From an uncultured Isosphaeraceae bacterium (GTDB lineage: Bacteria; Planctomycetota; Phycisphaerae; Phycisphaerales; SM1A02), in the NCBI GenBank assembly GCA_964623715.1, contig CAZURP010000004.1, positions 1 to 24,193 of the forward strand: a stretch of DNA of 24,193 nucleotides, in the 5' to 3' direction. Positions 1-24,193 of this stretch are shown here, piece by piece (position 1 is the first letter of the stretch; each line of letters begins with the position of its first letter). Under the pieces are notes generated by a model. That model made no database searches and was not told the origin of the DNA. It saw nothing but the letters and a program-made list of their open reading frames with translations. The position numbers were made by a program, and so were the translations under genes.

Positions 1-276
1 GGGGTCAGGTTCAACAAGGTCAAGGACGCTTGCAATTGGCAGTTGGTTGCGGTGATCAGCACTGTACATCGTGAGTGCTTGCCCGAACTGACGTTGGTTC
101 GCTCCGCAAAGAACACGTCGTGCGTTTTCACGCACAGACGAAAGCGCGGGCATCAACAATCCCATTAACAACGTTGTGATACTTATGACAACAATCAACT
201 CGAGTAAGCTAAACCCGCGTCGCCTGTGTGGCAAACGTCGAAGGGTTGTACAAGTTGTAGCTGTTGTTTTCATCAT
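1..276 (-). CDS. Prepilin-type N-terminal cleavage/methylation domain protein (planctomycete DUF1559-like), 3' end truncated by the window edge; absent from ORF track
   Basis: Manual translation from ATG at 276: MMKTTATTCTTLRRLPHRRR-G|FSLLELIVVISITTLLMGLLMPALSSVRENARRVLCGANQRQFGQALTMYSADH. Basic leader, G|F cleavage site, Glu+5, hydrophobic helix, and the LLxPALxxxRExARRxxCxxNxRQxGxAxxxY pattern typical of planctomycete prepilin-like proteins. Frame is open to position 1. Confidence 0.88.
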   Translation of the reverse strand, partial: MMKTTATTCTTLRRLPHRRRGFSLLELIVVISITTLLMGLLMPALSSVRENARRVLCGANQRQFGQALTMYSADHRNQLPIASVLDLVEPDP

Positions 277-453
277 TACGTTGGTCTGTACGATTACGAC
301 CTATAAGTAGCATAATCGAAATACTGAAAAAAGCGATAATAAACTGAAAACTTCTGTAAAAAAACGCTACACTCCTAAGTTGCTATACAAAAAAACACTA
401 CCTTTGTTAGGTATTTGTTAAGTCTTTATGGATTACTTGTGCAGGAGAGCACT

Positions 454-1020
454 TTGCTAAACGAAGAACCAGATTATCGATTGATGCGCCGAGTTGCTCT
501 TGGCGAGGAAGATGCAGTTACAGAACTGTACGATCGATATTGTGCGCTCGTTTTTAAGCTTTCATTGCAATTTCTATCCAATAATGCGGAAGCGGAAGAC
601 GCCGTACAAGAGGTTTTTGTGCGGCTTTGGAAGACCGCAGATAGGTTTGACCCCAGAAAAGCGAAGTTAGTCACTTGGGTGATGCTTATTACCAGACGTC
701 ATTTAATCGACCGTATTCGTCGAAAAACAGTACGTCCGAAACAACAAGAATTTACAGAACACCACGAAGAATCTGCAACCGATGTGCCATTACCATCGAA
801 TACATTACTACATGAACGAAACGCCTTGCTCTGGGAAGCACTCCAAGCACTCCCAGAAATGCAAAGAATTGTTATAGAACGGGCGTACTTTCATGGGTTC
901 ACTTTGCGTGAAGTGAGCAGGCAGTTAGATGCACCGCTTGGAACGGTGAAGTCGGCACTCAGTCGAGGATTACTCCGCCTGCGGGGGCAAGGAAATAAAG
1001 ATATAGCAGCCCAGTTGTAA
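454..1020 (+). CDS. ECF (sigma-70 group 4) RNA polymerase sigma factor
   Basis: Region 2 (AEDAVQEVFVRLWKTADRFD, TWVMLITRRHLIDRIR) and region 4 HTH (LPEMQRIVIERAYFHGFTLREVSRQLDAPLGTVKSALSRGL). The ORF track starts at 415, but in-frame TTG at 454 follows AGGAG (443-447) and is the preferred start. Confidence 0.93.
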   Translation: MLNEEPDYRLMRRVALGEEDAVTELYDRYCALVFKLSLQFLSNNAEAEDAVQEVFVRLWKTADRFDPRKAKLVTWVMLITRRHLIDRIRRKTVRPKQQEFTEHHEESATDVPLPSNTLLHERNALLWEALQALPEMQRIVIERAYFHGFTLREVSRQLDAPLGTVKSALSRGLLRLRGQGNKDIAAQL

Positions 1021-1077
1021 AGAGGGGCGACAAAAGGATTACGACAGTAACGAATCAGATACCGATAGAGCAGTACC

Positions 1078-1872
1078 ATGACGAACGAAACACACAACTA
1101 TAATCAACTCCTTGAACTCGCTGTTCTTGAAGCACATGGTTTGCTTGATCCAATCGAATCCGATTTGTTCACTCGTTCGTTCCACGATGCACCAGTATCG
1201 ATTCAAGAAGAAATTATCCGTATGCAAGAAGCATTTGCGGTGGATACTTCGTTCTTGCCTGATGAGAATCCACCAGCAGAACTTCGCAAGCGCGTACTTC
1301 AGGCAGTTGCAGATACTGCTGATCAAGAAGCCCAGCGACTCGCTCCTTTGGCGCTCATTGGTGCAAGAGCAAGTGCAGCACAAACACAGTACGGCTCATC
1401 GAAAAACATTACTCTGTGGCGAACTGCCGCTGTTGTCTTGTTTGGTGTTGCTGTCGTGCTTGCGGTTATTACACTCGATACACAACGTAAAGCAAATCGC
1501 AGCGCACAACTTGCGCTGAACAGTGCAACGAATACCGCACTGAATGAATTAGTCGGTCACAAATTCAGCGAATTTGTCGGCAACCCATACTGCCAAGTTA
1601 CTCGGCTTGAACGTGCGAGTGGCGACTCCGCTGGCTATCTGCGAATTGCCCTCAACGAACGATTTGGAAATGGATTCGTCATGGGTATCGACCTTGAAGA
1701 CGGTGAAGAAATCATCATCCAGGGTACTACAACTGACGGCACTGTTATCGAACTTGCTCGGCTTACAGCAGACGGCCCGATTGTTGGTCAGGACTTTGAA
1801 ATCGACACTGCGCTTATCAGAGGCATGACAATTACTGCCCTCGACGCAAACACCGGCAAACGCTGGGTGTAA
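1078..1872 (+). CDS. Membrane-anchored anti-sigma factor (RskA-like organisation)
   Basis: Directly downstream of the ECF sigma. N-terminal LLELAVLEAHGLLDPIE resembles anti-sigma N-termini, followed by PPAELRKRVL, one TM helix (WRTAAVVLFGVAVVLAVITL) and a predicted extracytoplasmic C-terminal domain. Confidence 0.78.
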   Translation: MTNETHNYNQLLELAVLEAHGLLDPIESDLFTRSFHDAPVSIQEEIIRMQEAFAVDTSFLPDENPPAELRKRVLQAVADTADQEAQRLAPLALIGARASAAQTQYGSSKNITLWRTAAVVLFGVAVVLAVITLDTQRKANRSAQLALNSATNTALNELVGHKFSEFVGNPYCQVTRLERASGDSAGYLRIALNERFGNGFVMGIDLEDGEEIIIQGTTTDGTVIELARLTADGPIVGQDFEIDTALIRGMTITALDANTGKRWV

Positions 1873-1898
1873 CAAAACGTCATCTCACCTTGACTCCG

Positions 1899-1923
1899 AA
1901 ACGACCCCGCGGGTCGTTTTTTT
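1899..1923 (+). terminator. Rho-independent terminator of the sigma/anti-sigma operon; also copy 1 of a 19-bp palindromic repeat
   Basis: AAACGACCC-CGC-GGGTCGTTT (1899-1919), with a T7 tract at 1917-1923, 26 nt after the anti-sigma stop. Confidence 0.85.
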
Positions 1924-1950
1924 ATACACCTTTGCTTTGGCTAACTGACG

Positions 1951-2143
1951 AAAAAATCGCCGTGCGACGCACACACAGAAGGTGAGCTCAAACCCAGTAC
2001 CAGAAGGTGGGTTCGAATGCCATCATTCCAAGTCGTCCACTTCAGCGTTGCTTTGAGGCATGACTGTCGATGCGGCTTCATACGATCCCTGAGGGTTCGA
2101 TAGGATCGAGCACATACACACTGCGTGTACATCGCACGGCGAC
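1951..2143 (-). ncRNA. ssrS: 6S RNA-like structured ncRNA (~190 nt)
   Basis: On the minus strand, 2143-2121 pairs with 1978-1956 as an uninterrupted 23-bp stem (19 Watson-Crick, 4 G-U), ending in a U tract. The wobble pairs work only on this strand. Internally UCGAACCC (2100-2093) pairs with GGGUUUGA (1995-1988); GAAGCC (2079-2074), GGCAU (2021-2017) and CCCACCU (2011-2005) fall in the order expected around a 6S central bubble. Length fits 6S RNA. Confidence 0.8.
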
Positions 2144-2161
2144 TCGTTTGGTCGCCACTCG

Positions 2162-2190
2162 TACAATACCATGCTCACCATGTATCGCAA
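2162..2190. promoter_or_regulatory. Putative bidirectional sigma-70 promoter for the 6S-like RNA (-) and the MFS gene (+)
   Basis: Minus strand: TTGCGA (2190-2185), 16-nt spacer ending TGG, then TATTGT (2168-2163). Plus strand: TACAAT (2162-2167) overlaps the same bases. Confidence 0.55.
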
Positions 2191-2199
2191 GGATATTTT

Positions 2200-3468
2200 T
2201 TGAAAACCCCATCCAAAGCTCAACACGCTCGTGAACTTATTGCATGGGCATTTTTGCCTATGATGATGGGCGCCATTGAAGGCGGAGTCGTTGGCGTTCT
2301 CACAAAAAGAATGTTTGAAGGCGTTGTCGAACAGACAATACTTGACTGGTCTGTCGCCGCCCTTGCGGCAGCACAAGGTTTTGCGAGCATTTCAAGTTTT
2401 CTATGGGCTGCACTTAGCCACGGCAAACATAAAATTCGTTTTATCACAACCTTAAAAATAGCGTGCGTACTACTTGTTGGAACCGTTTCATTCGTTCCAC
2501 AAACGGCGCTCGGTCTCGCGATGTTGTTGTTCTGTGTCATCGGAACAAGGGTGTGTTACACGGGCATTGTCACATTACGGACAACCGTCTGGCAAGCAAA
2601 TTACCCTCGCACGAATCGTGCGTTCGTTGCTGGAAGAATTGCAACGGTGCAAGCGCTCGTGCTAGCAAGTGTTAGTTTTGGTGTTGGGGAGGCAATGGAC
2701 CTCAACGAAAACGCTATTCGATGGGTCTATCCAGTTGCTGCAAGTTTTGGCGTGCTGGGTGCTTGGATTTACAGCAAAATTCGAGTCCAAGGGCATAAAG
2801 AACTTTTGTCAGAGGAAAAAAGTTCGCCACACCATGTTTCATTTTTGCCTTGGAACACTTTCAAGTTGCTCTTTGAAGATAGTGCGTTCGCAAAATATAT
2901 GGGATGCCAGTTTGTCTTTGGTGTTGGAAACTTAATGCTGACCGCCCCGCTTGTCATCGTGCTCAGCGATCAGTTCGACCTTGGATACCTCGGCGAGATA
3001 ATGATTGTTTCAACCATCCCAATTCTCATGATTCCATTGAGCACCCTTTTTTGGGCGAAACTCCTCGACAAAATGCACGTGTTGTCATTCCGGTCAATTC
3101 ACAGTTGGTTCTTCGTTGTTTCTTCGCTCTGCATTGGCATCAGTATTGCAACACATTCAGTTGCTGGTCTATGGATTGGTGCTGGGATTCGCGGAATTGG
3201 TTTTGGCGGTGGCGTACTCGCTTGGAATCTGGGACACCAAGATTATGCACCCCTCGAACAGTCAAGTCGGTATATGGGTCTGCACGTCACATTGACAGGA
3301 ATTCGTGGTCTTCTCGCACCCGCGTTTGGCATGGCTATTTATACCTTCTTACACAAGAGCGGGTATCAGGCTGGGCCTTTTGTGTTCTACGTTGGGGCTT
3401 TTCTCTCTGCAATCGGTGGAATCGGCTTCATTTTGCTCGCAAAAGCACGTATATCCAACAAAATGTAG
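2200..3468 (+). CDS. MFS transporter
   Basis: About 12 hydrophobic segments in two halves separated by a hydrophilic loop (KIRVQGHKELLSEEKSSPHH); WAKLLDKMH and YMGLHVTLTGIRG are MFS-like. The ORF-track GTG at 2125 lies inside the RNA closing stem; in-frame TTG at 2200 has AAGGA (2189-2193) 6 nt upstream. Confidence 0.85.
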   Translation: MKTPSKAQHARELIAWAFLPMMMGAIEGGVVGVLTKRMFEGVVEQTILDWSVAALAAAQGFASISSFLWAALSHGKHKIRFITTLKIACVLLVGTVSFVPQTALGLAMLLFCVIGTRVCYTGIVTLRTTVWQANYPRTNRAFVAGRIATVQALVLASVSFGVGEAMDLNENAIRWVYPVAASFGVLGAWIYSKIRVQGHKELLSEEKSSPHHVSFLPWNTFKLLFEDSAFAKYMGCQFVFGVGNLMLTAPLVIVLSDQFDLGYLGEIMIVSTIPILMIPLSTLFWAKLLDKMHVLSFRSIHSWFFVVSSLCIGISIATHSVAGLWIGAGIRGIGFGGGVLAWNLGHQDYAPLEQSSRYMGLHVTLTGIRGLLAPAFGMAIYTFLHKSGYQAGPFVFYVGAFLSAIGGIGFILLAKARISNKM

Positions 3469-3497
3469 TTCCAATTATCGTTTTATTTTGGTAATAT
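3469..3497 (+). promoter_or_regulatory. Putative sigma-70 promoter for rpsA
   Basis: TTCCAA (3469-3474), 17-nt spacer ending TGG (extended -10), TAATAT (3492-3497). Confidence 0.4.
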
Positions 3498-3639
3498 GCA
3501 CGGCTCGCCTGTCCTTTCAGCAGGCATGTGAACCCCCGCTGTTTCTCTCTTATTGCGCAATGTGTGCATGGAACCAACGGCTCACACAAGCAACCACGAC
3601 AGCGACCACGTGGCCAAGATTGAAATGTCGCAAACCCAC

Positions 3640-5394
3640 ATGGTAGATTACAATTTGATCGCGGATATCGGAATCGATTTCGACGAAGTCGATGCAATGA
3701 TTTCAGCCTCCCTAGGCGAAGAAGTTGCTGGCGGAAACATGGATACACTTATTTCGAGTGAAATCCAACAGTTCGTTCCTGGAAATATGCTCAAGGGGAA
3801 AATCGGCGGTAAAGCTGGTGATGATGCTGTCATCGACGTTGGCCTAAAATCCGAAGGTCTTATTCACAAGAGTGAGTTTGACGATTGGGATTCGCTCGAG
3901 TCCGGTATTGAAATCGAAGTCATCCTCGAAGATCTCGAAGATGAAAACGGCATCATTAAACTCTCCAAGCGAAAAGCCGACCGCATTCGCAACTGGGAAA
4001 AAGTTCTCGAAACATACAACGAAGGTGACATCGTTGAAGGCAAAGGCATTCGCCGAATCAAAGGTGGCATTCTTGTTGACATAGGCGTCCCTGCGTTCCT
4101 CCCTGCATCCCAAATCGACGTTCGACGACCTGGTGATGTCAATGAATTCCTTGGCAAAACAATTCGTGCTGAAATTCTCAAAATTGATGAGCCACGACGA
4201 AACATCGTCGTCAGCCGCCGAACACTCATCGAGAGTGAACGCGATGAAGCGAAGCAACGCCTACTCAACACAATCAACGAAGGCGATGTCATCATTGGCA
4301 AAGTAACGAATGTTGCTGAGTTTGGTGCGTTTATTGACCTTGGTGGAATTGATGGTCTACTCCACGTCACTGACATGAGTTGGGGACGAATCAAACACCC
4401 AAGCGATATGTGCAAAACTGGTGATGAGCTTGAAGTGAAGGTTCTTAAAGTAGACTTCGACACTGAAAAAATTGCACTCGGTCTGAAGCAGAAAGAGGCA
4501 TCACCCTGGGACGATATCGAAGGTCGCTTCCCCGTGCAAACACGCGTTACTGGCAAAGTTGTCAACCTCGTCAGTTACGGAGCCTTTGTGCACCTTGAAG
4601 ATGGTGTCGAAGGGCTTGTTCATGATTCAGAAATGTCATGGCGCAAACGAATTAACCACCCAAGCGAAGTCGTATCACCTGGAGATGAGATCGACGTAGT
4701 CGTGCTTGACATCGATAAGGACAAGCACGAAATTTCGCTTGGCATGAAGCAAGTCGAATCCAATCCGTGGGAAATCGTTGCTGAGAAATATCCAATCGGA
4801 ACTATCGTTTCCGGTGCCGTGCGAAACCTTACAAACTACGGTGCATTCGTAGAAATCGAACCTGGCATCGATGGTTTGTTGCATGTAAGTGACATTTCAT
4901 GGACAGAAAAGATTGCGCATCCAAACGAGAAATACAAGAAGAACGACGAAGTCGAATGCATGGTGCTTGAAATTGATCAAGAAAAACAACGCATCTCACT
5001 TGGCATGAAACAAATGCACGAAGATCCATGGCAAAACGCAATTCCAGAAGCGTACAAGCCTGGCATGGTTGTGCACGGCACTGTTACCAAGATTACAAAC
5101 TTCGGTGTATTTGTTGAACTTGAAGATGGACTTGAAGGATTGCTTCACATCTCCGAACTTGCTGACAAGAAGGTGGATAGCCCACAAGACATTGTCAAAG
5201 CAGGCGAAGAAGTCAATGTGAAAATTCTCAGAGTAGACCTCGATGATCGTAAAATAGGTCTATCACTCAAGCGTGCATTGTCTGGCGAAGACATTGAAGA
5301 AAACTGGGAAGCACATGTTCCAAAGAGTGACTCGCCAGAACGTGGTGGCATGGATGATCACGGTGCACTTGGTACCGACAAAATCGAACTGTAA
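3640..5394 (+). CDS. rpsA: 30S ribosomal protein S1
   Basis: Six S1 repeats (DVGLKSEG, AFLPASQID, FGAFIDLGGIDGLLHVTDMSW, YGAFVHLEDGVEGLVH, YGAFVEIEPGIDGLLHVSDISW, FGVFVELEDGLEGLLHISEL). The ORF is open from 3553; ATG at 3640 (MVDYNLI) is preferred by resemblance to planctomycete S1 N-termini, but the start is uncertain. Confidence 0.97.
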   Translation: MVDYNLIADIGIDFDEVDAMISASLGEEVAGGNMDTLISSEIQQFVPGNMLKGKIGGKAGDDAVIDVGLKSEGLIHKSEFDDWDSLESGIEIEVILEDLEDENGIIKLSKRKADRIRNWEKVLETYNEGDIVEGKGIRRIKGGILVDIGVPAFLPASQIDVRRPGDVNEFLGKTIRAEILKIDEPRRNIVVSRRTLIESERDEAKQRLLNTINEGDVIIGKVTNVAEFGAFIDLGGIDGLLHVTDMSWGRIKHPSDMCKTGDELEVKVLKVDFDTEKIALGLKQKEASPWDDIEGRFPVQTRVTGKVVNLVSYGAFVHLEDGVEGLVHDSEMSWRKRINHPSEVVSPGDEIDVVVLDIDKDKHEISLGMKQVESNPWEIVAEKYPIGTIVSGAVRNLTNYGAFVEIEPGIDGLLHVSDISWTEKIAHPNEKYKKNDEVECMVLEIDQEKQRISLGMKQMHEDPWQNAIPEAYKPGMVVHGTVTKITNFGVFVELEDGLEGLLHISELADKKVDSPQDIVKAGEEVNVKILRVDLDDRKIGLSLKRALSGEDIEENWEAHVPKSDSPERGGMDDHGALGTDKIEL

Positions 5395-5413
5395 ACACAG
5401 TTCTCTGTAATAC

Positions 5414-5460
5414 AAAAGTGGGGGGCCGTTTTCATTTGAACGGGGCCGCTTTTCTTCTCT
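5414..5460 (+). terminator. Possible imperfect terminator after rpsA
   Basis: AAAAGTGG/CCGCTTTT outer stem and CCGTT/AACGG inner stem with an internal loop, followed by a pyrimidine run. Confidence 0.35.
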
Positions 5461-5683
5461 CTTCTCCATGCATCTCGTGATGCCAAAGTCAGCATAGCGC
5501 TAAAAATGTAAGGACGGTCAAAAGGACTACTTTTCGCCTATGTCGCGTCATCTCTGTTGCATGCTTCAGCACTCGCATCTCTCGTAAAGAACCTCTTCTC
5601 TTCATTTCGTTCGCTTTGTCTCTCGGACACCGCTATCATGCACGAACTTTCTTGCAATGCAAGTGTAAATGTGTATTTTCTTT

Positions 5684-7396
5684 ATGAGCAACACTCCCTT
5701 ACTACGTTTTTTTGCCTTTCTTGCCCTTTTCGGTTCAGTCTGTGCGGATTATGCCTTTGCAGAAGCACCCACTTTTCAGGATGTTGAACGAGCGGTGGTC
5801 GCCCTTCGAGGGTGGATACAAGATGATTTACATGTCCCAGAGGATTCCTCAATCGCTCTTCCTGCTGAAACCTCTGTCTGCGTAATTTTGCGGCACCACG
5901 GGCAGGTTCTTGGTGTGGGCGTCGCACACGGACAGGATAAAGGCCCTCTTGAGGAAGCAGCAACCGCAGCATTCGCAGAAACAAATCGTGATAAGACGTT
6001 CGCGAAACTTTCCTCTGCATTCAAAGCAATCGCCAGCAATTCGATTTCGATTGAGGTGGAACTCGGTGGTAAACCAATTCCATCGCCAAGTAAAAACTAC
6101 GCACGTTTTTCACACAAAATACGTCCGGGTGTTGATGGTATCGCTGCGCGCAGAAATAACCAGTGGGATATACGCTTACCCGCAGCTTTGCGATTATCAC
6201 CACGAAGAAAAATATCAAGTGTGCTTGCTTCTGTTTGCTTAAACGTAGGCGTACACCCAGCCATTGCGATTTCTGGTGAGTTGCCACAAGGCGAAGACGT
6301 GACTCTTTATTCCATTCCAACAGTCACTGGTTTCCAAAAAGAAACTGGAGCGAAAGTTGCCCTACTTATTCGCGGGGATGAGCTTGTAGCAGATATATGC
6401 ACACTGGAAACAATTACCTCACTTGCAAACATCCTTGCGAAACACCTCATTGTGTGCACAAGCGAAACAGGCACCGTCATCGGACGGTACCAGCCGGAAA
6501 CTGATTCATTCTCTTCGCCGATTGCATCTCCCTTTGTTCAGCTCATGGTCGCAAGTGCGTTGGAAGAATACGCTTCGCTTCAAACAAGTTCCTTTCGGGA
6601 GAATGCTCGATCAACTGCTTCGAACATCATCGGCGATGTCGAGAAGAAGTATTACGACCACGAGGCAATCCCAATTGAAGTTGCCGCGAGCACTGTGCTT
6701 CTTCTCGCTTCAAGTCCAGCCCCTTGGAGCAATGAAATACTACAATTTATGCACGCGTGCAAAGAGACTGTATTGCGTGTTACTGGGGAGACTGTACAGA
6801 GTGAAGCCCTTTCTGAACCACCACATATTTATGCAATTCTTGCTCAGGCAATGAGCGAAATTGCAACGAATGCAGCTAATCCAAAAGTACAAAAACTTGC
6901 AGAAAGTCTTTGCCTGCTCTGCATCGAAAACATTCCATTGGAATCGAAGGTTTCAACTATTCCTTGGTTGTTTGACGCAGTCGCACTACTGAATGCAAAC
7001 GGTAGTAGGCTTCCTACTGAAACCATGGATGAATTACTGAACATCGCACTTGCATCCCAAGTCACAGCAACCAAAGAGCCCGAGTTAGCTGGCGGGTTTT
7101 TACTCACAAGCGATGATGGTCTCGTTGCTGATGCCCGAGGACTACGAATGGTCCAAATGCTTGCAAAATCTGAATCAATACTTGCAAAAGAAGCACTTCT
7201 TGAAGCGCTTCGTTTTGCAATCCAACTCACAACAAGCGACGAAAGAGCAAACCGTTTTCAGGCACCCTCCTTTGCACTCGGTGGAGTTCGCGCCTCTATG
7301 TGGGACGCAGCAATGCCCACTGAAGCAACGGCAATGACGTTACTTGGTGTAGTGCAGGCAATTAAAGCGATGCAATCCTGTACGCCTTCAAAATGA
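5684..7396 (+). CDS. Exported protein with an N-terminal AMMECR1-like domain and a helical C-terminal domain
   Basis: Signal-like N-terminus (MSNTPLLRFFAFLALFGSVCADYAFA). SVCVILRHHGQVLGVG, PLEEAATAAFAET, ISIEVEL and IRPGVDGIAARR..LPA follow the AMMECR1 motif order. The C-terminal half is helix-rich with GGF and ALGGVRASMWD. ORF track starts at 5669. Confidence 0.6.
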   Translation: MSNTPLLRFFAFLALFGSVCADYAFAEAPTFQDVERAVVALRGWIQDDLHVPEDSSIALPAETSVCVILRHHGQVLGVGVAHGQDKGPLEEAATAAFAETNRDKTFAKLSSAFKAIASNSISIEVELGGKPIPSPSKNYARFSHKIRPGVDGIAARRNNQWDIRLPAALRLSPRRKISSVLASVCLNVGVHPAIAISGELPQGEDVTLYSIPTVTGFQKETGAKVALLIRGDELVADICTLETITSLANILAKHLIVCTSETGTVIGRYQPETDSFSSPIASPFVQLMVASALEEYASLQTSSFRENARSTASNIIGDVEKKYYDHEAIPIEVAASTVLLLASSPAPWSNEILQFMHACKETVLRVTGETVQSEALSEPPHIYAILAQAMSEIATNAANPKVQKLAESLCLLCIENIPLESKVSTIPWLFDAVALLNANGSRLPTETMDELLNIALASQVTATKEPELAGGFLLTSDDGLVADARGLRMVQMLAKSESILAKEALLEALRFAIQLTTSDERANRFQAPSFALGGVRASMWDAAMPTEATAMTLLGVVQAIKAMQSCTPSK

Positions 7397-7400
7397 TGCG

Positions 7401-7415
7401 TATACTTCATCTATG
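7401..7415 (+). promoter_or_regulatory. Leaderless-type start: -10 hexamer 6 nt upstream of ATG
   Basis: TATACT (7401-7406), TCATCT, ATG (7413); no Shine-Dalgarno sequence in the 16-nt intergenic gap. Confidence 0.5.
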
Positions 7416-8129
7416 AAATTCATTGTCACTATTATTCTTGGTTTTATCCTTGGGAACCCAGATGCTGACAACCTTGGTACGCTCGTCTACAACGACGTGT
7501 CTCTTCAGATCGAAGATGTGGCATCAGAACAAGTCGTAGATTCATTTGGGAATGATCTCAACCTGCTATTGAAAGTTTATTGGAAAACAAAAAACCAAGA
7601 CGGATGCGACAGAGCAAAAAAAGTTTCATTACTACTGCGCAACCAACCCGCAATCATTGTGCTTGAACGAATCGCAACCCAATTGGGAACCGATGAAAGC
7701 GACGCAACTTGGCAACTTCGAGATGGTGTTGTGGAAATTGGACTAAAAAACCAACTCGCAAAAAGACAATTTCAACGTCTCGTTACATACCCTATTATGG
7801 ATCTTCTCTTTGTTGTAAATGATTTTAGTTTCCTTGAACAAAACAATGGAAGAACCGCGCCCGAATCTACCGAGCAACGGCAAGCACGCATCGACGAACT
7901 AATAGAAAAAATATCCAAGCTAATTGAACCAGATGTCTGGGCACAAAACGGGGGGCCTTGCACTATCGCCAATTACAAAGAAACTTTGCTTGTTCGAGCA
8001 CCTAATTTTGTCCACCGCCAAATTGGCGGGTATGCATTCGTGCCGACGAAACCACAAGGTGCTTCGCCCCGCGAACTCCAAGTTAATCGCAACCGCACAT
8101 CTGTCAAAATTAAATACCCGCGAGATTAA
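7413..8129 (+). CDS. Exported protein with a secretin N-domain-like repeat and no secretin beta-barrel
   Basis: Hydrophobic N-terminus (MKFIVTIILGFILG). YPIMDLLF..DELIEKISKLIEPDVWAQNGG..IANYKETLLVRAPNFVHRQI matches the pattern common in planctomycete secretin-like proteins. Confidence 0.55.
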   Translation: MKFIVTIILGFILGNPDADNLGTLVYNDVSLQIEDVASEQVVDSFGNDLNLLLKVYWKTKNQDGCDRAKKVSLLLRNQPAIIVLERIATQLGTDESDATWQLRDGVVEIGLKNQLAKRQFQRLVTYPIMDLLFVVNDFSFLEQNNGRTAPESTEQRQARIDELIEKISKLIEPDVWAQNGGPCTIANYKETLLVRAPNFVHRQIGGYAFVPTKPQGASPRELQVNRNRTSVKIKYPRD

Positions 8130-8150
8130 TGACCCGCGGGGTTGTTAATC
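8124..8150. repeat. Copy 2 of the 19-bp palindrome (17/19, minus orientation) within a 12-bp hairpin at a convergent gene junction
   Basis: Minus strand 8146-8128 reads AACAACCCCGCGGGTCATT. On the plus strand GATTAATGACCC-GCG-GGGTTGTTAATC pairs fully with two G-U pairs. It covers both stop codons (8127-8129 on +, 8128-8126 on -). Confidence 0.7.
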
Positions 8151-10156
8151 CAGTGGTTTAACCAAGCACGGTCCCATTCTATTTTTGCTTTTCGGTGCGA
8201 AAGTTTAGATAAGCCGTGCCCAGTGCCAGGGTAGATAACAAGTTGGGTTGGAACTTCAAGATAATCATGCAATGCACGGAACAATGCTTTTGATTGCTCA
8301 GCCGGTACACGGGCATCTCCTGCACCGACGTGGATAATAGTCGGAGTTGTGATGTTGTCCGCTTCAAAGAGCGGTGACATTCGGTTTAACTCTTCTGCAA
8401 CTTCCCACGGTAAACCCTCCGCGTAATTCACAACGTGCCCGGGCGTGTCTTCAATAGACCATTGCATTGTTTGCTCAAAGACACCTGCGCCACTACTCGC
8501 AGCTTTAAAACGATCCGTTTCCGCAATGAGGCAGTTCGTTAAATAACCACCATTACTCCAACCGCCAACCGTGAGTTTGTCTGGGTCTGCAATTCTACGA
8601 GCGACCATCTCATCAACGCCAGCAAGAATGTCTGATACTTCGATATCGTTTTCCTTGCCAACCAAGTCCGTGATAAACGTATCGCCGTATCCAGTTGACC
8701 CACGGTAGTTCGGGCTAAAGACAGCCCAACCATCGCTCGAATAAAGCCCCCTGCCATACATCGAAAACTCCAAGGCTTTTGTCACCGCAGAGGTGGGTCC
8801 ACCATGCAGGTGTACGTACATTGGAAGTGGCGGATCACTGTTCAATTTATATCCATGGGGCAACTCAAGAACACCCTCTATCACCGTGCCGTCCTTTCCC
8901 TTCCACCGTACGATTTCTATGCTCGGTAGTTTCCAATTCGCTACATGGCTGTTTGGATTGGCAAGAACAATTCCAGAGTTTGCATCTTTAACACGAACGA
9001 CTGCCGTCAGCGTATCTTGCGAACCCACAAGTGCAACACATTCGTCGGTATTTCTCGCTATCGTAAAATCCCAACAGAGTATGCCATTTGAAAAAACTTC
9101 TGTTGTGTCGCCTTGCGTGCCATTTCCGACATTTGCAATTCGCAAGAGGGGACGAATTGTTCCGCGTTCAGCGATGTAGAGAAGGTCATTTGTTTTTGGA
9201 GCCCAAACAGGAGAGGTGCCAAGCGTATCGTTTTGAACTCTATTCACTTTTTGTATTACTGTCGTATCGCTATCAAAAGTTGCAACAAACATATTCCTTG
9301 GGAACCCATCAAAATCCACTGAGAACGCCAAACGAGAACCGTCGGAAGACCACTCCGGTGATTCCACCCAACCGTACGGCGATGGTGCTTCTTTGCGCCA
9401 AAGTGTGTCATCTAGGAGCGTAGTTTCTTTACTCGAAAGATCGTACACGCCAAGTTCAGACCATCCTTCGTTCGTTATTAATCTCGTGTCAGGAGTCGTA
9501 ATGATTGCTATTTTTGTACCATCTGGAGTTGGCGTAAAATACTGAATCACCCTATCCTCGTCCCAGAGTTGTGTGTGCTTCCACGTAACAACGTCGAGTT
9601 TCCATAACTCTGAATAATCAACGAGACCGTGCCCATATTCTATGTCATCGTGGTCTTTACGAAGATCTTTCCACTGGTCATCTATCTGTTCTTCATCACT
9701 AACAACGTAATACACCCTCCTGCCGTCATAGCTCAGTGACCAATCTTCTACTCCACCCTCGAGCCGAGTGACTGCCATCAGTTGCGAACCATCTGGTTTT
9801 ATTCTCCAAACTTGCTTCTTTCCGTTACGAGGCAAGTCGTCACCCTTGCTTCCCCTGCGAGACGAAAAATACAACCAATTGTCATTTGCGCCCCACTGAA
9901 GAGAGCCATCGTATGCTTCATCGAATGTCAAGCGAAGTGGTGTCGCGTTTGGAACATTTGTTTCCACAACCCAAATATCCGTGTTTCGTTTATCAAGTTC
10001 TTCATCCCATCGCCCTTCTGTCCACGCGGTATAGGTACCGTCTGGCGAGATTGCACAACTCGAAAGATACGACAATGAAAAATAATCGTCTGTTGTAATT
10101 GACGATTTGTTTTCAGTTGCTTGTAGTGAAAATGCTAAAAGTGCAATTGCATACAT
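8126..10156 (-). CDS. S9 family serine peptidase (prolyl oligopeptidase / acylaminoacyl peptidase-like)
   Basis: N-terminal beta-propeller repeats (ISPDG, PTPDG, WSSDG). LHGGP, PNYRGSTGYG, catalytic GWSNGG, GAGDARVP (Asp) and GTGHGL (His). AAGGA Shine-Dalgarno upstream. Confidence 0.93.
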   Translation of the reverse strand: MYAIALLAFSLQATENKSSITTDDYFSLSYLSSCAISPDGTYTAWTEGRWDEELDKRNTDIWVVETNVPNATPLRLTFDEAYDGSLQWGANDNWLYFSSRRGSKGDDLPRNGKKQVWRIKPDGSQLMAVTRLEGGVEDWSLSYDGRRVYYVVSDEEQIDDQWKDLRKDHDDIEYGHGLVDYSELWKLDVVTWKHTQLWDEDRVIQYFTPTPDGTKIAIITTPDTRLITNEGWSELGVYDLSSKETTLLDDTLWRKEAPSPYGWVESPEWSSDGSRLAFSVDFDGFPRNMFVATFDSDTTVIQKVNRVQNDTLGTSPVWAPKTNDLLYIAERGTIRPLLRIANVGNGTQGDTTEVFSNGILCWDFTIARNTDECVALVGSQDTLTAVVRVKDANSGIVLANPNSHVANWKLPSIEIVRWKGKDGTVIEGVLELPHGYKLNSDPPLPMYVHLHGGPTSAVTKALEFSMYGRGLYSSDGWAVFSPNYRGSTGYGDTFITDLVGKENDIEVSDILAGVDEMVARRIADPDKLTVGGWSNGGYLTNCLIAETDRFKAASSGAGVFEQTMQWSIEDTPGHVVNYAEGLPWEVAEELNRMSPLFEADNITTPTIIHVGAGDARVPAEQSKALFRALHDYLEVPTQLVIYPGTGHGLSKLSHRKAKIEWDRAWLNHWINNPAGH

Positions 10157-10171
10157 AGAATATTCCTTCTA

Positions 10172-11500
10172 TCAATCGTGACGCAATGCAACGATTGGAT
10201 CTTGTCTACTTGCGATTATTGCCGGGTAGATTCCAAAAACGAGCCCAGTCCCTGCTGCGACTAAAAATGAAACGACAATTGACCATCCAGTAATTCGGGT
10301 TTCGAGCCCAACACCTACGTCTCCAATACTACTAAACATAGAGAAACTTAACATCCAAGGCAAGAACGATTCAAGCCCAACAGATATTCCGACACCGAGC
10401 CCAATGCCAATTAGACCTCCCACGCAACTTAAACTTCCTGTTTCGATGAGGAACTGAATTGCAATATCACTTCGTGAAGCGCCGACTGCCCTGCGGATGC
10501 CTATCTCTCTTGTCCGTTCAACAACAGTTGCAAGCATAATGTTCATAATGCCAATGCCCCCAACAAGCAGACTAATTGCCGCAATTGCAGTCAGCAAAAT
10601 ATTCATAGTGGCTGTTGTTCGACGTACATTTTCCAACAATTCCCAAGGGACGATAATTTCAACATCCTTCAGTTTTGGGTGACCCACTTTCATAACGTTG
10701 CGAATATGTTCAGCCATTGGTACGACTGCGTCGGTAGTAGGAGCGGTTAAATAGATTTCTGAAATTTCTACTTCCTCGCCACTGAAAGAACCCGATTGTC
10801 TCCGAACAACCACATCGCCAAACTCGAGTTTTGCCGTCGTCAGCGGTATGTGGACATCTTTATTTAAATCACGCCCGACCAGTGCAGAACCAGCACCTCC
10901 CGCCAATCCGACTGGTTTAAGTACGCCAATAATCGTGAACACTCTTGTGTCGATTCGCAAAATCTGACCAACTGGGTCGGAAAGTGGGAAAAACAACTTC
11001 TCAATCTCAGACCCAATGACGGCGACAGGCGCTCTTCGCTCAAGGTCTTCCGCAACTAAATAACGCCCGCCACGCTTTACTCGAAGGTTCGCAGCTGCCC
11101 GTAAGGCGGGGATTGTTCCAAATGTTTGGCTCGTCGTTCTAGATGCGCCTCTGGAAACTTCAGAGCCAACTGATTTCAGTGGAATAATTGTGTCTGCTGG
11201 TATGAACGTTTCTAGTCTCTTCAAATCCTCGGCGGTCATACCAAACTTTGCAACAAACGATCTGCGTTGCGAACCAACCGATTGTGATTCTGGTGGACGT
11301 TGCGACCGGACAATGATGTTTGTTGCACCCAGCGACTGAATCGCACGTAGAGCACTTTGTTTGTTGCCCTCTCCAATAGAAACCATCACAATGACTGAGG
11401 CGACGCCAAGAATAATGCCCAGACTTGTCAGCAGAGAGCGCAACGCATGCAAGCGTAAACTCTTCATGCCAAGTAAAAATGTTTCAATGGATATATTCAT
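10172..11500 (-). CDS. ABC transporter permease, MacB/FtsX family
   Basis: RSLLTSLGIILGVASVIVMVSIGEG, a periplasmic domain, then ISLLVGGIGIMNIMLATVVERTREIGIRRAVGA and GLVFGIYPAIIASRQDPIVALR. No ATPase domain. Confidence 0.93.
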   Translation of the reverse strand: MNISIETFLLGMKSLRLHALRSLLTSLGIILGVASVIVMVSIGEGNKQSALRAIQSLGATNIIVRSQRPPESQSVGSQRRSFVAKFGMTAEDLKRLETFIPADTIIPLKSVGSEVSRGASRTTSQTFGTIPALRAAANLRVKRGGRYLVAEDLERRAPVAVIGSEIEKLFFPLSDPVGQILRIDTRVFTIIGVLKPVGLAGGAGSALVGRDLNKDVHIPLTTAKLEFGDVVVRRQSGSFSGEEVEISEIYLTAPTTDAVVPMAEHIRNVMKVGHPKLKDVEIIVPWELLENVRRTTATMNILLTAIAAISLLVGGIGIMNIMLATVVERTREIGIRRAVGASRSDIAIQFLIETGSLSCVGGLIGIGLGVGISVGLESFLPWMLSFSMFSSIGDVGVGLETRITGWSIVVSFLVAAGTGLVFGIYPAIIASRQDPIVALRHD

Positions 11501-13068
11501 TCTGGCATCAATGGTTGGGTGGTTTCGGAAGCAAAATCTTCTGGAATATCAACGTAAAAAGATGCACCTTGACCGTGCGTTGATTTCACACCCAAGTGAG
11601 CATGAAGGAGTTCGGCGAGCTCTCTGCAAATCGCAAGACCTAAGCCAGTGCCAGAGTGTTCCTTTGTGTGCGTTGCGTCCACTTGTCTAAATTTTTCGAA
11701 CACCATTTCGAGCATATCCTCAGGTATTCCCGGTCCCTTATCAGAAATCATGATTCTCACCGATGACGGTGAACCATGTTCGTGTATTTTCGTTGCCGAA
11801 ATTGTGACAACAGAGTTTGCCGGAGAAAATTTAATGGCATTCGAAAGGAAGTTATACAAAATTTGTTGTAGCTTGCCTGGATCGGTTTGAATTGACGGCA
11901 AACTAGTTGCCACCTGCAAGTCTAGAACGAGCCCTTTTACCTTTGATTGCGGACGCATAATACTTGCGAGCCCCTCAAGCAAATCCTGCACGCTTGTTGG
12001 TTCTGGATTCACTTCCATCCTGCCTGATTCTATTTTTGCCATATCAAGAAGTTCATTTATCATGTCAAGCAACGACCGACCGCTTGTAAGAATATTTCGT
12101 AAATATCGAACTCGTTTTTCCTGGTCTTTCTCGGTTTCGATTGGCATTCCTTCAAGTAATTCTGCAAAACCGATAATCGAATTTAGTGGCGTTCGGAGTT
12201 CGTGGCTCACGTTTGCGATGAATGCATTCTTTAATCTTCCAGATTCAAACAAACCAATATTTACTTCTGCAAGTTCTTCCACTTTTAAATCCAGAGACGC
12301 ATTCATCTTTTGAAGTCGGAACTGACCCTGCTCCATCCTGTCAAGCATTTCATTAAATGCATTCGAGAGTTCTTCAAATTCATCCCCCGTTTGCAACGAT
12401 GATCTCGCCGTTAAATCTCCATCTTGAACTCGTTCCGTTACTCGGCGTAATCTTCGCACGGGCGAAAAAATTAATCGGTGAAAAATAAAATAATACACAA
12501 GAACTGAAATCAAACTCCCAACGATGCCAGCGATAATAATCAACGCTCTTGTATCGCCAAGTTGTTCTTTTGCAAATGTTGATTTTCTTCGGATTATCAA
12601 AATTGCCTCAAGTGGATCTGAAACGCTCGGTGCATTCACCCCAGAACCAAAGTCCGTCACGCCCTCTTTTCTAATCGAACCTGTTTGGGATTTGGTTATT
12701 GGTTTTGCATACTGAAAATAATTATGTTGGTCTCGATCGTAAGGAGCGTAAAACTCATCGACTGCGCCTTCGTTTTTCTCAAACGCTGCGAGAGCGCGGT
12801 CTACAAATGTATTTCCGCTTCTGTCAATTTCATCTATACGGACAAGGTGAATATTGACATCCTCGCCCTCAAAAACTTCTGCCTTCACCTGAGAATTTAT
12901 CCAAACATCTGCTAACTGTCTTGCAACTTCTAACTGATATTCTTGGACGACCGCGGAAGAACTCATCCAAAGAACCGCTAAAAGGGATGTGATAATGATG
13001 ACATTCGCAGTGCCAAAAATTGCGAGGCATTTGTTTGCTAAGCTAACGCGCTTTCCCATTCGTACCAT
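11497..13068 (-). CDS. Membrane sensor histidine kinase (2 TM, HAMP, HisKA, HATPase_c)
   Basis: Two TM helices flanking a ~140-aa extracytoplasmic domain; HAMP (PVRRLRRVTERVQDGDL..GDEFEELSNAFNEM); H box SHELRTPL; N box NFLSNAIKF; DKGPGIP; GTGLGL. No receiver domain. Alternative start at ATG 13059. Confidence 0.95.
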   Translation of the reverse strand: MVRMGKRVSLANKCLAIFGTANVIIITSLLAVLWMSSSAVVQEYQLEVARQLADVWINSQVKAEVFEGEDVNIHLVRIDEIDRSGNTFVDRALAAFEKNEGAVDEFYAPYDRDQHNYFQYAKPITKSQTGSIRKEGVTDFGSGVNAPSVSDPLEAILIIRRKSTFAKEQLGDTRALIIIAGIVGSLISVLVYYFIFHRLIFSPVRRLRRVTERVQDGDLTARSSLQTGDEFEELSNAFNEMLDRMEQGQFRLQKMNASLDLKVEELAEVNIGLFESGRLKNAFIANVSHELRTPLNSIIGFAELLEGMPIETEKDQEKRVRYLRNILTSGRSLLDMINELLDMAKIESGRMEVNPEPTSVQDLLEGLASIMRPQSKVKGLVLDLQVATSLPSIQTDPGKLQQILYNFLSNAIKFSPANSVVTISATKIHEHGSPSSVRIMISDKGPGIPEDMLEMVFEKFRQVDATHTKEHSGTGLGLAICRELAELLHAHLGVKSTHGQGASFYVDIPEDFASETTQPLMPE

Positions 13069-13071
13069 GAT

Positions 13072-13090
13072 AACGACCCCGCGGGTCGTT
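13072..13090. repeat. Copy 3 of the 19-bp palindrome (identical to 1900-1918)
   Basis: AACGACCCCGCGGGTCGTT in the 37-nt gap between the zinc-finger stop and the kinase start. Confidence 0.9.
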
Positions 13091-13105
13091 TATGGTTCCG
13101 ATCGA

Positions 13106-13444
13106 TTATGGTTTTTGCCAGTCCCACTGTTTTGATTTATTCAACACTGCGGACGCGTGTTTGGTGGCGCGGGTACAAATAGGGGCGATAGGCTGAACAG
13201 CTCCAAACCACACAGGATCATCGCGATGTTCAAGACACATTCTGCATGTACCCTCTGTTGGAGCACCGGCGCCAGCGAGCACGAGTTCTGTATACGCCAC
13301 CGTCAAACAATTACCGCACACAATGCTCCCTTGGTGCCCTTCAACACACGGGACATCGTTTGCCCACGCAGTATTGCCACAAAAGTCGCAAAGAATATCT
13401 TCTGGCTGAACGTTGTTATCGTCAATACCTTCTCGGTGCATCAA
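13106..13444 (-). CDS. Small Cys-rich protein with ClpX C4-type-like zinc finger and a second, degenerate finger
   Basis: CDFC..EGHQGSIVCGNC resembles the ClpX-type C4 finger; the second unit is CRMC..ICTRA. Start overlaps the trmB stop (ATGA). Confidence 0.65.
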   Translation of the reverse strand: MMHREGIDDNNVQPEDILCDFCGNTAWANDVPCVEGHQGSIVCGNCLTVAYTELVLAGAGAPTEGTCRMCLEHRDDPVWFGAVQPIAPICTRATKHASAVLNKSKQWDWQKP

Positions 13445-14097
13445 TCCACCCTCACTAATGTTGTTGCGTGAAATGGTCTGCCCTCACGCTTATACTTTCT
13501 TTCAAAGTTCGTGCCAACAAGTTCGCCATCGCTAGCAGATTGTGCTGGGCAAAAGATTTCTTGTCTAAATAGTTTCGTGTTACGATCGAAGTGCTCCACG
13601 TCCCACTCCCAAAGAGCATCGTGGTCGGTCACAACGTGCACTATGCCACCTTTCTTTAGTACACGATGGAACGTTTCAAGCGTGCTGTCTTGAATGACAC
13701 GCCGTTTATGGTGGCGTGTTTTTGGCCACGGGTCACTAAAGTACAGGTGAATAATGTCAGCAACATTCGCTTCACACCAGTACTGCAAAAACTCAGTTGC
13801 GTCACCGTGCACCATTTTGACGTTCGGAATGTGGTTTCTTCGCAAGCGATCTGCTGCGTATCGATAAAATTCCGACGCCCATTCAAATCCAAGATAATTC
13901 GGTTCAGCACGCTTTTGCGCTTCTTGCAAAAGGAAGGTGCCTTTGCCTGAACCAATTTCAATTTCAAAAGGTTTTGTTGCATCTTCAAACCATTCTCGAG
14001 GGTCAATTCGACCTTCTGTACTCGGTGGAAGTTTGCGCATGTCGATGCCAATATCGCCAACATCAAATGTTCGGCCTCGTGAGAGTCCAAAACTCAT
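13441..14097 (-). CDS. trmB: tRNA (guanine-N7)-methyltransferase
   Basis: EIEIGSGKGTFL (SAM motif), YLGFE, YFSDPWPKTRHHKRR, VVTDH, TNFERKY. Confidence 0.95.
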   Translation of the reverse strand: MSFGLSRGRTFDVGDIGIDMRKLPPSTEGRIDPREWFEDATKPFEIEIGSGKGTFLLQEAQKRAEPNYLGFEWASEFYRYAADRLRRNHIPNVKMVHGDATEFLQYWCEANVADIIHLYFSDPWPKTRHHKRRVIQDSTLETFHRVLKKGGIVHVVTDHDALWEWDVEHFDRNTKLFRQEIFCPAQSASDGELVGTNFERKYKREGRPFHATTLVRVD

Positions 14098-14450
14098 GAA
14101 CCCGCCCCACTCACACCAGCACCACTTGCGCCCATTGCTGCTTCCGTTTGTAGCGCAGTTGTTTCTGCAACTGCACCCGAAGAGCTACCACGAGTTGAGA
14201 CAAGACACGTAATACCGGTGCCGTGCCCCTTTAACTCGTTCTCCCAGACGAGTGCTCCAGTCGTGGGTTCCAAGCAAAATGTGTAGCCATGCACCGAAAC
14301 AATCAAACGATCACCATCAAGAAGGATGGAGGGGTATCCGCTCCCTTTTGGGGATTTCCATTCCCATTTTTTCTCACCGGTGTATCTATCAAGCGCGATG
14401 ACTTGCTTGTTGAATCCAACGAATACCAACTCTTCAAGTTTGTTAGTCAT
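14094..14450 (-). CDS. Small PQQ-binding-like beta-propeller repeat protein
   Basis: Two repeats, ALDRYTGEKKWEW and CLEPTTGALVWEN; Gly/Ala/Ser-rich tail; overlaps both neighbours. Confidence 0.75.
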   Translation of the reverse strand: MTNKLEELVFVGFNKQVIALDRYTGEKKWEWKSPKGSGYPSILLDGDRLIVSVHGYTFCLEPTTGALVWENELKGHGTGITCLVSTRGSSSGAVAETTALQTEAAMGASGAGVSGAGS

Positions 14451-15855
14451 TGTCGGTTGCCTCTACTAACCAAGCTGTCATAATTGCAAGTGCCTCAGGA
14501 TCAAAAGTCGTTTCAATTTTACCGTACTCGCTCACTGCGCCAGTTGTTGCAGGCTGGAACAAATGATTTAGTCCTTCGAGTTCAACTAAAGTAATGTCGT
14601 TACCTGATTCTGTTTTCACTTGTTCTATCGCTGTCAGATTTTGACTCGCATCGACTTGCACATCTTTAGAGCCATTTAGTGCAAGCACCGGACAGGTGAC
14701 TTGCGCAAGTGTTGGTGCTGGATCGTAAAACAAAAAAAATTGCATCCATGGCGAGGATATCACTTCAAGACCTTCGTCAACGCCTTGTTCAAACAGTTCT
14801 TCTGTTACGTCAATACCCTGTGCTTCAAACTGAATTGCAACGAGTTCCTTCATTTGTTTTCGTAATACTTCTTCATCTGTGCCCGTCTCCATCAGTTCAT
14901 ACAACGTCATAGATACGTTTACAAGACTGTCTATAAACTCTTGGTCTGCACCCGTCGTTTCCAACAAGCGCGCCTGTTGAACGGGAAGGAGTTCGTCTCC
15001 CGCAACGCCTGGGCCCGCAAGCATGACAACAAATGCAATCTTGCTATCGTCAACCGCAACCATTGGCCCAATAAGACCACCTTCACTATGACCAATAACC
15101 CCAACTCTTCTCGAATCTATTTCGGAATGATTGCGAACAGCATGCACCATCACAGCAGCATCACTTGCAAAATCTTCTGACGTTGCGTTCACCAAGGTGG
15201 CTCTGTCTTCGACAACCGACCCGCCGACCCCACGGTCGTCGTACCGAAGTACAGCAATGCCGTTGCGCGTGAGGTAATCTGCTATTACTAAAAAAGGTTT
15301 GTGTCCCATGAGTGATTCGTCACGGTCTTGTAATCCAGAACCGCTGATGAGTACCGCGCAAGAAAACGGCCCCTTGCCTTCAGGAATTGTGAGCGTTCCT
15401 TGAAGCAAGTGACCATCTGGATGTTGTGCTGTTACTTCGTATTCCCAATACGGAAATGGCCCAACGGGCTGTTGTGGCCGAATCAATTCTGTGTGTTCTT
15501 GGATTCGATTGAAATCGATTTCAAAAACGAGTCCTTGGTGCATTTCGCCTGTAAGTTTGGTCTGCTCGTCGTTTTCAAATACAACAAAGGACAAGCCCGC
15601 CTGCGGTAACTCTGCAAAAAGAGACCCGTCTTGTTTGTACGTTGCAGGAAGGGGAATGTCCTTAGCGCCTTGCGTCGGAACGGTTAGCAATATGAGCATG
15701 CCATCATCTGTGTCCGCTATGCCGAGCGTCATTTCAAGGGGTCCCATTGTTGGAATAGGTATTTCACCCGAATACAGCCGAGGTTCCTCTGCAAACACAT
15801 TGCAGGCGATAACACCAAACCAAAGAATACAATGGCTCAAAAAAGAAATATGCAT
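14443..15855 (-). CDS. Exported alpha/beta hydrolase (esterase/peptidase-like)
   Basis: GSGLQDRDE, LRYDDRGVGGS, nucleophile elbow GHSEGG, NGSKDVQV (Asp), LNHLFQ (His). ATG at 15855 has AAGGAG 6 nt upstream and begins a signal-like sequence, so it is preferred over the ORF-track TTG at 15903 inside rsfS. Confidence 0.9.
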   Translation of the reverse strand: MHISFLSHCILWFGVIACNVFAEEPRLYSGEIPIPTMGPLEMTLGIADTDDGMLILLTVPTQGAKDIPLPATYKQDGSLFAELPQAGLSFVVFENDEQTKLTGEMHQGLVFEIDFNRIQEHTELIRPQQPVGPFPYWEYEVTAQHPDGHLLQGTLTIPEGKGPFSCAVLISGSGLQDRDESLMGHKPFLVIADYLTRNGIAVLRYDDRGVGGSVVEDRATLVNATSEDFASDAAVMVHAVRNHSEIDSRRVGVIGHSEGGLIGPMVAVDDSKIAFVVMLAGPGVAGDELLPVQQARLLETTGADQEFIDSLVNVSMTLYELMETGTDEEVLRKQMKELVAIQFEAQGIDVTEELFEQGVDEGLEVISSPWMQFFLFYDPAPTLAQVTCPVLALNGSKDVQVDASQNLTAIEQVKTESGNDITLVELEGLNHLFQPATTGAVSEYGKIETTFDPEALAIMTAWLVEATDND

Positions 15856-15865
15856 GCGTTTCTCC

Positions 15866-16264
15866 TTACGAAGTTGTAGTTTCAGGGCTCGAAGGCAATT
15901 CAACCCGTTTTGCGTCTGACCACAAATCTTCTAAATCATAGTACGAACGGCGTTGCGGGTCAAACAAATGTAACACGACTGTAATGAAATCAACAACAAT
16001 CCAAGTTGCACCAGAATCAATGTTCTTTCGAAACGCTGGGCATTTCATTTCTTCGCCCAGGTCTTTCACTTCGACGGCAACCGATTTCATTTGCCGGTCA
16101 CTTGTACCAGTCGCAATCAAAACATAATCGCACACTTGGCTCAAGCCAGTCACATCAAGTAAAACGACATCTTCGCAGTGTCTATCCTGAAGCAAGCGCC
16201 CCGCTTCCGCAGCGAATGCTGCAGAATCGGGGCGATTGGCTGTTTCAGAATGAGTTGTAGTCAT
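15866..16264 (-). CDS. rsfS: Ribosome silencing factor
   Basis: EDVVLLDV, DYVLIATGTSDRQMKSVA, WIVVDFITVVLHLF..RSYYDLEDLW. Start overlaps the hppA stop (TAATG). Confidence 0.95.
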   Translation of the reverse strand: MTTTHSETANRPDSAAFAAEAGRLLQDRHCEDVVLLDVTGLSQVCDYVLIATGTSDRQMKSVAVEVKDLGEEMKCPAFRKNIDSGATWIVVDFITVVLHLFDPQRRSYYDLEDLWSDAKRVELPSSPETTTS

Positions 16265-18792
16265 TAAAGACCTAAGATTCCCTGTACAACAGGGCCAAAG
16301 TTCACAACAAGGCCAGCAAATACCACTGACACGATCGCAATCAACTTAATAAGAATGTTGAGTGCAGGACCTGAGGTATCTTTGAATGGATCGCCAACGG
16401 TATCGCCAACGACACTTGCTTTATGTGCATCGGAGCCCTTGCCGCCGTGTTTACCAGACTCGATGTACTTCTTCGCGTTGTCCCAAGCACCACCTGCATT
16501 TGCCATGTAAATCGCAACCGCAAAGCCAGATGTAAGACCACCAACAAGTAAGCCCATCACGCCACCAACTCCAAAGAGGAGGCCAACGATAATTGGAACT
16601 GATATTGCAAGAATCGCAGGCAGTACCATTTCTTTTTGTGCACTTGCAGTGGAGATATCTACGCAACTGCCATAGTCAGGATACGCAACACCGTCGACCA
16701 TCGTTTGTTCTTTTGGCCAATTCATTGGATCTTCAATCTCTTCATCGCTCATGCCGTTTGCTTTGAAAGCTTTCTTCATCACACCAAATTGGCGACGGCA
16801 TTCGTTCATCATTTCAAATGCGGCGCGTCCAACAGCGTTCATGGTGAGTGCGCAGAAGACGAAAGCAAGCATAACTCCGAGGAAGATTCCGCCAAGAACT
16901 TTAGGGTTCATTATGGTGACATCGTAGAACGAAAGAAGTTGTTTTATTTTTGCTTTGTGCGAGGGCACCATAGCAAATGAAACATCGCCAACTGTGACAG
17001 TGTGTGTGCGTTCAGTTTCTCCCCAAGTAAAATCGGCAGCAAGTGTGCCTTCTGCCCAGTCCAAATCTGCAACTGCTCGTTGTGTTGCATTTGACGCGAG
17101 CATCAAGCCACCAAACGTTTCGCCATTATTGTTTGCGACAAACTCGCCATTACCAAGATACGCAACCGTGTTTTGTGCTTCTTCGACCATTGCGATGTCA
17201 GCTACAATTTTTTGATCGAGACTTGTTTGCACCACTGAAACGTAGGCTGCGAGCAGCGCAAGCGCTGTTAATGCAGCAGACCCGATTGCAAAACCCTTAC
17301 CAGTTGCTGCAGTTGTGTTACCTAGCGAGTCGAGCATATCTGTTCGATCGCGAACGATTGGTGGTTGACCAGTCATTTCAGCGTTGCCGCCAGCGTTATC
17401 TGCGATTGGACCGTACGCATCTGTCGCAAGGGTAATACCAAGCGTACTCAGCATACCAACTGCAGCAATGCCCACGCCGTAGAGGCCAAGCAAGAAGTTT
17501 TCTGTACCGCCAGCGAAACTAAATGAAGCAATGATTGCGACAACAATAACGATGAGCGGAGCCCATGTTGAAATCATGCCTTCTGCGATACCAGCAATTA
17601 TTACGGTGGCAGCACCAGTTTCTGTTTGTTCTGCAATTCTTTGTGTTGGAGGGTGTTCGTACGAAGTGTAATACTCGGTCGCGTATGCAATGGTGAGACC
17701 AGCTGCAAGACCTGTAATGATTGAAGCCCATGGACCCCACCAAACGAAACCGACAACTTCTACATCTTTGAATAAGAAGTAAAACAATCCACCGCAAAGA
17801 ACCGCGATGAGGAACGAAGCAACGTACACGCCTTTGTGAAGCCCTTTAAGAAGTTCGCTAAAGGATGCGTTTTCTTTTGCGCGAACAACGAAGACGCCAA
17901 CGAGGGAGCAGAAAATACCAAGCCCCGCCAGTGCCATTGGGGCAACCGCAAGTTTAATACCAAATCCTGTTGTTCCGATTGCCATCGCTGCGGCAGCACC
18001 AAGTGCCATCGTTGCAAGAATTGAACCGTAATAACTTTCGTACAAGTCGGCGCCCATGCCTGCAACATCACCAACGTTGTCGCCAACGTTGTCTGCAATA
18101 GTTGCTGGGTTGCGTGGATCATCTTCAGGAATGCCTGCTTCAACTTTGCCAACAAGGTCAGCACCGACGTCAGCTGCTTTTGTGTAGACACCACCGCCAA
18201 CACGCGCGAACAACGCTTGGGTAGATGCACCCATGCCAAAGGTCAACATGATGGATGTGATTTCAACTAAACCGCCTGCGCGTTCGGGAAGCACTTCGTT
18301 CCAAAGATAAAACCAAACAGATACGTCAAGAAGTGCGAAACCAACAACAACCAACCCCATGACAGCACCCGATCGGAATGCAACTTTAAGGCCGTCGTTG
18401 AGTGATTGCTTCACTGCCCACGTTGTACGGGCAGATGCATTGGTCGCCATCTTCATACCGAACCAACCACAGAGTCCTGAAAACAAACCAGCAACTGGCA
18501 CGCCAACAGCTGACCAAATCGGTTGAATTTCTGCAAAACCGAGTAAGGCAAGAATTGCGACTAACACTATAAAAACAACGAACACCACTTTGTACTGTCG
18601 TTTGAGATACGCCATCGCTCCGGCACGAACGTGCTCAGCAATTTCGATCATTTCTGGTTCGCCTTCACTTTGTGCCATGACGCCTTTACTAAAAACGAAT
18701 GCCATAATAAGTGCGGCGATTGCACCCAAAGGTGCAAGGTAAAAAAGTTCGGGTAGACCTGTTGTTTCTTGAGCAAGCATGAGAAGGTTCAT
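16264..18792 (-). CDS. hppA: Membrane-bound K+-dependent pyrophosphatase, probably Na+-translocating
   Basis: GGGVYTKAADVGADLVGKVEAGIPEDDPRNPATIADNVGDNVGD, DAYGPIADNAGG, DSLGNTTAATGKGF, GGAWDNAKK and GDTVGDPFKDTSGP. GGAG Shine-Dalgarno at 18806-18803. Confidence 0.96.
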   Translation of the reverse strand: MNLLMLAQETTGLPELFYLAPLGAIAALIMAFVFSKGVMAQSEGEPEMIEIAEHVRAGAMAYLKRQYKVVFVVFIVLVAILALLGFAEIQPIWSAVGVPVAGLFSGLCGWFGMKMATNASARTTWAVKQSLNDGLKVAFRSGAVMGLVVVGFALLDVSVWFYLWNEVLPERAGGLVEITSIMLTFGMGASTQALFARVGGGVYTKAADVGADLVGKVEAGIPEDDPRNPATIADNVGDNVGDVAGMGADLYESYYGSILATMALGAAAAMAIGTTGFGIKLAVAPMALAGLGIFCSLVGVFVVRAKENASFSELLKGLHKGVYVASFLIAVLCGGLFYFLFKDVEVVGFVWWGPWASIITGLAAGLTIAYATEYYTSYEHPPTQRIAEQTETGAATVIIAGIAEGMISTWAPLIVIVVAIIASFSFAGGTENFLLGLYGVGIAAVGMLSTLGITLATDAYGPIADNAGGNAEMTGQPPIVRDRTDMLDSLGNTTAATGKGFAIGSAALTALALLAAYVSVVQTSLDQKIVADIAMVEEAQNTVAYLGNGEFVANNNGETFGGLMLASNATQRAVADLDWAEGTLAADFTWGETERTHTVTVGDVSFAMVPSHKAKIKQLLSFYDVTIMNPKVLGGIFLGVMLAFVFCALTMNAVGRAAFEMMNECRRQFGVMKKAFKANGMSDEEIEDPMNWPKEQTMVDGVAYPDYGSCVDISTASAQKEMVLPAILAISVPIIVGLLFGVGGVMGLLVGGLTSGFAVAIYMANAGGAWDNAKKYIESGKHGGKGSDAHKASVVGDTVGDPFKDTSGPALNILIKLIAIVSVVFAGLVVNFGPVVQGILGL

Positions 18793-18812
18793 TGTTGTGT
18801 GTCTCCAATATG

Positions 18813-18833
18813 CGGATAGCGTTTTGCTATCCG
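18813..18833. promoter_or_regulatory. 8-bp perfect inverted repeat just upstream of the hppA ribosome-binding site
   Basis: CGGATAGC-GTTTT-GCTATCCG, 6 nt from the GGAG; could be a 5' hairpin or an operator. Confidence 0.4.
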
Positions 18834-18869
18834 ATTATTCTGCCTTGTGCGGTGTCACTGCACCGCTTT

Positions 18870-18926
18870 AAAAAAAGTAACACCAACGGCCGCGAACTCG
18901 GTCGCAACAATACATTGATGTTGGTG
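18870..18926 (-). terminator. Possible composite terminator after rpsU
   Basis: On the minus strand CACCAAC (18926-18920) pairs with GTTGGTG (18887-18881), followed by TTAC and a T7 tract; the enclosed segment pairs only imperfectly. Confidence 0.35.
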
Positions 18927-18945
18927 GGTAGTAAGTACTTATTAG

Positions 18946-19158
18946 TTAAGAACGTGAACGCTGTTGTGGAAAATTCAATTCGCGATAGCGACGTGATTCT
19001 TCTTTTCGGCGAGCTCGGCGCTTGCGTTCGGATGGTTTTTCGAAGTATTGACGCTTCTTTACATCCTTGATTAGGTTCTCTTTTTCACAGAGTTTTTTGA
19101 AACGACGGAGCATTTGCCCTGCTGATTCGTTTTGTCTTGCTTTAATGCGAATTGCCAT
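18946..19158 (-). CDS. rpsU: 30S ribosomal protein S21
   Basis: ESAGQMLRRFKKLCEKENLIKDVKKRQYFEKPSERKRR. Confidence 0.95.
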   Translation of the reverse strand: MAIRIKARQNESAGQMLRRFKKLCEKENLIKDVKKRQYFEKPSERKRRARRKEESRRYRELNFPQQRSRS

Positions 19159-19271
19159 ATGTTTAGGTACCTTTTTCTGCTAAAAACAGTTTTGAGCCAC
19201 GTATTAGAACGCATTCTTGGGTTCATTGCAAGGGGCAATTGCAACACGTATAACTCTTTATAGAACAGTGG

Positions 19272-19301
19272 GTTACAAGGGGTAAAACTGGTGCTATCCT
19301 A
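19272..19301 (+). promoter_or_regulatory. Putative sigma-70 promoter for the NYN gene (very short leader)
   Basis: GTTACA (19272-19277), 17-nt spacer ending TGC, TATCCT (19295-19300); ATG follows 10 nt later with no Shine-Dalgarno. Confidence 0.5.
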
Positions 19302-19310
19302 AGCAATATT

Positions 19311-19973
19311 ATGGAATTGCTTATTGACACATGGAACGTGCTTCACCAGACTGGCATCTTGCCCGCAGATTCTGCTGGAATTGGTACCGGCGGGCTGTGT
19401 AAAATGATTGAAAATAGCCGCTGGAATGGTGAACGGGTTATCCTTGTTTGCGACGGAACGCCATCAGACCAACATGAAACCGGGTCTCGATACCGCATCG
19501 TTTTTACTGGGCCACACAAAACCGCTGACGACGAAATAATGGAGCGGGTTGCTAAATCATCTGCGCCGCGTTCTATTCTTGTTGTAACAAGCGATAGGGA
19601 AATTATCGCATCGATACGAAAAAGAAACGCGCAGCAAATTAGTTCCTCCGCTTTTTTGCTTGCACTCGTAGAGGATAGCCATTTACCCAAAAAAAAATCG
19701 CTTCGTCGACCCTCTGGTCTTTCTCCAAAACTTGCACAAGAATGGAAAGAGCATTTCGGCATTGATCAGAAGGTGATGGAGGAACTTCACAACACGCCTG
19801 AGCCAAAACTACACCAAGACGTTCCTGTTGCAAAACAAAAAAATATAAACCCCAATCCCGAAACCGAACCAAAATCAAAACTAAAACCAAAAAAAGAACG
19901 CACCATGCAAGTAAACGAACCACTCTTGCCCGATGACATACTCGAAGAAGCAAGGCGCCTTCTTGGCAATTAA
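19311..19973 (+). CDS. YacP/Rae1-like NYN domain protein
   Basis: LLIDTWNVLH, VILVCDG, IVFTG..TADDEI and ILVVTSDREI retain the acidic NYN/PIN residues; Lys/Pro-rich C-terminal extension. Confidence 0.8.
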   Translation: MELLIDTWNVLHQTGILPADSAGIGTGGLCKMIENSRWNGERVILVCDGTPSDQHETGSRYRIVFTGPHKTADDEIMERVAKSSAPRSILVVTSDREIIASIRKRNAQQISSSAFLLALVEDSHLPKKKSLRRPSGLSPKLAQEWKEHFGIDQKVMEELHNTPEPKLHQDVPVAKQKNINPNPETEPKSKLKPKKERTMQVNEPLLPDDILEEARRLLGN

Positions 19974-19992
19974 CTCTCCCAGAGATACTCTA

Positions 19993-20604
19993 TTACGGTT
20001 GGAGACGTTCCCAAGACCACTCGCCTCCGGAGCATTCGTAACGGATGCGGTCGTGTAAACGACCGTCGTGTCCGTGCCCGCGTTGTAATGTGTGAAGTGA
20101 AATTCTATACCCGCCCCAAAAATCTGGCCTAGGCACTGGCCGACCTATCCACTTCGCTGTTAGCGCTACAACTTTTGCCATCAGCACCGCTCTGCTGTTC
20201 AGTGGTTGTGATTGCTTACTCGCCCAAGCACCCACTTGGCTCAGCCTGTTACGCGTTGCAAAATATGCATCCGATTCTTCTTCAGAAATTTTGGTTGCTG
20301 TGCCTTGAATTCGAAGCTGCCTCTGTTTTTCGTCCCAATGAAAAAGCACGCACGCATTTGGATTATCAAAAATCTCTTCAGCCTTCTCACTGGTGTAATT
20401 TGTAAAGAACACCACGCCTTGTTCATCAAAACCTTTCTGCAACACCATCCTGGAGGACGGAACTCCATCAGCATCAACTGTTGAGAGGACCATTGCAAGA
20501 GGATTCGGCGTAGGCCGATCCCTGTACGCTTCTTCAAACCATCCCTGCATGGAATCAACAGGGTTATCTGGAGGAGAATTGAAGTTCATTTGCATAGGAT
20601 ACAT
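19993..20604 (-). CDS. pdxH: Pyridoxamine 5'-phosphate oxidase with an altered C-terminal signature
   Basis: AMVLSTVDADGVPSSRMVL, FFTNYTSEK, RQLRIQG, ESDAYFATR, SQVGAWASKQSQ, PRPDFWGGYR, RLHDR. The real start may be ATG 20589. Confidence 0.92.
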   Translation of the reverse strand: MYPMQMNFNSPPDNPVDSMQGWFEEAYRDRPTPNPLAMVLSTVDADGVPSSRMVLQKGFDEQGVVFFTNYTSEKAEEIFDNPNACVLFHWDEKQRQLRIQGTATKISEEESDAYFATRNRLSQVGAWASKQSQPLNSRAVLMAKVVALTAKWIGRPVPRPDFWGGYRISLHTLQRGHGHDGRLHDRIRYECSGGEWSWERLQP

Positions 20605-20611
20605 TCATCAC

Positions 20612-20646
20612 AAAAAAAACGCCGTAAAGTACTTTACGGCGTTTTT
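20612..20646. terminator. Intrinsic terminator of the metalloprotease gene, a perfect 32-bp palindrome
   Basis: AAAAACGCCGTAAAGT|ACTTTACGGCGTTTTT (20615-20646); T8 tract on the minus strand (20619-20612). Confidence 0.88.
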
Positions 20647-20667
20647 AAGGGTTTTGTAGTTCATTCG

Positions 20668-23373
20668 CTACATTGTGTACACAACATCAAGCGCTTTCCC
20701 GAGGCGTTCATGCATGTCTTGCAAGTGTGCCAGGGTATACATATCTAAATCAGCATTTTGATCAAGTATTACACCAATTTGATCATGCAAATTGCGAGTG
20801 TAATACAGTGCCAAAGTGTGCACTGGTCGGAACATTTTTACTTTGCCTGTGCTCAAGTCTATCAACCGTTTTGCCATTTCCGCTTGTAGATTTCTGTCAA
20901 TCGATGAAACCATTGGATTCCGATTCGTCCATTCGCCATCTGTTTCTCCAAGGTCGGCGTAAATGGAATCCATGAGTGTTGCAAACAGTTCCGCAACGGT
21001 AAAAGCGTCTTCGTCTGCAGGAACAAGGAACTCGTTGTCATACACCATTCGCAATCTGCTTGGCGCAAGAAGCGCTGATAACATTGATGACTGTCTGCCA
21101 AGAATGCTATCGTGAATAGGCCACGTCGCTTCGCCGCTGTCACCACCGCCTCCGTACCATTTATCAACATTAAAGTGCGTTAACAATTCGGGAGACAAGC
21201 CGTACGCGTCGTCATCCAAAATTGTCGCAATGACAAATTGCAATGCTGCACGTTGCTGGTCTGCTGGTACAACTTGAACAGGAGCAATGTCCTCATCGCC
21301 AAAGTCACCTTTTTTATTGCGATTTGTGTGCGCGCCGCCGATCCAGTCCGACATCATGCCAGCTGCACTTGCCTGCATACTCAACGTAGTTTCATAGCCA
21401 CGCCGAGCTTCTGACCAGCTATCGCCATCTTTAACAAACTGTTCAAGAAGATCTTCTCGCAATTTTGTAACGATGCGCATTTGGTTCTCGGCATAGTCGA
21501 GCGGGTCTTTACTAAAGTCATATCGCTTCGCAAGAGGATCTGGACCGCCAGTATCTTCATCTGTCAGATATGCGTGCTCGGGTAAATTTGCCTGACTCAG
21601 AACTTCTTTAATGTCATCGGAGGTGTACCCGTATTCGATTGCCCACATGTCATAGGGCCCTACTCCAATCATCGCAAAATCGCCCTGCACATCGCCCGCT
21701 CCCATATTAAAGTTCACTGGGTTGTAATCCATAACGGATGCGGTGAATGGTTTTTTCCCACGTATTTCATCTGAGTTAATCTCAGCCAACGTGTACAAGC
21801 CGGACGCCTTAAAGTTATGCCGAAGCCCTAGGGTGTGTCCAACTTCGTGGCACACAAGGCCGGACATCAGCGGACCAATAAACCATTCGGGGATGCCGTC
21901 GAGCTTGTCGCTTGTCACTCGGTCATTTTCAATTGGTGCATCTGACTCAAGAAAGTGTAGTGTTTCAAGACCGAGTCGAGCGAATGCCATTTGATTCGCG
22001 AGTTGGTGTGCAGCAAGACAGTGACGATCCTCATCGCCTAACCACCCAGCTATTTCTGAAAGGTCTTCATCGTTTGCAAGAGTTTGGTCAACAGTTGCGT
22101 CTGCATAATTGCCTTCCGCTCTTGCTTGAAGAATACGGTCACGTTCGATTGGTTCTGCTAGCAGAATTCGTGGATCCCATTCAGGATATTTTTCGAACCA
22201 TTGAATGTCTTCGGGCGTCATTGAAGCCATTGCTTCGGAAGATTTTGGTTGCCTGTTGTACCAACGCCAATACGCTCGAATCCAACCATCTGTAAGAACA
22301 ATATCGGCATCAAGAATTTCGCCCGTCATCGGGTGCGCGCGTGACGGACCAATGGCTGTCGCAACATCGTTATTCAACCAACGAAGAAAATTGTACCGAA
22401 CGTCCTCAGGATCTTTATCCATGTGCGCACCGGTTGCTGCGTCTTGGTAATACACTTCAATCGCATTATCAATGCCAATGTTTCTGAACGCTTCATTCCA
22501 ATAGAGCACACCATCTCGCACCCAACGTCGATATCGAACGGGGACTGTATGTTCTATATAAAACACAATTGGATTCTTTGGTGGACTAAGTGAAAGTTTA
22601 GGATCACGTTTCTGCAAATCCCATCGATTTACGTAGTGCACCCATTTGTCCTCATCGTGATATTGGCCAAGGTCACGAAACGATGTTCCGAAATACCCTA
22701 CGCGTTCGTCTGCTTTTCTTGGTTTGTAACTGCCTCGTTCTGGCACCTCACTTATCGAATAATGAATCGTTTTAAATTGACCGCCAGAGGTTGGCATTTC
22801 ATAGGCAACTTCCAAGTTGTTGGGAAACGATTTTGCCTTCTTGATAGTTGCTAATTTACTATTTACGCCCCGTGCCACAGACCCTGCAATTTTTGAAGCA
22901 TTGTTGACAAGTAAGTTGTCAAGATCGATAACTGGTTGTCCACTTGGACCAGTTGCTACGATAGGAACATCGAGCATTACAGTATCGGTAAAAATTGTGT
23001 CTACAGAATCTTTTGAGGATTTATCACCACTTGACCGTACTGAAATTTCAGGTTTGATGAATGCAATTCTATCATTGTATTTGCGCAGGTAAATATACGC
23101 TTCGTTTCCCTGTAATCCCGCGAACTTCACGCCAGCAGATGGAGTTACCGCGATGAAAAATTTCTTGCGTTCCCAGCCGCGAGGTAACTCGGCAAGAAGT
23201 TGTTGTTCTTTTGCGTTCTTCCAAAGTCCAAACAAAGGGGTTGTTCCATCGACAGTCGAAACAACCTTCGTGTAGCCTTCGTTGACTTCATCGAATTTTT
23301 TCGGTTTCGCAAGGGCTGTTGTTGTAACTGCCGCGATTAGACCGAGGCAAAGTGTGGTTTTATTCTTAAACAT
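20668..23373 (-). CDS. Exported zinc-dependent metalloprotease (met-zincin, EcxA / DUF5117-DUF4953-like)
   Basis: HEVGHTLGLRH (HExxHxxGxxH) and Met-turn SVMDY; RKADERVGYF, VNRWDLQK, NAIEV, NFLRW. ATG at 23373 has GGAG upstream and a signal peptide (MFKNKTTLCLGLIAAVTTTALA); ORF track starts at 23406. Confidence 0.9.
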   Translation of the reverse strand: MFKNKTTLCLGLIAAVTTTALAKPKKFDEVNEGYTKVVSTVDGTTPLFGLWKNAKEQQLLAELPRGWERKKFFIAVTPSAGVKFAGLQGNEAYIYLRKYNDRIAFIKPEISVRSSGDKSSKDSVDTIFTDTVMLDVPIVATGPSGQPVIDLDNLLVNNASKIAGSVARGVNSKLATIKKAKSFPNNLEVAYEMPTSGGQFKTIHYSISEVPERGSYKPRKADERVGYFGTSFRDLGQYHDEDKWVHYVNRWDLQKRDPKLSLSPPKNPIVFYIEHTVPVRYRRWVRDGVLYWNEAFRNIGIDNAIEVYYQDAATGAHMDKDPEDVRYNFLRWLNNDVATAIGPSRAHPMTGEILDADIVLTDGWIRAYWRWYNRQPKSSEAMASMTPEDIQWFEKYPEWDPRILLAEPIERDRILQARAEGNYADATVDQTLANDEDLSEIAGWLGDEDRHCLAAHQLANQMAFARLGLETLHFLESDAPIENDRVTSDKLDGIPEWFIGPLMSGLVCHEVGHTLGLRHNFKASGLYTLAEINSDEIRGKKPFTASVMDYNPVNFNMGAGDVQGDFAMIGVGPYDMWAIEYGYTSDDIKEVLSQANLPEHAYLTDEDTGGPDPLAKRYDFSKDPLDYAENQMRIVTKLREDLLEQFVKDGDSWSEARRGYETTLSMQASAAGMMSDWIGGAHTNRNKKGDFGDEDIAPVQVVPADQQRAALQFVIATILDDDAYGLSPELLTHFNVDKWYGGGGDSGEATWPIHDSILGRQSSMLSALLAPSRLRMVYDNEFLVPADEDAFTVAELFATLMDSIYADLGETDGEWTNRNPMVSSIDRNLQAEMAKRLIDLSTGKVKMFRPVHTLALYYTRNLHDQIGVILDQNADLDMYTLAHLQDMHERLGKALDVVYTM

Positions 23374-23550
23374 GTTTAGTTTACTCCAGTGTTCTTCTCT
23401 CCCCATACGATGGTATGGGCTCTTTGTTCTCTATATAAGTACCGCTTCCGTGCAGCATCGGCATCACCTGCGAATTTGCTCTAAACAACGAACTCGCGAA
23501 CCAATTATTGTGGTTCTCGGACGTTCTAAATGCAAGGCAATTATTGGAAT

Positions 23551-24048
23551 TTAGTCGAGAGAAACGACTTTTTCTGCTTGTTCTGTTCGAAACGCAGAAA
23601 AGCGTGCTGACAAGTCTGGATCGCCCATTGAGAGCATCTGAACTGCAAAAAGTGCTGCGTTTGTCGCGCCAGCACCACCGATTGCAAATGTTGCAACTGG
23701 CATACCTTTTGGCATTTGCACAGTGGAGAGAAGCGAATCAAGGCCATCAAGCGACCATGCCTGCATTGGGCATCCTAAAACCGGCAGTTCAGTGTGGGCT
23801 GCAACGACACCTGCGAGGTGCGCAGCACCGCCAGCGGCGCAAATAAAGAGTGAAACACCGCGTTTTTCCGCATCTACAAGGTATTTTTGGAGAATTTCAG
23901 CGTTTCTATGCGCAGAAAGCGCGTTGCACTCGTGCGCAACACCGAATGTATCAAGTGTATCGCTCGCACGCTTCATCGTCGGCCAATCCGACGAGCTACC
24001 CATCAAGATGCCAACCTTCGCTTGATTAACTGTTTTGTATTTCGCCAT
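23551..24048 (-). CDS. purE: N5-carboxyaminoimidazole ribonucleotide mutase
   Basis: VGILMGSSSD, SAHR, AGGAAHLAGVVAA, DGLDSLLSTVQMP, PVATFAIG..GATNAAL. Confidence 0.97.
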   Translation of the reverse strand: MAKYKTVNQAKVGILMGSSSDWPTMKRASDTLDTFGVAHECNALSAHRNAEILQKYLVDAEKRGVSLFICAAGGAAHLAGVVAAHTELPVLGCPMQAWSLDGLDSLLSTVQMPKGMPVATFAIGGAGATNAALFAVQMLSMGDPDLSARFSAFRTEQAEKVVSLD

Positions 24049-24060
24049 GCCTACATTCTA
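24046..24060 (-). promoter_or_regulatory. Leaderless-type start for purE
   Basis: TAGAAT (24060-24055), GTAGGC, ATG (24048). Confidence 0.55.
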
Positions 24061-24076
24061 CCTATTCCTGCAGAGC

Positions 24077-24157
24077 CCCACATTGGCGTCTGACCCCAAA
24101 GGTGTCTGACCCCAAAGGTGGGTGTGACTGGCCCCAATGTGGGTGTGACTGTCACTC
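24077..24157. repeat. REP-like cluster of short imperfect palindromes
   Basis: Exact tandem GTCTGACCCCAAAGGT x2 (24088-24103, 24104-24119); GTGGGTGTGACTG x2 (24118-24130, 24139-24151); 10-bp inverted repeat CCCACATTGG (24077-24086) / CCAATGTGGG (24134-24143); palindrome GTGAC-T-GTCAC (24145-24155). Confidence 0.75.
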
Positions 24158-24193
24158 TCAAACGGCGATCAAGGCAATTTCGATGCAAAAAAG

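What the first reader, a model, noticed from the sequence alone, without database searches (positions are those of the whole stretch)
1900..13090. A 19-bp palindrome (AACGACCC-CGC-GGGTCGTT) occurs three times in three different roles
Seen: identical copies at 1900-1918 and 13072-13090, and a 17/19 copy on the minus strand at 8146-8128. The contexts are a terminator with T tract, a protein-coding 3' end, and a position immediately before a start codon with no T tract. Independent terminators do not normally share stem and loop sequence. Inference: a dispersed lineage-specific element (REP-like unit, protein-binding site or RNA-processing signal) at high density, possibly undescribed. No cognate transposase is present in the window.
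Basis: partly seen in the sequence, partly recalled or inferred. Interest (0 to 1): 0.68.

Follow-up and report, generated by a model that had tools for sequence, protein, structure and literature searches.

The report
REP hairpin repeats with a RAYT partner
The repeated 19-base palindrome belongs to a family of small hairpin-forming repeats (REP elements) spread through the genomes of a group of marine Phycisphaerae bacteria and paired with a dedicated transposase-like gene elsewhere in the genome; this kind of element is known, but had not been reported for this lineage in the papers searched.

Summary
AACGACCCCGCGGGTCGTT occurs exactly at 1900-1918 and 13072-13090, with a 17/19 copy on the minus strand at 8146-8128; 0.01 matches are expected by chance.

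It is not three coincidentally similar terminators. It is a member of a dispersed hairpin family in a clade of marine Phycisphaerae MAGs with 43-48% GC. The consensus is aaATA-AAC[A/G]ACCC-CGC-GGGT[Y]GTT-TATt.

- One relative, MAG binchicken_co141_521 (about 2.1 Mb), holds about 70 copies. Other relatives hold 1-6.
- Outer stems covary.
- Copies sit at gene 3' ends, mostly between convergent genes, and often share the TAA stop codon.
- A single-copy Y1 (HUH) transposase is flanked by inverted copies of the hairpin. Its best matches are REP-associated tyrosine transposases (NCBIfam NF047646, PDB 4ER8). It lies in a conserved thiG-RAYT-phosphomannomutase locus.
- One allele, P0005, comes from exactly the three metagenome samples that hold the window. 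It is flanked by a 21-mer that matches the window's repeat at 19 of 21 positions.

Terminator or mRNA-stabiliser function is inferred, not shown. Novelty: a new member of a known kind. It lacks the GTAG/CGTC tag and has a 3-nt loop.

The parts
1899..1919 (+). REP copy 1: AAACGACCC-CGC-GGGTCGTTT, a 9-bp perfect stem with a 3-nt loop. It lies 27 nt after the stop of the anti-sigma ORF and runs into a T tract (1917-1925).
   Evidence: RNA fold -13.6 kcal/mol, z = -3.3. Conserved 21/21 at the orthologous site of MAG MED703 (L015) and in L137, while the flanking intergenic DNA has diverged.
8124..8150 (-). REP copy 2: on the minus strand AACAACCC-CGC-GGGTCATT (8146-8128), one mismatch from the family master AACAACCCCGCGGGTCGTT. 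As + strand RNA it forms a 12-bp stem with two G-U pairs. It overlaps the stop of ORF 7413-8129 (+) and encodes NNPAGH* of the S9 peptidase ORF 8126-10156 (-).
   Evidence: At the orthologous site, MED703 (L015) and L137 carry a different hairpin, ATCTACC-GTG-GGTAGAT, and a longer C-terminus.
8107..8140 (-). Alternative minus-strand hairpin CCCGCGGG-(8 nt)-CTCGCGGG followed by UAUUUAAUUU. This is the likely terminator of the S9 peptidase transcript and uses part of copy 2.
   Evidence: Terminator-like scan (first row) and minus-strand MFE fold.
13064..13096 (-). REP copy 3: core AACGACCC-CGC-GGGTCGTT at 13072-13090, with an outer helix ACCAU/AUGGU that pairs the first AUG (13068-13066) of the histidine kinase ORF. 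It lies between the 111-aa ORF (stop 13106) and the kinase gene.
   Evidence: Folds of -22 kcal/mol on both strands. Conserved in MED703 (L128) with loop TGC and the same outer helix.
1078..1872 (+). Anti-sigma-like ORF whose 3' end is followed by copy 1. It lies downstream of the ECF sigma factor ORF 415-1020.
7413..8129 (+). 238-aa ORF of unknown function. Its TAA stop overlaps copy 2.
8126..10156 (-). S9 family peptidase ORF. Its last six codons and stop are supplied by copy 2.
11497..13068 (-). Sensor histidine kinase ORF (start at 13068 or 13059), immediately downstream of copy 3.
13106..13444 (-). 111/112-aa ORF whose stop lies 15 nt upstream, in the direction of transcription, of copy 3.

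Best explanation
The palindrome is a REP (repetitive extragenic palindrome) element of a marine Phycisphaerae clade. It is a roughly 27-nt hairpin-forming repeat with consensus ATAAAC[A/G]ACCC-CGC-GGGT[Y]GTTTAT.

Its copies descend from, and co-evolve with, a single-copy REP-associated tyrosine transposase (RAYT). That gene sits between thiG and a phosphomannomutase gene and is itself bracketed by inverted copies of the hairpin.

Proposed mechanism, inferred by analogy with characterised RAYTs and IS200/IS605 TnpA: the HUH/Tyr enzyme binds the folded hairpin on single-stranded DNA, then cuts and rejoins next to it. This seeds new copies in places where they do little harm, namely just after or overlapping TAA stop codons, between convergent genes, and in intercistronic gaps.

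Once in place, the stable GC-rich stem with A/T-rich shoulders probably acts as a terminator (often bidirectional) or as an mRNA 3'-end protector. That would explain why old copies (1 and 3) are kept at orthologous sites in a relative with about 80% nucleotide identity.

The three 'roles' in the window are three ordinary landing contexts of one element.

Shown: the repeat family, its lineage restriction, stem covariation, its position relative to genes, and the RAYT flanked by inverted copies.
Inferred: RAYT-driven copying, terminator or stabiliser activity, and that RAYT allele P0005 belongs to the window's own genome.
For: **Family and copy number**
- A scan of 185,579 species genomes with AAYRACCCCGCGGGTYRTT returned 111 loci. 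About 70 matches lie in one roughly 2.1-Mb MAG (CAYYRP01, binchicken_co141_521), and 1-6 lie in each of nine other 43-48% GC Phycisphaerae-type MAGs.
- In total there are 104 unique lineage copies with a consensus that extends beyond the 19-mer.

**Copies are related by descent**
- The asymmetric form AACAACCC..GGGTCGTT occurs 26 times, against 2 for its mirror form, so the element has a polarity.

**Hairpin constraint**
- The outer stems differ between sites but stay complementary. Seven pairs show changes on both sides, the covariation score is 0.22 against 0.083 in shuffles (0/500 reach it), and slid controls are lower.
- Species-specific variants differ by paired transitions (C3-G17 to T-A, G4-C16 to A-T).

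**RAYT**
- L309 ORF 1246-1995 (-) matches Pfam Y1_Tnp at 47.3 bits (gathering score 23). It matches NCBIfam REP-associated tyrosine transposase at 62 bits, against 18 bits for IS200.
- HUH and Tyr are invariant in 10 homologues. The profile's best PDB hit is 4ER8 TnpA-REP, E = 5.9e-8.
- The gene is flanked by two copies on each side in opposite orientation.
- The same thiS-thiG-RAYT-PMM synteny holds in 30 loci carrying five RAYT alleles (P0004, P0005, P0007, P0009, P0010), and each allele is flanked by its own stem variant.

**Link to the window**
- P0005 occurs only in JGI 3300008954, ERZ23498677 and ERZ23498660. These are the samples where window proteins were found.
- It is flanked by AAACAATCCCGCGGGTCGTTT, 19/21 identical to the window's repeat.

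**Position relative to genes**
- Of 108 unique copies, 40 are convergent, 29 co-directional and 5 divergent.
- 26 gene ends share the last A of TAA with the first base of the element.

**Age of the window copies**
- Copies 1 and 3 are conserved in MED703.
- The copy 2 site holds a different hairpin there.
Against: - The window's own genome is not in the searchable genome collection, so its copy number is unknown. Only 3 copies were seen in 40 kb of contiguous sequence, and none besides the RAYT-flanking three in 20 kb of the P0005 contig.
- Assignment of P0005 to the window's genome rests on sample co-occurrence, GC content and repeat similarity. The tetranucleotide correlation of 0.95 is not discriminating.
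- The RAYT homologues score below NCBIfam's curated cut-off (58-69 bits against 80) and carry a C-terminal extension of about 90 aa that is absent from E. coli RAYT.
- No unpaired GTAG or CGTC tag is present.
- Doublets are mostly tandem duplications rather than classic inverted REPINs.
- No transcript data could be found, so termination or stabilisation is untested.
- Copies 2 (+ strand) and 3 lack a U tract.
- Asymmetric copies show no preference for the G-U-pairing strand being transcribed.
Confidence: 0.82

Rival explanations
1. The copies are independent, ordinary intrinsic terminators that happen to share a good stem. The similarity is convergence, and the stems are conserved only because any terminator stem is.
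For: The stem AACGACCC/GGGTCGTT with all kinds of loops is used downstream of genes in many unrelated taxa, including Pseudoalteromonas, Clostridia and Alphaproteobacteria. Copy 1 has a canonical T tract. Most lineage copies sit at gene 3' ends.
Against: - Within the lineage the loop is almost always CGC/GCG.
- The same asymmetric mismatch (A4 with C16) recurs 26 times in one polarity.
- About 70 copies occur in one 2.1-Mb MAG.
- The same hairpin brackets a RAYT gene in inverted orientation.
- Other strong terminator-like hairpins in the same DNA are all different from one another.
Confidence: 0.03
2. The palindrome is a double-stranded DNA binding site for a dimeric protein, such as an operator or a chromosome-organising protein of the parS, matS or NBS kind. 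It is conserved for that reason and clustered in this region.
For: The architecture is an 8-3-8 perfect inverted repeat. Relatives carry few copies per genome (1-6). Three copies lie within 11 kb of the window. Copy 3 abuts a promoter-proximal or start region.
Against: - The flanks outside the conserved core covary to extend the stem, which is expected for a folded single strand and not for a duplex site.
- Copies avoid divergent (promoter) regions: 5 of 74 classified.
- Stem variants change by paired transitions between species.
- A RAYT is flanked by the motif.
Confidence: 0.05
3. It is a miniature non-autonomous element of a DDE transposon that duplicates TA (IS630/Tc1-like), or an excision footprint of one. 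This would explain the frequent TA...TA flanks.
For: In 104 copies, position -2/-1 is T (57 of 104) / A (92 of 104), and position +20/+21 is T (94 of 104) / A (60 of 104).
Against: - 19-27 nt is far below any described MITE.
- The TA flanks are largely explained by overlapping TAA/TTA stop codons of convergent genes.
- No DDE transposase is associated in about 1 Mb of lineage loci examined by motif. The gene consistently bracketed by the repeat is a Y1 transposase.
Confidence: 0.04
4. It is a DNA-uptake-sequence-like signal that, as in Neisseria or Haemophilus, is often arranged as inverted pairs forming terminators.
For: A conserved sequence in terminator-like hairpins at gene ends is what DUS/USS pairs look like.
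Against: Isolated half-sites are barely enriched: 44 observed against about 24 expected in 389 kb, compared with 69 full hairpins. There are none in the window outside the three hairpins. No competence link was found.
Confidence: 0.02

Closest known systems
REP/REPIN-RAYT systems of Gammaproteobacteria (E. coli REP with TnpA-REP/YafM, PDB 4ER8; Pseudomonas fluorescens REPINs; Bertels & Rainey 2011, PMC3116915; Di Nocera et al. 2013, PMC3733652)
   Same: - Short hairpin repeats dispersed in extragenic space.
- A single-copy Y1/HUH transposase bracketed by inverted copies of the repeat.
- The RAYT sits at a fixed syntenic locus, implying vertical inheritance.
- Species-specific repeat variants track RAYT alleles.
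- Copy number differs greatly between related genomes.
- Copies lie at gene 3' ends and between convergent genes.
   Different: - No unpaired GTAG or CGTC tag.
- The loop is only 3 nt, and many copies are perfect 27-31-nt palindromes.
- Copies very often overlap the TAA stop codon or even supply C-terminal codons.
- Doublets are mostly tandem duplications rather than inverted REPINs.
- The RAYT is 207-249 aa, with a conserved extension of about 90 aa, and scores below NCBIfam's cut-off for the family.
- The host is Planctomycetota (Phycisphaerae).
IS200/IS605 family (IS608, ISDra2) TnpA and their subterminal hairpins
   Same: A Y1 HUH transposase fold. The enzyme recognises folded hairpins in single-stranded DNA next to a short cleavage motif.
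   Different: Here the hairpins are dispersed alone in many copies without the gene, and the gene is single-copy at a conserved locus. The IS200 model scores far lower than the RAYT model (18-27 bits against 58-69).
Bidirectional intrinsic terminators between convergent genes
   Same: A GC-rich stem with an A-rich 5' shoulder and a T-rich 3' shoulder, positioned within a few nucleotides of both stop codons.
   Different: Ordinary terminators do not share stem, loop and mismatch polarity across scores of loci, and they are not found bracketing a transposase gene.
Rickettsia palindromic elements (RPE)
   Same: Palindromic repeats that can lie inside the ends of coding regions and contribute residues to proteins. 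Here these are NNPAGH* in the S9 peptidase and NNPAGRLF* in the RAYT.
   Different: RPEs are 100-150 bp and insert in-frame within genes. The present element is about 27 nt and only reaches into the last few codons.

Membership tests
REP/RAYT (REPtron) system | A short (20-40 bp) palindromic repeat present in many copies, mainly extragenic. | tested here: met
   There are 104 unique lineage copies. 69 full hairpins lie in 389 kb of loci from one roughly 2.1-Mb MAG. 69 of the 74 classifiable sites are convergent or co-directional intergenic. For the window's own genome only 3 copies in 40 kb could be seen.
REP/RAYT (REPtron) system | A RAYT gene flanked by copies of the repeat in inverted orientation. 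| tested here: met
   L309: copies at 1187 and 1224 (+), and at 2035 and 2072 (-), around ORF 1246-1995. L353: copies at 9917 (+), 10670 (+) and 10708 (-) around RAYT 10001-10696. L355: the same arrangement. None of these is inside the window.
REP/RAYT (REPtron) system | The protein is a Y1 HUH transposase of the RAYT clade (HUH motif, catalytic Tyr, closer to TnpA-REP than to IS200 TnpA). | tested here: met
   Pfam PF01797 scores 47.3 bits, above the gathering score of 23. NF047646 is the best NCBIfam hit at 58-69 bits, but below its cut-off of 80. 'MPNHxH' and 'NY..NP' are invariant. The best PDB match is 4ER8.
REP/RAYT (REPtron) system | RAYT is single-copy and vertically inherited at a conserved locus. 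| tested here: met
   thiS-thiG-RAYT-PMM-helicase synteny holds in L329-L346 and L353-L360. The cassette is found in both orientations. Single copy per genome was not checked on complete genomes.
REP/RAYT (REPtron) system | Mobility: insertion polymorphism between strains or species. | tested here: inconclusive
   The copy 2 site carries a different hairpin in MED703 and L137, while copies 1 and 3 are shared. Copy number is about 70 in one MAG against 1-6 in others. No clean empty site was seen.
GTAG-/CGTC-tagged REP superfamilies (Di Nocera et al. 2013) | A conserved unpaired GTAG or CGTC tetranucleotide at one end of the stem. | tested here: not met
   The flanking consensus is aaATA...TATt and it pairs. 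There is no GTAG or CGTC. A more distant RAYT clade in the same samples (P0013) is flanked by a GTAG-containing hairpin.
REPIN (Bertels & Rainey) | The replicative unit is two REPs in inverted orientation separated by a short conserved spacer. | tested here: inconclusive
   Twelve doublets spaced 27-41 nt were seen. Most are tandem duplications of REP plus flank, three are inverted, and the spacers are not conserved. All window copies are singlets.
Intrinsic (Rho-independent) terminator | A GC-rich hairpin immediately followed by a U tract on the transcribed strand. | tested here: inconclusive
   Copy 1 meets this. Copy 2 on the + strand and copy 3 on the - strand have no U tract. The minus strand at copy 2 has an alternative hairpin with a U tract.
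Intrinsic (Rho-independent) terminator | Transcript 3' ends map to the hairpin. | not testable with these tools
   Only three small metatranscriptome runs from the same study were found, and none holds this organism.
DNA uptake sequences (DUS/USS) | Strong genome-wide excess of the single, unpaired motif, including inside genes. | tested here: not met
   44 isolated half-sites against about 24 expected, compared with 69 full hairpins. There are none in the window.

The most novel reading that the evidence does not exclude
This may be a distinct, tag-less class of REP. Its RAYT carries a conserved C-terminal extension of about 90 aa and would direct insertion to TAA stop codons or gene 3' ends. 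In these small marine Phycisphaerae genomes the element would then routinely supply stop codons, short C-terminal tails (NNPAG...) and bidirectional terminators. That would make it a domesticated 'terminator dispenser' rather than a merely tolerated selfish repeat.
Probability: 0.15. Interest if true: 0.6.

Novelty: new member of a known kind. Interest (0 to 1): 0.42.

Why it matters
REP/RAYT systems are the best-documented case of a vertically inherited, within-genome replicator in bacteria, but almost all detailed work is on Proteobacteria.

Here is a clean natural series in uncultured marine Phycisphaerae. One conserved RAYT locus carries at least five alleles, and each allele is bracketed by its own hairpin variant. 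Copy number ranges from a handful to about 70 per 2 Mb.

That makes RAYT-REP co-evolution, bursts of amplification, and the exaptation of repeats as terminators or stop-codon donors directly comparable across close relatives.

For annotation, it explains why identical 'terminators' recur, why assemblies of some populations break at this locus, and why some gene ends are encoded by a repeat.

Tried and rejected
- Rfam (gathering thresholds) and tRNA scans of the window found nothing.
- The exact 19-mer is absent from viral contigs.
- An exact 19-mer scan of the genome collection gave only 16 loci, and of the metagenome collection only 20. This first suggested a very low-copy motif. That view was overturned by the degenerate scan.
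It showed only that the bare stem is not lineage-specific.
- Walking along the 104-kb source contig was not possible, because only window-encoded proteins can be looked up. Only 16 kb beyond the window was obtained, with no further copies.
- RNA evidence: no run holds this organism's transcripts.
- Laying reads on a short hairpin-centred stretch to count other loci found only the locus itself.
- Tetranucleotide correlation did not discriminate which RAYT contig belongs to the window's genome.
- Considered and rejected: DUS-like signal, TA-duplicating MITE, and a double-stranded DNA operator. The evidence is given under the rival explanations.
- The Bryobacteraceae hits carrying the same 19-mer are a different, longer repeat with conserved flanks.


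Full report
**Observation.** The 19-mer AACGACCCCGCGGGTCGTT occurs exactly at 1900-1918 and 13072-13090 on the + strand. A copy with two mismatches (AACAACCCCGCGGGTCATT) lies on the minus strand at 8146-8128. Dinucleotide-preserving shuffles give 0.01 matches at up to 3 mismatches.
- Copy 1 follows the anti-sigma-like ORF 1078-1872 by 27 nt and runs into a T tract.
- Copy 2 sits where ORF 7413-8129 (+) and the S9 peptidase ORF 8126-10156 (-) converge. The + gene's TAA is at 8127-8129. The hairpin encodes the peptidase's last residues, NNPAGH, plus its stop.
- Copy 3 lies between the stop (13106) of a 111-aa ORF and the start (13068 or 13059) of a histidine kinase gene, both on the minus strand.

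Rfam and tRNA scans of the window are empty.

**Source and relatives.** The window is part of ENA ERZ23498677 scaffold_596 (81 kb) and overlaps JGI 3300008954 contig Ga0115650_1000398 (104 kb). These are marine metagenomes. The organism is a Phycisphaerae-type planctomycete with 46.7% GC. Its nearest genome in the collection is MAG MED703 (NZFX01), syntenic at about 80% nucleotide identity.
- At the orthologous sites, copy 1 is conserved 21/21 while the surrounding intergenic DNA is unalignable.
- Copy 3 is conserved with one loop change (TGC), together with its outer helix.
- The copy 2 site carries a different hairpin, ATCTACC-GTG-GGTAGAT, and the peptidase ends in INLPTVDKTGY* instead.

**First impression, later corrected.** Exact-match scans gave few hits: 16 in 185,579 species genomes and 20 in the metagenome collection. 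Most came from 43-47% GC Planctomycetota MAGs. A free-loop scan showed that the bare stem AACGACCC/GGGTCGTT is used as a terminator stem in many phyla, with arbitrary loops. In the lineage copies, however, the conserved core is embedded in outer stems that differ from site to site yet remain complementary. Examples are ccgtaAACG...CGTTtacgg and gaataAACG...CGTTtattc. On an alignment of 20 sites, seven pairs show changes on both sides. The covariation score is 0.22 against 0.083 in shuffles (0/500 reach it), and slid-register controls are lower. The sequence is therefore selected, or generated, as a folded hairpin and not as a duplex binding site.

**The family.** I allowed transitions at stem positions 3, 4, 16 and 17 (AAYRACCCCGCGGGTYRTT). 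That scan returned 111 loci.
- 51 loci belong to one roughly 2.1-Mb MAG, CAYYRP01 (binchicken_co141_521; NCBI label 'Isosphaeraceae', but 45-47% GC and clearly of this clade). It holds about 70 copies.
- MED703 and NIOZ-UU88 hold six each. Seven further MAGs hold one or two.
- The 104 unique lineage copies give the consensus aaATA-AACAACCC-CGC-GGGTYGTT-TATt.
- The commonest forms are AACAACCCCGCGGGTTGTT (42 copies), AACAACCCCGCGGGTCGTT (26) and the window's AACGACCCCGCGGGTCGTT (17).
- The asymmetric form occurs 26 times in one polarity and twice in the other. The copies are therefore related by copying, not by convergence.
- Window copy 2 is one substitution away from that asymmetric master.

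**Position relative to genes.** Among 108 unique copies, 40 lie between convergent ORFs, 29 between co-directional ORFs and 5 between divergent ORFs. Another 21 are unclassifiable, and 13 are spanned by a mechanical ORF.
- The distance to the nearest gene 3' end peaks sharply. In 26 cases the last A of TAA is the first A of the 19-mer, and 11 cases lie 3 nt away.
- Twelve doublets spaced 27-41 nt were seen. Most are tandem duplications of the hairpin plus flank, and some are inverted.
- Isolated half-sites are hardly enriched, which argues against an uptake-sequence explanation.

**The transposase.** A motif screen of about 1 Mb of lineage loci found one ORF with HUH and Y..NP motifs: L309 1246-1995 (-), on CAYYRP010000010.1.
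- It matches Pfam Y1_Tnp at 47.3 bits (gathering score 23). Among NCBIfam models it matches REP-associated tyrosine transposase best, at 62 bits (cut-off 80), against 18 bits for IS200.
- It lies between thiG and a phosphomannomutase gene. It is bracketed by two copies of the hairpin on each side, in opposite orientation.
- Twenty-six homologues were found. The ten aligned share invariant MPNHxH and NY..NP motifs. A profile of ten of them hits PDB 4ER8 (E. coli TnpA-REP) best, E = 5.9e-8, ahead of ISDra2 TnpA.
- They are 207-249 aa, about 90 aa longer at the C-terminus than the E. coli enzyme.
- The thiS-thiG-RAYT-PMM-helicase synteny recurs in 30 loci carrying five alleles, with the cassette in either orientation.

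Each allele is bracketed by its own hairpin variant, and all variants share the apex ACC(C)-CGC-(G)GGT:

| RAYT allele | Flanking hairpin |
|---|---|
| L309 | AACAACCC-CGC-GGGTYGTT |
| P0005 | AACAATCC-CGC-GGGTCGTT |
| P0004 | AAT[T/G]ACCC-CGC-GGGTCATT |
| P0007, P0009 | TTAACC-CGC-GGTTAA |
| P0010 | TCACC-CGC-GGTGA |

**Link to the window's genome.** P0005 was found on only three contigs: JGI 3300008954 Ga0115650_1001846, ERZ23498677 scaffold_1875 and ERZ23498660 scaffold_221703. Those are exactly the three samples that hold the window's proteins.
- The contig has 47.9% GC.
- It carries three exact copies of AACAATCCCGCGGGTCGTT around and within the RAYT's 3' end, where the repeat encodes ...NNPAGRLF*.
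- With its flanking A and T, this 21-mer matches the window's at 19 of 21 positions, and the right arm and loop are identical.
- The other two RAYT alleles in these samples have quite different stems.

I therefore think P0005 is the window organism's RAYT.

**Function.** All three window copies fold stably as RNA on both strands (-12 to -22 kcal/mol).
- Copy 1 looks like a canonical terminator.
- At copy 2, the + strand RNA forms a 12-bp stem with two G-U pairs but has no U tract. The minus strand prefers an alternative hairpin, CCCGCGGG...CTCGCGGG, followed by a U-rich tail.
- At copy 3, the outer helix pairs the first AUG of the kinase gene, and this helix is conserved in MED703.
- Asymmetric copies show no bias for the better-pairing strand being the transcribed one. 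This suggests that the polarity is set at the DNA level, by the transposase, rather than by RNA function.
- No transcript data exist for this organism in the runs available.

Terminator or 3'-end stabiliser activity is therefore an inference. It rests on position, structure, conservation at orthologous sites, and what is known for E. coli REPs.

**Comparison with known systems.** The system meets the defining features of a REP/RAYT system: dispersed short palindromes, a RAYT bracketed by inverted copies, HUH/Tyr chemistry, and a conserved single locus. It does not carry the GTAG or CGTC tags of the two superfamilies catalogued by Di Nocera et al. (PMC3733652). That paper lists REPs in the PVC superphylum and notes that untagged families exist elsewhere. 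The present family differs from classic REPs in six ways:
- a 3-nt loop;
- frequent perfect palindromy;
- overlap with stop codons;
- occasional contribution of C-terminal codons;
- few classic inverted REPINs;
- a longer RAYT.

I found no description of this family in the literature searched, but it is a new member of a known kind, not a new kind.

**Verdict.** The cognate transposase lies outside the window. Interest is moderate.

Noticed in passing
window 13157-13195, 3780-3819 and 5419-5423: The window differs from the JGI contig (L017) and from Logan contigs of run X1 by tight clusters of substitutions, for example 8 in 39 nt at 13157-13195. In that cluster the window mostly has G where the other assemblies, and the relative L128, have C, T or A. 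Elsewhere identity is 99.9%. This looks like local assembly or sequencing error, or a recombinant patch, in the window's source scaffold.
   Followed up: partly
window 5765-7393: The 575-aa ORF of unknown function (5669-7396, no Pfam or NCBIfam hit) is absent from the syntenic relatives MED703 (L015) and L137. Their alignment jumps from window 5764 to 7394, so this is a lineage-specific insertion or deletion.
   Followed up: no
L002, L003, L005, L034, L059, L083, L107 (Bryobacteraceae MAG SPRUCE 391); L143, L144, L146: An unrelated 62-64% GC acidobacterial genome carries the same 19-mer (loops CGC or TGC). There it sits inside a much longer dispersed repeat with conserved flanks (...ggcttcagcgcg-19mer-accaagatcggagaactgacgccgggacgtggcgcaggca). 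This is a different repeat family that shares the hairpin by chance or convergence.
   Followed up: no
L347-L352: A second, more distant RAYT clade (P0011, P0013) sits at a different conserved locus, between shikimate kinase and RNase III. It is bracketed by other hairpins, one containing GTAG/CTAC (TTGACCCGTAGTCAA-GTTGACTACGGGTCAA). The same marine communities therefore hold at least two RAYT/REP lineages.
   Followed up: partly
L355-L360 versus L329-L346: The RAYT cassette lies in opposite orientations between the same neighbours (thiG and PMM) in different populations, as expected for inversion between its flanking inverted repeats. All 21 contigs carrying allele P0004 are shorter than 5 kb, which suggests that assemblies break at the repeats.
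   Followed up: partly
L021, L035, L061, L063, L065, L066, L068, L071, L076, L079, L081, L086, L096, L097, L104, L106, L124 (Pseudoalteromonas): Many Pseudoalteromonas genomes carry AACGACCC-AAT/ATT-GGGTCGTT next to a conserved 'cctatagtcaagaa' flank, several times per genome. This may be another dispersed hairpin repeat or a conserved terminator of a repeated gene.
   Followed up: no
L148 57-301: A 115-bp tandem repeat (the AAGTGA-CTG-TCACTT hairpin recurs at 57, 172 and 287) lies next to a family copy in a short metagenome contig.
   Followed up: no
window 1-24193 (gene order): Gene orientation and GC skew switch near 6-8 kb. Genes are on the + strand to the left and the - strand to the right, and skew goes from about 0 to -0.1. 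This may just reflect the convergent operons, or it may be a replichore boundary.
   Followed up: no
run X1, joint 13093 to 1896: One Logan contig, at depth 6.35 (similar to the window's organism), joins a piece ending like copy 3 to a piece starting like copy 1 with 10 nt (TCACCTGCTG) between them. This hints at a tandem doublet of the hairpin at another locus of the same population.
   Followed up: no

Follow-up and report, generated by a model that had tools for sequence, protein, structure and literature searches.

A probable divergent 6S RNA gene in an uncultured marine Phycisphaerae planctomycete and its relatives

Nearly all bacteria have 6S RNA, a global regulator of their RNA polymerase. 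It is an abundant, stable transcript that builds up in stationary phase, binds the sigma-70/SigA holoenzyme, and serves as template for pRNA. Linkage of its gene to a 5-formyltetrahydrofolate cyclo-ligase gene is common in Proteobacteria and is not universal. Ms1, which is ~300 nt long and is not known outside Actinobacteria, is a rod-like RNA that binds core RNA polymerase. A central bubble collapse helix has been described in the 6S RNAs of Bacillus subtilis and Aquifex aeolicus, and a 9-bp release hairpin in gamma-proteobacterial 6S RNAs (PMC8876501). PMC9130861 presents Ms1 as structurally related to 6S RNA. According to PMC5673643, homology screens reported no 6S gene in Pirellula, Rhodopirellula, and Thermogutta. 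Among the papers searched, we found none linking 6S RNA to Phycisphaerae or Planctomycetota; Wehner et al. 2014 may hold an earlier detection in some Phycisphaerae genome.

In this study, we analyzed the region around positions 1951 to 2156 of a 24,193-nt stretch of DNA from an uncultured bacterium (GCA_964623715.1, contig CAZURP010000004.1), hereafter called the window. A first-pass annotation had read this region as an unannotated 6S-like RNA on the minus strand. Our results suggest, at a probability of about 0.8, that the region is a divergent 6S RNA gene (the ssrS equivalent) of an uncultured marine Phycisphaerae planctomycete. The RNA resembles E. coli-type 6S RNA (RF00013) in its length of ~190 nt, in its predicted rod, where a closing stem is followed by a downstream helix, a putative central bubble, and a terminal stem, and in having a predicted sigma-70-type promoter of its own. 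It departs from the RF00013 consensus in the 5' strand of the bubble, which has ~11 nt here and ~16 nt in the consensus, and the clade scores 24-35 bits, below the 46.4-bit cut-off. On the 3' side, a hairpin resembling the release hairpin of gamma-proteobacterial 6S RNAs could form from the 3' strand of the downstream helix, but it would use the 3' strand of the terminal stem and not, as in the E. coli type, bubble residues alone. The conserved 5'-bubble motif UCGAAYCC could pair over 8 bp with that same strand of the downstream helix, the geometry of the collapse helix in B. subtilis 6S-1 and A. aeolicus 6S RNA; there is no sequence-level match to these two RNAs beyond the general 6S model.

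The genomic setting also differs from that of E. coli. In contrast to the zapA-ssrS-fau arrangement, the RNA is not linked to a 5-formyltetrahydrofolate cyclo-ligase gene, and a Pfam scan of 17 ORFs (120 aa or longer) in the window did not detect such a domain. Unlike the ssrS locus, it is divergent from the MFS/rpsA genes and convergent with an operon encoding an ECF sigma factor. The RNA would be comparable to 6S-Flavo (RF01685) and other lineage-specific 6S-like families as a phylum-specific variant under-detected by the general model, and the region gave no match to RF01685 or another lineage-specific 6S-like family at E values up to 10. Ms1 shares its rod-like form, but the element described here is ~200 nt long, occurs in Planctomycetota, and matches the 6S model.

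Structure and conservation of the element

The element is a long imperfect inverted repeat in the intergenic region between a 264-aa ORF and an MFS transporter gene (Table 1). Its closing stem (2143..2121 x 1978..1956) consists of 23 contiguous base pairs. The minus-strand RNA forms 19 of them as Watson-Crick and 4 as G-U pairs, without any mismatch, and the same four G-U positions become A-C mismatches when the plus strand is read, just as the first-pass annotation had claimed. The minus-strand RNA 2156..1951 (206 nt) folded at -84.8 kcal/mol with a z-score of -4.24, and none of 200 dinucleotide shuffles folded as well. The plus-strand RNA of the region folded at -70.2 kcal/mol with a z-score of -2.07.

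Table 1. Coordinates of the RNA element and the features around it in the window
Feature	Position	Strand	Remarks
6S-like RNA, predicted primary transcript	1951..2156	-	~206 nt; fold z-score, R1 202 bits; predicted ends
6S core matched by RF00013	1955..2143	-	model positions 1-187
Closing stem, 5' arm	2121..2143	-	pairs with 1956-1978
Closing stem, 3' arm	1956..1978	-	pairs with 2121-2143
Downstream (internal) helix, 5' strand UGUGCUCGAUCCUA	2101..2114	-	pairs with 1983-1996
Downstream (internal) helix, 3' strand UGGGUUUGAGCUCA	1983..1996	-	pairs with 2101-2114
Putative central bubble, 5' strand UCGAACCCUCA	2090..2100	-	unpaired in RNAalifold consensus and Rfam alignment
Putative central bubble, 3' strand ACCUUCUGGUAC	1997..2008	-	unpaired in RNAalifold consensus and Rfam alignment
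Terminal (upstream) stem-loop	2009..2089	-	four helical segments (consensus helices 4-7), 14-nt apical loop 2041-2054
U6 tract	1951..1956	-	directly after closing stem; possible intrinsic terminator in this genome
Extended -10 TGGTATTGT	2163..2171	-	conserved as TGGTAT[TG]GT at a fixed offset in close homologues
-35-like hexamer TTGCGA	2185..2190	-	read from sequence; 16-nt spacer to -10; semi-conserved only
MFS transporter gene, corrected start TTG 2200	2200..3468	+	Pfam MFS_1; AAGGA 2189-2193, 6-nt spacer

Relatives of the adjacent MFS protein were found at 28 loci in marine Planctomycetota/Phycisphaerae MAGs, at 45-87% amino-acid identity. Using blastn, the element was detected upstream of the MFS gene in 25 of the 28 loci, at 70-88% nucleotide identity, and RF00013 located it additionally in L022. 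A covariance model (R1) was built from an alignment of 27 sequences (A1) that was made with MAFFT and is blind to structure. R1 was then run over at least 118 additional loci drawn from genome contigs with a loose core pattern. Among the matches listed, it accepted planctomycete loci only, with one match each. The loose-pattern matches in unrelated phyla were all rejected by R1, again among the matches listed, and are regarded as chance. At least 48 distinct homologues were collected in a second alignment (A2), all from Planctomycetota/Phycisphaerae MAGs and one per contig. A stricter core pattern gave 54 stretches in species-representative genomes, all of Planctomycetota and mostly labelled Phycisphaerae/Phycisphaerales, with one match per contig, including the complete 3.9-Mb chromosome CP070772.1. 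The RNA element is likewise single copy in the window according to R1. A scan of marine metagenomes for short transcript-like contigs returned 61 contigs with the stricter core pattern, all longer than 1 kb and genomic.

Covariation across homologues, which had been proposed as a check on the first-pass reading, supported a rod. RNAalifold on A1 gave a rod composed of the closing stem, the downstream helix, a central loop of ~11/12 nt, and the terminal stem-loop, which has the size and shape of 6S RNA (a 150-200 nt rod with a closing stem and a terminal stem-loop). In A1, 93.7% of cells pair, compared to 32-40% in slid controls; compensatory changes occur at 25 of the 48 pairs, and double-change cells number 123, compared to 11-34 in the slid controls. 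The corresponding values for A2, which leans towards structure because it was fitted to the model, a bias of which A1 is free, are 93.1% versus 31-40% of cells, 28/48 pairs, and 280 versus 42-80 double-change cells. Compensatory changes are seen at each of the 15 closing-stem pairs in the model and, in the 48-sequence alignment, at 10 of the 21 pairs of the terminal stem. The helix segments directly flanking the central loop are nearly invariant, and the interior of the RNA is more conserved than the stem ends. The conserved parts include GCUCGAUCCU in the 5' strand of the downstream helix, which hardly varies across the 48 homologues, UCGAAYCC in the 5' strand of the bubble, and an invariant CCC that, standing just before ACCUUCUGGUAC, completes a CCCACCU motif.

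The first-pass annotation had also described an internal GAACCC/GGGUUU helix. Its complementarity exists: GGGUUUGAG (1995..1987) has two possible CGAACCC partners, of which one belongs to the 5' loop strand and the other to the terminal stem (3' strand). The comparative consensus, however, pairs GGGUUUGAG with GCUCGAUCC and not with the CGAACCC copies.

Synteny and neighboring genes

The gene order around the element is kept among relatives. An ECF sigma factor gene and the 264-aa gene are followed by the RNA on the opposite strand, then by an optional MFS gene, and then by rpsA. Many high-GC relatives lack the MFS gene, and their RNA lies divergently upstream of rpsA. In the window, the ECF sigma factor gene occupies 415-1020 (+) and the 264-aa ORF, which has no Pfam hit, 1078-1872 (+). 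This pair is syntenic with the RNA in most relatives, and the 264-aa ORF is plausibly the anti-sigma partner of the ECF sigma factor. The ribosomal protein S1 ORF (3553-5394, +) has 613 aa when counted from its first TTG, versus 584 or 608 aa in public calls. Loci from MAGs labelled "uncultured Isosphaeraceae" (L002, L007, L009, and others; binchicken) show 75-87% protein identity and are syntenic with those of Phycisphaerae/Phycisphaerales MAGs. The Isosphaeraceae label of such MAGs is probably a taxonomic mis-assignment.

The start of the MFS gene was examined together with the element. Public calls for this gene disagree, giving 447 aa from GTG 2125 on the ENA contig, which has the exact sequence, and 422 aa on the JGI contig. 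In the window, the MFS frame can be read from 2104 onward. The TTG equivalent in L005 has a stop just one codon before it, and L004, L009, L011-L014, and L024 carry in-frame stops between the RNA and the conserved MFS N-terminus. MFS homology starts at the residues encoded from 2200. These comparisons support the 422-aa protein starting at TTG 2200 as the better prediction over the 447-aa version, and the shift of the start from 2125 to about 2200 that the first-pass annotation had called for agrees both with the stops in the homologues and with the independent 422-aa public call. The same annotation had described the RNA as hidden under spurious ORFs. Mechanical ORFs do overlap it, at 1941..2132 (-), 2023..2376 (-), 2070..2234 (+), and 2078..2212 (-). 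Among the public gene calls, the sole overlap is the 447-aa MFS call of one caller, which extends over the 5' end of the RNA. Since no public call places an ORF on the RNA itself, the description overstates the case.

Proposed assignment to the 6S family and competing readings

The Rfam 6S model, a search that had been suggested for this region, was the sole notable family. At a lax threshold in the region 1850-2260, RF00013 (6S/SsrS) aligned along its whole length with 1955..2143 of the minus strand, scoring 32.3 bits with an E value of 5.5e-5, which refers to this 411-nt region and becomes ~3e-3 when scaled to the whole window. The alignment fits the helices and also the high-information consensus blocks GGGA, GCC...GG, ACCCACCU, and GG.UU. 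The conserved blocks of the clade, GGGAUCG, CCCACCU, and GGGUUYGAGC, align with high-information 6S consensus positions. Under the lax threshold, RF00013 also matched the orthologues L143 (35.0 bits), L007 (33.5), L099 (29.3), L038 (28.3), L066 (28.1), L022 (27.4), L021 (25.7), and L116 (24.5). Including the window, 9 of the 16 orthologues tested were matched, the best in the clade being L143. Every match in a relative coincides with its R1 match, and no RF00013 match was found off the orthologous site in the ~124 kb searched. A Hammerhead_II match at 1894-1961 (+) had an E value of 3.6, lay on the terminator hairpin of the upstream gene, and was dismissed as chance level. A sub-threshold sX4 match in L066 (254-401, +; 40.3 bits against a gathering score of 70) overlaps a tRNA of 62 bits, and the tRNA is the most likely cause of this match to a proteobacterial sRNA family.

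With Rfam gathering thresholds, no RNA family matched in the 24-kb window, and 18 further homologue loci gave one tRNA and no 6S match. The gathering score of RF00013 is an annotation cut-off and not a biological property. As no homologue tested reaches it, annotation relying on that threshold would miss the RNA across the clade, in line with the suggestion in the first-pass annotation that divergent 6S RNAs of this lineage may be missed. In a reciprocal search with filters off, R1 scored E. coli ssrS at 2.7 bits (E 1.6) on the correct strand, a result that is uninformative rather than negative because R1 is narrow (effective sequence number 2.33). With its RF00013 match, no better-scoring family, and a consensus rod that contains a loop, the region keeps the 6S reading given to it at first pass. 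Judged by predicted structure, size, promoter motif, and statistical match, we place the element in the 6S family as a divergent member; among the points compared, it falls short only of the curated score cut-off and of a gene linkage that is not universal.

Other explanations for the region were weighed against the 6S reading. The element lies directly upstream of the MFS gene, and TACAAT (2162-2167) could act as a -10 hexamer, as would suit a plus-strand leader that regulates the MFS or rpsA genes downstream of it in cis, as a riboswitch or an attenuator. The strand tests favor the minus strand, however: in A1 there are 157 G-U cells versus 15 A-C cells, pairing falls from 93.7% to 82.7% of cells if the other strand is assumed, and R1 scores the window at 202 bits on the minus and 26.5 bits on the plus strand. 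The distance between the MFS gene and the RNA also varies from 53 to 851 nt among homologues, many relatives lack the MFS gene altogether, and the plus-strand fold reaches a z-score of only -2.07. A leader is therefore very improbable. A protein-coding role is even less credible. ORFs of 44-117 aa and the MFS extension to GTG 2125 are open in the window, and one public caller used that GTG, but most close homologues interrupt the 63-aa minus-strand frame (1941..2132) no later than codon 17; the break is at codon 17 in L006, L005, L020, and L001 (85-88% identical) and at various points in most others. Apical-loop length varies among homologues with indels that are not multiples of three, in-frame stops precede the TTG equivalent in many of them, and substitutions follow compensatory base pairing. 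A repeated or mobile palindromic element, or an oversized terminator hairpin, could account for the long inverted repeat followed by a T run, and we regard it as equally far-fetched: the window holds one copy, 54 genomes have it once per contig in fixed synteny, there is no minus-strand gene upstream to terminate, the T run is missing in 29 of 40 homologues, and conservation is higher in the interior than at the stem ends. Taken from sequence comparison, the region is a minus-strand RNA gene, neither coding sequence nor plus-strand leader.

Within a minus-strand RNA gene, the rod might have arisen in a lineage-specific structured sRNA with another job, such as base-pairing or protein-sponging, whose shape yields a moderate 6S score by convergence. 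The RF00013 score stays below the gathering threshold everywhere, R1 does not recover E. coli ssrS, and the minimum-energy fold of the free RNA has no open bubble, all of which would be expected of such an RNA. Yet RF00013 aligns over its full length and matches conserved sequence blocks besides the helices, it finds the orthologous element in 9 of 16 relatives tested, the window included, and nothing else, and size, promoter, and single-copy status all fit 6S RNA. A different job is thus unlikely, and a divergent 6S RNA is the preferred reading.

Predicted transcription, proposed mechanism, and significance

The RNA is predicted to be its own transcription unit with a sigma-70-type promoter carrying an extended -10. 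The upstream promoter proposed in the first-pass annotation is supported by conservation of TGGTATTGT: the pattern TGnTAnnnT stands at the matching position in 32 of 40 homologues, and in the L016-L018/L025 group, in which the MFS gene is 460-850 nt away, the extended -10 still lies beside the RNA. A sigma-70 consensus scanner reported no promoter sites here, with its 9-of-12 rule unmet, and the promoter is visible only via conservation. The -35-like TTGCGA overlaps the Shine-Dalgarno sequence of the MFS gene on the opposite strand. In addition, the minus-strand extended -10 (2171..2163) overlaps TACAAT, a good candidate for a plus-strand -10 hexamer, 32 nt upstream of the MFS start. As the two divergent promoters would share the same few base pairs, they could exclude each other.

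The predicted 5' end of the transcript is G2156, 7 nt after the -10 and ~13 nt before the closing stem. A leader of this kind would be compatible with 5' trimming, a step that E. coli 6S RNA is known to undergo. In single-sequence folds of most close homologues, the 5' leader pairs with the beginning of the closing stem's 5' arm (its first 5-7 nt) to give a small hairpin (2138-2156, -), for example GGCGAC/GUCGCC, GUGAC/GUCAC, and UGACC/GGUCA. RNAalifold on a MAFFT alignment gave no consensus pairs for this hairpin, which could be a co-transcriptional folding intermediate or a processing signal.

The 3' end would be placed by the U tract. This tract, noted at first pass, is present in the window as U6 at 1956..1951 after the stem, where a terminator scanner reported terminator-like sites, but a T run of at least 4 follows the stem in just 11 of 40 homologues, and some relatives have a separate small terminator hairpin in its place. 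Since the U tract is not conserved, the 3' end of the RNA is uncertain. By eye, a GC-rich hairpin (ACGACCC..GGGTCGT, ~1901-1923, +) was seen after the 264-aa gene, flanked by an A run on one side and a T run on the other. It resembles a terminator working in both directions, and transcription reading through from the RNA gene might also end there; on the plus strand, it was not among the sites of the terminator scanner. The hairpin motif ACGACCCGCGG recurs downstream of the RNA in L005 and L006.

By analogy with characterized 6S RNAs, we propose how the RNA may act. A minus-strand RNA of ~190-206 nt, transcribed from its own promoter, would form a rod in which the closing stem and downstream helix are followed by the central loop and the terminal stem-loop. 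The rod would mimic an open promoter and sequester the RNA polymerase holoenzyme containing the housekeeping sigma factor, lying in the DNA channel of the holoenzyme with its internal loop where the bubble of an open promoter would otherwise be. From the 5' loop strand and the adjoining conserved GUGCUCGAUCCUAU, the polymerase may then copy a short pRNA, for which the 5' strand of the downstream helix, UGUGCUCGAUCCUA, would be the template. Alignment to E. coli via the Rfam model places the pRNA start at ~U2100, and the predicted pRNA is 5'-AUAGGAUCGAGCAC. While the pRNA is being made, the downstream helix would come apart, leaving GGGUUUGAGC free to pair either with UCGAACCC of the 5' loop strand or with CGAACCC on the 3' side, and release of the polymerase would follow. 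Expression, polymerase binding, pRNA synthesis, and refolding are all predictions.

The two pairings of GGGUUUGAGC were examined in 48 homologues. With UCGAAYCC of the 5' loop strand it forms 8 bp, and 95.3% of cells are paired; with CGARCCC on the 3' side it forms 7 bp, and 99.1% of cells are paired. By analogy, these pairings would correspond to the collapse helix and, loosely, to the 3' release hairpin of E. coli. Covariation in the UCGAAYCC helix was indistinguishable from that of shuffles. Because the residues involved in refolding barely vary, covariation cannot confirm the collapse helix or the 3' hairpin.

At the place of the 6S central bubble, the covariation-supported consensus has a loop of ~11/12 nt, but the minimum-energy fold has two hairpins there. 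Likewise, single-sequence folding, which had been named as a check, supported a structured minus-strand RNA by its z-score but closed the bubble into the same two hairpins. The sequences flanking the loop are quasi-palindromic, and each strand can form its own perfect, conserved 7-bp hairpin. In close homologues, the resulting cruciform is the minimum-energy fold of the free RNA, with an advantage of 1-7 kcal/mol over the rod, in which two mismatches (U-U and A-R) are invariant. As the helices flanking the bubble are nearly invariant, covariation cannot separate the open-bubble rod from the cruciform. A correlated double change in L006 (A67G with R153C) creates a G-C pair across the rod and favors the rod. 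In L014, a G to A change breaks a rod pair and turns a U-G wobble of the collapse helix into U-A. Both conformers, rod and cruciform, may be real. One tentative extension, which we hold to be rather doubtful, is a two-state 6S RNA that is a cruciform when free, is opened into the rod by polymerase, and is closed again upon pRNA synthesis, with its own synthesis inversely coupled to MFS/rpsA transcription through the -10 region that its promoter would share, back to back, with the plus-strand TACAAT.

For a specialist, the finding would be unsurprising; the gain is incremental, in that a known family is extended and no new mechanism is revealed. Its use lies in annotation and in 6S phylogeny. 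The public annotation of the MFS protein would be corrected to 422 aa, and the 48-sequence alignment can serve as the seed for a clade-specific 6S model. These results suggest a covariation-supported 6S candidate in at least 54 species-level Phycisphaerae genomes, which would fill part of the planctomycete gap in the distribution of 6S RNA.
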